From IMG/VR virus record IMGVR_UViG_3300042937_000216, positions 32,001 to 96,000 of that record: a stretch of 64,000 nt of DNA; one strand, given 5' to 3'. Origin of the DNA: a virus. Shown piece after piece: positions 1 to 64,000 of this stretch. Each line of letters begins with the position of its first letter. Positions within the stretch are counted from its first letter, which is position 1. The position numbers and the translations under genes are program-made. A model generated the notes under the pieces. The model was not told the origin of the DNA, ran no database searches, and saw nothing but the letters and a program-made list of their open reading frames with translations.

Positions 1-229
1 AAAATTGGGATTCCGCACATTTGATCAGTTTTGGTCAGAGGAGTACGATAGTTACGCAGAAGCTGATCGTATACGAGCAATACACACACAGCTTGATCTA
101 ATATCAACATATAAGGTGTCTCAACTAACTGAAATGTTAGATCTTATGAATGATATATTAGAACATAACTATAACACATTTATTGGACTAACAGCTCATA
201 AAGTTAAACGGGTATTTTACAATGTCTGA
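1..229 (+). CDS. 3' part of glycosyltransferase-like protein (paralog of next gene), truncated by window edge
   Basis: GFRTFxxFWSEEYD...ILEHN C-terminal motif shared with 222..1244 (GFKTFxxWIDESYD...VLEHN). Confidence 0.55.
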   Translation, partial: KLGFRTFDQFWSEEYDSYAEADRIRAIHTQLDLISTYKVSQLTEMLDLMNDILEHNYNTFIGLTAHKVKRVFYNV

Positions 230-1244
230 TTTAGTTAATTTCTTCTGGCAACAGGTATACAATGTTATTGATCAAAATGATCGATATGAAACTGTATTAG
301 AATTTGGCGACACACTAGTAATTAACTTTGATTGCCTGTACGAGCGTGAGCGAACACTACGGGCCAATGATCAATTGTTGTATTACCTACACAAAATAGG
401 GCAAGATAAACGTTTTATTTTTATATCCGAAGATGGTGCTATACTAGAACATTCTGGTGCCATTGATGTAATCAACAATATAATTAAAACGTTTAATTTA
501 ACTGCTAGCACCTGCGCAGTTATCTGTAGAGAAGAGATAGCAATACCTAATGCCACAGTTGATGTAGTTGATTGTGTACCCTATTGGTGTAAGGTATTGT
601 ATAGCAGTGTTAAAGGTATCTCTATACCGCAGGGCAATTTTACAAAAAAGTTTGCTGTTTGGTTTAATCGTGGTACTATATTTAGATTAGCTATTACACA
701 GCACTTGTACGAACACTATTTGAATGACAGTATAATATCCTATCAAGAACAGGGCGTGCTAGTTGATAGAAAAATGACTGATTATAATCAAGAGTTAATT
801 GCCTGGGCAGAACAGCATACCCCTATAGTCTACGATCAACTGTTTCCTAATAGAACCTACACACACGAACTAATAGTAGGTCAACGCCACCCCTACAATG
901 AATACTTTATGGAGATTGTTTGTGAAACCGATGTGCTTGGTACTAGTTGGATTACCGAAAAGACAATTAAAAATCTATACATAGGTAAACCTTTTATTGT
1001 CATGAGTGGGGCGGGCACGCTGGCTAAACTACAGTCTTACGGGTTTAAAACATTTGCACCGTGGATAGATGAAAGTTACGATAGTATAGACAATGTCCAT
1101 CTACGACAACAAGCAGTACTAGCAGAAATAGATAGTATAGCAACGCTATCATATGCCGATATTAATAATCTGTACTCCGAAATGAAACCCGTATTAGAGC
1201 ATAATAGGCAAGTATTTTTAGATGTAATACGGGCACAGCAATGA
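222..1244 (+). CDS. Glycosyltransferase-like (GT10-like C-terminus) phage protein
   Basis: ETD...WITEKTIKNL..GKPFIV motif resembling the GT10/fucosyltransferase ITEK motif; overlaps neighbours in operon fashion. Confidence 0.5.
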   Translation: MSDLVNFFWQQVYNVIDQNDRYETVLEFGDTLVINFDCLYERERTLRANDQLLYYLHKIGQDKRFIFISEDGAILEHSGAIDVINNIIKTFNLTASTCAVICREEIAIPNATVDVVDCVPYWCKVLYSSVKGISIPQGNFTKKFAVWFNRGTIFRLAITQHLYEHYLNDSIISYQEQGVLVDRKMTDYNQELIAWAEQHTPIVYDQLFPNRTYTHELIVGQRHPYNEYFMEIVCETDVLGTSWITEKTIKNLYIGKPFIVMSGAGTLAKLQSYGFKTFAPWIDESYDSIDNVHLRQQAVLAEIDSIATLSYADINNLYSEMKPVLEHNRQVFLDVIRAQQ

Positions 1245-1918
1245 CACAGATACTGCTAGCTGGAGATAGTTGGGGCATAGGCGTATATCAAACTGTGAAT
1301 GGAGTATATACTGCTACAGGGCAAGGAATTCAAACTATATTAGAATCACAGGGATACACTGTGACCAACATCAGTGTTGCTGGAGATGCTAATAATAATA
1401 TAGCACAGCGTATTAAAGGTAACACAGCAGATCATATACTGTTTTTACAAACAGATCCGTTTAGGGAGCATTGTCAACATAAAGATGGGTTTAAGAAACT
1501 AAGACCCGTATTTTTTAAACACTTACTTACATTTGATTCGATTGATCATTGTTTAGATGTATATTACAATAACCTATACACAACGCTAAACAGATTAAAT
1601 AAACCAATTATCTGTTTAGGCGGTTGGAGTAAACTACATCCTAGTATATATAATTACAGCAATTTAATACCGGCTGTTCCTAGTATAACAGAATTGCTAA
1701 TACCTACAGCAACAGATGTGTACTTAAGTGACTTTGAGTGGTTTGCGCAACTTAATGATAATGTAGAAGTTATGCTCAAGTTTGGTACAGAAATTAAACA
1801 AATAATGTTAGAATCTAGCACCAAATTTGACCTTATTAACCAACAGTGGAACGATGTACACCCTAACCTACAGGGTTATATGCTTTTGGTAGAAAAAATT
1901 CGAAAATATCTCTTGTAA
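1241..1918 (+). CDS. SGNH/GDSL-fold hydrolase-like protein
   Basis: N-terminal LAGDSW and C-terminal DVHPN motifs. Confidence 0.6.
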   Translation: MTQILLAGDSWGIGVYQTVNGVYTATGQGIQTILESQGYTVTNISVAGDANNNIAQRIKGNTADHILFLQTDPFREHCQHKDGFKKLRPVFFKHLLTFDSIDHCLDVYYNNLYTTLNRLNKPIICLGGWSKLHPSIYNYSNLIPAVPSITELLIPTATDVYLSDFEWFAQLNDNVEVMLKFGTEIKQIMLESSTKFDLINQQWNDVHPNLQGYMLLVEKIRKYLL

Positions 1919-2001
1919 GATAAATAATTATAGCGTATAGTATATAAATGCTTATACGTTTTAGGCATATTAAAGACCAACTTAACATAAAGGAAAACAT
2001 C

Positions 2002-3030
2002 ATGGCAACATCATTAGCAGAAATTCGTGCGAAATTACAAGCACAAGAAACTCGTGGTTCAGGTAATTCACAACAAGGTGGCGACAACGCTATCTACGCT
2101 CACTGGAACATTCCAGAAGGCACTTCGGCAAGAATCAGATTCCTCCCAGACGCAGATCCAAAGAATACATTCTTTTGGGCAGAACGTCTAATGATCAACT
2201 TAACGTTTGCGGGCGTTAAAGGTCAACCAGATAGTAAACCAGTTACAGTACAAGTACCATGCGTGGAAATGTACGGTGACCAATGTCCAGTACTAGCAGA
2301 AGTGCGTACATGGTTTAAGGATCCAAGTTTAGAAGAAATGGGTCGTAAGTATTGGAAAAAGAAATCATATTTGTTCCAAGGCTTTGTACGTGACAATCCA
2401 CTAGCTGATGATAACACGCCAGCTAACCCAATCCGTAGATTTATTATTAGTCCACAGATTTTTAACTTAGTTAAGTCAGCACTACTTGACCCTGAGTTAG
2501 AAAACTTGCCAACAGACTACCAAGGTGGCCTAGACTTTACAGTGTCTAAAACATCAAAAGGTGGTTATGCTGACTATAGTACTAGTAAATGGTCACGTAA
2601 AGAAAGTGCGCTAACCTCAGAAGAAGCAACAGCAATTGACACTAACGGTCTTCACAACCTAAGTGATTTCTTACCTAAGAAACCAAGTGATGCTGAGTTA
2701 AAAGTCATTAAAGAAATGTTTGAAGCATCAGTTGATGGTCAAGCATACGACACAGAACGTTGGGGTGCTTACTATCGTCCACGTGGGGTTGCAGCTCCAT
2801 CAGGTTCAGCAACTTCAGCAGCTCCGGTAGGTGATCGCGCAGTTGTTAGTGAACATGTTGAAAGTACTCCGGTAGCACAACCTGCTGCTGTAGTAGCTCC
2901 GATAGCCGAAAATCCTCCATTTGAAGCAGACGAACCAACACCAACAGCACCAGTAGCTACTCCAGCCGCTGGCGGCCAACGTGCTGAAGACATCCTAGCG
3001 ATGATCCGTAGTCGTCAAAACAAAGCGTAA
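2002..3030 (+). CDS. Single-stranded DNA-binding protein, T4 gp32-like
   Basis: IRFLP, VPC..MYGDQCPV, RKYWKKKSY and YADYSTSKW motifs; AAGGA RBS before ATG 2002; adjacent to UvsX. Confidence 0.85.
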   Translation: MATSLAEIRAKLQAQETRGSGNSQQGGDNAIYAHWNIPEGTSARIRFLPDADPKNTFFWAERLMINLTFAGVKGQPDSKPVTVQVPCVEMYGDQCPVLAEVRTWFKDPSLEEMGRKYWKKKSYLFQGFVRDNPLADDNTPANPIRRFIISPQIFNLVKSALLDPELENLPTDYQGGLDFTVSKTSKGGYADYSTSKWSRKESALTSEEATAIDTNGLHNLSDFLPKKPSDAELKVIKEMFEASVDGQAYDTERWGAYYRPRGVAAPSGSATSAAPVGDRAVVSEHVESTPVAQPAAVVAPIAENPPFEADEPTPTAPVATPAAGGQRAEDILAMIRSRQNKA

Positions 3031-3044
3031 TAGTTAAACACGCA

Positions 3045-3065
3045 GGGCGGGGTATATCCCCGCCC
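3045..3065 (+). other. GC-rich hairpin between gp32 and uvsX (terminator or processing/stability element)
   Basis: GGGCGGGG-TATAT-CCCCGCCC perfect 8-bp stem, no U-tract. Confidence 0.5.
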
Positions 3066-3087
3066 ATTACTTCAATAAGGATTAATC

Positions 3088-4164
3088 ATGGCAAAACCAT
3101 TCGACATTAGTAAATTTCGCAAGTCGATTACCAAGTCAATTGAAGGCTTAGGTATTGGCTTTAACGATCCAACCGATTGGATCTCAACTGGTAACTACAC
3201 ATTAAACTATCTATTAAGTGGAGACTTTCACAAAGGTATTCCAATGGGTAAGGTAACTGTATTCGCCGGTGAATCGGGCGCAGGTAAATCATTTATCTGT
3301 AGTGGTAACATTGTTAAAAACGCACAAGATCAAGGCATTTATGTAATCTTAATTGATACAGAAAACGCACTTGACGAAGCATGGTTACACGCATTAGGTG
3401 TAGACACAGATGAAAGCAAACTACTTAAACTTAATATGGCTATGATCGATGATGTGGCTAAAGTTATCAGTGACTTTGTTAAAGAATATCGTACCTTACC
3501 AGAAGAAGATCGTCCTAAGGTATTGTTTGTACTAGACAGTTTGGGTATGATGTTAACTCCAACAGACGTTAACCAGTTTGAAGCCGGTGAAATGAAAGGT
3601 GATATGGGTCGTAAACCTAAAGCACTTACAGCACTTGTACGTAACTGTGTAAACATGTTTGGTACATTGAACTTAGGTCTAGTAGCAACTAACCATACCT
3701 ACGCTAGTCAAGATATGTTTGACCCAGATGATAAGATTTCAGGTGGTCAAGGCTTTATCTACGCATCAAGTATTGTAGTAGCTATGCGCAAACTTAAACT
3801 TAAAACAGATGCTGATGGTAATAAGACTACAACAGTTAACGGTATCCGTGCCGCTTGTAAGATTATGAAAACACGTTATGCTAAACCGTTTGAGTCAGTA
3901 CAAGTAGAGATTCCATATGAAACAGGTATGAGTCCTTACTCGGGTATGGTAGATATGTTAGAAGCTAAGAGCTTGTTATCAAAAGAAGGTAACAGTCTAG
4001 TCTACAAACTTGCTGATGGCACTGTTATTAAACAATTCCGTAAAGCATGGGAACGTAACGAAGATGGTAGTTTAGATAAAGTTATGAAAGAAATTTCATC
4101 CAACTCTCATTTGCTAAGTACAAATGAAATAACAGAAGAAGCTGACGCCGAATCTGTTGAATAA
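3088..4164 (+). CDS. uvsX: RecA-like recombinase UvsX
   Basis: Walker A GESGAGKS, IDTENA, VLDSLG, NHTY, ISGGQG motifs. Confidence 0.92.
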   Translation: MAKPFDISKFRKSITKSIEGLGIGFNDPTDWISTGNYTLNYLLSGDFHKGIPMGKVTVFAGESGAGKSFICSGNIVKNAQDQGIYVILIDTENALDEAWLHALGVDTDESKLLKLNMAMIDDVAKVISDFVKEYRTLPEEDRPKVLFVLDSLGMMLTPTDVNQFEAGEMKGDMGRKPKALTALVRNCVNMFGTLNLGLVATNHTYASQDMFDPDDKISGGQGFIYASSIVVAMRKLKLKTDADGNKTTTVNGIRAACKIMKTRYAKPFESVQVEIPYETGMSPYSGMVDMLEAKSLLSKEGNSLVYKLADGTVIKQFRKAWERNEDGSLDKVMKEISSNSHLLSTNEITEEADAESVE

Positions 4165-4176
4165 TTTTACTTAACT

Positions 4177-4710
4177 ATGACTGATGACAATCTATCTCTA
4201 GTGTTTAGTGCCAGCCAATACAACGGTTGGCCTAAACTTAAATTTTATCTTGACGATGACCTGTACGAGGATTATACCTTTACAGGGCCATCGGCTAGGG
4301 TAGATATCCCTTTGGTTCTTGTTGATGGCGAACATGAACTAACCATAGAATTATACGATAAAACTCACAACAACACAAAAGTCGTTGATGATCAAATCAT
4401 TGAAGACCAAATAGTAACCTTAGAGCAGATACAAATTGGTGGAGTAGCTGTTCCCGATTTTGTTAAATACTCTGGCGTGTACTATACTAAAGAACAAACA
4501 TACCCAAACGGATTAACGTGGGGTATCAACGGAGAATGGCGAGTAAAGTTTAAGATGCCATTTATCAGCTGGATATTAGAAGAAAAGAATAAATTTAATT
4601 CAGCAGTGTATGATGCTAAAGAAACACTTGTTGGCGACTACAACGAATCAAAAAAACAAACGCTTATTTACTACCTAAAACAGTTAGAGGAAATGTTGGC
4701 CAGTGAGTAA
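4177..4710 (+). CDS. Hypothetical protein (beta-rich)
   Basis: 177-aa ORF in operon, no recognised motif. Confidence 0.6.
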   Translation: MTDDNLSLVFSASQYNGWPKLKFYLDDDLYEDYTFTGPSARVDIPLVLVDGEHELTIELYDKTHNNTKVVDDQIIEDQIVTLEQIQIGGVAVPDFVKYSGVYYTKEQTYPNGLTWGINGEWRVKFKMPFISWILEEKNKFNSAVYDAKETLVGDYNESKKQTLIYYLKQLEEMLASE

Positions 4711-6265
4711 TTACAAACGAATAGCTGTACTATCAACAGGACTATTAAGTGTAGATCGCCCACCTGCGTCTAGCGCATTTCTAGCAGGCATTTGTGAAAA
4801 ACTTGACATAGAGTATGATATCTTTGACTTTAATATCATTGTAAAGAACGCTCTAGGCATTAGTCTATGGGAAAGACTGTTTGTAGTTCCCGTTGAAGGT
4901 GACCATTTTGTAACCATTGACCCTGAGTTATTAGCACAGGTTAAACAGGCTATATCAGCAGGTGTAGACAAACTCATAGCATACAATCCGGACCTTATTG
5001 CTGTTTCAGTCTTGAGCTTTATACAACATCCTTACGCAAAGCTAGTCACACAAGCTATACGTGAAAAAATGACCACAACTATCATTGCTGGCGGCCCGGG
5101 CATAGGATATCAAACAGAGCCTAACGTTACTATGGGCAAGCAGTTAATGGACCAAGGGTTACTTGACTACTATGTATTAGGTGAAGGTGACTATATATTT
5201 GAGGCATTCCTTAAAGGACAGCACGAACTAGGATTAAACGTTAAAGGAGCCAAATGGGAAAATTGGGTTCCGCAGATTGACAATCTAGATGGTCTTACAT
5301 TTCCTAGCTATAAAAAAGTTAAGTTTAGAGAATATATTAGTTCAGCTAATGACACAGGAACACCCATTGCTAGTATAACCGGCAGTAGAGGCTGTGTGCG
5401 CAGATGTACATTCTGTGACGTAGGTAATATTTGGAAGAAGTTTAGATTCCGTAGTGGCGACAACATTAGTCAAGAGCTACTACATCACTATCAACAAACA
5501 GGTATCCTAACATATCATTTTACTGATAGTTTAATCAACGGCTCGTTGAAACAGTTCATCGATCTACTAAAGAACATTATACAACTACAAGAACAATACC
5601 CAGAGTTTAAACAGTTAAAGTTTAGCGGGCAATTTATTGTGCGCCCAATCAAGCATCATCCAGAATATCTATACGAACTAATGCAGCAAGCCGGCTGTCA
5701 TCGATTAGAAGTAGGTATCGAATCGGGTAGTGATAGAGTGCGTGAGCACATGGGTAAGAAGTTTAGCAATGAAGACATAGACTATCACTATGCTATGTGT
5801 TCTAAATATAAAATTACAAATTCTTTATTAATGTTCACTGGTTACCCAACAGAAACATTAGAAGATCATCACGATACATTGAATATGCTTAGACGCTATC
5901 AAAAATATCTAATAGATGAAACAATCACCATGCTGGTATTATCAGAACCGATGGTATACTTACGTAATACTCCATTGGCTGAAACAGGCATGCAGGAAGA
6001 ATTAGGCATTCATTTGTTTAATAATGAGTATGGAAATACTCTATGGACATCAGACACTAATCCGGGACTAACTAATCACGAGAAGTATCGTAGATTTTTA
6101 GAAACAAATAGGTTAAGTGTAGAACTTGGATATCCTCGTTCGTTTGATGTAATACAACGACTACTGGATCATATCAGAGAAATGGTTCATTTTAAGAGTT
6201 CAAATTTAGAAGTTAAAGAAAAGTTTGATAATTTAATAGCTAATATGCTAACAGAAGGAGTGTAA
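4703..6265 (+). CDS. B12-binding-domain-type radical SAM protein
   Basis: SRGCVRRCTFC (CxxxCxxC), IIAGGP, GEGD, GIESGS, GYPTET motifs. Confidence 0.85.
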   Translation: MSNYKRIAVLSTGLLSVDRPPASSAFLAGICEKLDIEYDIFDFNIIVKNALGISLWERLFVVPVEGDHFVTIDPELLAQVKQAISAGVDKLIAYNPDLIAVSVLSFIQHPYAKLVTQAIREKMTTTIIAGGPGIGYQTEPNVTMGKQLMDQGLLDYYVLGEGDYIFEAFLKGQHELGLNVKGAKWENWVPQIDNLDGLTFPSYKKVKFREYISSANDTGTPIASITGSRGCVRRCTFCDVGNIWKKFRFRSGDNISQELLHHYQQTGILTYHFTDSLINGSLKQFIDLLKNIIQLQEQYPEFKQLKFSGQFIVRPIKHHPEYLYELMQQAGCHRLEVGIESGSDRVREHMGKKFSNEDIDYHYAMCSKYKITNSLLMFTGYPTETLEDHHDTLNMLRRYQKYLIDETITMLVLSEPMVYLRNTPLAETGMQEELGIHLFNNEYGNTLWTSDTNPGLTNHEKYRRFLETNRLSVELGYPRSFDVIQRLLDHIREMVHFKSSNLEVKEKFDNLIANMLTEGV

Positions 6266-6269
6266 TAAA

Positions 6270-6515
6270 ATGAGTTTAGAAGTAGATATCCTAGGCGAAA
6301 TGTGGTTAACCTGTAAAGAGTATATTAACCCTAAAGATAAACAAGCAGCCGCAGACCATGTGATCAGTGTTGTCGCTGACCATAGCATTACCGAAGCCGA
6401 TCTCAAATCATTTGGTGGTACTGACAGCTATCTTAAACGTGCTGTAGAAGAATATCTAGGCGAAGAAGAAGATCTTGATGAAGAAGAAGATCTCGACGGC
6501 AGTGACGACTATTAA
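6270..6515 (+). CDS. Small acidic hypothetical protein
   Basis: AAGGAG RBS, 81 aa, acidic tail. Confidence 0.65.
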   Translation: MSLEVDILGEMWLTCKEYINPKDKQAAADHVISVVADHSITEADLKSFGGTDSYLKRAVEEYLGEEEDLDEEEDLDGSDDY

Positions 6516-7777
6516 TGTCTGATAAAAAGTTTTTCCCTATACATACAGCTACAGCCTGCCGCTTAAAGTGGTCTTGGTCTACACTGTATTTAAATAATGG
6601 AAAAACTGCTAGTTGTCATCGTGCTAGTTTCTCAAAATTAACAGCAGACACGTTTGGTAATTTTCACAACACAGACGAAAAGGTCAAGGCTAGAGAATTA
6701 ATGCTAGAAGGCCAATGGCCCGGCGATGGGTGTGAGCACTGTCGTGATATAGAACAGCATAGTAATCTTAGCGACAGACTATTTCAAAATACTGTGCCCA
6801 ATGAGTATCCACTAGAACTTGATGTTGACTCTACACTAACCCAAGTTGATCCCAGCGTACTTGAAATTTTTTTTAAGAATACCTGTAATTTGGCCTGTTT
6901 ATACTGTGAAGAATCTTTAAGTTCGCGCATTGCCACAGAGAACAGGATACATGGTAAACTAGTGCCCACAGTAGGAATACCTGCTACGGGGTTATACCAT
7001 CCAGACGATAGCGACAACAAATACAATGAATTTGTAGAGTTGTTTTGGCAGTGGTTAGACACAGGATACAGCAAACTACAGCGTATAAACATACTTGGTG
7101 GTGAGCCGTTTATTCAAGATGATCTAGATAGGCTGTTTGATTATATAGAACAACACCCTAATCCCAAGTTAGAAGTTAGTATTATCAGCAATCTGATACT
7201 CAAAACAACCAAGTTAGAACAGTTTTGTGCTAGGGTAAAACAGATGATTGCCCAGGGCAAACTCAAACAGGTTAAGATATTAGCCAGTGTAGACTGTTGG
7301 GGCCAAGAACAAGAGTATATTAGACACGGTTTCGATTGCGATATTTTTGAAAAGAATGTACAATACTTACTAACACAGAAATATTTACATTTAAGTATAT
7401 TGAGTGTGATTACTTCTTTGAGTATTAATACTTTGCCTATGCTAGCAGGTAAATTTGTTGAGTGGAATAAGCATAGACCTATACATTGGTATGTGAACAA
7501 TTTACTGCCCTTTGAAGATAACGTGTTGCGAGCAACTATATTTGACTACACACTATTCAAACAGGCAATAGAAGAAACAGTAAAGTTAATGCCTGCTAGT
7601 GCTAGCGATACATTTTTAGGTATTGTTAAACATATAGAACAAGCAACAGAAGATTTACCGACACAGCATAAACTATTAGAATACTTAACTGAAATTGATC
7701 GTAGAAGAAATTTAGATTGGAAACAAACATTCCCTTGGTTACTGGAAGAATTTAAACGATGTGGTATAATAAAGTAG
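6515..7777 (+). CDS. Radical SAM protein with N-terminal Cys (SPASM/twitch-like) domain
   Basis: NTCNLACLYC, ILGGEPF; N-terminal C..KW, SCH, CEHC. Confidence 0.85.
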   Translation: MSDKKFFPIHTATACRLKWSWSTLYLNNGKTASCHRASFSKLTADTFGNFHNTDEKVKARELMLEGQWPGDGCEHCRDIEQHSNLSDRLFQNTVPNEYPLELDVDSTLTQVDPSVLEIFFKNTCNLACLYCEESLSSRIATENRIHGKLVPTVGIPATGLYHPDDSDNKYNEFVELFWQWLDTGYSKLQRINILGGEPFIQDDLDRLFDYIEQHPNPKLEVSIISNLILKTTKLEQFCARVKQMIAQGKLKQVKILASVDCWGQEQEYIRHGFDCDIFEKNVQYLLTQKYLHLSILSVITSLSINTLPMLAGKFVEWNKHRPIHWYVNNLLPFEDNVLRATIFDYTLFKQAIEETVKLMPASASDTFLGIVKHIEQATEDLPTQHKLLEYLTEIDRRRNLDWKQTFPWLLEEFKRCGIIK

Positions 7778-8214
7778 TACAAAATATAGGCGCACTACCG
7801 GACTTCATTGATTACTACACTAATGAGTTAGCTGTAGCTAAAAAAGAAGTAGGTGTCTACGGCAATATTGAAAAGAACTTGGCAGCCTTGCCGGGTATTA
7901 CAGAGCAACGCTTTAATCAACTACAAGAGATTGAAGCAGTACTTAACCTATTAAACATTCGCTTACGAAAGATCCGCAAAGAACACTTTAAAAAATACTT
8001 AGAAGCCTACAATCGTGCGCTTACATCACGTGATGCTGAAAAGTATGTGGATGGCGAGGACGAAGTCATTGATATGGAAACTATCATTAATGAAGTAGCT
8101 CTACTACGTAACAAATGGCTGGGTATTATGAAAGGTCTAGAAAGCAAAAACTTTATGCTAGGGCATGTAACTAGATTACGTACTGCTGGTATGGAGGACG
8201 CATCAATTGGCTAG
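7759..8214 (+). CDS. uvsY: Recombination mediator UvsY-like
   Basis: 151-aa helical protein with YL..Y.RAL.SRDAEKYVDGE and KGLESK motifs; same block as uvsX and gp32. Confidence 0.7.
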   Translation: MWYNKVVQNIGALPDFIDYYTNELAVAKKEVGVYGNIEKNLAALPGITEQRFNQLQEIEAVLNLLNIRLRKIRKEHFKKYLEAYNRALTSRDAEKYVDGEDEVIDMETIINEVALLRNKWLGIMKGLESKNFMLGHVTRLRTAGMEDASIG

Positions 8215-9106
8215 ACACAGTGAGATGATATTAAACTGCCTACGTGAGTATGATAGTTTTTTAGATAGTTTGAAGTTTATCGCAGATCTAGGCTGTGGTA
8301 CCGGTGAAGATATCACTTGGTGGGCTACGTTAGAAACACGTGACGATCGTCCAGAGCCCTATAACTATACCTGTTGGGCTATTGATAACGACCCTGCCAA
8401 ATTGGCTAATATCCCTAATTTACCAAACCTACACAAATTAACAGGCGACTTTACCAAACGATGTTTACCGCGCGAAGCTGATTTAATATTTGCTCACGAT
8501 GTATTACAATACAGCACTAATCCGTTAGAAACATTAAAACTGTGGAACGAACAGATGAACGTTAACGGCATGCTGGTATTAAGCGTGCCAACAGCCAGCG
8601 GTGTTGAATACAACAAATACTACAGTAGAAGCCACAGTGGTTGTTATTACAATCACACACCGGCTTCATTGATCTATATGCTGGCCGTAAATGGGTTTGA
8701 CACCCGCGATGCTTATATGTTGAAAAAGTTTAACGATCCGTGGATCAACATTGCGGTATACAAGTCAGATGTTAAACCGATGGATCCTGCTACCACTAGT
8801 TGGTTTGATCTAATGAACACAGGACTGCTACATCCAAGTGTGATTAACAGTCTTAATAAATTTGGCCATGTACGCCAAGAAGAATTATTGTATCCTTGGT
8901 TGGATAAAGAAAACTATTACATAGATTGGATTCCACAATGGACCGAAGTGCCAGCAGAAGCTGTACACAGCGAAACTGGTATAGTCAACACTGTAGTAGC
9001 GTCTGACAAGACTACTGTAGAGCAAGCACCGGCAGTAACTAAAAATACCAAACAGATGAAGTCTATGGGCGTACTCAGAGCTGCCAAGGGGCGGTATGTT
9101 AAATAA
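8207..9106 (+). CDS. Class I SAM-dependent methyltransferase
   Basis: ADLGCGTG motif I; DLIFAHDVLQY; NGMLVLSVP. Confidence 0.75.
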   Translation: MARHSEMILNCLREYDSFLDSLKFIADLGCGTGEDITWWATLETRDDRPEPYNYTCWAIDNDPAKLANIPNLPNLHKLTGDFTKRCLPREADLIFAHDVLQYSTNPLETLKLWNEQMNVNGMLVLSVPTASGVEYNKYYSRSHSGCYYNHTPASLIYMLAVNGFDTRDAYMLKKFNDPWINIAVYKSDVKPMDPATTSWFDLMNTGLLHPSVINSLNKFGHVRQEELLYPWLDKENYYIDWIPQWTEVPAEAVHSETGIVNTVVASDKTTVEQAPAVTKNTKQMKSMGVLRAAKGRYVK

Positions 9107-9152
9107 GGTTGTTCTTGTTACAGGTGGATTTGACCCTAAGTTAGATAAATAA
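9096..9152 (+). pseudogene. Orphaned original N-terminus of the cytidylyltransferase gene (MLNKVVLVTGGFDP-KLDK*)
   Basis: Encodes VLVTGGFDP, repeated at 9832-9871 after the endonuclease. Confidence 0.75.
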
Positions 9153-9169
9153 ACATATAAGGAAATTAT

Positions 9170-9835
9170 ATGTTTATCGAAAACAAATATACATTATTGT
9201 ATTATAAAATTATTAAAAATAGAAAATTAAATCCATTAACTGGGTATATAGAAAAACATCATATTATTCCTAAGAGTATGGGCGGATCAAACAAAAACGA
9301 AAATTTAGTTAAACTATCTGCCAGGGAACATTTTATTTGCCATAGGTTATTGGTTAAGATGACAGAAGGACACAACAAAGTAAAAATGTCTTATGCTATA
9401 AGAACTATGATGAACAGAGAAAATCAATACCAACAGAGATATAAAATATCATCTAAAATTTATGAATCTATAATAGAAGAAACAAAAGCTACTATAGGTA
9501 ATAACCTAAAAGGCAGCAACAATCCATATTACGGAAAAAAACATTCCGAAGAAGTACGGCAAAAAATGAGAGAAAAACGAGCCTTACAGATTATGCCTGC
9601 CCGGAAAGGTAAAGTATATTCTGAAGAAACGTTATCTCGTTGGCGCGAAGCTAACAAAAAACAATTTACTGACCTTCATCAGATAGAGATACGTAGAACG
9701 AAGTGTAACAAAATACAAGGTATGAAAATTTATCATAATTCAGAAGGTAAAACAAAATACTACATCGAGGAAACTCAACCCAGCGGATGGGTTAAAGGCC
9801 GAGTTACAACAACAAAAGGGGGTGGTAATCAATGA
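9170..9835 (+). mobile_element. Free-standing HNH homing endonuclease with NUMOD3 repeats
   Basis: EKHHIIPKSMGGSN..ENLVKLSAREHFICHRLL; NPYYGKKHSEE NUMOD3; more A-rich than flanks; ATAAATA motif and AAGGA RBS upstream. Confidence 0.9.
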
Positions 9836-10576
9836 ATAGAGTAATTCTTGTTACAGGCGGATTTTGATCCGTTACACAGCGGGCATATAGAATATTTTAA
9901 AGCTGCTAAAGCTCTTGGCAACATACTGGTCGTCGGAGTTAATAGTGATGTCTGGTTAGAGCGTAAGAAAGGTCGTGCGTTTATGCCCAGCGCAGAACGT
10001 GTGGCTATTATTGAGAATTTAAAAATGGTAGATCACTGTGTACTGTTCGACGACAGTGATGATAGTGCTCGTGAAGCAATACGTAATGTTAAGACGATGT
10101 ACCCTAACAGTCAGATAGTATTTGCCAATGGTGGGGATCGCACAGCTAACAACATTCCGGAAATGACCGAGTCTGATGTAGTGTTTAAATTTGGCATAGG
10201 TGGCCAAAACAAGCTCAACAGTAGCAGTTGGATTTTAGAGGAGTGGAAAGCGCCTAAAACCATTCGATCTTGGGGCTATTATCGTGTATTACATGACGTT
10301 TCTGGTGCCAAAGTAAAGGAATTAACCATTGACCCAGGTAAGAGCTTATCATTACAGCGACACGAGCACAGAACTGAATTCTGGCTGGTAACAGAAGGCA
10401 AGTGCCGAGTAACCAGCGGTGACAAACTAGCAGAAGAATTATGTAGGCACGACACTATCGAAGTACCTGAAGGCGCCTGGCATCAACTAAGTAATCCGTT
10501 TGTTGAACCGTGTCGTATAGTAGAATTACAATATGGCGCACGTTGTTTAGAGTCTGACATCGAACGTAAAGAATAA
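9832..10576 (+). CDS. Cytidylyltransferase (RfaE/TagD-like) fused to cupin (mannose-6-phosphate isomerase type II-like); +1 frameshift near 9862-9865
   Basis: MNRVILVTGGF in one frame, then DPLHSGH (HxGH), GVNSD, FANGGDR in the +1 frame; C-terminal R.WG.Y, LSLQRH.HR.E.W cupin. Confidence 0.8.
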
Positions 10577-10586
10577 ATACAATACT

Positions 10587-11711
10587 ATGAAAATATTTGA
10601 AGTTACTGAAAAAGTTACCAGTTCTGAACGAGTTAGATATAACAGCGAAATAGCTATGCTACTAGCATTCACTGGTGGTGAATTAAAATCATTTAATCCA
10701 GCTGCTCCGGAAGAATCAATTCCGGCTGTATCTTTAGCTAACCCTCAAGAAGTATATGAAGGAATTAAACGTTTTTTAGCCCCTAACTTCGATCCTGTTT
10801 TATTTGAAAAATGGTATGCTAGAACTTTAAACTATATTCCAAAAATTCAAAATAAAATGGACGTCACTCCTAACCAATATACTTGGGCAGCTGGACAGAA
10901 TAAAGCAGATGATGCAGCCGATATAGGATTTGTGGGCACATTAGAAGCTGGAGTTAGCGTTAAAGATGTGGGCGGTATTACGTTATCAAATCTGACTCCG
11001 GACGCAGTTGGTCTTGGTGGTGGCGGTGATGTTATTGCTAAACATGCCGCTCCTGAATTTGCACATTTAAAAACAGTTGTATTCACAGAAGTAATGAAAT
11101 TAGCCTTAGCATCACCTGACAAATTGTTATCTTGGCACACTAAACACCAAAAATATTACATTACATATAGTACTGAAAAGAAAAAGTTTATTGTTGTTGG
11201 AAAAGGCGGCGGCGAGTCTGTGCAAACCGTTGAATTAACTCAACAAGAAATATTAAGTCAGGTGGCAACTAACAAAGATTGGCAACGTCCGTTTGGTGAT
11301 TGGGCTGTGGCCAATTGGAAAAACCCAGTTCTTCAAGCCGCTGCTCAACCATTGATTAACAAAGTCGCTGGCGATTTTGAAAAGATTATCGAAACAACCT
11401 TACAGGATAACGCTAAATTAGCAAATTTATTGCGCTTTGCGGCCAAACCGTACTTCTATGCTACTACAAAAAACTTATTCTATGTACCAACACTAGCAAC
11501 AGTCAATGAGTTAAAAGTTAAAAATGTGTATTTCGCCAGACCAAACGGTTGGACATTAAAATTCTTAGCAGACATTGGCCGAGAAGATAGCGAACAGAGC
11601 GCACGTGTTGAAATTCATATCAGATATGCCAATGGTATGTTTGCTTGTAATCCTACCGTGCGTGTACAAAGTCTTAAACTTCCACAGTTTATCAGCTGGG
11701 AACTCTTGTAA
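10587..11711 (+). CDS. Hypothetical protein, possible PD-(D/E)xK nuclease
   Basis: ADI...GVSVK arrangement; ATAAATA late-type motif at 10573. Confidence 0.45.
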   Translation: MKIFEVTEKVTSSERVRYNSEIAMLLAFTGGELKSFNPAAPEESIPAVSLANPQEVYEGIKRFLAPNFDPVLFEKWYARTLNYIPKIQNKMDVTPNQYTWAAGQNKADDAADIGFVGTLEAGVSVKDVGGITLSNLTPDAVGLGGGGDVIAKHAAPEFAHLKTVVFTEVMKLALASPDKLLSWHTKHQKYYITYSTEKKKFIVVGKGGGESVQTVELTQQEILSQVATNKDWQRPFGDWAVANWKNPVLQAAAQPLINKVAGDFEKIIETTLQDNAKLANLLRFAAKPYFYATTKNLFYVPTLATVNELKVKNVYFARPNGWTLKFLADIGREDSEQSARVEIHIRYANGMFACNPTVRVQSLKLPQFISWELL

Positions 11712-11739
11712 TTTAATTCAATTGACTGTATAATACAGT

Positions 11740-12681
11740 ATGACTCTCAAACCTGTAAACGCACATCTTGACAGTGTTACCATCGGTGATGTTGAACTTC
11801 ACAAACTAATCACGACAGCAGAACTAGATAAAGATCTAAAGAATCTAGACAAGTTTGATGCTGAGTCTAACGCCAACAACTTTGCTGGCAATCCTTTCTT
11901 ATATCATTTTCAGTTTAAGAACTTATTAAACTGCCGTAGAAAAGATGGCAAGACCATATATGATATTTGGAACGATAAACCAGAGTGGGATAAGTTAATA
12001 GACAGCACACGTAAACGTAACCGAGGCGGGCGCACTGCCGCTGGCAATGTGTTTGAATGTTTCCGTATTAACCTAGGTAGTATTGTGATGTTCAAAGCAA
12101 CTACTGCCAAGTATCTTTATAAGAAGTACAATGCTACTAGTGTCTTAGATCCAACAGCAGGATGGGGCGGAAGACTATTAGGTGCTTGGAGTTTAGGCAT
12201 AGACTATACAGGCATTGACACTAACGTGGAAATGAAACCTGCGTATGAGAATATGATCACATTCTTAGATGAGTATACAGGATTTAAGAATAAGAATTTC
12301 AAAGTTGAACGTAACGGACAGCGCCAAATGATATGGGATAGCTGTTTAGCAGTAGACTTTAGTAAGTTGGACTACGACTTTGTATTGACTAGTCCGCCAT
12401 ACGTTAATTTAGAACTGTATGAACACATGACTCCTTGGGAAAAGGATGAAGACTTTTATACTAACTTCTTTATTCCCTTGTGGGCAAAATGTTGTAAGCA
12501 TATTAAACAGGGCGGCAACGTTGCGTTTAACATTAGTCCTAAGATGTATGAAGATGCGCTCAAGCATGGACTAACACCTTGTGATGAGGAAGAAGACCTA
12601 CTACAACAAATGGGTCAGAAGAAAGAGCTGTTGACCACAGGCAAAAAGAAACACGATAAGATTTATATTTGGCATTGTTAA
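11740..12681 (+). CDS. DNA amino-methyltransferase (N4-C/N6-A type)
   Basis: VLDPTAGWGG (motif I) and FVLTSPPY (motif IV). Confidence 0.8.
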   Translation: MTLKPVNAHLDSVTIGDVELHKLITTAELDKDLKNLDKFDAESNANNFAGNPFLYHFQFKNLLNCRRKDGKTIYDIWNDKPEWDKLIDSTRKRNRGGRTAAGNVFECFRINLGSIVMFKATTAKYLYKKYNATSVLDPTAGWGGRLLGAWSLGIDYTGIDTNVEMKPAYENMITFLDEYTGFKNKNFKVERNGQRQMIWDSCLAVDFSKLDYDFVLTSPPYVNLELYEHMTPWEKDEDFYTNFFIPLWAKCCKHIKQGGNVAFNISPKMYEDALKHGLTPCDEEEDLLQQMGQKKELLTTGKKKHDKIYIWHC

Positions 12682-12689
12682 AATAATAG

Positions 12690-12718
12690 TTGACAATGAC
12701 ACAAAAAGGCCATATAAT
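12690..12718 (+). promoter_or_regulatory. sigma70 promoter P1 of tRNA region
   Basis: TTGACA-17-TATAAT perfect consensus. Confidence 0.85.
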
Positions 12719-12761
12719 ATACATATATTTTAAGTAAGACATAAATAAATTAACAAACAGG

Positions 12762-12790
12762 TTGACAGGCTAATAAATAGACTGTATAAT
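12762..12790 (+). promoter_or_regulatory. sigma70 promoter P2 of tRNA region (ATAAATA in spacer)
   Basis: TTGACA-17-TATAAT perfect consensus. Confidence 0.85.
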
Positions 12791-12833
12791 AGTTTTTATA
12801 GTAAGAAATTAATTAAAGGAATGCGAAAGCAAA

Positions 12834-12965
12834 ATGTTTAACCAGCTACATCAATTTAAAATATCGAAACAAGTGTGCGCACTTGCCACGATGTCTTATT
12901 GGTCAGCGATTGAGACATTAGGCAATGATCGCACACCGAATAGTATCTATGGGGATCTTAGTTAG
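12834..12965 (+). CDS. Putative attenuator leader peptide, 43 aa (MFNQLHQFKISKQVCALATMSYWSAIETLGNDRTPNSIYGDLS)
   Basis: Between P2 and a terminator; AAGGA upstream with a TGC-GAAA-GCA hairpin in the spacer; contains all 20 amino acids. Confidence 0.65.
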   Translation: MFNQLHQFKISKQVCALATMSYWSAIETLGNDRTPNSIYGDLS

Positions 12966-12999
12966 AGTTTATATATAATATAAATGAATTTTAATTAAG

Positions 13000-13035
13000 A
13001 ACCCTAAGATCGAAAGACTTAGGGTTTTTTGTTTT
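13000..13035 (+). terminator. Intrinsic terminator / attenuator preceding tRNA array
   Basis: AACCCTAAG-ATCGAAAGA-CTTAGGGTT followed by TTTTGTTTT. Confidence 0.85.
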
Positions 13036-13036
13036 A

Positions 13037-13241
13037 TGTGTCTCGGAAACGAGGTCCAGGCAAGGCACATTAAAGATAGTATGTTAAACGGGCGGACAAG
13101 TGGATGGCATGTTCTTATGTGAACAGAAAATACTTGTTATAATAAAGTACATTAATTGGCAACTAGGTCCCACGCAATGTGGATTATGTCAGAGGCGAGT
13201 AATTAGTGTGCTTTATTATACGCATTCATATGAGTGCGTTA
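13037..13241 (+). ncRNA. Candidate structured RNA(s)
   Basis: CTCG-GAAA-CGAG hairpin; ~19-bp stem 13139-13157/13201-13219 with G-U pairs; hairpin 13220-13239. Confidence 0.45.
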
Positions 13242-13246
13242 ACAGT

Positions 13247-13329
13247 TTGTAGATAGTCCTGTTGGGCCAGGAGCCTAGCCATGCTAGGTCAAGATCGCAA
13301 CTTGTTGGGTTCGATTCCCAGTCTACAAT
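13247..13329 (+). ncRNA. Atypical tRNA-like RNA (long variable arm, abnormal anticodon loop, no CCA)
   Basis: TTGTAGA/TCTACAA acceptor, TCCTG/CAGGA D arm, CCTAGC-CAT-GCTAGG arm, CAAG/CTTG variable arm, TGGG-TTCGATT-CCCA T arm. Confidence 0.6.
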
Positions 13330-13383
13330 TTAACACGGCTCCTATCTATTGCCTACAGGGATAGCTTAGGAGTTATTTTATAA

Positions 13384-13462
13384 CTCAGTGTCGTATAGCC
13401 AGGCCTATTATGCGTGCTTTGGGAGCATGAGATCGTTGGTTCGAATCCAACCACTGAGACCA
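13384..13462 (+). tRNA. tRNA-Pro(TGG)
   Basis: Cloverleaf, loop TT-TGG-GA, CCA end. Confidence 0.9.
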
Positions 13463-13469
13463 AGTTTAT

Positions 13470-13554
13470 GGAGGTGTAGGAAAATTGGTAACCCCAGCGG
13501 ACTGTAAATCCGCCGCCCCTGGCATTGTTGGTTCAAGTCCAACCGCCTCCACCA
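13470..13554 (+). tRNA. tRNA-Tyr(GTA)
   Basis: Cloverleaf with variable arm, CT-GTA-AA, CCA. Confidence 0.92.
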
Positions 13555-13560
13555 TATAAC

Positions 13561-13636
13561 GGAATGATAGCTCAATTGGTAGAGCAAGATGCTTTTAACG
13601 TCGAGGTTTAGGGTTCAAGTCCCTATCGTTCCACCA
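13561..13636 (+). tRNA. tRNA-Lys(TTT)
   Basis: Cloverleaf, CT-TTT-AA, CCA. Confidence 0.9.
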
Positions 13637-13641
13637 GTAAT

Positions 13642-13719
13642 GGTCTGTTAGAATAGTTGGCCTACTTCGCCTGCCTGTCACGTAGGAGATCACGGGTTCG
13701 AATCCCGTACAGACCGCCA
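13642..13719 (+). tRNA. tRNA-Asp(GTC)
   Basis: Cloverleaf, CT-GTC-AC, GCCA. Confidence 0.9.
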
Positions 13720-13727
13720 AAAAGATG

Positions 13728-13756
13728 TTGACAACTAACAATATAGAATATATAAT
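13728..13756 (+). promoter_or_regulatory. Internal sigma70 promoter in tRNA array
   Basis: TTGACA-17-TATAAT. Confidence 0.8.
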
Positions 13757-13771
13757 AGTTGTATAGTTAAT

Positions 13772-13846
13772 AGCGGGGTGGGGAAGTGGCAACCCGTCGG
13801 GCTCATAACCCGAAGATCGGCAGTTCGAATCTGTCCTCCGCAACCA
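13772..13846 (+). tRNA. Initiator tRNA-fMet(CAT)
   Basis: CAT anticodon, three G-C pairs at base of anticodon stem, 1:72 mismatch. Confidence 0.9.
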
Positions 13847-13851
13847 GTAAT

Positions 13852-13927
13852 GCCGGATTAGCTCAGTTGGTAGAGCAGCGCACTTGTAATGCGAAGGTCG
13901 TCAGTTCGATTCCGACATCCGGCACCA
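13852..13927 (+). tRNA. tRNA-Thr(TGT)
   Basis: Cloverleaf, CT-TGT-AA, CCA. Confidence 0.92.
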
Positions 13928-13933
13928 GTTTAG

Positions 13934-14009
13934 GCTCCCATCGTCTAGAGGCCTAGGACACCCGCCTTTCACGCAGGTAACACGAGTTCGAATCTCGTTG
14001 GGAGTACCA
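13934..14009 (+). tRNA. tRNA-Glu(TTC)
   Basis: Cloverleaf, CT-TTC-AC, CCA. Confidence 0.9.
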
Positions 14010-14014
14010 AACAT

Positions 14015-14099
14015 GCCTCTGTGGTGGAATTGGTATACACGCTGGTCTTAGAAGCCAGTGCCGAAAGGCTTGAGAGTTCGAGTCTCTCCGGGGGCACCA
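14015..14099 (+). tRNA. tRNA-Leu(TAG)
   Basis: Cloverleaf with variable arm, CT-TAG-AA, CCA. Confidence 0.92.
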
Positions 14100-14102
14100 A
14101 AT

Positions 14103-14176
14103 GCGGGATTAGTATAATGGTATTATGACAGCCTTCCAAGCTGATGACGAGGGTTCGATTCCCTTATCCCGCTCCA
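14103..14176 (+). tRNA. tRNA-Gly(TCC)
   Basis: Cloverleaf, CT-TCC-AA, TCCA. Confidence 0.92.
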
Positions 14177-14179
14177 AAC

Positions 14180-14387
14180 ACTAGCTTTACACTTTGCGCT
14201 TTATCGAAAGTGGGTTATTGCCAATACCATAACGGCAGGGTACACACGATGGTCTAGACCATACCACAAGTCCCATTGCCGGGAGCCTTGAAAGTATCGT
14301 GGGTGTTTTACTGTTTTTAACCACAAAGCAAACAGGCGGACAGGGTAACTACTCAATCTAGGGCCAGGTGGTGCTGGTAGCTAGTCC
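14180..14387 (+). ncRNA. Candidate ~205-nt structured RNA between tRNA-Gly and tRNA-Ala
   Basis: ACTAGCT(14180-86)/AGCTAGT(14379-85) closing stem with several internal hairpins; no ORF of 60 aa or more. Confidence 0.45.
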
Positions 14388-14393
14388 TTACAC

Positions 14394-14469
14394 GGGGGTG
14401 TAGCTCAGTTGGGAGAGCGCATGCTTTGCAAGCATGATGTCGCAAGTTCGATCCTTGTCACCTCCACCA
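14394..14469 (+). tRNA. tRNA-Ala(TGC)
   Basis: Cloverleaf, G3-U70, TT-TGC-AA, CCA. Confidence 0.93.
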
Positions 14470-14476
14470 TACAATA

Positions 14477-14551
14477 GGACGGTTAGCTCAGCGGTAGAGC
14501 AGGGCCCTTACAAGGCCAAGGTCAAAAGTTCAATCCTTTTACTGTCCACCA
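14477..14551 (+). tRNA. tRNA-Val(TAC)
   Basis: Cloverleaf, CT-TAC-AA, CCA. Confidence 0.9.
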
Positions 14552-14558
14552 AGTTTAT

Positions 14559-14633
14559 TCCGAAGTAGCGTAGCGGTAGCGCAGAAGACTGTTAATCTTT
14601 TGGTCGGTGGTTCGATCCCACCCTTCGGAGCCA
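14559..14633 (+). tRNA. tRNA-Asn(GTT)
   Basis: Cloverleaf, CT-GTT-AA, GCCA. Confidence 0.92.
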
Positions 14634-14641
14634 TTTTAAAT

Positions 14642-14716
14642 AGTCTGTTAGCTCAGCGGTAGAGCAGGGTGTTGATAACGCCAAGGTCAGTGGTTCAATC
14701 CCACTACGGACTACCA
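14642..14716 (+). tRNA. tRNA-Ile(GAT)
   Basis: Cloverleaf, TT-GAT-AA, CCA. Confidence 0.9.
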
Positions 14717-14750
14717 ATTAAGTTGTTCTTTTCAATCAAAGGTGAATACT

Positions 14751-15221
14751 ATGAAAAAACTAGACATAAACCAAGTGCGTGACTTTATTCAAGCACAAAG
14801 TCTAGAAACCAAAGTCTACATTGGTGGTGACAGTCGACGTTTCCGTAAGAACGGACAATGGCATGCTGAATATACCTTGGCTATTGTAGTACACATTGAT
14901 GGGAAACATGGCTGTAAGATCTTTGGTGAAAGTAGTACTGAAGTGGACTACGATCAAAAACGTAGTCGCCCAAGTATGCGCCTAATGAACGAAGTCTACA
15001 AAATTAGTGAACTGTACTTAAAGCTACACGAAGTATTAGAAGACCGTGAAGTTGCTGTACATTTGGACATTAACCCAAACGAACTACATGGCTCAAGCTG
15101 TGTAGTACAACAGGCTATTGGTTATATCCGCGGAACATGTAACGTTATTCCAATGGTTAAACCAAACGCCTGGGCAGCTAGTTATGCGGCTGATCGTTTA
15201 AAAGAAATTATAGCAGCATAA
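14751..15221 (+). CDS. RNase H-like YkuK (DUF458) family protein
   Basis: YIGGDS, RLMNEV, VHLDIN, KPNAWAASYAAD motifs. Confidence 0.75.
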   Translation: MKKLDINQVRDFIQAQSLETKVYIGGDSRRFRKNGQWHAEYTLAIVVHIDGKHGCKIFGESSTEVDYDQKRSRPSMRLMNEVYKISELYLKLHEVLEDREVAVHLDINPNELHGSSCVVQQAIGYIRGTCNVIPMVKPNAWAASYAADRLKEIIAA

Positions 15222-15228
15222 GTTTAAT

Positions 15229-15303
15229 TGGGGTATGGTGTAATTGGCAACACAACACACTTTGACTGTGTCGTTTCAAGTTCGAGTCTTGATACCCCTG
15301 CCA
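15229..15303 (+). tRNA. tRNA-Gln(TTG)
   Basis: Cloverleaf, CT-TTG-AC, GCCA. Confidence 0.9.
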
Positions 15304-15305
15304 GT

Positions 15306-15440
15306 TTTGTTAGTGTGTGTACAGTAACCGTTATGTGACTATAGATTATACTTAATCCTTCTATAGTGTACCCGATGTCTGTAGCAACATATCTTAGGAT
15401 ATGTCTGTTGGTGAATTAAGTGTAGTCAACGACTAACAAA
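15306..15440 (+). ncRNA. Candidate pseudoknotted RNA
   Basis: TTTGTTAGT/ACTAACAAA closing stem; hairpin 15338-15367 whose loop region is complementary to 15415-15427. Confidence 0.45.
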
Positions 15441-15556
15441 TTTAAACAGTATCGGCCACGCCTCTTAACAATGCGCAACATGGTAAGCTGGATTTACAGC
15501 TAAAACTTGAGGACGCTCAAGGCTTCGGTCTTCCGGTGGGATAACCACCAATCTAT

Positions 15557-15632
15557 TCCGGTGTAGTGTTAACGGCTAGCACGATGGTCTCCAAAACCAC
15601 AAGACGCGGTTCGAATCCGTGCACCGGAGCCA
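15557..15632 (+). tRNA. tRNA-Trp(CCA)
   Basis: Cloverleaf, CT-CCA-AA, GCCA. Confidence 0.9.
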
Positions 15633-15707
15633 AACATAATTTGTACAGTATAATGTACAAAATACCCCAAAATTGTACAGGATACTGTACACTTTAATAT
15701 ATAAAAT

Positions 15708-15784
15708 GCAACGGTACCAGAGTGGCCTAATGGCAAGGACTGCAAATCCTTTGTACGTCGGTTCAAATCCGACCCGTTGCTCCA
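15708..15784 (+). tRNA. tRNA-Cys(GCA)
   Basis: Cloverleaf, CT-GCA-AA, TCCA. Confidence 0.92.
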
Positions 15785-15789
15785 ATTAT

Positions 15790-15866
15790 AGAGATGTAGC
15801 ATAGTGGCCTAATGCACTTGCTTCATACGCAAGCTACCGTAGGTTCAAATCCTACCATCTCTACCA
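15790..15866 (+). tRNA. Elongator tRNA-Met(CAT)
   Basis: Cloverleaf, TT-CAT-AC, paired 1:72, CCA. Confidence 0.8.
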
Positions 15867-15867
15867 C

Positions 15868-15946
15868 GCCCCCATAGCTCAGTCTGGACTAGAGCATAAC
15901 GCTACGAACGTTAGTGTCGGAGGTTCGAATCCTTCTGGGGGCTCCA
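15868..15946 (+). tRNA. tRNA-Arg(ACG)
   Basis: Cloverleaf, CT-ACG-AA, CCA. Confidence 0.9.
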
Positions 15947-15955
15947 AATAAAATG

Positions 15956-16019
15956 TTACTGAGCAGTAATATTTGCCGTCAAACCCGGCTAAATCAGTTC
16001 AAATATTACTGAGCAGTAA
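15956..16019. repeat. Two identical palindromes TTACTG-AG-CAGTAA exactly 50 bp apart
   Basis: 15956-15969 and 16006-16019. Confidence 0.8.
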
Positions 16020-16028
16020 GATTAAAAT

Positions 16029-16103
16029 GCGGATATAGCGTAGCAGGAAACGCACGTGCTTGCCAAGCATGAGTCACGAGTTCGAATCTCGTTATCCGCT
16101 CCA
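16029..16103 (+). tRNA. tRNA-Gly(GCC)
   Basis: Cloverleaf, TT-GCC-AA, TCCA. Confidence 0.9.
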
Positions 16104-16105
16104 AT

Positions 16106-16180
16106 GGTGTCTATAGTGTAGCGGCAACACTAAGGATTGTGATTCCTTCATCACGGGTTCGAACCCCGTTAGACACCCCA
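16106..16180 (+). tRNA. tRNA-His(GTG)
   Basis: Encoded G-1:C73, TT-GTG-AT, CCA. Confidence 0.92.
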
Positions 16181-16181
16181 C

Positions 16182-16210
16182 TTGACAAGTCAACCAAATG
16201 ACTGTATAAT
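16182..16210 (+). promoter_or_regulatory. sigma70 promoter (leaderless geometry)
   Basis: TTGACA-17-TATAAT, ATG 6 nt downstream. Confidence 0.8.
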
Positions 16211-16216
16211 ACGCTT

Positions 16217-16459
16217 ATGAATGATGAAGAACAATTAGCATGGGACATATTAAGCACGCCAAATAATGCGGACTTTAAGAATTATCGCAGACAGCATCGT
16301 ATGACATGGTTAACCAAAGACCGTAAGATATTGTTGATCAGAGACATGGAAACAGCACACATCATAAGTTGCGTTAATATGTTAGAAGCATTGGGGCAAG
16401 AAGAAACCTTGGCCTATAATGGCCTAATAGATGAACTAAGAAAGCGAGGACAAGAATAA
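16217..16459 (+). CDS. Hypothetical protein
   Basis: 80 aa, W.T.D....LI.DMET.HI motif common in small phage proteins. Confidence 0.65.
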   Translation: MNDEEQLAWDILSTPNNADFKNYRRQHRMTWLTKDRKILLIRDMETAHIISCVNMLEALGQEETLAYNGLIDELRKRGQE

Positions 16460-16842
16460 TGGACTTTACCATTGACTCAGAGTACTTAACAGATGTAACA
16501 ATTCGCAAAGAATGGAACACTTATACACAGAATGGTCGCGTACCAACTAATGAAGAACTTATTTTAATTATTCAAGGTAAAGGTGTGTGTTCAACTACAC
16601 ACTCAGAAGACCATCCGGAGTTTGCTAAGTTGCGTGAGCAGTTAGGCGAGTTGGGTTATATTGAGATTCAACGCAGTTGGTGGAATGGAGATAGAGTTCT
16701 AAAGCCGTTCAAACTTAACGGCAGAAAGTTCAAAGAGGGTGATCAGTTTAGTTGTGGTAGTGCAATGGGTAATCATCTTATTGTACGTGCCAAACACCCG
16801 GAATATTATAAGGATGAATACGATGATGAAACCATGGATTGA
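16459..16842 (+). CDS. Hypothetical protein
   Basis: 127 aa, GAGGA RBS, TAATG coupling. Confidence 0.65.
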   Translation: MDFTIDSEYLTDVTIRKEWNTYTQNGRVPTNEELILIIQGKGVCSTTHSEDHPEFAKLREQLGELGYIEIQRSWWNGDRVLKPFKLNGRKFKEGDQFSCGSAMGNHLIVRAKHPEYYKDEYDDETMD

Positions 16843-17242
16843 AAATATTAGTCTTGATGATGTGCGTAAAGGATATCACTACGACCCAGGTTTCAACAGT
16901 ATGCTAATACAGATTGTAGATCCTGGTACAGAATTCCCAACACCTAAGTATGACTTCCACACTGTACGCCAGTTCTACTTCTTAGATGTAGAAGAAAGCG
17001 ATAGCGAAAAGTTTTACTATGCGGCAGCCATTACCAATGAAGATGCTAAAGGTATTGCTAACGCATTAAAAGAAGCATGGGAACAGAGTATGAACGTAGT
17101 GGTACACTGCCACATGGGTGTAGCACGTAGTGGAGCAGTAGCAGAAGTAGGACAAATGATTGGGTTTAGAGATACAGAGAAATTCCGTGTTCCAAACCTA
17201 ATGGTCAAACACAAGCTAATGCACTATTTAGATTTAGTTTAG
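16823..17242 (+). CDS. Cys-based (PTP/dual-specificity) phosphatase
   Basis: VHCHMGVARS = HCxxGxxRS active-site loop. Confidence 0.8.
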   Translation: MMKPWIENISLDDVRKGYHYDPGFNSMLIQIVDPGTEFPTPKYDFHTVRQFYFLDVEESDSEKFYYAAAITNEDAKGIANALKEAWEQSMNVVVHCHMGVARSGAVAEVGQMIGFRDTEKFRVPNLMVKHKLMHYLDLV

Positions 17243-17245
17243 AAT

Positions 17246-17321
17246 GCCACCTTAGCTCATCTGGTAGAGCACATGTTTGAAGCACATGGTGTGCCTGGTT
17301 CAAGTCCAGGAGGTGGCACCA
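17246..17321 (+). tRNA. tRNA-Phe(GAA)
   Basis: Cloverleaf, TT-GAA-GC, CCA. Confidence 0.9.
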
Positions 17322-17325
17322 AGTT

Positions 17326-17497
17326 TGGAAGAAAGCCGGTACATTATGTATTCGAGGTTAGGAGAGACCGGCAAACCGTCCATATAAAGACCAGACCTCA
17401 ATCTCGTTAAGAGACAATTCTGGTTCCGCTGACGCGAAAAGAGGATGGGCTGCGCTCACGGGGTTTGTTAGGTTCCTGACACATGAATACCTAACAC
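17326..17497 (+). ncRNA. Candidate structured RNA(s) with pseudoknot
   Basis: GCCGGT/ACCGGC stem whose loop GAGGT can pair with ACCTC; ACCAGA/TCTGGT; TGTTAGGT/ACCTAACA. Confidence 0.45.
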
Positions 17498-17503
17498 TAA
17501 CAT

Positions 17504-17591
17504 GGAAGTTACTGAGGTCGGCTCCTCACACAGTCTTGAAAACTGTAGTTACCAGGAATGGTAAATCGTTCGATGCGATTAACTTCCGCCA
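17504..17591 (+). tRNA. tRNA-Ser(TGA), probable non-canonical 8/4 fold
   Basis: GGAAGTTA/TAACTTCC 8-bp acceptor, ATCG/CGAT 4-bp T stem, long variable arm, G73-CCA. Confidence 0.8.
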
Positions 17592-17596
17592 AATAC

Positions 17597-17625
17597 TTGA
17601 CACTGTCGGCAAACGGTGTTATAAT
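17597..17625 (+). promoter_or_regulatory. Internal sigma70 promoter
   Basis: TTGACA-17-TATAAT. Confidence 0.8.
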
Positions 17626-17645
17626 AGTTGTATAGTAAGAAATTA

Positions 17646-17735
17646 GGAGAGTTGGCCGAGTGGTCGAAGGCAGCGGCTTGCTAAGCCGTCCTCCCAGTAA
17701 TGGGAGCATAGGTTCGAATCCTATACTCTCCGCCA
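17646..17735 (+). tRNA. tRNA-Ser(GCT)
   Basis: Cloverleaf, long variable arm, TT-GCT-AA, GCCA. Confidence 0.92.
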
Positions 17736-17745
17736 AGATTAAGTA

Positions 17746-17821
17746 GGGCCGATAACTCACTCGGCGAGAGTACTGTGCTCATAACGCAGAAGGCAGGGAT
17801 CATAACCCTGGCGGCCCACCA
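17746..17821 (+). tRNA. tRNA(CAT), probably Ile2 (lysidine type)
   Basis: Third CAT tRNA, GGGCC acceptor, CT-CAT-AA loop, atypical T loop ATCATAA. Confidence 0.7.
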
Positions 17822-17822
17822 A

Positions 17823-17907
17823 GCGACTGTGGAGAAACTGGTATACTCATCAGACTTAAAATCTGACGCCGCAGGGCATGGCGGTTCGACCCCGCCCAGT
17901 CGCACCA
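17823..17907 (+). tRNA. tRNA-Leu(TAA)
   Basis: Cloverleaf, variable arm, CT-TAA-AA, CCA. Confidence 0.92.
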
Positions 17908-17913
17908 GACACT

Positions 17914-17988
17914 CCGGTGTTAGTTAAATGGATATAACAGGGGATTTCTACTCCCTAGTTGGGGGTTCGATTCCCTCACGCCGGACCA
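17914..17988 (+). tRNA. tRNA-Arg(TCT)
   Basis: Cloverleaf, TT-TCT-AC, CCA. Confidence 0.88.
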
Positions 17989-18006
17989 TAACAACAAGGA
18001 AACAGT

Positions 18007-18264
18007 ATGTCAATAATACAAAATTATAATGTAGAAGAACAACTAACCGCCGCAGAAAATCGAGCAATTGAAAAACGTGAAGCAGACGAAATTATCAATA
18101 ATGCTATGAAAGAATTCTTAGCCAGCGGCGGAAAGATACAACAGATTGAGCGGGGAGTTAGCCAGCAAGCAGACGGCGCATCTTATGCAGCCTGGGGAGC
18201 AGCACGCAAAGCAGGTCGCCCAACAACAGATACGACAGCTTCAATAGCAGACCTTAACAAATAA
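18007..18264 (+). CDS. SutA-like RNA polymerase-binding protein
   Basis: AMKEFLASGGKIQQIE resembles the recalled Pseudomonas SutA core AMEEFLSRGGKVQEIE; AAGGA RBS. Confidence 0.65.
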   Translation: MSIIQNYNVEEQLTAAENRAIEKREADEIINNAMKEFLASGGKIQQIERGVSQQADGASYAAWGAARKAGRPTTDTTASIADLNK

Positions 18265-18282
18265 TATAAAAGGTAATACTAT

Positions 18283-18531
18283 ATGAAATTTACCCTAGCA
18301 GAAATTATTGAATTAGCTAAAGAAGTAGAACTTAGCGATGAAATCGATTGGGACGATTTGCCCTTAGATAAAGATCGCATCTACCAAATCATTGGTAGTC
18401 AAACCTATGAGCTATACCAAGAGTATGCTCTGTCAGAAAACGGTGAAGCTATACTCTTAGCCACCATCACAAAGTTGTTGATCGAAAACTTCGTATTGAA
18501 TTTACGTGTGCGAGGCAACAACGTCTTATAA
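18283..18531 (+). CDS. Hypothetical protein
   Basis: 82 aa, AAGGT RBS. Confidence 0.65.
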   Translation: MKFTLAEIIELAKEVELSDEIDWDDLPLDKDRIYQIIGSQTYELYQEYALSENGEAILLATITKLLIENFVLNLRVRGNNVL

Positions 18532-18541
18532 ATACTCAACA

Positions 18542-19618
18542 ATGATACTGCTTTTCAATGTTAAAATCACCAGTCAAGGTCTGAGTTATTATCACCGTAG
18601 CGAATGGCTACCTGTGTATGATCGCATGGACATCTTTAAATACTGCCTAGCCAGTTATTCAGCACTACTCCCCTTACTAAGTAAATGTTTATTTTACATT
18701 CAAGTTGAACCAGAATTTGCTCACAGACAACAAGAATTACAAGCATGGATCACAGAGTTATTTCCTGCTGACCGTTTAGAACTACATTGGCATCGCATTA
18801 ATCACACTCGTGATTGGCGCACACTGGGCGAACAGTTTGCTGATGATGACCTAATATGGTTTGCTGGTAATGATGATCATATCTTTATAGATCACAACCT
18901 AGATGTAGTGGCCGCTGGCATTCGACTATTAAATGAAGACCCCGACCCACTAAGCGTAATTTACTACAGCCATTGGCCAGAACAGATGCGCCTAAGCATA
19001 CACCATAATGGCGAACTTACACCAGATGGTAATTACATTAAGCACGTTTGGCGCACGTTTGATGCTATACGAATTTTAAAAGGTCAACGCTTTAAACAGT
19101 ATTGGCAGGATAATGAGTACGGCGACGAGATTGTATTCCGCACAGATACCCTATGGCACAAGGGCTATGAGTTAACAGGCCCTGTCTACAGCCCAACACG
19201 TGAGCTAGTTCGTCACTACGATGGCTACAGTCATGTTAGTCCACATATTATCAACCTAGCACCTCCTATTGTTATTCCTCCGGGCTTCTTTACTCGAGAC
19301 ATGCGAGTGCGTATTGGCTACGAGGATAGAGACAACAGTGCTACTAATCTTTATGCCGCGGCACAATTCCTATATGCGGCACAGCCACAGGGTACTGACT
19401 ATCGTTGGACCATCGAAGACATTCCGTTATTTTGGAAGAAATACATAGCTGATGTTGATGTTAATCTAGATCAACATATCTACAGTCTACAACAAGCACG
19501 TGATGCGGCCTACTTGGCCAGTACACGTATTCCAATGACCTGTTACAGCACAACCTTTGATCATACAGGTGCCGCACCTGACAGTTGGTTTAATAATCAT
19601 TTGAGAACACGTGGATAA
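18542..19618 (+). CDS. Hypothetical protein, possible GT-A-fold enzyme
   Basis: WFAGNDDHIFID DxD-like motif; TATAAATA at 18527. Confidence 0.5.
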   Translation: MILLFNVKITSQGLSYYHRSEWLPVYDRMDIFKYCLASYSALLPLLSKCLFYIQVEPEFAHRQQELQAWITELFPADRLELHWHRINHTRDWRTLGEQFADDDLIWFAGNDDHIFIDHNLDVVAAGIRLLNEDPDPLSVIYYSHWPEQMRLSIHHNGELTPDGNYIKHVWRTFDAIRILKGQRFKQYWQDNEYGDEIVFRTDTLWHKGYELTGPVYSPTRELVRHYDGYSHVSPHIINLAPPIVIPPGFFTRDMRVRIGYEDRDNSATNLYAAAQFLYAAQPQGTDYRWTIEDIPLFWKKYIADVDVNLDQHIYSLQQARDAAYLASTRIPMTCYSTTFDHTGAAPDSWFNNHLRTRG

Positions 19619-20354
19619 TCTAGTACAGACATTTCGAGGGTTCAGCGGCAACCAAATATATCTAATGGATGACGGTAGTAAGTTGTTTGTTAGAAAAGTT
19701 GGCACGATTGGTCGTAATGTAGAACGTATGCTAGCACTAGTTAATAACTATCCTGTACCTAAAATATACAGGTACAGCGATATTACTCTAGACATGGAAT
19801 ATATACACGGTCTAGATATTAAAACGTATCTTAAGTCGCATCAACCAAATCGTTTATTACAATTTTTATTTGGCGTCTTAGATAAACTATCAGCTAATGC
19901 TGTAGATAAAGACTACACAGAAATTTACAAGGCTAAACTACAAGAAATTGATTTTAGTCTACTGCCGTTTACTGCGCAGGAACTCTTAGATAAACTGCCC
20001 AAACATTTGCCGCAAAGCGAATACATAGGTGATCTAACATTAGAAAACATTATCTACACAGAAGATGGATTCTATTTAATTGACTGCGCTACCATTGACT
20101 ACGATAGTTACATATTTGATATTGCTAAACTACGTCAAGACTTAAACCTACAGTGGTTTACTCGCAACAGTGACGTGGTATTAGATGTTAAGACTAACTA
20201 CATCAGTCAACAGCTTAAACAACGCTATCCACAGGCATTAGTGGATAACGATTACTTGTTAATTTTAATGCTACTACGTGTTTATCGACATGCCCCTCGA
20301 GGCACGTACGAACACGTATTTTTACTTGAAGGAATTAGACGATTATGGAAATAA
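19611..20354 (+). CDS. APH/choline-kinase-like phosphotransferase
   Basis: MEYIHG, GDLTLENI, LID, DIAKLRQDL motifs. Confidence 0.75.
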   Translation: MDNLVQTFRGFSGNQIYLMDDGSKLFVRKVGTIGRNVERMLALVNNYPVPKIYRYSDITLDMEYIHGLDIKTYLKSHQPNRLLQFLFGVLDKLSANAVDKDYTEIYKAKLQEIDFSLLPFTAQELLDKLPKHLPQSEYIGDLTLENIIYTEDGFYLIDCATIDYDSYIFDIAKLRQDLNLQWFTRNSDVVLDVKTNYISQQLKQRYPQALVDNDYLLILMLLRVYRHAPRGTYEHVFLLEGIRRLWK

Positions 20355-21370
20355 TTGTACCCGCCGCAGGATTAAGCACACGCTTTCCGGGCATGCGACC
20401 AAAGTATACCTTAGCCGACTTTACAGGCAAGATGATGTTTGAACGTAGTATTGCTCCGTATTTAGGCAGGCATCATATTACTCTAGGAATCATCGCAGAG
20501 AATGAAGCAAGATACGCTATTGCTGATTACGTTACTGAACACTACCCAGATGATATTACATTAATCGTCTTACCTGAACGTACCTCAGGACCAGCCAACA
20601 CAGTATATCAAATACTCAAAGCTATGGACTTTGCTCCCAGTACAGAATTCTTAATCAAAGACTGCGACAGTTTCTTTGAGCACGAATATCAAGAGGGAAA
20701 CTATGTATGTGTGAGCAGTATCAAAGATCATGAAGTACTTAAGAAGTTGGGCAGTAAAAGTTTTATTGTCAGCAATGATCAAGGCATTATTACCAGCATC
20801 ATCGAAAAGCAGGTAGTCAGCGATAAGTTCTGTGTAGGCGGATACAAGTTTGCCAGTGTTGGTATGTACCTAGATGCCTATGAAAAACTTAATGCGGCCA
20901 ACGTAAAAGAAATATTTGTCAGTCATGTTATTGAACAGTGCTTAAATGATCGTCATATCTTTAAAGAAGCCTTGGTCACTGACTACACCGACGTAGGCAC
21001 AGCAGATGATTGGTTTGAATACAATGATCGTGCTGTGGTGTTTTGTGACATTGATGGAACTATTATTCAAGCACAGAACTATAGAAAACATAATGTGCCC
21101 ACAGTGCCTTTGGCTAACAATATTGCCAGAGTTAAACAGCTAGTAGCCAACGGTGGACAGTTGATCTTTACTACAGCACGTCCCGAAAGCCGGCGTGAAG
21201 AAGATATCGCCATGCTAACAGAATTAGGGTTCAATGACTTCCAATTAGTATCAGGATTAAAGAATACCAAACGTATTCTAATCAACGACTACAATGAAGC
21301 TAATCCTTATCCACGAGCTATTGCGGTAAATATCAAACGCGACACGGATAATTTAACAGATTATATATGA
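20345..21370 (+). CDS. NTP-transferase fused to HAD phosphatase (capsule-locus type)
   Basis: PAAGLSTRF...PK, KDCD; C-terminal CDIDGT, TTAR, LIND. Confidence 0.8.
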   Translation: MEIIVPAAGLSTRFPGMRPKYTLADFTGKMMFERSIAPYLGRHHITLGIIAENEARYAIADYVTEHYPDDITLIVLPERTSGPANTVYQILKAMDFAPSTEFLIKDCDSFFEHEYQEGNYVCVSSIKDHEVLKKLGSKSFIVSNDQGIITSIIEKQVVSDKFCVGGYKFASVGMYLDAYEKLNAANVKEIFVSHVIEQCLNDRHIFKEALVTDYTDVGTADDWFEYNDRAVVFCDIDGTIIQAQNYRKHNVPTVPLANNIARVKQLVANGGQLIFTTARPESRREEDIAMLTELGFNDFQLVSGLKNTKRILINDYNEANPYPRAIAVNIKRDTDNLTDYI

Positions 21371-22110
21371 GGCTAGTGCTTTTTAGTTATACAAAACATT
21401 ATCATATTATGCAGTTAGCGTATAGACATGCTCTAACTGCCTTTGATAATATCACTGATGTAACAGTTATATGGGATGACCTGTATGACCGTAGCTGTCC
21501 AGCAATGCCATTTAAGGCCGATGTTATTACACATTCGTCGTTGGACTTTTTATCTACAGAACAGCATGGCTGGCTACGTCAACAATATGTAAAATTAAAT
21601 TTACACAAGCTGTTCAACGAAGACAGCTGGATAGTATTAGACGCTGACGTGATACTAAAAACTAAAAAATCCTTTGACTGTAAAGAAATATATACAGACA
21701 GCGAAGATCATTATGAGCCGTATTTTAAATTTATTAAATATGCTTTTAACTTAGATAAAAATGATAGTCCTAGTTATATGACGCATTTTGCTCAAATTGA
21801 GCGCAGAGTATTAGTTAGTATAGAAGAGTTTATTTTAAATAAACACGGTAAAGATTTAATTTCAGTTTATAAAGAATATCCGGATATATCTCCGCCAGCT
21901 TGCCCTGGGTTTAGCGAGTTTGAGATATACGGATTATTTGTAGAACGGATACTACAAGAAAAAATAGCATTACCAGAATACCAAATTGAAAATTATTTGG
22001 CTGATAATTTTATTAAACATTACCACGACAACTATGATTTATTGTTGGAAGGTGATGATGCTGGTGTCCCTGTAGAATTTTGGCAAGCAGAGAAAATTAA
22101 ATTTCAATAG
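21367..22110 (+). CDS. Glycosyltransferase-like protein
   Basis: GWLRQQYVKL, VLDAD, FSEFEIYG motifs. Confidence 0.55.
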   Translation: MRLVLFSYTKHYHIMQLAYRHALTAFDNITDVTVIWDDLYDRSCPAMPFKADVITHSSLDFLSTEQHGWLRQQYVKLNLHKLFNEDSWIVLDADVILKTKKSFDCKEIYTDSEDHYEPYFKFIKYAFNLDKNDSPSYMTHFAQIERRVLVSIEEFILNKHGKDLISVYKEYPDISPPACPGFSEFEIYGLFVERILQEKIALPEYQIENYLADNFIKHYHDNYDLLLEGDDAGVPVEFWQAEKIKFQ

Positions 22111-22115
22111 ATCAA

Positions 22116-22144
22116 TTGACATAGGTAATGTAATAATGTATACT
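22116..22144 (+). promoter_or_regulatory. sigma70 promoter
   Basis: TTGACA-17-TATACT. Confidence 0.75.
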
Positions 22145-22163
22145 ATATTTTTAAGGAGATATC

Positions 22164-22367
22164 ATGGCAACTAACGCAAGCTTCAATCTTTCAAAACCAG
22201 TTAAACGTATCGCGGCAACCATTTTAGACAAAGAAGTACGTAGATTATTTCTTAATGCTATGATTGATGCCGAGTACACTAAACTAAATGGCAAAGGTCG
22301 TAAATGGTCTGACCCAGCAACAGCACAAAGAGCTCCTAGGGGCAACGCAACACCTGCTACTGAATAA
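22164..22367 (+). CDS. Small basic hypothetical protein
   Basis: Strong AAGGAG RBS, 67 aa. Confidence 0.7.
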   Translation: MATNASFNLSKPVKRIAATILDKEVRRLFLNAMIDAEYTKLNGKGRKWSDPATAQRAPRGNATPATE

Positions 22368-23062
22368 TGACCACAGACGCAATCAAACAATTTTACAGTC
22401 GCATTAACTTTCCAGGCAAGTACTCTTGGGAAGATCTCAAGTTCTACGAAGAACAAGGGATCCACAACATCTATTTAAAAGAGATAGATGCTATTATGGT
22501 TGATGGCTACGATGTATTAGATGTTGGTTGCGGCACAGGCCTAGTAAGTAATCTATTTGCCATACACTATCCTAACAGTCAACTTACCGCAGTTGACTTT
22601 AGTGATAGTATTGACTATGCTCAGGAGTTTGCTAAAACAAATGGCATAGCCAATGTTAAATGGATTAAAAAAGATTTCTTAGAGTTTCGTACTGTTAAGA
22701 AATATGATTTAATTATCTGTTGTGGAGTTCTCCATCACATCCCTGAGTACCAACAAGCACTAGCTAAACTAAAGGGTCTATTAAAACCTGGCGGTAAACT
22801 AGTTCTTGCTGTGTACAATAAGTATGGCAAGATACTTAAAAAGTTCTTTGAGATCAAATATAACTCGCACACGCTATATCACGATCAAGAAAATAATCCG
22901 TTTGAAATGAGCTTTACCAACAGACAGGTCTTAAAGATGTGTAATGATTTAAAATTTGAATCAGTAACACCTAGTTTTAAGAATAAGTTTGTAGACACCC
23001 TAGCTTGGTTTAACAGCGAGAACGGTGGACTGGCTCTTTATGTCTTTACCAATCCTACGTAA
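22367..23062 (+). CDS. Class I SAM-dependent methyltransferase
   Basis: VLDVGCGTG, YDLIICCGVLHH, LKPGG. Confidence 0.85.
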   Translation: MTTDAIKQFYSRINFPGKYSWEDLKFYEEQGIHNIYLKEIDAIMVDGYDVLDVGCGTGLVSNLFAIHYPNSQLTAVDFSDSIDYAQEFAKTNGIANVKWIKKDFLEFRTVKKYDLIICCGVLHHIPEYQQALAKLKGLLKPGGKLVLAVYNKYGKILKKFFEIKYNSHTLYHDQENNPFEMSFTNRQVLKMCNDLKFESVTPSFKNKFVDTLAWFNSENGGLALYVFTNPT

Positions 23063-24953
23063 AAAAACAATTGTAGTCTGTAACTTTCCTAGATTCAGCG
23101 GTGAAATCTGGTTACCATACCTATGGGCCAGTGCCAAGACCTACTATGAACAATACGGTGAACGTAGTGATGAATGGACATGGTATCCTTGCTATGCTGA
23201 CATCTATAGTTCAGACAACATAGATAAAATCAAACAACTATTAACTGATGCTAAACCTGATGTGTTTGCTATTAGTCTGTATGTTTGGAACTATAACCTA
23301 GCCTACGAAATAGCCGCATGGGTCAAACAGACCTTTCCTAAATGTGTGATCATCAGTGGTGGTCCTCATCAATACTTTAAACACGATAGCAATTGGTTTA
23401 AAGAACATCCGTACTTAGATGCTAGTCTGCCAGGTGAGTGCTACGGCGAGCTGTGCTTTAACGAACTGCTGGACAATTACAGCGATGGCCAAATCAATTG
23501 GGATATGGTTACAGATGTACGCTACCCAAGCAAGGGCAGAAACATTAAAATTAGTAAGCAGACTATGGCGCATCGTGATAAGAAACAGTTTCAGTATGAT
23601 TGGAGTGCTCTACACAGCCAGTACACTGAACTTACTGCGTTTATTGAATTCCAACGCCATCACTTTCCTAGATCGTTGTTGCTGTGCGTAATTGAAACTA
23701 CTCGTGGATGCCCCTACGGTTGTACCTACTGTGATTGGGGTGGCGGTACTGCTACAACTGTTATTAAGAAAAGCATTGACAACGTTAAGTTAGACATTGA
23801 TGCTGTAAGTCAATTTGATCTTACATTCTTATACTTTGCTGATGCTAACTTTGGCATCTTTGGTCAACGTGACATTGACATTATCACTTACCTAATCAAA
23901 CGTAAAAAAGAAACAGGGCAACTGTTTAAGATTGGCTATGGTGGCTTTGCTAAAACAGAAAACAAGCTAGACGTTATTAGAGATATACTGCGTATTGACT
24001 TTGACAATTCACTAAGTCTAACCAAAGAACTTAAACTAAGCCTACAGACACTCGACGATGAGATACTAGAAAACATTGATCGTCAAAACATTAGCCTAGA
24101 AAAACAACTGGCTGTGTTTCAACCACTGGCACGTGATAAACAAATGCCTGTGTATGTTGAAATGATCATGGGCCTACCTGGTATTAGTTTAGAAAAATAC
24201 TATTACGAACTAGATGTATTGGGCAGTTATAATCTAAGTGTACAGTGGTTTGAATGGATCCTACTACCAGAAACACCTGCTTATGCCTATGCCTATAGAG
24301 CCAAGTATGGTATTGAAACCATAGCTAAAAACAAAGGTTGGGCAGTAGTAGAAGAAGATTCTGATAGAGAAGTTGTTGTAGGTGGACATACGTTTACCAA
24401 AGATGACTATCTACAAATGATATTAAGTAATAGCCTGTATCATTTGTTTGTACAGGGAGGCTTTTATAGAAATACCCTAGACTTCATACAAATATCTATG
24501 CCCGCAGATCACGGCATGATCATACGCGACATCTATGAACAGTTTTTTTTAAAGTCTAGATACAAAGATAAGGTACTGGCACGTTGGCAGGAAATTATTA
24601 ATAACCCTGATGTTCCCTGTACATTTGAAGTAGCTGGTGAACAGGTCTATGGCGGTTGGTACTTTGTTGCCCTAGCGTTCTCAGACGAAACGTTTGTAAC
24701 GTATATGATAGGATACCTACAGCAAAAATATATGATCCCATCTAGTATTATCAAACAAGACCGTGACATAACCATTAACTCATTTAACTTTGGATGTGCT
24801 AAGTGGCAGGGCCTAACTAGAATAAGCTATAAGAAAGCAGGTGGATTCCAAAATAACAGCGTACATTCGATGATTGGCCTGTTTATTAATCATATAGATA
24901 CAAATACAGTGTTCCACGGTAAGAAAAAGCTCTTAGGACTAATAGGCAGATAA
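23040..24953 (+). CDS. B12-binding-domain-type radical SAM protein
   Basis: SLYVWN, SGGP, ETTRGCPYGCTYCDW, DANFG, MGLPG. Confidence 0.88.
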   Translation: MSLPILRKKTIVVCNFPRFSGEIWLPYLWASAKTYYEQYGERSDEWTWYPCYADIYSSDNIDKIKQLLTDAKPDVFAISLYVWNYNLAYEIAAWVKQTFPKCVIISGGPHQYFKHDSNWFKEHPYLDASLPGECYGELCFNELLDNYSDGQINWDMVTDVRYPSKGRNIKISKQTMAHRDKKQFQYDWSALHSQYTELTAFIEFQRHHFPRSLLLCVIETTRGCPYGCTYCDWGGGTATTVIKKSIDNVKLDIDAVSQFDLTFLYFADANFGIFGQRDIDIITYLIKRKKETGQLFKIGYGGFAKTENKLDVIRDILRIDFDNSLSLTKELKLSLQTLDDEILENIDRQNISLEKQLAVFQPLARDKQMPVYVEMIMGLPGISLEKYYYELDVLGSYNLSVQWFEWILLPETPAYAYAYRAKYGIETIAKNKGWAVVEEDSDREVVVGGHTFTKDDYLQMILSNSLYHLFVQGGFYRNTLDFIQISMPADHGMIIRDIYEQFFLKSRYKDKVLARWQEIINNPDVPCTFEVAGEQVYGGWYFVALAFSDETFVTYMIGYLQQKYMIPSSIIKQDRDITINSFNFGCAKWQGLTRISYKKAGGFQNNSVHSMIGLFINHIDTNTVFHGKKKLLGLIGR

Positions 24954-24963
24954 GTATTTTAAT

Positions 24964-25833
24964 ATGTTTACTATCACACCTAAATCATTAACAACAGCAT
25001 TGCTAGTCACATTTGTGTGGATAGTGGGCGGCTACGAACTGTACGATACCATCACACACTTTAGTGAGCAATGGTATTGGTATCCGTTGGCGTTAATCTA
25101 CACGGTGGCCTTAAATGATTGCTTTGTTCATATGTGCTGTGGACATGCTCTGTATGAAATAGATACTACCAGAATTGGTTATAAGATTACTTCTTTCTTG
25201 GCCACTGTAGAAAATGGCTGGGGACCAATAACAACCCTATGCCTAATACATAAAAATCATCATATGTATAGCGACCAAGGAAACAAAGACTGCTCTAATT
25301 GGCGTAATCATTGGTACAATATGAGTTTACTGAGTCCTATTAACTATATCTATCAAGAAAAAACAGAATATCCAGATGCAGATAACTTCTTTAAGAAACA
25401 ACGCGAAGTACATAAAAATATTTTAGATGATCTTTGGACTTTCTTTATTGAAGAATATTCAAATTGGCTGACTGTACTTTATTGGATCGTTTTATATTTT
25501 GTCTGTCCAATATTCTTATTTAAAATAGTGTTTATGGGTAGATTCTTAATGAGTTTAATATCTCCGTTTGCTAGTATCACTGGCCATGTTTGGTTGCCGA
25601 CAAACTATAGAAACTTTAATACTCCGGATACATCGTATAATAATATTATTTTTTATTACCTAACATTAGGTATATATCCAACAGCTATACAAAATAATCA
25701 TCATGGCATGAGATATAGTTTAAAAACTGGACATAAAGTTCGTTGGTTTGAATTTGATTTAAGCGTGTACATAGTTAAATTTTTAAAATATTTTACAGAG
25801 AAAAGAGGAGCAAAGATTGATAATGGATTTTAA
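24964..25833 (+). CDS. Membrane fatty-acid desaturase-like protein
   Basis: His boxes HMCCGH, HKNHH, QNNHH; transmembrane segments. Confidence 0.8.
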   Translation: MFTITPKSLTTALLVTFVWIVGGYELYDTITHFSEQWYWYPLALIYTVALNDCFVHMCCGHALYEIDTTRIGYKITSFLATVENGWGPITTLCLIHKNHHMYSDQGNKDCSNWRNHWYNMSLLSPINYIYQEKTEYPDADNFFKKQREVHKNILDDLWTFFIEEYSNWLTVLYWIVLYFVCPIFLFKIVFMGRFLMSLISPFASITGHVWLPTNYRNFNTPDTSYNNIIFYYLTLGIYPTAIQNNHHGMRYSLKTGHKVRWFEFDLSVYIVKFLKYFTEKRGAKIDNGF

Positions 25834-25854
25834 AATTGCGGATATTCAAACATA

Positions 25855-26526
25855 ATGATAGTACGCAGTATATTAGTACATCCAAATCAACAGAGCCTCA
25901 ACGGTGAATTGTTTAAAATGGCCAATGCTAGATTCGCTGAGTTGGGCTATACAGTTGAAACTTTAGATCTACATGCCAGCAAGGATGCTATTACTGAATC
26001 TTCTGAAATCTTGTATAAAACACCGAGACCAGATTCAGAGCGTAAATATAGATCAGTGTACAGTAATAATTATGGCAATGCTCGACAAGCAGGATTGCTA
26101 GGTGACTTTTCTAAAAATGAACTAGAAATGTTACAAAAAGCAGATCTGGTGTATGTTCAAACGCCTATATATGTTTGGTCAATACCTGCTATACTAAAGC
26201 TGTATATTGAAACTGTTTTTATAGATGATTATGTGTTTACTGTAACCGATGCCGGTGGAGATAAATTTCATATCGAGCCGCATTTAAAAGGTAAGCAAGT
26301 AGTGTTTAGTTTTACCACTGGTGGCCTGCCTAGTATGGCAACACAGGTATTAGGCAGCCCCGAAGCGTTAGTACAACCAGTCAAACCTATATTTGAATTT
26401 GTAGGATTTGAATGGTTACCCCACCATGTAACATGGGGAACATCAAAGTCACTCGATAAGTGTGACGAATATTTTAATCAATTTGGGGAGTATCTAAACA
26501 ATACTTTTCCGTTAACTGGAAGATAA
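25855..26526 (+). CDS. Flavodoxin-fold NAD(P)H:quinone oxidoreductase
   Basis: [24 protein letters not shown]. Confidence 0.8.
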
Positions 26527-26527
26527 T

Positions 26528-27814
26528 ATGGATTATAAAATCAAAGACATTGGACTTGCGGCGTGGGGTCATAAAGAAATAGCCATTGCTGAAACGGAAA
26601 TGCCGGGCCTAATGGCAGTACGTGAAGAATACAAAGAATCACAACCACTTAAAGGCGCTCGCATCGCAGGGTCACTACACATGACTATTCAAACTGCGGT
26701 ACTTGTACAGACTCTGATCGCGCTAGGAGCAACAGTGCGTTGGAGTAGTTGTAATATTTTTAGTACACAAGACCATGCCGCGGCTGCCTTAGCTGACCTG
26801 GGTATTCCTGTGTTTGCTTGGAAAGGTGAAACAGAGGAAGAATACTGGGATTGTATTCAACGCACCCTACATGGTCCAGATGGTTGGACACCTAATATGC
26901 TATTAGATGATGGACATGATCTAACCTATTATATACACAAACACCACCCGGGCCTATTAGGTAATATCCGTGGAGTGACAGAAGAAACCACAACTGGTAT
27001 ACACAAAATTAACGAAGCAATTGCCAAAGGTCAATTCCACCTGCGTGCTATTAACGTTAACGACTCAGTGACTAAAACTAAGTTTGATAATCTATACGGT
27101 TGTCGTGAAAGCCTAGTTGATGCTGTTAAACGTGCTACAGATGTTATGATTGCTGGTAAGATTGCTGTGGTAGCAGGCTATGGCGATGTAGGCAAAGGTT
27201 CAGCCGCTAGTCTACGTGCTCTGTCAGCTCAAGTTTGGGTAACTGAAGTAGATCCAATCTGCGCCTTACAGGCCGCAATGGAAGGTTACAAGGTTGTTAC
27301 CATGGACTATGCCGCAGACAAAGCAGACATCTTTGTAACAGCCACAGGTAACATCAATGTTATCACACACGATCATATGACGGCTATGAAGAACAACGCT
27401 ATTGTATGTAACATTGGTCACTTTGACAGCGAGATTGATATTGCTAGTATTGCTGGTTACGAGTGGGATGAAATCAAACCACAGGTAGATCATGTGACCA
27501 TGCCAAGTGGTCGTAAGATTATTGTTCTAGCTAAGGGACGACTAGTAAACTTAGGTTGCGGTACAGGACATCCTAGCTTTGTTATGTCAAACAGCTTTAC
27601 CAATCAAGTGCTAGCACAGATTGAAATGTTCCAAAACTGGGAAGACTACAATACTGGTAGTATTCATTTGTTGCCTAAACACCTAGATGAAAAAGTAGCT
27701 AAACTACACCTAGCACAAATTGGTGCGCAACTAACAGAGTTGTCAACGGATCAAGCTAACTACATTGGCGTTAGAGTAGAAGGTCCATATAAAGCAGAAA
27801 CATATAGGTACTAA
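26528..27814 (+). CDS. ahcY: S-adenosylhomocysteine hydrolase
   Basis: [51 protein letters not shown]. Confidence 0.97.
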
Positions 27815-27818
27815 GATT

Positions 27819-28916
27819 ATGAAAATAACTAAAATCCCAGGGTTAGGTAGATTTGGAGTTATCATTGATGACTTAGATCTTAATAACATTACCAACGAAG
27901 AGTGGTTAGCTATTGGCCAGCAACATTTACAGAACCTTGTAACTGTTTTTAGAAAAGCCAATATAACCAAAGAGCGTCAAATTGAACTGACAAACATGTT
28001 AGGTGCTCAACGTTTTGGTACTAAAAATTACTTTATCAACAAGTATAAACAACCATGGGATCTTATTATTGCCTTGGCATTGGAAGATGACAAGTCAATT
28101 GATAGTTTAGATCGTACAGTGATACGTAGCTGTATTAGTGCGCAAGAGCACACAGATACAGGCTACGATATTACACGAGTACAGGGTGGATATGATGCCA
28201 ACGGCAATCCATTGGGTATGTTTGCTGAAGGTGAATTGTTGTGGCACAGTAACGAAAGTGGTACATTAACGTTTACTCCAGGTGTTAGTTTACTAGCGGC
28301 CAAAAACGTAGTAGGCAGTGCCACAGGATTCCTGACCACAACTGACTATTACGAATCAGTGCCGGATAGTTTTCGCCGTGAGTTAGATGAAATGATAGTC
28401 CTACATAGATTTACTCCGGGTAAGATCTGCCCTGGACTAAACAAAAAACAAGACATCATTATGAATCTTAACATGTGCCCATATGATGATACAGAAATTC
28501 CAATGATCATGACTAGCCCAGGCGGAGTCAAAGGTCTACACTATAGTGTTAACACAGTGTGGAGTATCAAAGGCATGACCAAGAAAGAAAGTGATAAAGT
28601 CTTTGCTCGTATTAACAAAGAATTATTTGTACCTGAGTACACCTACGATCATTGGTATGAAAACGAAGGCGATTGGTTATTATTTGATAACTCAATTACA
28701 CAGCACAGACGTTTGGGTAATATTAAAGATCGTTTATGCTATCGTATACAGCATGACTACACTAATATTCAAAATGGTGTTTGGTATCCTTACGCACAGA
28801 AAGATATTCAACGTAGATATGAGCAAGAAATACGTAGATTTATCAAAGCAACAGGACATAAAGATTTTAAACTACCACCACGTAGGCTCGCTGACTTTAT
28901 TCCTTTTTTTAAATAA
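27819..28916 (+). CDS. TauD/TfdA-family 2-oxoglutarate dioxygenase
   Basis: WHSNE, H.Y..GD.L.FDN..TQHRR motifs. Confidence 0.8.
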   Translation: MKITKIPGLGRFGVIIDDLDLNNITNEEWLAIGQQHLQNLVTVFRKANITKERQIELTNMLGAQRFGTKNYFINKYKQPWDLIIALALEDDKSIDSLDRTVIRSCISAQEHTDTGYDITRVQGGYDANGNPLGMFAEGELLWHSNESGTLTFTPGVSLLAAKNVVGSATGFLTTTDYYESVPDSFRRELDEMIVLHRFTPGKICPGLNKKQDIIMNLNMCPYDDTEIPMIMTSPGGVKGLHYSVNTVWSIKGMTKKESDKVFARINKELFVPEYTYDHWYENEGDWLLFDNSITQHRRLGNIKDRLCYRIQHDYTNIQNGVWYPYAQKDIQRRYEQEIRRFIKATGHKDFKLPPRRLADFIPFFK

Positions 28917-28919
28917 CTA

Positions 28920-29453
28920 ATGCTTAATCAGTTGATATCTTTTTTTAAATCTAAAGAAAGTTATAGAACTCTACTAATGTTTGGGTCAGTTACTGACAGT
29001 GCCGCGGCAGAAATTACTGTCGACGGCACTATTGTACATTCTGGACCACTGACATCTGGTCTATTATTTAAATTTGTAACAAATGTAAAGGTACATGGAA
29101 CTGTAGACGTTAATATTAAATTAATCTATGGGTCATTTACTATTAATAATATTAGAGCCAGATACCCGGCACTAATTAATAATAGTTACCGAGGCTATAT
29201 AGACTTTCCACAACCAATTAGTCAACCCATTATTGATCACACACTACCACTAGTAGTCAATGATACTATATCATACAAACATTTTATGTATAATGGACCT
29301 AAGCAATGGTTAACAAATTCAAAATCAAACCAGCGTGTTGTAGTAATAGAAGATTATTACACAGCGGCCAAAACAGGCGTCATTAAAACAGATTGGCAGT
29401 ACTACTACAAGACTATTAATATAGAAGAATTAGATAATATAAATCTACACTAA
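28920..29453 (+). CDS. Hypothetical protein
   Basis: 177-aa ORF in operon. Confidence 0.55.
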   Translation: MLNQLISFFKSKESYRTLLMFGSVTDSAAAEITVDGTIVHSGPLTSGLLFKFVTNVKVHGTVDVNIKLIYGSFTINNIRARYPALINNSYRGYIDFPQPISQPIIDHTLPLVVNDTISYKHFMYNGPKQWLTNSKSNQRVVVIEDYYTAAKTGVIKTDWQYYYKTINIEELDNINLH

Positions 29454-29592
29454 CTAATTTGCTCAAAAAGCTGTTAAAACCCCGCTAGATCATTATATAA
29501 TATTTTATTGCTAGTATCAGCCATATAAATAAAACTGTGGCTTATACGCACCCATGTGGCATAAAAGCAACAATTAACAAAGAGGAAACACA

Positions 29593-30804
29593 ATGAAGAA
29601 ATTATTATTAGCAACACTATTAGCAAGTATGTACTCTACAGCTAACGCTGGCATTCAAATCCCAGCAGGTGACTGGACATTAGACATTGGTGGCGTGGTA
29701 AACGCTTACTATACTAATACACGCGGTACAGGTGATGTAGTAGTTGGTGGCCTTGGTGGTCCTAACAGCACAGGCCAACGTAATGAATCAAATATTACAA
29801 CTGGTTTATTACCAAACGTATTATCAGTTTCTGGTAAATCACGTCAAAATGATTTAGACATCGGTTTTACTATCGCAATTAATCCAGGCGCTTCAACTAC
29901 AGCGGCTGGTGATCAAGGCGCTAACCAAGAAAATCGTCAAGCATTTTTAACCATTGGTGACAAATCATGGGGTAGCGTAAAACTAGGTAAAGACCTAGGC
30001 ATTTTCGCTAGTGATGCTATCTTAAATGATATGACATTGTTGGGTGTAGGTTCTGGTGCTGGCGCACTAGCTGGTAACACAACAACATTGGGTCGTATTG
30101 GTACTGGCTTCATGTACGCTGATTGGAAATCACAAATTGCTTACACATCACCAAACTTTAATGGCTTTAGCTTTACGGCTGGTGTAACACAAGCATGGAA
30201 TGCTCAAACAGCTGACCTAAGTGCTGTGACTGCGGGTGTACAAGCTGCTTCAGCAACTTCAACAGGCCGTGGCGGTGCTCAACCAGCATTTGAAGGTAAA
30301 CTATCATACTCATTAGAAGGTCCTATCGCTGCTAAAGTATGGTCAAGTGCTATTTCACAAAAAGTTGAAGGTGTAACTGGCTCTGCAGCAGATGACCGCG
30401 CTTATGCTTGGGACGTTGGTACAAACTTGGCTGCTGGCCCATATGGTTTAACTGCTTACTACTTTGATGGTAAAGGTATTGGCCGTACACTACAATTAGC
30501 TGATGGTTTTGATACTACTGGTCGCCGTCGTGATTCAAACGGCGGATACGTTCAAGGTACATACACATTGCCTACAGCTACTAAACTTGGCGTAAGCTGG
30601 GGTCAAAGTAAACTAGATCGTAATAGTGGTGAAACAGCTACCGCATTAGTTTCGAAAAACGAAATGTGGACAGTTGGTGCTTATCACCCACTTACAAAAC
30701 ACGTTAATCTAGTTGCTGAATACTCAGACGTTAAATCAGAAGCACAAAATGGTGCTGAAGGTAAATCACGTTCAGTATCAGCAGGTGCTATCTTATTCTT
30801 CTAA
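29593..30804 (+). CDS. Outer-membrane porin (Gram-negative type)
   Basis: Signal peptide (ANA), RQAF..GKDLGIF, YTSPNFNGFS, terminal Phe; GAGGA RBS; TATAAATA at 29524. Confidence 0.88.
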   Translation: MKKLLLATLLASMYSTANAGIQIPAGDWTLDIGGVVNAYYTNTRGTGDVVVGGLGGPNSTGQRNESNITTGLLPNVLSVSGKSRQNDLDIGFTIAINPGASTTAAGDQGANQENRQAFLTIGDKSWGSVKLGKDLGIFASDAILNDMTLLGVGSGAGALAGNTTTLGRIGTGFMYADWKSQIAYTSPNFNGFSFTAGVTQAWNAQTADLSAVTAGVQAASATSTGRGGAQPAFEGKLSYSLEGPIAAKVWSSAISQKVEGVTGSAADDRAYAWDVGTNLAAGPYGLTAYYFDGKGIGRTLQLADGFDTTGRRRDSNGGYVQGTYTLPTATKLGVSWGQSKLDRNSGETATALVSKNEMWTVGAYHPLTKHVNLVAEYSDVKSEAQNGAEGKSRSVSAGAILFF

Positions 30805-30828
30805 GATTTACTTCTTAGTTTAATAATT

Positions 30829-30856
30829 AAAAAGCCCCTTAACTGGGGCTTTTTTA
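30829..30856 (+). terminator. Intrinsic terminator
   Basis: AAAAAGCCCC-TTAACT-GGGGCTTTTTT. Confidence 0.85.
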
Positions 30857-30859
30857 CGG

Positions 30860-30899
30860 CTGTAATAAAAATTTAATCTGTTTGTAACACTACTGTAAT
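30860..30899 (+). promoter_or_regulatory. Pho box (four 11-bp-spaced PhoB half-sites)
   Basis: CTGTAAT aaaa ATTTAAT ctgt TTGTAAC acta CTGTAAT, directly upstream of phosphate porin. Confidence 0.7.
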
Positions 30900-30937
30900 C
30901 TTTGTGTGTTTAAATAATATATATAAGGGGAATATTA

Positions 30938-32365
30938 ATGACCATACAAAAGATTAAATCAATAATGTATTATGTAGTGATAGCACTAGCAGTATCAGTT
31001 GCAGGATTAAAGCAAGCGCATGCCGACAGCACTAGCGACATTGTTAACGCACTAGTTATGAAGGGTGTACTTACAGAAGAAGAAGGCGCACTTATAACCA
31101 AAGGACACAGCGGAGAAAAAGTAGCTGCTAAAAAAGAAAAAGACACTACTGTACATGCGGCTAGTAAAATGAACATTCGTGGCTATTTACAAGTGCGCAA
31201 TACTACTATGCTTAGTGGTGACGAAGGAGTCAACCTTTGGTCAGATCGATCTGTAGGTAATAAAAACTCTCTTGCTGATCAAGACAAAAACTTTCTTATC
31301 CGTCGAGCACGTGTGATCATTTCTGGTTCAGCTGGTGATCGTTTAGATTACTATATTCAACCCGACTTTGCTAGTACAGCAGGTACCACAGGTAACGTTG
31401 CTCAACTACGTGATGCTTACGGTGACGTGAATCTAACCAAAGACAAAGTACATCGTGTACGTGTAGGCCAAAGTAAAGTACCATATGGCTTTGAGAATTT
31501 ACAATCTTCACAAAATCGGTTAGCACTTGATCGTGCTGACGCATTTAATAGTGCGGTGCGTGATGAACGTGATTTAGGTGCGTTCTACTACTACACACCT
31601 GATAATATACAAAAGCTGTTTAAAGAAATACAAGATGCAGGATTAAAACATTCAGGAAACTACGGTATGTTTGGCATTGGTGTGTATAACGGTCAAGGTG
31701 CTAACCAACAAGATCGTAATGATAATTACCACACAGTAGCACGTCTTACTTACCCATGGAAAACAGAAAGCGGCCAAATATACGAAGCTGGTGTACAAGG
31801 TTATACAGGCAAGTATGTAAGAACAGGTAGTGCGTATAGAAGAAATATGGGCAACAACGTTTACGCAACTAAAACACCAACATTAGAACCAGGCAACACC
31901 ACTGGATTCAAAGACGAACGTATGGGTGTAAGTTTTATGATGTACCCACAACCGTTTGGTCTACAAGGTGAGTGGAACTGGGGCAAAACTCCTGGCTTAG
32001 ATACTACTGCTAGTACTGATGGTATTATTAAAGAAACTAACTTGAACGGTGGCTACATTCAAACTATGTATAAAATTGATCACTTCAAAGTTGGCGATAC
32101 TGATGGTACACTAATTCCATTTGTTAGATGGCAATACTTTGATGGTGCGTCAAAAGCAGAAACTAACTCACCGATGAATAAAGTTAACGACTGGGAAGCA
32201 GGTGCTGAATGGCAAATTGCGCCAGAAGTTGAACTTGTGGCTTACTATCATCATATGAATCGTAGCAATTTAGTAACTGGAGCATCGTCTACTACAATAG
32301 TAAAACAAGACTATGCTAACTTTAAAGCAGACGCTTTACGTGTTCAACTACAGTATAACTTTTAG
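30938..32365 (+). CDS. Phosphate-selective porin OprO/OprP family
   Basis: Signal peptide, L..KGVLT.EE, RRARV, RDAY, GQSKVPYGFE..QSS, RDLG, terminal QYNF. Confidence 0.82.
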   Translation: MTIQKIKSIMYYVVIALAVSVAGLKQAHADSTSDIVNALVMKGVLTEEEGALITKGHSGEKVAAKKEKDTTVHAASKMNIRGYLQVRNTTMLSGDEGVNLWSDRSVGNKNSLADQDKNFLIRRARVIISGSAGDRLDYYIQPDFASTAGTTGNVAQLRDAYGDVNLTKDKVHRVRVGQSKVPYGFENLQSSQNRLALDRADAFNSAVRDERDLGAFYYYTPDNIQKLFKEIQDAGLKHSGNYGMFGIGVYNGQGANQQDRNDNYHTVARLTYPWKTESGQIYEAGVQGYTGKYVRTGSAYRRNMGNNVYATKTPTLEPGNTTGFKDERMGVSFMMYPQPFGLQGEWNWGKTPGLDTTASTDGIIKETNLNGGYIQTMYKIDHFKVGDTDGTLIPFVRWQYFDGASKAETNSPMNKVNDWEAGAEWQIAPEVELVAYYHHMNRSNLVTGASSTTIVKQDYANFKADALRVQLQYNF

Positions 32366-32373
32366 GGAAAACT

Positions 32374-32463
32374 ATGTTTGAGATTTTTATAGAAGCAATA
32401 ACAGATATTAGTAGTGTGTTATTGGTATTGGCGGCCATTGGCGTATGGTCACTAGTCCCTTAA
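32374..32463 (+). CDS. 29-aa hydrophobic peptide (MFEIFIEAITDISSVLLVLAAIGVWSLVP)
   Basis: AGGG RBS, single TM-like stretch, overlaps next gene start. Confidence 0.4.
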   Translation: MFEIFIEAITDISSVLLVLAAIGVWSLVP

Positions 32464-33209
32464 TTAGATATAAAACAATCTGTATATCGGACTTTCATCT
32501 TGGGACTAAAGATGCTAAAGCTGAATTGCTGAATAACTTTCTCAAACATCACACCTGTGATAATCTATTCCTAATAGGTGACATCATTGACGGGTGGAAA
32601 ATCCAACAGAACAAATGGGCTTGGAAACAAGCGCATACTAATGTTATTCGACGAATATTAGGTTACAGTAAACGAGGATGTAATGTAACTTATGTGACAG
32701 GTAACCATGACGAATTCCTCCGTCCTCTGGTACAACATCATTTTAGTCTAGGTAGAATACGTATCGTTAATCAAGCAGAGTATCGCAGTGTTGATGGAGA
32801 ATTATTCCTAATCACCCACGGTGATATGTTTGATGGTATTACTAGACTAGCACCGTGGATTGGATTCTTGGGCGACAAAGCCTATGATGTAGCTTTATGG
32901 TTTAACAACTATTTTAACTTTGCTAGACAACGATTAGGCTTTGGCTACTGGAGTTTGAGCAAGTATCTCAAACATAAAGTTAAAAAAGCCATTGACTTTG
33001 TGTTTAAGTTTGAAACTAACCTAACTGACTATGCGGCTAAACGTGGATATGATGGTGTAATCTGCGGACACATACACACACCAGAAATCAAACACATGCC
33101 TAATGGTATGATCTATATGAATGATGGGGACTGGGTAGAAAGCTGTAGTGCTCTAGTTGAGCATGATGACGGACGATGGACAATAGTCTATTGGAATCAT
33201 ATAATCTAA
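32445..33209 (+). CDS. PlcP-like / LpxH2 metallophosphoesterase (phospholipase C type)
   Basis: SDFHLG, GDIIDGW, GNHD, HGD.FD, LGD.AYD, YWSLS, CGHIH, NDGDWVESC. Confidence 0.8.
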   Translation: MVTSPLIRYKTICISDFHLGTKDAKAELLNNFLKHHTCDNLFLIGDIIDGWKIQQNKWAWKQAHTNVIRRILGYSKRGCNVTYVTGNHDEFLRPLVQHHFSLGRIRIVNQAEYRSVDGELFLITHGDMFDGITRLAPWIGFLGDKAYDVALWFNNYFNFARQRLGFGYWSLSKYLKHKVKKAIDFVFKFETNLTDYAAKRGYDGVICGHIHTPEIKHMPNGMIYMNDGDWVESCSALVEHDDGRWTIVYWNHII

Positions 33210-33382
33210 TGAGTTGGATACTATTGATACTAGTAGTAAACACAACTGACCCAAAAGATATACCGGGCAAGGTTACGCTTGAATTTGCTAATGAAACACA
33301 GTGCGAAGAGGCTAAACAATCATTGACCTATTGGTTAAAATTTGATACATTCAAAATACAAGCACAATGTTTAAAAAAATAA
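33209..33382 (+). CDS. Small hypothetical protein with hydrophobic N-terminus
   Basis: TAATG coupling; W.L.L and F....C motif. Confidence 0.55.
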   Translation: MSWILLILVVNTTDPKDIPGKVTLEFANETQCEEAKQSLTYWLKFDTFKIQAQCLKK

Positions 33383-33397
33383 CATGTATATCTATCC

Positions 33398-33424
33398 AAA
33401 AAGGCATCTTTTGGTGCCTTTTTT
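33398..33424 (+). terminator. Intrinsic terminator
   Basis: AAAAAGGCATC-TTTT-GGTGCCTTTTTT. Confidence 0.8.
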
Positions 33425-33500
33425 CTTGACTATTGAGTCTGTTTATGTTACTATTGTAGAGTTAACACTCGTATTAAAACTTATATAAGGAAACACAAAC

Positions 33501-33656
33501 ATGTTTGATTCAATTGAAATTCGTAAAGTAACAAATGGTTTTATTGTAATTCTTAACACAGAAGATGACGCTAACGAATATGTGTTCGACACTAGTCGTA
33601 AAGCAATTAAATTCATCAAAGAATACGTTGAAGCTAAAGTAACACAACCAGCATAA
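33501..33656 (+). CDS. 51-aa hypothetical protein (MFDSIEIRKVTNGFIV...)
   Basis: AAGGA RBS; I.KV.NGF motif; below ORF-track cutoff. Confidence 0.65.
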   Translation: MFDSIEIRKVTNGFIVILNTEDDANEYVFDTSRKAIKFIKEYVEAKVTQPA

Positions 33657-33724
33657 TTTTTGCCTCGAAACAGGCTAAAATAAATACATTATAGCAAGAA
33701 ATTCAACGAAAAGTGGAGAAATCA

Positions 33725-34753
33725 ATGTCAAAAACCGTTCTTGTAACTGGTGGAGCAGGCTTTATTGCGCATCACGTTATTGAAAACCTATTAAGAAATA
33801 CCGATTGGAATATTGTTAGTTTAGATCGTCTAGACTTTAGTGGTAACCTAAACCGCTTGAGTGATATGATGGCAAACTTTGATCAGGAAACACGTAAGCG
33901 TGTTAAGGTTGTATTCCATGACCTACGTGCTGAATTAAACCCAATGGTGGCTCGTGACATTGGAGATGTAAACTATGTACTACATTTAGCCGCAGGATCA
34001 CATGTTGATCGCTCAATTGAGTTCCCAATGGAGTTTGTTTGGGACAACGTAGTTGGCACAGGCCACATCTTAGAGTTTGCTCGCAAACTACCTAACCTAG
34101 AACGCTTTATCTACTTCTCAACAGATGAAGTATTTGGTCCAGCACCTAATGGTGTTAACTATGGTGAGCGTGATCGTTACAACTCAAGCAATCCATACTC
34201 AGCTACCAAAGCTGGTGGTGAAGAGCTAGCTGTAGCGTTTGAAAATACCTACAAGATGCCTATCTACATTACGCATACAATGAACGTGTTTGGCCAACGT
34301 CAACACCCAGAGAAGTTTATTCCTATGTGTATTCGTAAGGTAAACGATGGCGACGCTATTACTATCCACAGTGACAGCACACGTACAATCCCTGGTAGTC
34401 GTTTCTATATTCATGCGGCAGACGTAGCTGATGCTATGTTTTTCTTGTTAGGCTTAGACCCAAGCAAACTAGAAGCAGACTACGGTGATGCTAAATGTCC
34501 TAAGTTTAACTTAGTAGGTAAACAAGAAATCAACAATCTACAATTAGCACAGATCATTGCTGATGCTCAGGGCAAAGAACTTAAGTATGAAATGGTAGAC
34601 TTCCATAGCAGTCGTCCGGGGCATGATTTACGTTATGCTCTAAGCGGTGACTATATGCGTAAGTTAGGTTGGGAACCTAAGGTTAGCCTAACTGATCGTA
34701 TTGGTGAAGTAGTACAATGGACTTTAGATAACGAGAGATGGTTACGATGCTAA
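33725..34753 (+). CDS. rmlB: dTDP-glucose 4,6-dehydratase (RmlB-like)
   Basis: VTGGAGFI, HLAAGSHVDRSI, STDEVFG, PYSATKA, QHPEKFIP, RPGHDLRYA. Confidence 0.88.
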   Translation: MSKTVLVTGGAGFIAHHVIENLLRNTDWNIVSLDRLDFSGNLNRLSDMMANFDQETRKRVKVVFHDLRAELNPMVARDIGDVNYVLHLAAGSHVDRSIEFPMEFVWDNVVGTGHILEFARKLPNLERFIYFSTDEVFGPAPNGVNYGERDRYNSSNPYSATKAGGEELAVAFENTYKMPIYITHTMNVFGQRQHPEKFIPMCIRKVNDGDAITIHSDSTRTIPGSRFYIHAADVADAMFFLLGLDPSKLEADYGDAKCPKFNLVGKQEINNLQLAQIIADAQGKELKYEMVDFHSSRPGHDLRYALSGDYMRKLGWEPKVSLTDRIGEVVQWTLDNERWLRC

Positions 34754-35409
34754 TAGATATTTTTAAAAATCTTGACCGTCATTGCGGCAAGTGGAGTCAC
34801 TACTTTGACATCTACGAGCAACACTTTAGCAAGTTTGTAGGTAAGAAGCCTGTGGTAGTTGAAGTTGGTATTTGCCGTGGTGGCAGTGCCGAAATGTGGC
34901 AGAAGTATTTTGGTGAAGGTGCTACTATCATTGGTATTGACATTGATCCTAATGCTTTCAAACCAGAACACCAAACACCGGGTTGTATACAGGTAAATGG
35001 TAACCAAGCAGATCCAGCGTTTTGGGATGAGTTCCTAAAAGAACATCCACAAATTGATGTGTTCTTAGATGACGGTAGTCATGTTTGCCCACATCAAATC
35101 CTTACCCTACAAAAGGTATGGCCTGCTATTACACAAGGCGGTGTGTACATGTGTGAAGATACACACACCAACTACTGGCCAGAATACGGCGGCGGACTTA
35201 AAAATCCTAGCACATTCCTACAGTATGCTAAAATGGTATCCGATACTATGAATAGTAGCTATTACAAAGGTATGGACCAACATCCAGACAATATGATGTT
35301 TGCTGACTTCTACAAAGATCTAGTAGGCATGCACTTCTATGACAGCGTAGTAGTAATGGATAAAAACGTTAAACAACCAATCACTAACCTATTGAGTACA
35401 CCAGTATGA
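34747..35409 (+). CDS. SAM-dependent O-methyltransferase (sugar type)
   Basis: KWSHYF..YE.H, EVG...GGS, DDGSH, GGVY.CED. Confidence 0.8.
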   Translation: MLIDIFKNLDRHCGKWSHYFDIYEQHFSKFVGKKPVVVEVGICRGGSAEMWQKYFGEGATIIGIDIDPNAFKPEHQTPGCIQVNGNQADPAFWDEFLKEHPQIDVFLDDGSHVCPHQILTLQKVWPAITQGGVYMCEDTHTNYWPEYGGGLKNPSTFLQYAKMVSDTMNSSYYKGMDQHPDNMMFADFYKDLVGMHFYDSVVVMDKNVKQPITNLLSTPV

Positions 35410-36143
35410 AAAACATAGTCCTTTTAACTTCAGCAGTATATAGCAACTACGGCATTTACACAGCAGAGCAACGTATCCAGCAGACATTGGACACAGCCAA
35501 AAGTGCTAAAGAACGTATCCCAGGTGCGGTTATTATTTTAATTGACAACAGCAAAGTTGACGTACAAAATGATGACAGCGCAGAGTTTAATGAATTAATT
35601 GACCTAGTTGATTACTACATTGACAACAGCGATGACGCAGATATCAAACACTTCCACGAAAATGTCAGCAATTACGACATTGGTAAAAACTCTATGGAAG
35701 CGTTGGGTATTATCAAAGCATTGAACTACATCAAAACTGATGAAGACATGCTGAAAGAAGTCAACAGTGCTGGCCGCATTTTTAAACTCAGTGGTAGATA
35801 TATAGTCAATGATAAGTTTGATATTAAACATTTTGACAATGCCAAGACCAAAGACAAGTATGTGTTTAAGAAACGTCAAGCTAGTTGGATTCCACAAACT
35901 GACACTGGTGTAGACTATCTACTACAGACTCGTTTATATAGTTTCACTCCTGGCCTACTTGATGAGACCATTGAGCTGTTCCAAAAGATCATTGAGAATA
36001 TGTTTGCCACATTCAATCAACAAAAATATATTGATGTTGAACACAGCATGGCTAAATTTATTCCAGCAGACAAATTAGTTGAATTGGACGTTGTTGGCCT
36101 ACAAGGCAACATTGCTCCAAATGGCATGATGATCATCGACTAA
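35406..36143 (+). CDS. Hypothetical glycan-pathway protein
   Basis: R..QTL.T..S, FKLSGRY motif. Confidence 0.55.
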   Translation: MKNIVLLTSAVYSNYGIYTAEQRIQQTLDTAKSAKERIPGAVIILIDNSKVDVQNDDSAEFNELIDLVDYYIDNSDDADIKHFHENVSNYDIGKNSMEALGIIKALNYIKTDEDMLKEVNSAGRIFKLSGRYIVNDKFDIKHFDNAKTKDKYVFKKRQASWIPQTDTGVDYLLQTRLYSFTPGLLDETIELFQKIIENMFATFNQQKYIDVEHSMAKFIPADKLVELDVVGLQGNIAPNGMMIID

Positions 36144-37069
36144 TGAAAAACATCCTAATCATTGGCGGTAATGGTTATGTTGGATCTAGACTAAGGCAAG
36201 TATTGGCACAGACCTACACTGTAGAAAGTGTAGACTGTTGCTGGTACAACTATGATGAAACGTCTAAGAGAACTGACTACCACAAACTTGATGCTACCTA
36301 TCTAGGGCAATTTGATGCTGTAGTTTTACTAGCAGGCCACAGTAGTGTAGCAAGCTGTGTTGGTCCTATTGCTAGTCCGTGGTTAAACAATGTTACTAAC
36401 TTTACTAACCTAGTGGCTAAACTAAGTTGGAAAGATATTCCGTTGATCTATGCTAGTTCAGCTAGTGTATACGGCAACAGCCTACCTGGGCAACTGTTTA
36501 CTGAAGACAACCGTCAGTTTATTCCTGTGAACAATTATGACATTACCAAATATACCTTAGACCTAGAAGCCAAAGTTGCCATTGGCAATGGGCAACCTGT
36601 AATTGGTCTACGCTTTGGTACAGTCAACGGTTGGGCACCTAACCTACGTGCTGATGTAATGATCAATGCTATGTATGATGCGGTTAGAACACAAGGTAAA
36701 ATCACAGTAACTAATAAACATATCAATCGTGCCTTGCTAGGCATTGAAGATCTGTGCCGTGGCATTGCTCGGTGTATCGAACAGCCAGTGAGTGGTATCT
36801 ACAATATGGCCAGTTTCAATGCCACAGTTGACTATATTGCCGCCACTGTGGCCAATGAACTAGCTGTGCCTGTAGTTGATCGTGGTAAGACTGCTAATGC
36901 CTATGACTTTGGCCTAGACACTACATTATTTGAACAAACGTTTGGCTTTACATTTACTGAAACTCCTAGTACAATAGTTAATAGCCTAAAAGAAAAATAT
37001 GCGGACGCACACATTGAACGCCGCGATAATTACATGACATATCAATGGGAAAAAGAATATGATCGATAA
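36143..37069 (+). CDS. NAD-dependent epimerase/reductase (extended SDR)
   Basis: GGNGYVG, YASSASVYG, YDITK, LRFGTV. Confidence 0.85.
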   Translation: MKNILIIGGNGYVGSRLRQVLAQTYTVESVDCCWYNYDETSKRTDYHKLDATYLGQFDAVVLLAGHSSVASCVGPIASPWLNNVTNFTNLVAKLSWKDIPLIYASSASVYGNSLPGQLFTEDNRQFIPVNNYDITKYTLDLEAKVAIGNGQPVIGLRFGTVNGWAPNLRADVMINAMYDAVRTQGKITVTNKHINRALLGIEDLCRGIARCIEQPVSGIYNMASFNATVDYIAATVANELAVPVVDRGKTANAYDFGLDTTLFEQTFGFTFTETPSTIVNSLKEKYADAHIERRDNYMTYQWEKEYDR

Positions 37070-38273
37070 CGCAAAAGAATTAACCGAGTGCCTGTGCTGT
37101 GGAAGCCAGCATTTAGAATTAACTCTAGACCTAGGCATACAGCCAATGGCCAATAGTTTTATTAAAACAGAAGAAGAAGCCGAGCTAACATTCCCATTGG
37201 TGTTAAATCGTTGTACAGAATGTAGTCATTTACAATTAAGTCATGCTGTTAATCCAGACCTACTATTCCGCAACTACCTGTATGTAAGCGGTACTAGTCA
37301 AACACTTAAAGACTACTTTGATTGGTTTGCTAACTACAGTTTAGGATTCTTTAGCGAAAAGCCTAAGTCAGTGTTGGACATTGCCTGTAATGATGGTACA
37401 CAGTTAGATTCATTTAAAAAGATTGGCTTAACTACCTACGGTGTTGACCCAGCAACCAATCTACATCCAATCAGTAGCAAGAATCATGAAGTTATCCTAG
37501 ATTACTTTACAGCGGCTCACGTAGAAGGATTAAAAGCCAAGAGCATTGATATTATCAATGCGCAGAACGTATTTGCGCACAACGACTATCCTTTAGACTT
37601 TTTACTACAATGTAAAGAAATTATGCATGATAACAGCGTCTTGTTTATTCAAACTAGTCAAGCTGACATGGTTAAGAACAATGAGTTTGACACTATCTAT
37701 CACGAACACCTAAGTTTCTTCTGTGCTAACAGCATGAATGAACTAGCTCGTCGTGCTGGCTTAAATTTAATTGACATTACTAAAACACCAATCCATGGTA
37801 ATAGCTATGTGTTTGTGTTTAGTAAACATCCTAGCACAGATGGCAAAGTTGAACAGGTACTAGCAGAAGAACGTGTCGCAGGGTTACAAACACCGCAAAC
37901 ATACATCGACTATGCTCGCAAAGCTCAACAGGTTGTTGTTGACTTAAAAGAAGCTATTGCTGAATATCGCAGTCAAGGTTATGTAGTTGCTGGCTATGGT
38001 GCGGCTGCCAAAGGTATGACATTACTTAACTTTGGCAACATTGACCTAGACTTTGTTATTGATGACAATCCGCTCAAACAAAGTTTATTCTGTCCAGGTG
38101 TACACACTCCTGTGGTATCAATTGATGTATTAGATGAATGTCAGGATCTTAATGTAGCATTTGTTCCTTTAGCATGGAACTTCTTCACAGAGATAAGTAC
38201 AAAGATCAAAACAAAACGTGATAAACAAGGCGATGTGTTTATCCGTTATTTCCCAACTATAAAGGTAGAATAA
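37059..38273 (+). CDS. NDP-sugar C-methyltransferase
   Basis: N-terminal Zn site CLCC..LDLG.QP.AN..C.EC, NVFAH, FDTIYHEH, GYGAAAKG. Confidence 0.88.
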   Translation: MIDNAKELTECLCCGSQHLELTLDLGIQPMANSFIKTEEEAELTFPLVLNRCTECSHLQLSHAVNPDLLFRNYLYVSGTSQTLKDYFDWFANYSLGFFSEKPKSVLDIACNDGTQLDSFKKIGLTTYGVDPATNLHPISSKNHEVILDYFTAAHVEGLKAKSIDIINAQNVFAHNDYPLDFLLQCKEIMHDNSVLFIQTSQADMVKNNEFDTIYHEHLSFFCANSMNELARRAGLNLIDITKTPIHGNSYVFVFSKHPSTDGKVEQVLAEERVAGLQTPQTYIDYARKAQQVVVDLKEAIAEYRSQGYVVAGYGAAAKGMTLLNFGNIDLDFVIDDNPLKQSLFCPGVHTPVVSIDVLDECQDLNVAFVPLAWNFFTEISTKIKTKRDKQGDVFIRYFPTIKVE

Positions 38274-38275
38274 GA

Positions 38276-38938
38276 ATGACCGCAGAAGAACTAGTACAGG
38301 CACGCATTGAAGCGATTGCCAATAAAGAAATATTAGCCAACAGCCAAATGAGTGAATACATTAAACCACTAGCAGAATATGCTAAGGGCTGTGATCACAT
38401 CACCGAGATGGGTGTGGCAATTGTCTGTAGTACATGGGCATGGCTAAGTGCTAAACCTAAACGACTAGTAAGTGTAGACATTGATCACTTATGTCCAGTA
38501 GACGAAGTGCGTGGTGTAGCCAAAGACCTAGGCATTGACTTTGAGTTTGTTGCTGGTGATACCAATCATGGTGTTACAGCAGAGTTAAACAAACATTGCC
38601 CATGGCTAAACAACGAAGAACATCGCGGTGAATGGAATGCTGGTAAACCAATTCCTTACTACAACTGCGAGCCCACTGATTTACTGTTCATCGACACTTA
38701 CCATCACTATGCTAGCCTAGCACGTGAGTTTGAACTACACGCACCCAAGGCTAAGAAATACATCATTCTACATGACACAGTAACATTTGGTCGTCGTGGT
38801 GAAGGTGATGACCATAAAGGTCTAATGGCTGCTGTTGAAGAATTCTTAGCGGCTAACCCACAGTGGGCCACTGAAAAGGTATATGAGTCAGCACCTGGCT
38901 TGTATATTATGAAACGTGTAGGACCAGATCCAGTTTAA
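38276..38938 (+). CDS. Methyltransferase (Methyltransf_24-like)
   Basis: TEMGV, DLLFIDTYH, YIILHDT. Confidence 0.75.
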   Translation: MTAEELVQARIEAIANKEILANSQMSEYIKPLAEYAKGCDHITEMGVAIVCSTWAWLSAKPKRLVSVDIDHLCPVDEVRGVAKDLGIDFEFVAGDTNHGVTAELNKHCPWLNNEEHRGEWNAGKPIPYYNCEPTDLLFIDTYHHYASLAREFELHAPKAKKYIILHDTVTFGRRGEGDDHKGLMAAVEEFLAANPQWATEKVYESAPGLYIMKRVGPDPV

Positions 38939-38939
38939 C

Positions 38940-39689
38940 ATGAAGAAAACAATTCTTTGTCATTTCTATAATGAAGAGTACATGCTACCATGGTTTTTAA
39001 ATCACCACAAGGAGATTTTTGATCATGGTATTATGATTGATTATCACAGCACTGATCGTAGTCGCGAGATAATTAAAGAAATATGTCCAACGTGGGACAT
39101 TGTAACTAGTCGTAATCCAAACTTCCAAGCAGACACAATTGACTACGAAGTTATGGACATTGAGCAGTCAATCGAAGGGTGGCGCATTTGTCTTAATGTA
39201 ACAGAACTATTGATTGGAGATTATTCAATCTTAGACGAACAGCCAGGGCAACACTTACTACCTAGCGTCTTTTTTGTAGATTGTGACAGAACAAGACCAG
39301 TTAGCCAAGATAGGCCTTTATACGAGCAAAAGACAGATGGCTTCTCCTTTGACCAATATTTCCGTGAACGCCGGGCTCGTAGCATTCATAATGTTCCTGT
39401 ACAGTATCCTGTACCAGGCAGACACTATGAAAATTATACCACGGACAAGTTGGTTGTATTCTATTACGGATGGTGCCCGTTTAATGATCTAGCACTAGCA
39501 CGTAAGCTACAGATACAAACACAGATACCGTTAGTGGATCGTCAACGTAATTGGGGCTTCCACCATATTACCAATAAAGAAACACTTGAATATCGATTAG
39601 AAAATGAGTTTATGCCTAGGTGTAGAGACTTATCAGAGGAAATCAAACAGTATGTCAATAAGCACAAAGATCTTTCAAATATACTTTAA
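38940..39689 (+). CDS. Glycosyltransferase family 2-like
   Basis: FYNEEYMLPWFL.HH...FD, IDYHSTDRS. Confidence 0.75.
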   Translation: MKKTILCHFYNEEYMLPWFLNHHKEIFDHGIMIDYHSTDRSREIIKEICPTWDIVTSRNPNFQADTIDYEVMDIEQSIEGWRICLNVTELLIGDYSILDEQPGQHLLPSVFFVDCDRTRPVSQDRPLYEQKTDGFSFDQYFRERRARSIHNVPVQYPVPGRHYENYTTDKLVVFYYGWCPFNDLALARKLQIQTQIPLVDRQRNWGFHHITNKETLEYRLENEFMPRCRDLSEEIKQYVNKHKDLSNIL

Positions 39690-40485
39690 GCCAGAGCTAG
39701 AGCAACATTGTGATCCGTTGTTTACTCCGTTGGATAACACTAGTAATCCGCGACCAGAACTACGTGAGTGGGATGTCTGGGATAGAGAACATGATCGTAT
39801 CCTAGCTGAAAACTTGGACCATTGGGGTTACGTCAGCTGGAAGTTTAAAGATAAAACAAACTTGACAGCGCAACAGGCCTTGGCACACATCACAGCCAAT
39901 CCGGGGTTTGATGTTTATCTGTTTAACCCCTGTATCTTAAATGAAGCAGTATTTGCCAACAGTTGGGAACAAGGTGACATACATCATCCGGGTATTAGTG
40001 ATATTGGTAATATGTTTTTTGCTAAACTAGGCTACGAAGATGTTGATGTTAAAAGTATTTTATTAGATCGTACTCGTACAGTGTTTGCTAACTACGTAGT
40101 TGGTAATCGTAAATTTTGGACAGAGTTTATGGATTTTAGCCGCCAGCTGTTTACAGAAGGTGCCAAGGATCCACAGTTCCGACATTTGGTATTTGGCGAG
40201 GGATTGAGTAACTATGCTCACGACAAGAGTCTACCAAACTTTACATTCTTAATTGAAAGATTAATTCCTACATTCTTAGAATTAGGTGAATATAGTGTTT
40301 GTCCATACACATATACACACGATACAATACCGGCCAAATATGAACCATATTTTGCTGATATTATGGCACTTTCGGACCTGAAATCGTCAGTAAATGCCTA
40401 TGAAAGTGATGTTTTATTTAACATCTGGAACCACTATAGAGCTAAGTTCTTAAATGATAATCCAGGTATTTTAGGTTTAGAGTAG
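39652..40485 (+). CDS. Hypothetical glycan-pathway protein
   Basis: IFQIY, G.VSWKF..K, FLIERL motifs; within sugar operon. Confidence 0.55.
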   Translation: MSISTKIFQIYFKPELEQHCDPLFTPLDNTSNPRPELREWDVWDREHDRILAENLDHWGYVSWKFKDKTNLTAQQALAHITANPGFDVYLFNPCILNEAVFANSWEQGDIHHPGISDIGNMFFAKLGYEDVDVKSILLDRTRTVFANYVVGNRKFWTEFMDFSRQLFTEGAKDPQFRHLVFGEGLSNYAHDKSLPNFTFLIERLIPTFLELGEYSVCPYTYTHDTIPAKYEPYFADIMALSDLKSSVNAYESDVLFNIWNHYRAKFLNDNPGILGLE

Positions 40486-40565
40486 TTATCCCGATCGACT
40501 CCAAGTTTTATACGTAGTAAAAGTCAGTTTAACTGGCATACATATAATACGTTCGGAGGGATTGC

Positions 40566-40790
40566 ATGACAAAATCTAACGTGACAGTAGTACCATTAGT
40601 AAGTAGTGGTGGCGGGCTTGGATATTATTGCGCAGGAAGACATTGCGCAGTACGAGATAAATGCCACAGACACACATCAGGTATCACACAGCCCAATGCT
40701 GTATTTGACGATTATGATATCTTGATGTTATCAGAAGGGAGTTGTAGATTTTTCGTCAATGTCAAAGAAGCAAATCGCGTAAGCGATTAG
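40566..40790 (+). CDS. Small Cys-rich protein
   Basis: C.G..C..R..C.R...C; GGAGGG RBS. Confidence 0.6.
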   Translation: MTKSNVTVVPLVSSGGGLGYYCAGRHCAVRDKCHRHTSGITQPNAVFDDYDILMLSEGSCRFFVNVKEANRVSD

Positions 40791-40836
40791 CCTATCGGTA
40801 GTAAAATCAAACGTTAAAAACCAAGGAGGTTTATGT

Positions 40837-41355
40837 ATGAGAGTTATCTCAAAAGTAATAACCTGGGCAATAATGTCCTTATGTGTAATATCAAGTAGTA
40901 TAGCGCAGGCGAATGACAAAACAAAAGAAAGCCAGCAGGTTATGTGCCTAGCACAGAATATCTATTATGAAGCTGGACTAGAATCATTTCAAGGAAAGGT
41001 TGCTGTGGCACAGGTTACAATCAACCGCGCTGAAAGTAGGAACTTTCCCAAAACTATCTGTGGAGTTGTACATCAACGCACAGAGATCGCAGGTCGCATG
41101 ATCTGTCAATTTAGCTGGACATGTAACCCAGTGAGTAAGATTAAGTATGTAAGTGATAGCTGGCAGGATAGTTTGCTAGTGGCACGTGCTACACTACATC
41201 ATAATCTAAAACTAGATCAACTCGATGACGCATTGTATTTTCACAATACACATGTTAATCCAAATTGGGGTCTAGAGCGTGTTGCCCGTATAGGTGGCCA
41301 CATTTTCTACAGTAACGACCCTGCTCCAAGAAAAAATAAATCAAAAAACAGTTGA
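40837..41355 (+). CDS. Cell-wall hydrolase SleB/Hydrolase_2
   Basis: CLAQNIYYEA, VAQVT.NR, FP.TICGVV.Q, CQFSW, IGGHIFY; AGGAGG RBS. Confidence 0.9.
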   Translation: MRVISKVITWAIMSLCVISSSIAQANDKTKESQQVMCLAQNIYYEAGLESFQGKVAVAQVTINRAESRNFPKTICGVVHQRTEIAGRMICQFSWTCNPVSKIKYVSDSWQDSLLVARATLHHNLKLDQLDDALYFHNTHVNPNWGLERVARIGGHIFYSNDPAPRKNKSKNS

Positions 41356-41386
41356 CAATCTCGTTGCGTGGCTATATAATTACACT

Positions 41387-41602
41387 ATGAAACTAATTTA
41401 TATAGCCACAGCAATGACACAAAACGGTGATAGCATACAAGAGAATGCCTACACTAATGCCGAACAAGCACTAGTACAAGCAACTTTAATGTGTGAAGAC
41501 ATCAACCGTAATACAGACCTTAACGCACAACCAGACGTAGTTCCGATGGAATTATTTGAAGATGGTGATGTAGTATCGGATACTATTTCAACTGATGAGT
41601 AA
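41387..41602 (+). CDS. Hypothetical protein (leaderless geometry)
   Basis: ATG 6 nt after TTGACA-17-TATAAT (41352-41380). Confidence 0.6.
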   Translation: MKLIYIATAMTQNGDSIQENAYTNAEQALVQATLMCEDINRNTDLNAQPDVVPMELFEDGDVVSDTISTDE

Positions 41603-41924
41603 TTTCGAAGACTCAAACTGGGGTCGGCACGGTAATCCAAATCCTGAATGGTGGTATCGTTACCCACGAGGTAGACGCGACCTACCATCAATATTCAGTC
41701 AAGATCCAGTAGATCCTACCTGGGACTTCTTAGACGGATTTGTAGACGACACACCCAAAGTTAGCCTGTTTACTATTGTGCTGATCCTAGTGGTTATTCT
41801 ACTAGCATCTGGACTTAGTATCACTGTTCGTGAACTGCTATATCAAGGCTTTGACTTTGCTCAAATTTGGTACAGCGGCGTAGATAGTATGCTAGACACA
41901 TTCAATGTTCCAAAAGCGCCGTAA
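41595..41924 (+). CDS. Membrane protein
   Basis: One hydrophobic helix, overlaps previous ORF. Confidence 0.6.
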   Translation: MSNFEDSNWGRHGNPNPEWWYRYPRGRRDLPSIFSQDPVDPTWDFLDGFVDDTPKVSLFTIVLILVVILLASGLSITVRELLYQGFDFAQIWYSGVDSMLDTFNVPKAP

Positions 41925-41977
41925 CCGATAAATATTGTTTTAAGCGACACAATCGCAAACTTTAGAAAGGGCACAAA

Positions 41978-42124
41978 ATGTCAATAACTACAGAAGTAAA
42001 ATTACCAAAAGAATCACTAGTTGAATCCAATTTACCAACCGGTACGGAAATTCCAAATGTCTGCCAGCCAGGCGATAAAGAATGTATAGCACGATTAGTA
42101 CAGGCATTTTCAGACTGCGATTAA
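41978..42124 (+). CDS. 48-aa peptide ending CQPGDKECIARLVQAFSDCD
   Basis: AAAGGG RBS, ATAAATA at 41928. Confidence 0.55.
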   Translation: MSITTEVKLPKESLVESNLPTGTEIPNVCQPGDKECIARLVQAFSDCD

Positions 42125-42192
42125 ATAACGGTTGACAACCCAACCAAAATAGCGTATAATAGCACTTGTTTAGTTAATAAGGAGTGCGAATT

Positions 42193-42393
42193 ATGGGCTA
42201 TGTAGTTTTTCAAAACGGCAAAGAATATGGCGCTCGTAAAGGCCTAGAAGGTCCATTCCATTATCCTAACGGTCGTGTATTGTACTACGATGCTCAAGCA
42301 GGCGAGTACTATGATCCTACAACAGACTTCTACGTACCCAGCGATGAAGTAGCAGAACTCCAGCAATCAGTTTTTACTCAATTAGCACAATAG
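42193..42393 (+). CDS. Small early hypothetical protein
   Basis: GLEGPF....GRVLYYD...GEYYDP.TD.Y motif; AAGGAG RBS. Confidence 0.7.
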   Translation: MGYVVFQNGKEYGARKGLEGPFHYPNGRVLYYDAQAGEYYDPTTDFYVPSDEVAELQQSVFTQLAQ

Positions 42394-42402
42394 GAGCACG
42401 AC

Positions 42403-42576
42403 ATGGCAGGCAAAGCAACTTCGGTATATCTTACAGTATCAATTAAAGAAACACACAAAACAGCTTTTCATAAACAATTCTTCAACATGACTGGTCTTAA
42501 TCAGTATGTTGCTACAGATGAGTTTAAGGAAAAATACCCAACTACTGAATTTTACGTTACGAAAGAAACATACTAA
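42403..42576 (+). CDS. 57-aa early hypothetical protein (MAGKATSVYLTV...)
   Basis: TAGGAGC RBS; below ORF-track cutoff. Confidence 0.65.
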   Translation: MAGKATSVYLTVSIKETHKTAFHKQFFNMTGLNQYVATDEFKEKYPTTEFYVTKETY

Positions 42577-42803
42577 TGGCCATAGAGGTCATACGTGAAG
42601 TAACAGAATGGGTAGTTGATTTCCGACAGCCAAATCATACATATTTGATGGACGGTGAAAAGGTTATTGGCTACCAACAATGGCACGAAGGCCCGCCAAT
42701 CTACTTTGCCCGCAAGGGCAAGTTTGATAAAGCCAGACGTAAATTCATCAAAATTCCCCTGAAAGAAAGTGTGTTTAAAACGGTTGACATTTTGGTTAAA
42801 TGA
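42576..42803 (+). CDS. Small early hypothetical protein
   Basis: E.TEW....QPNHTY...F....RKF motif. Confidence 0.7.
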   Translation: MAIEVIREVTEWVVDFRQPNHTYLMDGEKVIGYQQWHEGPPIYFARKGKFDKARRKFIKIPLKESVFKTVDILVK

Positions 42804-42844
42804 CTGTATAATGCTATACATACACTAACAACACGGAGCAACTA

Positions 42845-43132
42845 ATGAAAAATCTAGCACAATACATTGAACAGAAAAATGCTTGGGCACGTATTTTCAA
42901 TAATGTGATCTATGATGTTAATAACTTATCAGAACGTGATTGTCAAAATTTGTATGATAGTTTAGACAACGATCTAAGCCCAGAGAACTTAACCTGCGAC
43001 GGTGAACGTAGCGGTGGACAAGTTCGTCAATTCGCACGTTTTTACAATGCGGCAGCAAAAGAGTTAGTTACAATTATTCGTGCTAACAACTACACAATTC
43101 CATACTCAGATTTCCGCGAACTTAGTTACTAA
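42845..43132 (+). CDS. Small early hypothetical protein
   Basis: DLSPENLTCDGE motif; GGAGC RBS. Confidence 0.7.
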   Translation: MKNLAQYIEQKNAWARIFNNVIYDVNNLSERDCQNLYDSLDNDLSPENLTCDGERSGGQVRQFARFYNAAAKELVTIIRANNYTIPYSDFRELSY

Positions 43133-43198
43133 ATCGGTTGACAACCTACCCAAATGATAGTATAATAGCATTTGACAGTTAGGAAACGATTTCAAAGT

Positions 43199-43280
43199 TT
43201 TAGGGTGTTGTTACATTTTAATTTTATTAACGTTACTACTAAGGGTTGTTCCGGTCGTAACAACATCCTAAATTCCCTTA
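43199..43280 (+). ncRNA. Candidate promoter-driven small RNA
   Basis: Own promoter at 43138-43166; 16-bp stem 43199-43214/43257-43272; no ORF. Confidence 0.5.
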
Positions 43281-43350
43281 AATAATGGTTGACTTTTGGT
43301 TAAATTGACTGTATAATGCTATACATACACTAACAACACAGGAGCACAAA

Positions 43351-43671
43351 ATGGACTTTCAAGCTATTCACAACGAAGCACAAACAGCAGCAACTAACGC
43401 TCAAAACGCATTTCTTAAACAACACGGCGAAATAGCCTACTGTGGTTTTGCCTGGGTTAATGTGTACGTAGATCGTACTAACTCAACAGAAGCTAAAGGC
43501 TTACTTGCTGTTGGTTTTAAGAAAGATTATCGTCCTAAATGTTTAAACATGTGGAGTCCAGGTAACTACCATGGTCAAAGCATGGATGTGTTAGAAGAAG
43601 GTGCTCGTGCTTACGCAGACGTACTTACTAAACACGGGTTCCGTGCTTATGCTGGTTCACGTGCTGACTAA
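43351..43671 (+). CDS. Early hypothetical protein
   Basis: CGFAWV, QSM...E.GA.AYA motif; AGGAGC RBS. Confidence 0.75.
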   Translation: MDFQAIHNEAQTAATNAQNAFLKQHGEIAYCGFAWVNVYVDRTNSTEAKGLLAVGFKKDYRPKCLNMWSPGNYHGQSMDVLEEGARAYADVLTKHGFRAYAGSRAD

Positions 43672-43770
43672 AAAGTACTTGACAAACACCCAAAGAGGTG
43701 TTATAATACTACAATAATAAGAAAGCGACAAACGCTTCGATTATAAAACGAAAACTAAGGAGCATAGACA

Positions 43771-44793
43771 ATGACAGGTTTTGTTAAAATTAAAAATGGT
43801 ACTTATCGTAATCAAGCGATTACAGATGAAGTATTTCCTCTAGTAAAACAATTTCAATTAGGTAGCAAAGGTGGTTTTATCACTGTAGACGGCACTGGTC
43901 GTTTTGGCAAGGATAAAATACGTGTTACTATCTCTAGTCCTACAGAGTACGAACTAGTAGACGCAACAGAATACACAGGCGAAGTAGCTACAGCAGGTGT
44001 AGACACACATAGCAAGCAAACAGACGAAGAACGTATTGCTGAAATTGGCTTACGTTTTGAAATGCTAGACGAAATGACCAAAGCAGTATTGAACGGTGAC
44101 ATTCGTGCTATGATTGTAAGTGGCCCTCCGGGTGTTGGTAAAAGTTACACAGTAGAAAATCAAATTGACCGTGCTAACTTGTTTCAAAACATTGCCAACG
44201 CAAAACCTAAACACACTGTGGTTAAAGGTAGTGCTAGTGCTATTGGTTTGTACAAAGTATTGTACGAATACAGTGACGCTAACAGCGTTATTGTGTTTGA
44301 TGACTGCGATAGCATCTTGTTTGACGACGTTAGTTTGAACTTGCTTAAAGGCGCATTGGACAGTGGTAAGTCACGTAAAATTAGTTGGTTGTCGGAGTCA
44401 CGTGTATTGAAACAAGAAGACATTCCTAACAGTTTCCAATTTAAAGGTAGTGTAATTTTTATCACTAACTTAAAGTTTGATCAAGTTAAGTCAACTCGTT
44501 TGAAAGATCACTTAGAAGCACTACAGTCACGCTGTCACTATTTAGATTTGACGTTAGACACTATGCGTGATAAAGTATTGCGTATTAGACAAATTGCTAA
44601 AACTGGTCAATTGTTTGAAGACATGGGCATTGGCGAAATTGGACAAGATATTATTATCGATTTCTTAGACGCTAACAAGAACAAGTTCCGTGAAATGAGT
44701 TTGCGTATGGCAATCAAAGTAGCACAGTTATACAAGAGCTTTCCTAACACTTGGGAAAACATGGCTAAGACAACTTGTATGAAGATTGCGTAA
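43771..44793 (+). CDS. P-loop (AAA-like) ATPase
   Basis: GPPGVGKS Walker A, IVFDDCD Walker B, IFITN, ALQSR. Confidence 0.85.
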   Translation: MTGFVKIKNGTYRNQAITDEVFPLVKQFQLGSKGGFITVDGTGRFGKDKIRVTISSPTEYELVDATEYTGEVATAGVDTHSKQTDEERIAEIGLRFEMLDEMTKAVLNGDIRAMIVSGPPGVGKSYTVENQIDRANLFQNIANAKPKHTVVKGSASAIGLYKVLYEYSDANSVIVFDDCDSILFDDVSLNLLKGALDSGKSRKISWLSESRVLKQEDIPNSFQFKGSVIFITNLKFDQVKSTRLKDHLEALQSRCHYLDLTLDTMRDKVLRIRQIAKTGQLFEDMGIGEIGQDIIIDFLDANKNKFREMSLRMAIKVAQLYKSFPNTWENMAKTTCMKIA

Positions 44794-44794
44794 C

Positions 44795-44926
44795 ATGCGG
44801 TTGCTAGCGGCAATGACGTATAATTTAATCCTACTAGGAGGTACCGTTTACCTAGTAGGTTGGCAGGAGTGGAGTGCTTGGTGGTTCCTACTTACCGTAA
44901 TACTTTTAGCTAGCGGTAAAGACTAA
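44795..44926 (+). CDS. 43-aa two-helix membrane peptide
   Basis: MRLLAAMTYNLILLGGTVYLVGWQEWSAWWFLLTVILLASGKD. Confidence 0.55.
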   Translation: MRLLAAMTYNLILLGGTVYLVGWQEWSAWWFLLTVILLASGKD

Positions 44927-44939
44927 GAAGGAGAAGTAA

Positions 44940-45101
44940 ATGTCAGTTTATACAAAAAGAATTATATTTGCGTTGGTAAGTTTGGTAGTATTGGGAGCAG
45001 TTGGTGTTTGGGCACCAGAAGTACAACGCTTCTTAGGTATGTTTGCCCTAGGTTGGATGTTGATGGACATTGCCAGTGATGTGTTTCCGGAGGGCAAATA
45101 A
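44940..45101 (+). CDS. 53-aa membrane peptide
   Basis: AAGGAG RBS; MSVYTKRIIFALVSLVVLGAVGVWAP... Confidence 0.65.
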   Translation: MSVYTKRIIFALVSLVVLGAVGVWAPEVQRFLGMFALGWMLMDIASDVFPEGK

Positions 45102-45102
45102 T

Positions 45103-45249
45103 ATGATTGATTGGCAATTTTGGCTATTGGTAGTTTGGTTATTGTTCATTGGATATTGTTTTGGTCGTGCGCATGAAGCGTGGAATCGTTTTAGTCGCAG
45201 TATTGATGAACTACAAAAATTATCTAAAAAATTCTCCAACGAGGAGTAG
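45103..45249 (+). CDS. 48-aa membrane peptide
   Basis: GGAGGG RBS; MIDWQFWLLVVWLLFIGYCFG... Confidence 0.6.
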   Translation: MIDWQFWLLVVWLLFIGYCFGRAHEAWNRFSRSIDELQKLSKKFSNEE

Positions 45250-45252
45250 TAT

Positions 45253-45423
45253 ATGTGGAATAAAATTCGTTTTTGGTTGTATGAAAATGATCGACAACTA
45301 ACATGGTTCTTCATTGGTTTATTTGTTATGTGTTTCTTTGTAGATATGGGTAAACACAACTATCCAGGCGCACTAATGGATGCTATCATTGTGGCAATAA
45401 ATTATATACTACGTCCTCGCTAG
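45253..45423 (+). CDS. 56-aa membrane peptide
   Basis: GAGGAG RBS; MWNKIRFWL...WFFIGLFVMCFF... Confidence 0.65.
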   Translation: MWNKIRFWLYENDRQLTWFFIGLFVMCFFVDMGKHNYPGALMDAIIVAINYILRPR

Positions 45424-45441
45424 TATTAAATAGTAGTACTA

Positions 45442-47061
45442 ATGAAAACAGACATTCAAATCAATCAATCAGCAGACCTACTACCAATTACAGCCGTTGC
45501 CGGTTCTATTAATGTACGAGACGAACAGTTAGAAGTGTATGGTAGTAGGAAAGCTAAACTAAACATAGAAGCACTTGCTGACCGTCCTGGTCGAGATAGC
45601 AAGTTAATCTTAGTAACAGCTATTACTCCGACTCCCGCAGGTGAAGGTAAAACTACCACAACTATTGGACTAGCAGATGGCCTACGTAAGTTAAACTACA
45701 AGTCAATTGTATGCCTACGTGAACCTGCGCTAGGTCCAGTGTTTGGTATGAAAGGTGGAGCAACTGGTGGCGGCTATGCGCAAGTAGCACCAATGGAAGA
45801 CATTAACCTACACTTTACAGGTGACTTCCATGCTGTCGCATCAGCTCATAACCTACTAGCTAGCCTCATAGATAATCATTTACATTGGGGTAACAGGCTC
45901 AATTTAAACACTAACAACATCACATGGAAACGTGTAAGCGACATGAACGATCGTGCGTTACGCGACGTTTGTGTAGGTCTGGGAGCCCATAACAGCGTTA
46001 CACGACAGTCAGGATTTGACATTGTAGTGGCGTCAGAAGTAATGGCTATCCTATGTTTGGCCAACGACTTCAAGGACTTAAAAAAGCGTTTAGGTAAGAT
46101 CACTGTAGGCTACACACAAGACGGTAAGCCTGTTACAGCTAAAGATCTTAAGGCACATGGTGCTATGGCCGCATTACTAAAAGAAGCCGTTAAACCTAAC
46201 CTAGTACAGACCTTAGAAGGCACTCCTGCGCTAGTACACGGTGGTCCATTTGCCAACATAGCACATGGTTGTAACAGTGTTATTGCTACTAAGCTGGCTA
46301 TGAAGTTAGCTGACTACGTAGTAACTGAAGCAGGCTTTGGTGCTGACTTGGGTGCTGAGAAGTTTATTAACATTAAGTGTCGTAAAAGCGGTCTTAAACC
46401 TGACGTAGTAGTGCTTGTAGCAACAGTTAGAGCCGTTAAACATCAAGGTAACTACGACAACCTAGATAAGCATATAGCCAACATTAAGACATGGTATAAC
46501 CTGCCTTGTGTAGTTGCTATTAATCGTTTTAAAGATGATACTGACCTTGAGATTGCGGAATTAATTGAGCACATCAAAGAAACATTTGACATTGAAGCAG
46601 TTGAATGTACACACTTTGCTAATGGTGGCGATGGTGCCACAGACCTAGCACACGAAGTTGTTATTGCTATTGATCGATCAAAACATCAGATGGCGCTGAC
46701 CTACGAAGATGATGATACACTGTGCGATAAGATTGAGCAAGTAGCTCGTAAAATTTACGGTGCTTACCATATAACTATGGATGCCAAGGTCACTAAACAT
46801 TTAGAAGAACTACAACGAGATTATGGACATTATCCTGTTTGTATTGCTAAAACACAAAGCAGTTTCAGTGATGATCCCGCTAATAAATTAGCCGCAACTG
46901 AAGGACATGTCTTAACAGTGCGTGAGTTAAAACTATGTACGGGTGCTGAGTATATCGTAGCAGTCTGCGGTAACATTATGACCATGCCAGGCTTACCAGA
47001 ACGACCAAACGCAGAAAAGATCAGTATCAATTCTAAAGGTGAGATCACAGGATTAGATTAA
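45442..47061 (+). CDS. fhs: Formate--tetrahydrofolate ligase
   Basis: [68 protein letters not shown]. Confidence 0.97.
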
Positions 47062-47119
47062 ATATTTTTGTAATACTCCATCATACGCTATTGTCTAGCT
47101 CCTAGTGTGATGGATCTTT

Positions 47120-47153
47120 AAGCCCAAGTGGAAACATTTGGGCTTCTTTTTCT
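47120..47153 (+). terminator. Intrinsic terminator (preceded by a second hairpin 47077-47114)
   Basis: AAGCCCAAGTG-GAAA-CATTTGGGCTT-CTTTTTCT. Confidence 0.8.
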
Positions 47154-47189
47154 CTTGCTATTCAGAACTAAAGAAGGTATACTAATAGT

Positions 47190-48314
47190 ATGTTAAGCTA
47201 TCATCATGTCGAAGACTACTTAGAATACCTAGCAGGATACGATCCCGGTAGTCAAGCCATGTGGATCACACCCGTGCGTAAAATTAGTCTTGCTCGATAT
47301 GATGTACAGATTGTAGACAGCATGGCCAATAATACATTATTTGGTTCAGCGTTAACTGATCGTCAAGGCGAGCTAGTGATCAAACTGATACTTAAATATC
47401 GTAGGCAATTTACCAACAACGGTATTGACATTACTCCTGTAGAAAACCCACAGTTCAGAATGCCAGTGCGTAAAATTGATCGTAGTAGATCAATTTGGAT
47501 TGAAGACGATATTATCAAACTAAAGTTTCCCTACAATCAAGATTACATACAACAGATACGAGAGTTTAAAGACTCAAGTCAAGGATCTGCTCGCTGGGAC
47601 AATGATAAAAAATTGTGGGCTGTGGCAATTACTGAATACAATGTCAACTGGCTAGTAAGTTGGGCACAGAGTAATCAATTTGAAGTATCACAAGGCCTGC
47701 TGGCGTTAATGGATCAAATACTAAAGGCAGAACAGAAACCATACGAAATCAAATTAGTTAAAACAGCAGATGGATACACTGTCACTAATGCTGCTAAGAG
47801 CCTATTAGAATATATTAAACGTTATGATAACGACCCGATTAAACTAGTAGATGCTTCGGGCGTGTTGTGCTACACAGTTGATGCCGACATATTAGAACAG
47901 TGTTCGATTGATTACGGTCCGGCATTAGAATATATCGGCACCAGACACAATGTACACCTGAGCCCAGTTACTGATGCTGGGTATTGGGATTGGGTACTAG
48001 ACTATGCTGAACTAACACAGCGTTATCCAATATGCGTATATGACCCAGGCATGTCCACAGAATTAGATTTGAGTAGATTTAGTCAAGACGACATTGTTTA
48101 TTTTGATCATAATGGCAAAACTAAGACTAGCAATTATAACCCATATGGTGTTAAAGTAGTATATGCTCGTAGAATTCCTAAGTGTTGGGACTTTCCGGTG
48201 CCTTTACTTGTCAGCACTGCCGAAATGATGTTTGGCGGCAAACGACTAGAATGGTTAAACAAAGCAGAGAAGATAGTGTACCTAACCAACACTATTATAA
48301 ATGAGAAAAACTAA
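47190..48314 (+). CDS. Hypothetical protein upstream of UvsW (HARP-like segment)
   Basis: LKFPYN...I..IR......RWD...K.W motif; promoter 47155-47183. Confidence 0.6.
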   Translation: MLSYHHVEDYLEYLAGYDPGSQAMWITPVRKISLARYDVQIVDSMANNTLFGSALTDRQGELVIKLILKYRRQFTNNGIDITPVENPQFRMPVRKIDRSRSIWIEDDIIKLKFPYNQDYIQQIREFKDSSQGSARWDNDKKLWAVAITEYNVNWLVSWAQSNQFEVSQGLLALMDQILKAEQKPYEIKLVKTADGYTVTNAAKSLLEYIKRYDNDPIKLVDASGVLCYTVDADILEQCSIDYGPALEYIGTRHNVHLSPVTDAGYWDWVLDYAELTQRYPICVYDPGMSTELDLSRFSQDDIVYFDHNGKTKTSNYNPYGVKVVYARRIPKCWDFPVPLLVSTAEMMFGGKRLEWLNKAEKIVYLTNTIINEKN

Positions 48315-49771
48315 TGGCCACAGCTAGACTATTAATTAAAGATGAAGTGAACGTAAAGATTGAAGGCTTAGATCTACACGAACGTAAAGAACTCAGTAAC
48401 AAGTTCAAATATGAAATACCTGGTGCTAGATATTTGCCCGCAGTTCGTTTGGGTCGTTGGGATGGTAAGGTAGCGTACTTCCAAATGGGCGGTAGCACAT
48501 ACATTAATCTACTCAATGACATTATACCCTATTTAGACAGTCGTGGTTATAACATTGAAATTGAAGATGTTAGAGATTATCGTACACAGTTTGATTTCCA
48601 ACAGGTAACAGAGAGTACATTCGCACACAAGGTATGGCCCGAGAAACACCCAATGGTAGGACAGCCTATTACCCTACGTGACTATCAAATTGACATTGTC
48701 AATAACTTCTTAACCAATCCACAGTGTATACAAGAAATTGCCACAGGTGCTGGTAAAACAATCATGACAGCCGCACTAAGTTATAGCTGTGAAGCCTATG
48801 GGCGTACAATCGTCATTGTACCAAACAAAAGCCTAGTAACACAAACAGAAGCAGACTATATTAACCTAGGCCTAGACGTTGGCGTATACTTTGGTGATCG
48901 TAAAGAGTTTGGTCGTACACATACTATCTGTACTTGGCAGAGTCTAAACATTCTATTAAAGAATACCAAAGGTGGTGAAGCAGATGTTACTATCGGTGAG
49001 TTCATTGAGGGTGTTGTCTGTGTAATGGTTGACGAAGTACACATGGCCAAAGCAGATGCGCTTAAGACCTTGCTCACTGGAGTAATGTCACACATACCAA
49101 TTCGTTGGGGCCTAACTGGTACCATACCCAAAGAGCCATATGAGCAGGTTAGTCTACTGTGTAGTCTTGGCCCTGTGATAGGTAAACTCAGTGCTAGTGA
49201 ACTACAAGAACAGGGTGTGTTGGCCAACTGTCATGTGAATATACTACAGTTAATTGATCATGTAGAGTACAAGGACTATCAAAGCGAGTTACGCTATCTA
49301 TTAGAAACAGAAGGTAGACTAGACTACATCGCACAGCTGGTAGAAAGCATACGCAAGACAGGCAACACATTGGTATTAGTTGATCGTATAGCACCAGGTA
49401 AGGCATTGATTGAAAAGATTAGAGGTGCTGTGTTTGTTTCTGGGGGAACTAAAGCAGATGATAGAAAAGAAAGCTATGATGAGTTTGCCACAAGTGATGA
49501 CGTGGTTGCTGTGGCCACTTACGGTGTTGCGGCAGTGGGTATTAATATTCCTCGTATTTTTAATCTTGTACTTATCGAACCTGGTAAGAGTTTTGTCAGG
49601 GTTATTCAAAGCATTGGACGTGGTATTCGTAAAGCAGAAGATAAAGACTTTGTTCAGATCTGGGACGTAACATCAACATGTAAATTTGCCAAACGGCATA
49701 TTACAACACGTAAGAAATTTTACAACGAAGCAAACTATCCGTTTGTGGTTGAAAAGGTAGATTGGCAGTGA
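48314..49771 (+). CDS. uvsW: SF2 DNA helicase UvsW-like
   Basis: LRDYQ, ATGAGKT, DEVH, LTGT, GINIP, QSIGRG.R. Confidence 0.88.
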   Translation: MATARLLIKDEVNVKIEGLDLHERKELSNKFKYEIPGARYLPAVRLGRWDGKVAYFQMGGSTYINLLNDIIPYLDSRGYNIEIEDVRDYRTQFDFQQVTESTFAHKVWPEKHPMVGQPITLRDYQIDIVNNFLTNPQCIQEIATGAGKTIMTAALSYSCEAYGRTIVIVPNKSLVTQTEADYINLGLDVGVYFGDRKEFGRTHTICTWQSLNILLKNTKGGEADVTIGEFIEGVVCVMVDEVHMAKADALKTLLTGVMSHIPIRWGLTGTIPKEPYEQVSLLCSLGPVIGKLSASELQEQGVLANCHVNILQLIDHVEYKDYQSELRYLLETEGRLDYIAQLVESIRKTGNTLVLVDRIAPGKALIEKIRGAVFVSGGTKADDRKESYDEFATSDDVVAVATYGVAAVGINIPRIFNLVLIEPGKSFVRVIQSIGRGIRKAEDKDFVQIWDVTSTCKFAKRHITTRKKFYNEANYPFVVEKVDWQ

Positions 49772-50484
49772 CAACCTTAGTAGCCTGTGGATGTAGTTTT
49801 TTAACTACTAGTTATTTTAAGTACCGAGAGATACAGGGCAGTGACTGGCCAAAATTTGATACCTACGATTTTACTGCTAGTGTGTTAGATGAAATGGCAG
49901 AGTTTAATTACTCACACAATGTGAATTTTGTTGATCTATATGCTGTAGATAAACAATGGGATTATATCAATTTGGCCAGTCCAGGCGCAACTAATTTTTT
50001 TATTAGACTACAAATTGAAGAAGCAGTAAAAATCAAACCTGACTATGTCGTTGTGGCTGCTACTAGTTCAGATAGATTTGAAATACCCTTAGGTCAATTT
50101 GAATATGCCAGATTAACTAAGAACTATAACGAACTTAATAATACTGTTAGTTCAAAAATGACAGACTGCTATGACCTAACCAAAGAAAAAGAAACAGCAA
50201 TTAAACATTATACTAGCCAGCTGTTTGATATAGGACTATTAGAAGCAAAAAGTTATTTTTACCTTCAAAGCGGATTAGATCTATTAGAGAAAAATAATAT
50301 ACCCTATGTATTCATACCGGGTCCAATGAAACATAAAGATTGGCAGGGTAGAGATATTATTTGGGAAGATACTGGCCCTTGGGATTTACCTTACGGTCTT
50401 GCCAAAAACAATAACCATAATGCGTTGGCGGCACACCAAGAGTTCTTACAGACTCTTAACGAACTTACTATTAACTGGAACTAA
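49762..50484 (+). CDS. SGNH-like hypothetical protein
   Basis: ACGCSF, NLA.PGATN, C-terminal NH....H. Confidence 0.55.
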   Translation: MAVTTLVACGCSFLTTSYFKYREIQGSDWPKFDTYDFTASVLDEMAEFNYSHNVNFVDLYAVDKQWDYINLASPGATNFFIRLQIEEAVKIKPDYVVVAATSSDRFEIPLGQFEYARLTKNYNELNNTVSSKMTDCYDLTKEKETAIKHYTSQLFDIGLLEAKSYFYLQSGLDLLEKNNIPYVFIPGPMKHKDWQGRDIIWEDTGPWDLPYGLAKNNNHNALAAHQEFLQTLNELTINWN

Positions 50485-50486
50485 CT

Positions 50487-50987
50487 ATGTACATACTAAC
50501 ATTAGAAAATCAAGCATATGAGATGAATGAAATACCAGACGAGATCGATGATCTACGTTTTGCTATATTAGATAACAGTGATCCAAAGAATCCAGACTAT
50601 TTCTTTATTCCCTTGATCTTCTTAGAAAGTTTCAACAGTCCGGCATTGGTCCTAAACATTGGCGGCAACCTAATTAAAATGCCTGCGGACTGGCAGGTAC
50701 TAATCGGTGAGCCAGACTTTGGGGACCTAGAAGTTATCCCATTAACATCAATTAATGACCGTGGCTTTAGTGTGTTTACATTCAATCCATTAGACAGCTT
50801 TAAACCTAAGTTTGAACCAATTGAGATAGTGGATATCTATCAAGATGTCAAATGGTATTTCCCTAAACTTAAGCCAGGGCAGATGTTAGCAGTGCCAATT
50901 AACGAAAGTGAACACCCTATGTGTGCTTACTTTGTCAAAGACATTAGCCGTCAAAGTGAAGTAGTAGACTACGGTAAGATATGGTAA
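50487..50987 (+). CDS. Conserved hypothetical phage protein
   Basis: PLIFLESF.SP, WYFPK motifs; 166 aa. Confidence 0.7.
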   Translation: MYILTLENQAYEMNEIPDEIDDLRFAILDNSDPKNPDYFFIPLIFLESFNSPALVLNIGGNLIKMPADWQVLIGEPDFGDLEVIPLTSINDRGFSVFTFNPLDSFKPKFEPIEIVDIYQDVKWYFPKLKPGQMLAVPINESEHPMCAYFVKDISRQSEVVDYGKIW

Positions 50988-51205
50988 TCAAACTTAATCC
51001 CGCTGTGATAACGGACGACATGATGTACGAAGGTGGCGTAGAACCCCTGGACAGCGTGCCAGAATATACCCCAATAGCACAAATAAAAGAAGATAAATTA
51101 TGGGGTGAAATTCGTCGTGCGGCTCGGACAAATAAGACTTTACAAACCGCACTTGATCATGCTATAATGATATATAAGTTAAGCGAGGAATATAAAAATG
51201 TTTAA
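50981..51205 (+). CDS. Small hypothetical protein
   Basis: LW.EIRRAA.TN..LQ.ALD motif. Confidence 0.6.
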   Translation: MVIKLNPAVITDDMMYEGGVEPLDSVPEYTPIAQIKEDKLWGEIRRAARTNKTLQTALDHAIMIYKLSEEYKNV

Positions 51206-51434
51206 CCCAGAACAATTTAAAGCAAAGAAAAAGCGAGCAGTTGATCCTAATGCTCCGCCGCGTCCTAACCTATTAAGTCAGGATAAAAAGCTACGTGAGC
51301 AACAGGATGTAGTAGTACGCTTACAAATGATGATTAAAGACCAAGCGGAAGAAATTGCCAAACTAAAGAACAAGTACACTGACATGCAGGCCAGTGTTAA
51401 TCAAATTTTAAATGTATTGCGCAAAGGTAGATAA
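51198..51434 (+). CDS. Small coiled-coil protein
   Basis: GAGGA RBS; heptad C-terminus. Confidence 0.65.
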   Translation: MFNPEQFKAKKKRAVDPNAPPRPNLLSQDKKLREQQDVVVRLQMMIKDQAEEIAKLKNKYTDMQASVNQILNVLRKGR

Positions 51435-51910
51435 TGGCCACAGATTTTAACAGTCCGCTTTACATAGGTAATGAAATGGCGGCCTTTGATCGTAAGGATC
51501 GTAAGTACTATGATAAGTTCACTGATGAAGAACGTAAACAGTTTAGCACGTATCTAATGTTGCGCTATGGTGCTAGTGTAGAAGGTAGTAATGATCTACA
51601 GGCCTACTATCTAATGGCCACAAATGAACGTGTAAATAAGAACTTCTTTGATCTAGGCAAACATCCTAAACTACAGTGGTTACTATGTTCTACAGTTAGT
51701 CCCGGCATGGGCAAGCAAAAGCACTACTGGCAGGCTAGTAAAAAGAAAGAAGGCGGCAATAACAAAGCAGAAAAGTTCCTAGCAGAACTTTATCCAGAAC
51801 TTAAACAAGATGAAATAGAATTGTTAGCGGCAATCAATGATAAAAGAGATATTACAGACCTGGCAAGAAAACACGGGCTCGATGACAAACAAGTCAAGTC
51901 CAAGTTATAA
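51434..51910 (+). CDS. Possible clamp-loader small subunit (T4 gp62-like)
   Basis: Size and F..YL..R..S...N...N....HP.LQ...W pattern; replication context. Confidence 0.45.
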   Translation: MATDFNSPLYIGNEMAAFDRKDRKYYDKFTDEERKQFSTYLMLRYGASVEGSNDLQAYYLMATNERVNKNFFDLGKHPKLQWLLCSTVSPGMGKQKHYWQASKKKEGGNNKAEKFLAELYPELKQDEIELLAAINDKRDITDLARKHGLDDKQVKSKL

Positions 51911-52580
51911 GTGTAGATATTGCGATAAAGAGTTTCGTAAAGAATCTACTCTTTCGGCGCATCTTTGTGAAACTAAACGTCGTTACCAACAGGAAAAAGA
52001 AATTGGTGTACAGTTTGGGCTACAGGCATATCTACGATTTTATGAAATGACACAGGGTTCAGCTAAACTCAAAGGCTATAAGGAATTTGTAGACAGTCCT
52101 TACTACAGTGCCTTTGTTAAGTTTGGTCGTCACATGGTGGCTATACGTGCTGTGAATCCGCGTATGTTCATTGAGTATGTGATTAAAGAAAATAAGAAAC
52201 TTGACCATTGGTGTCATGACAAGGTCTATGTAGAATATCTACACACATACCTTAAGAAAGAAGCAGTTCAAGATGCGATTGAACGTGCCCTAACAGAAAT
52301 GCAGGAATATACAGATGAGACTAAAATGCTTGCCAGCTTCAATGACTATTTTAGATATGGCAATGAGAATAGGATTTGCCATCATATTGCCAATGGTCGT
52401 GTTAGTCCTTGGATTGTTTTTAATTGTGATAGCGGGGTCGAATTTCTTAGTGGACTCACTGAAGAACAGATTGCTATCATTCTTCCGTGGATAGACCCGG
52501 ACTTTTGGCAACGTAGGTTCCAAGACTATCTGGCAGATACAGAGTGGGTTAAACAAATTCTTAAAGAGGCAGGCTTATAA
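51882..52580 (+). CDS. Zn-finger-containing hypothetical protein
   Basis: YKCRYCDKEF.....L..H.C. Confidence 0.65.
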   Translation: MTNKSSPSYKCRYCDKEFRKESTLSAHLCETKRRYQQEKEIGVQFGLQAYLRFYEMTQGSAKLKGYKEFVDSPYYSAFVKFGRHMVAIRAVNPRMFIEYVIKENKKLDHWCHDKVYVEYLHTYLKKEAVQDAIERALTEMQEYTDETKMLASFNDYFRYGNENRICHHIANGRVSPWIVFNCDSGVEFLSGLTEEQIAIILPWIDPDFWQRRFQDYLADTEWVKQILKEAGL

Positions 52581-52771
52581 TGGAAGAAGTTGTAGCATTA
52601 TTGAATGAAATCAAGGGCGAGATAATTAGCCTACAAACTGAATTGTTGTTGGTGAAGTTTGCTATTGAAGAAGTAGAACGCCGTACAGAATATATTTCAG
52701 AGAATTTACATCTAGCACAGGACAATGCTCCTATGACAGCTCAAGGAAAGTTACGTGTTGAAAAGTTTTAA
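52580..52771 (+). CDS. Small hypothetical protein
   Basis: TAATG coupling, 63 aa. Confidence 0.55.
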   Translation: MEEVVALLNEIKGEIISLQTELLLVKFAIEEVERRTEYISENLHLAQDNAPMTAQGKLRVEKF

Positions 52772-53345
52772 GTCCGACGTTGACATTGACTTTGCTGATC
52801 GTGAGCAGGTATTGGCAGTATTAGATACTACATCGGCTAGTATTATTCGTGACGGCAAGTTAACCAAGCATAACACAGGTGTCTATGCTACTGATATACC
52901 TACAGATCCGTTTACAGGATTCTCTAGTTTAGATTATAACGATGCTGAAGAGCGTGGTTATATGAAGTTAGACTTTCTTAATGTAAACTTATATAAACAG
53001 GTTAGGGATGAAGCACATCTAGTTGAACTAATGCGTGAACCTGATTGGGCTAGATTATATGATCCGGCAATATGTCAGCAGTTAATTCACATTAACAATC
53101 ACTATGATACATTACTTAAAATGCCTGAGCCTGTGGATACTATTCCTAGACTGGCTATGTTCCTAGCAGTTATTCGTCCAGCTAAAAGACATTTAATTGG
53201 TAAGACTTGGCGAGATGTTGCGGCTGATGTGTGGACTAAACCTGCGGATGATGGATACTACTTCAAACGTGCCCATGCCGTTTCCTACGCACAACTTGTA
53301 GTCGTTAATATGAATTTATTAGTAGAACAACAAACGCAATCATAG
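52755..53345 (+). CDS. Minimal DnaE (Pol III alpha) catalytic-core-like protein
   Basis: DVDIDF..R, KH..GV, GYMKLDFL, LAVIRP, YFKRAHA.SYA in DnaE order within 196 aa. Confidence 0.75.
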   Translation: MLKSFKSDVDIDFADREQVLAVLDTTSASIIRDGKLTKHNTGVYATDIPTDPFTGFSSLDYNDAEERGYMKLDFLNVNLYKQVRDEAHLVELMREPDWARLYDPAICQQLIHINNHYDTLLKMPEPVDTIPRLAMFLAVIRPAKRHLIGKTWRDVAADVWTKPADDGYYFKRAHAVSYAQLVVVNMNLLVEQQTQS

Positions 53346-53380
53346 CGTGTGCTTTTTTAATTATTATACTAAATAATAGT

Positions 53381-54001
53381 ATGATAACATATCCAAGAAA
53401 GTGTCCTGTATGTGAATACATAGCAAATAATCCTGCTATGTATTCGTACCATAAACAAACTCATCAATCTATTCCAGCAGATACCTTATGTCATTTTGGC
53501 TGCGGTAATACAGCTACCCATCGAAATACTGGCGGCAAGTATACTTGCAAATCAAAATATCAAGAGTGCCCTTCTTATATAGATCAATTAAGTAATCGAA
53601 CAAAGAAAAGTTGGGAAGGCGCTATTAAAAGAAAAGAAGAAACAAAAAAATGTTTCTATGAGCATTGTAGCGGAAACGAAATTGCTCGCAAAAAAGCAAA
53701 ACAGTCTATTAAAGAAAAATGGGGAGATTTTACCCCAGAACAAATGAAAGATTTTAGGCAATATGCTAGACGTATTAGAGTTAGAGCACAGCGATGGGCA
53801 AAAGCACAAGGATATAGTTTAGGTCAGCGAACATATCATGTTGATCATAAGTTTAGTATATGGGATTCATGGTTGGCTAGTCTGCCAGAAAGTGTAGTAA
53901 ATCATCCTGCCAATTTAAGAATTTTAGAAGCGAATGAAAATTCATCTAAAGGTGCTAAGAGTTTATACACTCTTGAAGAACTATTAATGTTAACTAACTA
54001 A
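53381..54001 (+). mobile_element. HNH-type homing endonuclease-like protein
   Basis: YHVDHKFSI...NHPANLRIL...ENSSKG C-terminal HNH; N-terminal Cys/His Zn motifs. Confidence 0.75.
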
Positions 54002-54372
54002 CCTACTTTGCGAATCAGTGTAATACTACGGCGCTTACTGCGTTTCTGAGCTATTTCTTTTAGACTAACGTAAGGGCCGTGCTGTATAAGAACGTCCTTG
54101 CTGTTGAATGTTTTTAAACAGGGTCTAAACTCTACCCAATCTAATTTTAGAAATACATTGATAGGCACTAGCCTATTACTTTCCCACCACCACTGATCTG
54201 CCAGCGACAAAAAACGTTCTTTTTGATCTAGCGTGCGTAGAGCTGAAAAATCGTAGATTGTAGTGATGATCTCATCTGCGTTTTGTACAATGCCAATGTA
54301 GTCATTACCTCCGTAGGTCAGATAGCTAATAAATGGGTATTGGTCTAATAAATTCTTGTAACTATCTTCCAT
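53998..54372 (-). CDS. Conserved hypothetical phage protein
   Basis: YPF, YIGIVQN, WWWESNR.VPIN.FL; only convincing minus-strand gene in the window. Confidence 0.75.
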   Translation of the reverse strand: MEDSYKNLLDQYPFISYLTYGGNDYIGIVQNADEIITTIYDFSALRTLDQKERFLSLADQWWWESNRLVPINVFLKLDWVEFRPCLKTFNSKDVLIQHGPYVSLKEIAQKRSKRRSITLIRKVG

Positions 54373-54409
54373 ACGACTCGCGATAAATACTCTAAAGGAT
54401 CAAGCAAAA

Positions 54410-54910
54410 GTGCCTGTAATCACAAGTTATTTATATCAGAATATTTTCACTGTTCAGATTTTGGACTATAACGATCCTGCCATTTCTGACAGAAGGAACA
54501 ACATCGTGTATCAAAGACCAATCGAAATTTATCGCGGGGCAGATAACCCTATTGTTATCAAATTTAAGAACCAAGATCAAAAGACGGCTAATATTGCTGG
54601 ATTGACATTTAGTGGTTACATTATTGATTATTTGAAAGGCAATGTTGTATCAAACGTGAGTGTAACGGTTAGTAATGTCAGCACAGCTACAGCAAATTGT
54701 ATGCTGACTAGTGATTTTATTAACACACTACCGCAGAGCAGATACAAACTTGCGTTCCTAAAATACAATGGTGTACATGAAACACCTACTTATAGTGATG
54801 ATAACTATGGCGTCTATGCTGAACTAAGAATTAATCCAGCATTTGAAACAGACGCATTTACATCAAGCACTACAGACTACAGTGGCAACGTTGACCTAGG
54901 TATAATATAA
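54410..54910 (+). CDS. Structural protein (BppU N-terminal-like)
   Basis: IYRGADN.I...F.N.DQK; ATAAATA at 54383. Confidence 0.55.
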   Translation: MPVITSYLYQNIFTVQILDYNDPAISDRRNNIVYQRPIEIYRGADNPIVIKFKNQDQKTANIAGLTFSGYIIDYLKGNVVSNVSVTVSNVSTATANCMLTSDFINTLPQSRYKLAFLKYNGVHETPTYSDDNYGVYAELRINPAFETDAFTSSTTDYSGNVDLGII

Positions 54911-57900
54911 TGCAGGCACCAAGAAGATTACAGTTACGAAGAGGCAACACAGCGGCAATTAGTACCTACGTTGGTGCCCCTGGTGAATTGATAGTTAATA
55001 CCGATACTAATACCTTATATCTTCATAACGGAACAACGGTTGGGGGCGTCGCTACTTCAGTTAATACATCTAGTATTACAACAAATGTTTCGGCGTTACA
55101 AGGTAATGTAGCAATATTACAAGGTAATATACTAACTTTACAATCTGGAATTACAACCTTAACTAGCAACGCAGCTGTACAATCAGGCATACTAGCAACA
55201 TTGTTAGCCAATGCCGCAACACAAGCAGGTGACCTAGCAACCTTAACAAGTAATGCCGCAAGTCAAGCTGGTGACATAGCAACCATCTACGCAAACTTAG
55301 GTGCGGTAAGTGGAAGCATAGCAACATTAACTAGTAATGCCGCAATACAGGCAGGCCTACTAGATACATTAACAGGTAATGCAGCTAGCCAAGGCGGAGA
55401 ACTAGCTACCTTAGTAGCTAATGCCGCAACACAAGCGGGTGCGTTGGCTACTTTAACTAGCAATGCCGCTAGTCAAAGTGGAACACTTGCCGACCTAATA
55501 GCCAATGCCGCAGTTCAGGCAGGACTAATTGCTGGTAGTACAGGCACATACGGTAATGCTAATGTGGCTGCTTACTTGCCAACATATGATGGCAATATTG
55601 CGGCTAATATTAGCAAAGCAGGCTACACTTGGACCTTTGGCACAGATGCTGTCCTAACTTTACCTTCGGGTGGAACTATTTTAGAAAGCGGTTACGGCAG
55701 TGCTGGCGCTATAAGATTAAAACCCAATGGTGGTACCAGCACACAGTATCTAGAAATAGCACCTACTGCGGTAGATGGTAATCATGTTCATCTGATGGCC
55801 GGTAGCGGAACAGAACTATTCTTAGGTGACGATAATCACTATGTTAAATTGGCCAATACTGGCGGTGTGGTAATCAACAGCAATGATGGCGCCGGTAATA
55901 CTGCCCAGTGGACCTTTGGCACAACTGGTAATTTAACTATCCCGGGCAGTATCATTGGTACCAGTCATATAAACATCGACAACCGTGATTCGGGCAACAC
56001 CGCAGATATCAACTTATATTCAGCCGATGACATCTTGTTACAAGCTCGTGATCGTGAAGGAGATTCTGGCTCAGAAGGTGGTGACATCAATATCTATGCT
56101 GGGGATAGTGCTGTAGGTAGTGATGCCACTGGCGGCGATGTTCAAATACGTGGTGGCGACGGCGGCGCGGGTGACAGCTACGATAATGGTGGAGATGGTG
56201 GATACGTCACCATACAGAGCGGACAGGGCGGTGCTGCCTCTGGTATTTACTCTGCACGAAGCGGCGGTGATCTTACACTTCGTGCAGGCGATGCTGGTAC
56301 AAACAATGGCAATATTAACCTAGGTAATGAGGGTGGTACTGTAATCATCGAAGCTGGTGACAGCACAGCTAATGGCGTTAATGGTGGCACTATCTATCTA
56401 ACTTCGGGTGCCGCTGATGCAAGCGCATTGGCAGGTGATGTTGTGATTCAAGCCGGTGGTACCTGGACTTTTGGCGGGAATGGTAACTTGAACTTGCCAC
56501 AAGGCGGCACAATTACTGAAGGTGGTGGACTCACTGGTGCTATTCGACTAACTCCCTCAGGTGGTGCCAATGATAATCAAGCATTGCTAATTTATCCCAC
56601 TGCGGCTGCTGATGGTGATCATATACACTTGACCGCAGCAGGCGGTTCAACTGAATTGTATCTTGGCAATGACCTTCACTATGTCAAGTTAGTTGATGGC
56701 GGCAATGTAGAACTACGAGCCTCCACTGCGAATTTGTCTGCTCAGGCGGCTTGGACATTTGACACTACTGGCAAAATAGATACCATCCAGGCATTGGGGA
56801 TAAAGGTTCCCAATGGTGTGCCATCTGATGTTGCTGTTATCAACAGCACCACCGGCAGTTGGGAAATAAATCCTAGGTCCGACTTGGCCACAACAGGCGG
56901 GTCAGGCAGTGGATTGAGAGTAAATGTGACAGAGACTGGTGGATATGCCAGCACTATTGCTATTGCTACCGCTGGTACTGGATACAACAACGGTGATCTT
57001 ATTACAGTCACAAGTGGCACATCCAATGCTACATTCACCATTGTTATTGGAGGTCGAAACACTTGGACCTTTGGCACAGGTGGTACTACACAATTTCCTA
57101 ATAGCTTGATACTAGCACCAGTTAGTCAAAGTATCACTATGCAGAGTGATCAATATTCACAGTTGATGTGGCAAAACGCTAATGTAACCGTGGCCCCAAA
57201 TATGGCTACTTACTCAAACTTCTATGTAGCACAAAACAGTGCTACCTTGGATATTGGCTATCTTGACGGTAATAGTAGCCCACAATTCAAAGAGTGGCTC
57301 TGGAGTGTAGATGGTAATCTAACATTACCAAGTGGTGGATATATCCTTAACAGTGATAATTCAATCTACGGTGCCGGTAGCAGTTACAGCAACGTTGATG
57401 TAGCAAGTTATCTACCTACATACACGGGCAATATTGGCAACATAGACTTAGTAGCTAACTTAGGAGCAACTAGTGGCTCATTAGCAACACTAACAGCCAA
57501 CGCGGCTAGTCAAGCAGGTAACATAGCAACACTGACTGCCAACGCCGGGGCACAAGCAGGATCACTAGCAACAATTACGTCAGTGTTGACCAGTTCAAAT
57601 GTAGCAATTGGAGAAAATGCTGCCTACACTGCGCAGGGGCAATATGCAGTTGCTATTGGTTTGTATGCGGGTGGTGATACACAAGGAGAACGTGCGGTAG
57701 CTATAGGCTCCAATGCTGGTAAAACTGCGCAAGGGGCTTATGCAGTAGCCATTGGTAGACGTGCTGGAGAAACCAACCAAGGCAACAACTCTATTATTAT
57801 TAATGCAACTACTGGGGTATTAAATCAAACCACAGCCAACACATTCACAGTGGCTCCGGTTAGAAATGATGTGGCTAATATTAGTCAAATCATGTTTTAC

Positions 57901-59196
57901 AACACCACTAGCAAAGAAGTTACCTACGGAAATATTATTAACATTGCGGGCAATGTCTCAGCTAACTATTTTGTAGGTAATGGTGCCCTATTAACTGGTA
58001 TTGTAGCCAGCGGCAGTAACTATAGTAATGCTAACGTAGCTAGTTACCTACCAACATATAGTGGTAATGTTGCTAACCTAACAGTTACTAATACGCTAAC
58101 CCTTACTGCTACTAAAATAGCATTGGGTAGTGGCGCCGGGGCCTTCGGTGGTCAAGGAACTGATTCGATCGCAATTGGTCGTAGCACAGGTCAAAATATA
58201 CAGGGCAATAGTGCTGTAGCTGTAGGAGGGTATGCTGGACAAAACAATCAAGGTGACGATGCAACTGCTATTGGGCAGAACGCTGGATTCAATACACAAA
58301 GTCTACAAGCAGTAGCAGTTGGTAGTGGTGCAGGACAAACGTTTCAATCAATGGGTGGAGTAGCAGTTGGCTATGCCTCAGGACAAACATCACAAGGACT
58401 ACGAGCTGTAGCAATTGGTTCTGTTGCTGGTAATGACCACCAAGGCCAACAGGCTATCGCAATAGGACACCAGGCGGGATATTCATACCAACCTGCTAAT
58501 AGTATTGAGATCAATGCTTCGGGCACTCCGATCGATTATACTGATCTAACTGCTGGTTTATATATTACATCAGTCAAAAATGACACAGCCAACGTCACAA
58601 ACGTGATGTATTATAATACAACTTCAAAAGAAGTTACTTATGGAGCAGCAAGTGGCAGCTACAGCAACAGTAATGTAGCAAGTTACTTACCAACATACAG
58701 TGGTAATATTACAGCAGGTAATGTTATTGCTACACGCTTTATTGGTAATACTATTGGTACAACTGCTACATTTACTAGTAATATCACAACATCGGGTACT
58801 ACTAGTTATTTTGTTGGTAATGCTGGCCCAGCAATTGCTGGCAGTACAGCATCAAGCGTTGGTTATATGGGCTTACCACAAAGTGAAACCAGTACCAGTG
58901 CCACATTAGCCATTGGTGATGCTGGCAAACATATCTATGTAACAACAAACAGCCAAACAATAACCATTCCAGCAGCTAGTTCAGTGGCTTACCCAATCGG
59001 AACTACTCTTACATTCATAGCAGGACCAAGTGCTACTACTGTTACTATTGCTATCACCTCAGACACTATGTACTTGGCAGGTACAGGCACAACTGGTTCA
59101 CGTACACTAGCCGCACATGGCATGGCCACAGCAGTTAAAGTCAGCGGACTAAGTTCAGCTGGTGTGTGGTACATTAACGGAAGCGGGTTAACATAA
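54910..59196 (+). CDS. Long tail fibre / adhesin (Mtd-like N-terminus, coiled-coil repeats, YadA-head-like repeats)
   Basis: LQLRRG...GEL..NTDT; LATLTSNAA.QAG repeats; AVAIG..AG...QG repeats. Confidence 0.8.
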   Translation: MQAPRRLQLRRGNTAAISTYVGAPGELIVNTDTNTLYLHNGTTVGGVATSVNTSSITTNVSALQGNVAILQGNILTLQSGITTLTSNAAVQSGILATLLANAATQAGDLATLTSNAASQAGDIATIYANLGAVSGSIATLTSNAAIQAGLLDTLTGNAASQGGELATLVANAATQAGALATLTSNAASQSGTLADLIANAAVQAGLIAGSTGTYGNANVAAYLPTYDGNIAANISKAGYTWTFGTDAVLTLPSGGTILESGYGSAGAIRLKPNGGTSTQYLEIAPTAVDGNHVHLMAGSGTELFLGDDNHYVKLANTGGVVINSNDGAGNTAQWTFGTTGNLTIPGSIIGTSHINIDNRDSGNTADINLYSADDILLQARDREGDSGSEGGDINIYAGDSAVGSDATGGDVQIRGGDGGAGDSYDNGGDGGYVTIQSGQGGAASGIYSARSGGDLTLRAGDAGTNNGNINLGNEGGTVIIEAGDSTANGVNGGTIYLTSGAADASALAGDVVIQAGGTWTFGGNGNLNLPQGGTITEGGGLTGAIRLTPSGGANDNQALLIYPTAAADGDHIHLTAAGGSTELYLGNDLHYVKLVDGGNVELRASTANLSAQAAWTFDTTGKIDTIQALGIKVPNGVPSDVAVINSTTGSWEINPRSDLATTGGSGSGLRVNVTETGGYASTIAIATAGTGYNNGDLITVTSGTSNATFTIVIGGRNTWTFGTGGTTQFPNSLILAPVSQSITMQSDQYSQLMWQNANVTVAPNMATYSNFYVAQNSATLDIGYLDGNSSPQFKEWLWSVDGNLTLPSGGYILNSDNSIYGAGSSYSNVDVASYLPTYTGNIGNIDLVANLGATSGSLATLTANAASQAGNIATLTANAGAQAGSLATITSVLTSSNVAIGENAAYTAQGQYAVAIGLYAGGDTQGERAVAIGSNAGKTAQGAYAVAIGRRAGETNQGNNSIIINATTGVLNQTTANTFTVAPVRNDVANISQIMFYNTTSKEVTYGNIINIAGNVSANYFVGNGALLTGIVASGSNYSNANVASYLPTYSGNVANLTVTNTLTLTATKIALGSGAGAFGGQGTDSIAIGRSTGQNIQGNSAVAVGGYAGQNNQGDDATAIGQNAGFNTQSLQAVAVGSGAGQTFQSMGGVAVGYASGQTSQGLRAVAIGSVAGNDHQGQQAIAIGHQAGYSYQPANSIEINASGTPIDYTDLTAGLYITSVKNDTANVTNVMYYNTTSKEVTYGAASGSYSNSNVASYLPTYSGNITAGNVIATRFIGNTIGTTATFTSNITTSGTTSYFVGNAGPAIAGSTASSVGYMGLPQSETSTSATLAIGDAGKHIYVTTNSQTITIPAASSVAYPIGTTLTFIAGPSATTVTIAITSDTMYLAGTGTTGSRTLAAHGMATAVKVSGLSSAGVWYINGSGLT

Positions 59197-59906
59197 TGGC
59201 TGGAGCAGTTGCAGGAGTATTAGCCAGCTATGGTGCGGCAGTGTCGCCCGGTTTTGCCAATCCTACATTAACTTTTGGATCAGCTGTGACTACACAGGCC
59301 ACAAGTCCTTTTACGGGAGGCGGCAACAGTTATAGATTTTCAAGCAGCGTTAACAGTTATATTACCACCCCGGGCAGTGATAACTGGGCAGTAGGTACTG
59401 GAGATTTTACTGTAGAATGGTTTGGTAATCAAAGCAGTACAGCACAATTCCAGAGAATATTTTCTACAGGTGATTATCCCAATATGAAAATTGGTGTTAG
59501 TATAGAATCTGCTACATTTTATTATTGGGCAAACAACTCTACTCGTTATAATTCCGCAGGCTCTACTATAGTTAATACCTGGTATCATTGGGCAGTAGTT
59601 CGAATCAGCGGAACAACTTATGTTTACAGAAACGGTACTCTACGAGGCAGCTCGTTTGCCGATACAAACAATATCACAGACAATACCACAACATTAGTCA
59701 TTGGCAATACCAACACATTTGCTACTAACGCTGCATTTGTTGGCGATATAACAAACTTTAGATTTATAAAAGGACTGGCCGTTTATACCGGCAATTTTAC
59801 AACACCCACCAGTGCGTTAACCGCTACAGCTAATGCTAATCCATACGGTGGATCAAATACTGTCGCTATAGGCTCAGGATTTACTAAACTGCTGCTGGTT
59901 CCATAA
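59196..59906 (+). CDS. LamG/concanavalin A-like tail-associated protein
   Basis: GTGDFTVEW, WYHWAVVR.SG....Y.NG, G.ITNFR..KG.AVYT.NFT.P. Confidence 0.8.
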   Translation: MAGAVAGVLASYGAAVSPGFANPTLTFGSAVTTQATSPFTGGGNSYRFSSSVNSYITTPGSDNWAVGTGDFTVEWFGNQSSTAQFQRIFSTGDYPNMKIGVSIESATFYYWANNSTRYNSAGSTIVNTWYHWAVVRISGTTYVYRNGTLRGSSFADTNNITDNTTTLVIGNTNTFATNAAFVGDITNFRFIKGLAVYTGNFTTPTSALTATANANPYGGSNTVAIGSGFTKLLLVP

Positions 59907-60068
59907 CTGTAAATATGCTAAAGACGATCTACGGAATATAAAATGGCCATAACATTAAGCAAAAGTATTTCATTAACTGGCGGCATTAGTGCTACCGCTG
60001 GCTTCCTGTCAGAGGTAGGTGTTTATAATACAGTAAAACTAATAAATACACAATAACAGAGAAAAACT

Positions 60069-62768
60069 ATGATATTAGCAAACGTTAACATTGGTTCAGG
60101 TCCGAGCGCAGGTGATGGTGATCCATTACGCACGGCATTCAATACAATTAATCAAAACTTTGACGCAATTGAAAGCAACGTTAACGCACTTTCAAATAGT
60201 GTAAGAACAGTAGCTGGTCGTACAGGTAACGTGGTGCTAACTACTCAAGACATAGTTGGTATTGGTGCGTATGCTAATACAGCCTACATGACAACGTTAG
60301 TAACTAATCAAGTTAGTGCGTTAAGTTTTGCTAGTAATGCTAGTGTAGATACTAAGATTGCAGCAAATATTGCTAACATAATTAACGGAGCTCCCGGAGC
60401 CTTAAACACATTAAATGAATTAGCTTCTGCTATGGGTAACAATGCTAGTTTGTCTGCTACTATTACAAATAGTCTAGCCACATTAACTGCTAATGCGGCT
60501 ACGCAAGCCGGCGCTATTGCTACCTTGACTGCTAATGCAGCAGTACAAGCCGGCCTACTTGCTACATGGGAAAGTGGATTCGATAATCTAGCAGCTAATG
60601 CTGGAGCACAAAGCGGACAAATCACCGCACTAACCAGTAATGCCGCAGTACAATCAGGAGTACTTGCTGGACTAACCAGCAATGCCGCAGTCCAAGCAGG
60701 ATTAATTGCTGGCCTACAAAGTGATGTTACTAGCTTAACAGCCAACGCTGGTGCGCAGGCAGGTAGTCTAGCTACATTAACCAGTAACGCGGCTGTACAA
60801 GCAGGTGCTATAGCATCATTGACAACAGCATTTGATAGTTTAGCAGCCAATGCCGGTGCTCAGAGCGGCAGTATCACATCGTTAATCAGCAACGCGGCTG
60901 TACAAGCAGGTGCTATTGCTGATACAAACACAGCAATCACCACAGCTAATACTGCTATGAAAGGCTATGTTGACGCAGTCACTACTGCGTGGACTGCTAA
61001 CGCCGGAGCTCAAGCAGGTGCTATTGTAACTGCTAACACTCACATGAAGAATTATGTAGACAGCCAAGTTGGTTCGTTGGTTAACAGTGCGCCCGGTGCG
61101 TTGGATACATTAAAAGAAATTGCTGATGCGTTGGGTAATGACGCTAACTTATCAACAACTTTGACTAATTTAATTACCAGTGCTGATGCCAATGTATCAA
61201 TTGCTAATCTAGCAATGAAAGGATACGTAGATAGTTATGTAACAACGCTGACCAGTAATGCGGCTGTACAAGCAGGTGCTATCGCTACGTTAACAAGTAA
61301 TGCCGCTAGCCAAGCAGGCAGTCTAGCAGACCTAGCAACAGCATTTGATAATCTTGTTAGTAATGCGGGCGTACAAGGCGGCAGTATTGCCTCTCTAACA
61401 GCCAATGCCGCTGTACAATCGGGTGCGTTGGCTGAACTTACTGCTAATGCCGCTGCTCAATCGGGTGCGTTGGCTGTACTTACTGCTAATGCCGCAGTAC
61501 AAGCAGGATTAATTGCTGACCTAACAGCCAATGCCGCAGTTCAAGCAGGTCTGTTAGGAACACTTGGTGCTGTTAATTTAACAATTATTCAAGGCAATAT
61601 TTCAAGTCTCGAATCAAATGTTTCCACATTAACTAGTAATGCCGCAGTACAGGCAGGAGCCATTGCAACACTAACAAGCAATGCCGCAGTACAAGCTGGA
61701 TTGATAGCAAGTTTAGATGCTAATGCCGCAGTACAAGCAGGTGAGATTGGAACTATATATGCTAACTTAGGCGCAGTAAGTGGGTCACTAGCAACATTAA
61801 CGGCCAATGCTGGAGCACAGTCGGGTTCATTAGCAACCTTAACAAGTAACGCTGCAGTACAAGCAGGTGATATTGCAACCATCTATGCTAATCTAGGAGC
61901 AGTGAGCGGATCACTTGCTACATTAACTAGTAACGCAGGTGCGCAATCAGATTCGTTAGCAATACTGTCAGGCAACGTTACTACTATATTTGCTAATCTA
62001 GGAGCAGTGAGTGGAAGCCTAGCAACACTAACAAGTAATGCCGCAGTGCAAGCAGGCGACATTGCAACCATTACAGCTAACTTAGGTGCAGTTAGTGGAT
62101 CACTTACTACACTAACAAGTAACGCCGCAGTACAAGCAGGCTTAATTGCTAATATAACCAACGGAACAGCAACATTTGGTAATTTAGTACCAAGTGCTAA
62201 TGTAACTTATAGTTTAGGTAGTGAAACTAACCAATGGAAAGATTTATATCTAAGTGGCAGTACAATTTATATTGGCGGAGCTACATTAAGTGTTGCTAAC
62301 GGAGCAATTAACTCTAGTTTACCTATCTCAGCTAACTTATCAGCAACTAATATCACAGTACAAGGCACACGTATAGAATTTGCCAGTGGCGGCTATATAG
62401 AAGAGTCAGAGGTATTAGACGGCAATTTAGCACCGGCAGGGTATTACGGGGTATCACTGAACAGCTCAGATGACGGTATTATTGGCATGAACGCATTAGA
62501 TAGCAATGCCGCAGTTACAAGTAGTGTGGTTGTATCTAACGTAGCAGTACAGTTAAATGTTGCCAATAGTATTAGTGGCGGTAACGCACATATTTGGTAC
62601 TTTGACAATACTGGTACTGTTACATTTCCGGATAATACTACACAAACTACTGCTTACATTGATTCATTTACAATGGGCAATGCTGTCCATTGGACCAGCA
62701 ATGTTTACACAGTAGCAAACGCATTAAATCAACTTGCAGCACGTATTTGGGCTATTGAACATCCATAA
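60069..62768 (+). CDS. Tail fibre / baseplate-anchored fibre with extensive coiled-coil repeats
   Basis: T4 gp9/gp10-like N-terminus NIG....GDGDPLRTAF..IN.NF; AP.ALDTL.E.A.ALGND motifs; many 14/21-aa repeats; ATAAATA at 60042. Confidence 0.8.
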   Translation: MILANVNIGSGPSAGDGDPLRTAFNTINQNFDAIESNVNALSNSVRTVAGRTGNVVLTTQDIVGIGAYANTAYMTTLVTNQVSALSFASNASVDTKIAANIANIINGAPGALNTLNELASAMGNNASLSATITNSLATLTANAATQAGAIATLTANAAVQAGLLATWESGFDNLAANAGAQSGQITALTSNAAVQSGVLAGLTSNAAVQAGLIAGLQSDVTSLTANAGAQAGSLATLTSNAAVQAGAIASLTTAFDSLAANAGAQSGSITSLISNAAVQAGAIADTNTAITTANTAMKGYVDAVTTAWTANAGAQAGAIVTANTHMKNYVDSQVGSLVNSAPGALDTLKEIADALGNDANLSTTLTNLITSADANVSIANLAMKGYVDSYVTTLTSNAAVQAGAIATLTSNAASQAGSLADLATAFDNLVSNAGVQGGSIASLTANAAVQSGALAELTANAAAQSGALAVLTANAAVQAGLIADLTANAAVQAGLLGTLGAVNLTIIQGNISSLESNVSTLTSNAAVQAGAIATLTSNAAVQAGLIASLDANAAVQAGEIGTIYANLGAVSGSLATLTANAGAQSGSLATLTSNAAVQAGDIATIYANLGAVSGSLATLTSNAGAQSDSLAILSGNVTTIFANLGAVSGSLATLTSNAAVQAGDIATITANLGAVSGSLTTLTSNAAVQAGLIANITNGTATFGNLVPSANVTYSLGSETNQWKDLYLSGSTIYIGGATLSVANGAINSSLPISANLSATNITVQGTRIEFASGGYIEESEVLDGNLAPAGYYGVSLNSSDDGIIGMNALDSNAAVTSSVVVSNVAVQLNVANSISGGNAHIWYFDNTGTVTFPDNTTQTTAYIDSFTMGNAVHWTSNVYTVANALNQLAARIWAIEHP
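60470..62160 (+). repeat. Coding repeats (42/63-bp units, core AATGCCGCAGTACAAGCAGG), also at 55150-55530 and 57450-57580
   Basis: Degenerate in-frame repeats encoding L.TLT(S/A)NAAVQAG. Confidence 0.85.
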
Positions 62769-62808
62769 TTAGCTTGACCTAAACTAATATTCAGTATATA
62801 ATAACTAT

Positions 62809-63834
62809 ATGCTGAATATCGTCTCTGACTTCATTAAAAGTATTTTACCTGCTAAACGCAAGACAACCCCTACAGGTTGGACGAGCTTTAATGCTCCCTG
62901 CTGTCACCACAACGGTGAAAGTCCTGATACTAGAGGTCGTGGCGGATTAACTGCTAATGCCGATGGCAGTGTAAGCTATCACTGTTTTAATTGTAATTTT
63001 AAGGCAAGTTTCCAACCAGGGCGTCACTTAACATTTAAGTTTCGCAAACTATTAAGTTGGTTAGGTGCTAGCGACAATGATGTTAAACGCTTAGTAATAG
63101 AAGCCATCCGTATTAGAGAGCTGGTTGCTCCAGAAGAAATTAAAGAACCAGAAGAAAAGATCGAGTTCAAAGTTCGTGAACTGCCTAAAGATGCTGTGAG
63201 TTTCCAACAGATACTTACATATCATTTATTAGATGATTTTGCTAATGTTCCGGGTCTACTAAATTCAGCAGTTGGCTATGTTAAAGATCGCAACATTGAT
63301 ACAGACAAGTATGATTTTTATTGGACTGACTCAACAGAACACAGTCTACATCAACGTGTGATCATTCCTATGATCTGGGAAGGTAAGATTATTGGCTATA
63401 CAAGCCGCGCCTTTGTAGACGGGGTTAAACCCAAGTATTACAGTCATTATGAACCTAACTTTGTGTTTAATACCAATAATCAAAAACGTGAAAATAAATT
63501 TGTTATTGTCTGTGAAGGTCCGTTTGATGCTATGTCAATAGATGGTGTTGCTATTATGAGCAATGAGTGTAGTGAAACACAAGCTGAAATCATTGAGAGT
63601 TTGGGCAAAGAAGTCATTGTAGTAGCCGACCGCGACAAGGCAGGTGCTAAGTTATTACAGAATGCTATGGAATATGGATGGAGTGCTAGCTTTCCTGTAT
63701 GGCAAGAAACCTGTAAAGATATCAATGAAGCTGTGGTTAAGTATGGTAAACTGTTTGTGCTTAAGGCTATCTTAGATAGTAAAGAAACGAGCAAACTTAA
63801 AATTGAATTGATGAGAAAAAAACTGTATAATTAA
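62809..63834 (+). CDS. DNA primase (Zn-binding + TOPRIM)
   Basis: PCC...YHCFNC Zn motif, IIGYTSR, PKY, CEGPFDA, ADRD.AG, KDINE; promoter TTGACC-17-TATAAT at 62774. Confidence 0.85.
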   Translation: MLNIVSDFIKSILPAKRKTTPTGWTSFNAPCCHHNGESPDTRGRGGLTANADGSVSYHCFNCNFKASFQPGRHLTFKFRKLLSWLGASDNDVKRLVIEAIRIRELVAPEEIKEPEEKIEFKVRELPKDAVSFQQILTYHLLDDFANVPGLLNSAVGYVKDRNIDTDKYDFYWTDSTEHSLHQRVIIPMIWEGKIIGYTSRAFVDGVKPKYYSHYEPNFVFNTNNQKRENKFVIVCEGPFDAMSIDGVAIMSNECSETQAEIIESLGKEVIVVADRDKAGAKLLQNAMEYGWSASFPVWQETCKDINEAVVKYGKLFVLKAILDSKETSKLKIELMRKKLYN

Positions 63835-63838
63835 TAAT

Positions 63839-64000
63839 ATGACAACTGAATATACACCAGAACTACAAAAACTATTTTTAGAAATGATGGTACAAGACGC
63901 ACAATCATTTGTGCGTGTACAGAACATTTATAATCCTGAAAACTTTGATAGAAGTCTGCGTGAAGCGGCACGGTTTGTTAAAGAACACAGCGAACAGTAC
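63839..64000 (+). CDS. 5' part of probable replicative helicase (DnaB/gp41-like), truncated by window edge
   Basis: MTTEYTPELQKLFLEMM...RVQNIYNPENFD directly after primase; catalytic motifs lie outside window. Confidence 0.55.
   Translation, partial: MTTEYTPELQKLFLEMMVQDAQSFVRVQNIYNPENFDRSLREAARFVKEHSEQY

Follow-up and report, generated by a model that had tools for sequence, protein, structure and literature searches.

In enterobacteria, leader-peptide attenuators control the amino-acid operons trp, his, leu and phe, as well as the multivalent thr and ilvGMEDA. The module described here, which precedes the tRNA genes of a phage, is built from the same parts, namely a promoter, a short ORF with a ribosome-binding site, a terminator lying between it and the downstream genes, and a computed alternative helix that has the stop codon within or next to its 5′ arm and shares bases with the terminator. 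Both also have around 70 nt between the stop codon and the last base of the T-run, and in both the codons of the leader correspond to what the regulated genes supply. In contrast to the enterobacterial systems, the module is carried by a phage, and the genes that it would regulate encode tRNAs rather than biosynthetic enzymes. Furthermore, the leader of the window (the whole 64,000-nt stretch of viral DNA analysed here, positions 32,001 to 96,000 of IMG/VR record IMGVR_UViG_3300042937_000216, to which all coordinates below refer) has no runs of a regulatory codon, whereas a related module, found in locus L143 and in phage LR756504.1, has the classical look.

A second point of comparison is provided by the T-box riboswitches, leader RNAs that bind uncharged tRNA, which stabilises an antiterminator. 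They resemble the phage module in that the state of tRNA is read and a choice is made between terminator and antiterminator. Nevertheless, a T-box works without an ORF, through direct pairing of its RNA to the tRNA, while in the phage module the reading frame is under selection. A T-box at this locus was considered and rejected, as its covariance model found no match in 12000-19000 at E values of up to 1.

Long accessory tRNA arrays that are switched on when translation is impaired have a cellular precedent. In Anabaena sp. PCC 7120, a cryptic operon of 26 tRNA genes is induced under translational stress, its control being exerted at the promoter by a repressor and direct repeats (PMC8421152, PMC10272220). 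It thus differs from the module described here in being cellular rather than phage-borne and in its promoter-level control, and the terms “leader peptide”, “attenuat-” and “terminator” occur 0 times in either paper (PMC8421152, PMC10272220). Our search of the full-text literature turned up no description of tRNA genes preceded by a leader-peptide attenuator, and the Anabaena operon is the nearest in print. As for phages, the purpose of their tRNA genes and the timing of their use have long been under debate, with codon compensation and escape from tRNA-cleaving host defences as the main proposals (PMC10264068, PMC11555353).

We consider it probable that the module is a ribosome-mediated transcription attenuator of the trp type, with a leader peptide, placed before a phage tRNA array. 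Five computed results support this reading: the anatomy of the module, its conservation, selection for an open frame without constraint on the protein, a helix that competes with the terminator, and the matching of leaders to tRNA blocks in related modules.

The module, its tRNA array and its relatives

The window belongs to a 122-kb viral contig that CheckV rates as 35% complete, and which is therefore a fragment of a very large phage. The + strand carries every long ORF of the window, and on it two promoters are followed by a 43-codon ORF, a long AT-rich hairpin, an intrinsic terminator, around 350 nt of non-coding sequence and, finally, 26 tRNA genes (Table 1).

Table 1. Coordinates of the module and of the genes behind it, in window numbering
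Feature	Position	Strand	Description
Promoter P1, upstream	12690-12718	+	sigma70 consensus 12/12, 17-nt spacer
Promoter P2, immediately 5′ of leader	12762-12790	+	sigma70 consensus 12/12; kept across the family
5′ UTR	12797-12833	+	purine-rich ribosome-binding site at 12815-12820; small GNRA-type hairpin at 12823-12832, before the start codon
Leader ORF	12834-12965	+	43 codons, in which each of the 20 amino acids and 25 of 26 decoding classes are represented
Hairpin within the ORF	12871-12886	+	loop formed by hypervariable codons 15-16
Antiterminator helix (predicted), 5′ arm	12945-12972	+	final 7 codons, the stop codon (12963-12965) and the 7 nt after it
Antiterminator helix (predicted), 3′ arm	12984-13010	+	shares its last 11 nt with the terminator, whose 5′ arm they form
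Intrinsic terminator (predicted)	13000-13035	+	stem of 9 + 2 bp, GNRA-type loop, T-run
Structured RNA, conserved	13036-13240	+	first product of read-through; no Rfam match
tRNA array	13384-17988	+	26 tRNA genes for all 20 amino acids (tRNA gene calls)

An earlier reading of the same DNA, made from the sequence only, had described two perfect sigma70 promoters before the ORF, and both are exact matches. P1 is found in the window and in some relatives only (L040 and L064), and in P2 the -35 and -10 hexamers are retained across 31 variants that diverge in the spacer. The 5′ UTR is nearly invariant in sequence among the family members, and its small hairpin may shorten the distance between the ribosome-binding site and the start codon. 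The caveat of the sequence-only reading, that there are internal promoters at 13728, 16182 and 17597, also stands, as each of these sites inside the array region scores 12/12. On the + strand from the terminator to 13728, no promoter scoring at least 9/12 was predicted. Given the internal promoters, only the structured RNA and the tRNAs for Pro, Tyr, Lys and Asp strictly need read-through, and the window leader is not enriched in these four amino acids.

The structured RNA has a long closing helix that shows compensatory changes in three relatives (L051, L052 and L059). In an Rfam search of 12000-19000 with E values of up to 1, tRNA alone reached its gathering score, and a few further families gave weak matches below threshold. 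A tRNA-like element lies at 13247-13329.

Pattern-and-tblastn searches located the ORF at 24 viral loci and 18 metagenome loci, which correspond to 31 distinct DNA variants including that of the window. The family members are lake phage contigs; further family loci were recovered with a DNA pattern, and a profile search of 1.84 billion proteins returned 10 short, more distant representatives. Among GenBank phages, no homologue of the leader ORF was found by tblastn at E values of up to 0.1, and the sole blastn match covers 62 nt over the terminator, in LR756504.1. The methyltransferase that neighbours the module matched distant staphylococcal phages only. Upstream synteny is not conserved, the gene 5′ of the module being different among relatives. 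The start codon and the ribosome-binding site are retained in all variants.

What lies downstream is more constant. Same-strand tRNA genes begin 313 to 1143 nt past the start of the ORF in all 26 variants with at least 671 nt of downstream sequence, the other 5 of the 31, which have 273 nt or less, being outside this count. Loci L077 and L079 likewise have tRNA genes behind the module. In 12 variants, tRNA-Met and tRNA-Arg are also found around 400 to 1200 nt upstream; the tRNA region thus does not always begin with the module. Nine variants (the L042 type) have, around 10 nt past the T-run, the start of a 42-codon gene that has a ribosome-binding site of its own and no promoter. Since there is no promoter between the terminator and the downstream genes, transcription must pass the terminator for them to be expressed.

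Contigs from four RNA libraries, produced in two studies, cover relatives of the module, although such contigs show neither the ends nor the levels of transcripts and DNA may be present in the libraries. One contig, of 224 nt, begins at 12798, a position that cannot be read as a transcript start. In one sample, the contigs extend from the module beyond the position of the terminator, into the structured RNA and a tRNA. The upstream gene is not covered, which is uninformative because the relatives carry other genes there.

Leader content and tRNA content

The sequence-only reading described the ORF correctly: its 43 codons comprise 33 distinct ones, encode every one of the 20 amino acids and cover 25 of the 26 decoding classes of the array, the sole absent class being Arg-AGR. 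Each of the 20 amino acids has one to five codons in the window leader, and its codon list contains no runs of a single codon, as a result of which its sensitivity to any single tRNA may be low. The probability of finding all 20 kinds in 43 residues, which the same reading had suggested computing, is 0.0137 for a random peptide of phage composition. Of the 113 six-frame ORFs of 38 to 50 aa, the leader is the only one to contain 20 kinds, and the same is true among ORFs of 60 aa or less. The coverage of at least 25 of 26 classes has a probability of 0.001 for random codons and of 0.15 once the peptide is given; thus, the signal resides in the amino-acid content, and synonymous codon choice adds little to it.

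The sequence-only reading had also predicted that homologous leaders would keep this completeness. In the family, 37 distinct peptides of 39 to 50 aa all contain 19 or 20 kinds (28 have all 20, 9 lack Cys only and none has fewer than 19), against a mean of 16.5 to 17.6 kinds in random peptides of the family lengths. Near-completeness thus holds throughout; strict completeness does not, given the nine peptides without Cys and the leader of L068, which has no internal Met. In terms of decoding classes, 30 variants were counted: six have 26 of 26, fourteen have 25, nine have 24 and one has 23. We considered whether the loss of Cys from the leader tracks the loss of tRNA-Cys from the array and ruled it out, as L077 has no Cys in its leader yet has tRNA-Cys in its array.

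When residues were shuffled within the columns of the alignment, 15.6 +/- 2.1 complete sequences were obtained, and 28 were reached in 0 of 5000 shuffles, a contrast that the relatedness of the sequences inflates. We also redrew the non-consensus residues of the eight most divergent representatives, all of which keep the 19 kinds other than Cys; each gives a P of 0.21 to 0.71, and their product, around 2e-4, is valid only if the lineages are independent. Where the usual His has been lost, it has been relocated, to three other positions.

Modules of the same layout were found outside the family. For instance, LR756504.1, a 636-kb uncultured phage, has a 29-codon ORF with 7 Leu, 5 Ser and 2 Cys that ends 23 nt before the terminator. 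Behind it lie eight tRNA genes in an isolated cluster, four for Leu, three for Ser and one for Cys, which are the sole tRNAs in 40 kb, and the codons of the leader match 6 of the 8 anticodons. L143 carries the same Leu/Ser/Cys type of module, with runs of the regulatory codon.

To extend this comparison, viral contigs were scanned for two types of terminator, which gave at least 151 matches outside the main family. Of these 151, 39 were dropped because they had one tRNA or too little downstream sequence; 13 further controls with less than 400 nt upstream were also dropped, loci of the main family were excluded if their ids are below L109, and the thresholds and family grouping in the matching tests were our own choice. 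Among the matches listed, a short ORF (15 to 60 aa) ending 10 to 60 nt upstream was present before 28 of 29 terminators followed by at least two same-strand tRNAs and before 19 of 70 without them (Fisher P 8e-11), and the 28 tRNA-linked ORFs encode 19 distinct peptides. One tRNA-linked module, that of L226, has no short ORF before its terminator. Also among the matches listed, adding the 5′ arm of the terminator to the fold contributes -8.72 kcal/mol in modules with tRNAs (n=20) and -1.71 kcal/mol in those without (n=67; Mann-Whitney P 5.9e-8), the pairing partner of that arm lying 30 to 55 nt upstream, where the short ORF ends.

Leaders also resemble the tRNA blocks that follow them. Among the matches listed, 15 leaders compared with their own blocks show an excess of 35.6 matching residues, which was reached in 0 of 100000 permutations, and they cover 88.9% of the kinds in their own block (P 0.0003); when each family is represented by a single leader (n=11), the permutation P values are 0.00017 for residues and 8e-5 for kinds covered. 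The poor matches are L179 (4 of 32 residues, 3 of 5 kinds), L224 (6 of 32 residues) and L201 (8 of 11 kinds). In 13 modules among the matches listed, the number of kinds in the block correlates with the number of kinds in the leader (Spearman 0.87, P 1e-4); for leader length, rho is 0.76. The leader of L150, 41 codons long, also contains all 20 kinds (P 0.009) and covers 24 of 26 classes. Its last codons pair with bases next to the same terminator, behind which lies an array of 26 tRNA genes for all 20 amino acids. The L150 leader and that of the window gave no BLASTP alignment, and their hhalign probability is 0.3%.

An attenuator with this anatomy could also report the general capacity for translation or coupling, such as ribosome availability or early versus late infection, instead of particular tRNAs, with the complete amino-acid repertoire being a by-product. 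The absence of repeated codons would suit such a device, as would a codon choice that is unremarkable given the peptide (P 0.15) and the dispensability of Cys in 9 of 37 leaders. However, the leaders of related modules match their own blocks (P around 1e-4), their diversity scales with that of the block (rho 0.87), and two unrelated leaders that precede complete arrays each contain all 20 kinds (P 0.014 and 0.009). We therefore think it unlikely that the module senses general capacity alone, and we lean slightly towards a broader proposal: that in large phages each tRNA block lies behind a leader-peptide attenuator matched to it in codons, and that a complete array lies behind a general decoding sensor containing 20 amino acids, which would be on when any host tRNA is short, through starvation or anticodon nucleases, and off once the tRNAs of the phage have restored decoding.

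Selection on the reading frame and on the peptide

The 32 coding variants of the leader differ by at least 101 nucleotide changes, none of which creates a stop codon in the frame, against 6.07 expected (P = 0.002), and each of the five separate indels is exactly one codon long. By comparison, the other two frames contain stops in 29 of 32 and in 32 of 32 variants. Although the frame is kept open, the amino-acid sequence does not show purifying selection: pN/pS is not well below 1, with values of 0.90 for residues 2-19, 0.56 for residues 20-35 and 1.19 from residue 36 to the end. As controls, small ORFs at the same loci gave 0.19 just downstream (n=7) and 0.35 just upstream (n=10). The leader ORF is thus probably translated without its peptide sequence being conserved as such. 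An open frame without constraint at the protein level is what is predicted for a regulatory leader ORF, and it argues both against a functional small protein and against a purely non-coding RNA.

If the ORF were instead an ordinary small phage gene with its own promoter and a leaky terminator, its protein would act in trans (in tRNA metabolism or against host defence, for example), and the tRNAs would be expressed through constitutive read-through and the internal promoters, which do exist. There are reasons to take this possibility into account. The ORF is conserved and has a ribosome-binding site, a motif of six residues is invariant in 37 of 37 family peptides, and AlphaFold2 models the peptide as a single long helix over residues 2-31 (mean pLDDT 68.8). 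Nevertheless, pN/pS ranges from 0.6 to 1.2 in the leader and from 0.19 to 0.35 in its small neighbours, and where codons are conserved, the ORF core included, they are invariant at third, synonymous positions too. Moreover, the C-terminal ends have been exchanged among three unrelated sequences of different frame and length (41 to 49 codons in total), while the RNA pairing has been kept. The peptide belongs to no Pfam or PHROGs family, and unrelated peptides occupy the same place in other phages. We give little credence, therefore, to a protein acting in trans. The attenuator reading is not without its own difficulty at this point, since it gives no account of the nucleotide-level invariance of the ORF core.

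That invariance, which extends to third codon positions, together with the variable codons placed in hairpin loops, the two 3′ hairpins and the coverage of the module by RNA-library contigs, might suggest that the ORF is incidental and that the module is a non-coding RNA, for example a small RNA made in abundance or one that acts in cis in the antitermination of a long structured transcript. This is very improbable, as stops are absent from the frame, indels come in whole codons, and every variant has retained its start codon and ribosome-binding site. Moreover, the 5′ half of the leader has a weak consensus fold (-9.97 kcal/mol) in which few pairs covary, and no Rfam family matched.

The competing helix and the proposed switch

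In the terminator that the sequence-only reading had called strong, the hairpin at 13000-13026, followed by the T-run, has an energy of -11.0 kcal/mol when folded alone, and it is absent from the list produced by a simple scan. The same reading had placed the antiterminator in an 8-bp pairing between the last codons (12954-12961) and the 5′ arm of the terminator (13004-13011), stacked on an inner helix. In the window, the complementarity is complete, and the inner helix and an alternative register are present as described. In the relatives, this pairing did not hold up, as only 70.8% of cells are paired across 21 sequences, no more than in shuffles, and the terminator hairpins have been swapped, with at least four different hairpin sequences at this site behind an unchanged ORF end.

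The antiterminator covariation that had been predicted was found instead in 12956-12972/12984-13000, which the earlier reading had taken for a register that leaves the terminator free. In the same 21 sequences, 92.8% of the cells of this helix are paired, with compensatory changes at two pairs (12 cells). None of 500 shuffles reached its paired fraction, its number of double-change cells or its covariation score; for the other two of the five covariation measures, shuffles equalled or exceeded the observed value in 204 and 496 of 500. Furthermore, the helix extends through a G-run (12950-12954/13002-13006) and then through 12945-12948/13007-13010, and hence over 13002-13010, in the arm of the terminator. 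The G-run/C-run part never varies and so contributes no covariation. The G-run is retained in three different reading frames.

When the RNA is folded as it would be before the 3′ arm of the terminator is made, each of the 26 distinct 3′ regions has 4 to 9 of the 7 to 10 bases of the terminator 5′ arm paired to the end of the ORF, independently of the type of terminator and of the type of C-terminal end. A random genomic flank placed upstream reaches the observed energy in 0.2 to 12% of 1000 trials per variant (3.5% for the window), and thus each single variant is modest evidence. Once the whole terminator is present, 17 of the 26 variants have the terminator form as their minimum-energy fold and 9 have the competing form; in the window, the two have energies of -27.8 and -25.0 kcal/mol, respectively. 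Since the terminator form is favoured in 17 of 26, the helix can act only kinetically, as the corresponding helix of the trp leader likewise does. The variants of 48 to 49 codons, in which the bases pairing with the terminator arm lie around 20 to 30 nt before the stop codon, would in our reading fit an attenuator less well, because these critical bases would be outside the footprint of a terminating ribosome.

For the attenuator, a sequence of events can be proposed. The strong promoters would drive a leader RNA of around 240 nt, in which the 43-codon ORF would be translated into a peptide without a function of its own. A ribosome that arrives smoothly at the stop codon would cover the 5′ arm of the helix, which would allow the terminator to form and transcription to end at 13035. 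If a charged tRNA were scarce, the ribosome would be delayed at an earlier codon, the helix would form first and hold the 5′ arm of the terminator, and the polymerase would continue into the structured RNA and the tRNA genes. This direction, in which stalling leads to read-through, is suggested by where the stop codon lies, inside the 5′ arm of the helix. Because the ORF samples every amino acid and 25 of 26 decoding classes, a shortage of almost any tRNA, whether caused by starvation or by host anticodon nucleases, could raise read-through. The tRNAs of the phage itself would then restore decoding and shut read-through down, closing a feedback loop.

The general idea of the sequence-only reading, in which the content of the leader mirrors the tRNA set and a choice is made between antiterminator and terminator, is therefore supported by the linkage to tRNA genes, the open frame, the competing helix and the leader-block matching. 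Three of its details fared differently: the 8-bp antiterminator and strict completeness were not borne out, and the stalling step and the participation of nucleases are parts that we continue to infer. If the proposal is true, a sensor of decoding speed would make the tRNA supply of the phage conditional and self-limiting, and attenuation, known for amino-acid operons, would be extended to tRNA genes, with the first leader that samples the whole code rather than one amino acid. As the module spans around 350 nt and has consensus promoters, it is directly testable in laboratory bacteria or in a cell-free system, and it could serve as a compact reporter of tRNA shortage.

Two minor structures may also be mentioned. 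Known attenuators have an upstream segment that pairs with the 5′ arm of the antiterminator if the leader is untranslated; a possible counterpart here is a weak pairing between 12926-12937 and 12948-12957, which appears in the terminator-form folds of some variants. The hairpin within the ORF, for which a role as a pause site would be speculation, corresponds in the consensus to a helix at columns 89-92/97-100, with G-C to G-U replacements and one change on both sides, and a hypervariable codon in its loop encodes five different residues across variants.

Leaders and the tRNA blocks behind them

An ORF unrelated to the leader of the window holds all 20 amino acids in 41 codons (locus L150, one of the contigs compared). 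It ends 29 nt before a terminator identical in sequence to that of the window, and behind this terminator lies a 26-tRNA array that covers all 20 amino acids. In another phage group (loci L137, L144, L145 and L119), a tRNA region surrounds the leader module. The ten tRNA genes that follow its terminator stand for ten amino-acid kinds, and one contiguous stretch of 14 residues in its leader is made up of these ten kinds and no others; for Ser and Gly, this leader uses the codons that the Ser and Gly tRNAs of its own block read.

A module seen in a 636-kb uncultured phage and at locus L143 begins with an ORF of 29 codons, among them 7 for Leu, 5 for Ser and 2 for Cys. A terminator comes next, and then eight tRNA genes (4 Leu, 3 Ser, 1 Cys) that form a cluster on their own. 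This module has the look of a classical attenuator, here one that would serve a tRNA block.

Features of the window and of compared loci
Feature	Location	Remark
Methyltransferase-like gene	window 11740-12681	upstream of leader module
Ribosome-binding site, small hairpin, start codon region	window 12815-12833	
Conserved structured RNA	window 13036-13240	directly 3′ of terminator
tRNA-like element	window 13247-13329	has T-arm
42-codon gene, Lys/Glu/Leu-rich	L042 3216-3344	also in eight other variants
Leu/Ser/Cys leader module	L107 2915-3060	LR756504.1
Leu/Ser/Cys leader module	L143 3072-3215	
41-codon leader ORF	L150 13483-13605	− strand of locus

Start region and elements after the terminator

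In the window, 13 nt separate the ribosome-binding site of the leader from its start codon, and a small, conserved GNRA-type hairpin between them may draw the two close to each other. The first product of read-through is the structured RNA, for which Rfam gave no match; its variable insert is closed by a helix of about 14 bp, with compensatory changes in three relatives (L051, L052 and L059). ARAGORN called no tRNA at the tRNA-like element, which is missing from the corresponding place in the relative L028, where a tRNA-Pro comes directly instead. The 42-codon gene is inserted between terminator and structured RNA, has no promoter of its own in L042 or the eight other variants, and is under purifying selection (pN/pS 0.19).

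Upstream neighbourhood

The methyltransferase-like gene is conserved (49-89% identity to loci L003-L032). The sequence 3′ of it differs in nearly every one of these relatives, and we therefore regard this region as a hot spot of gene turnover.
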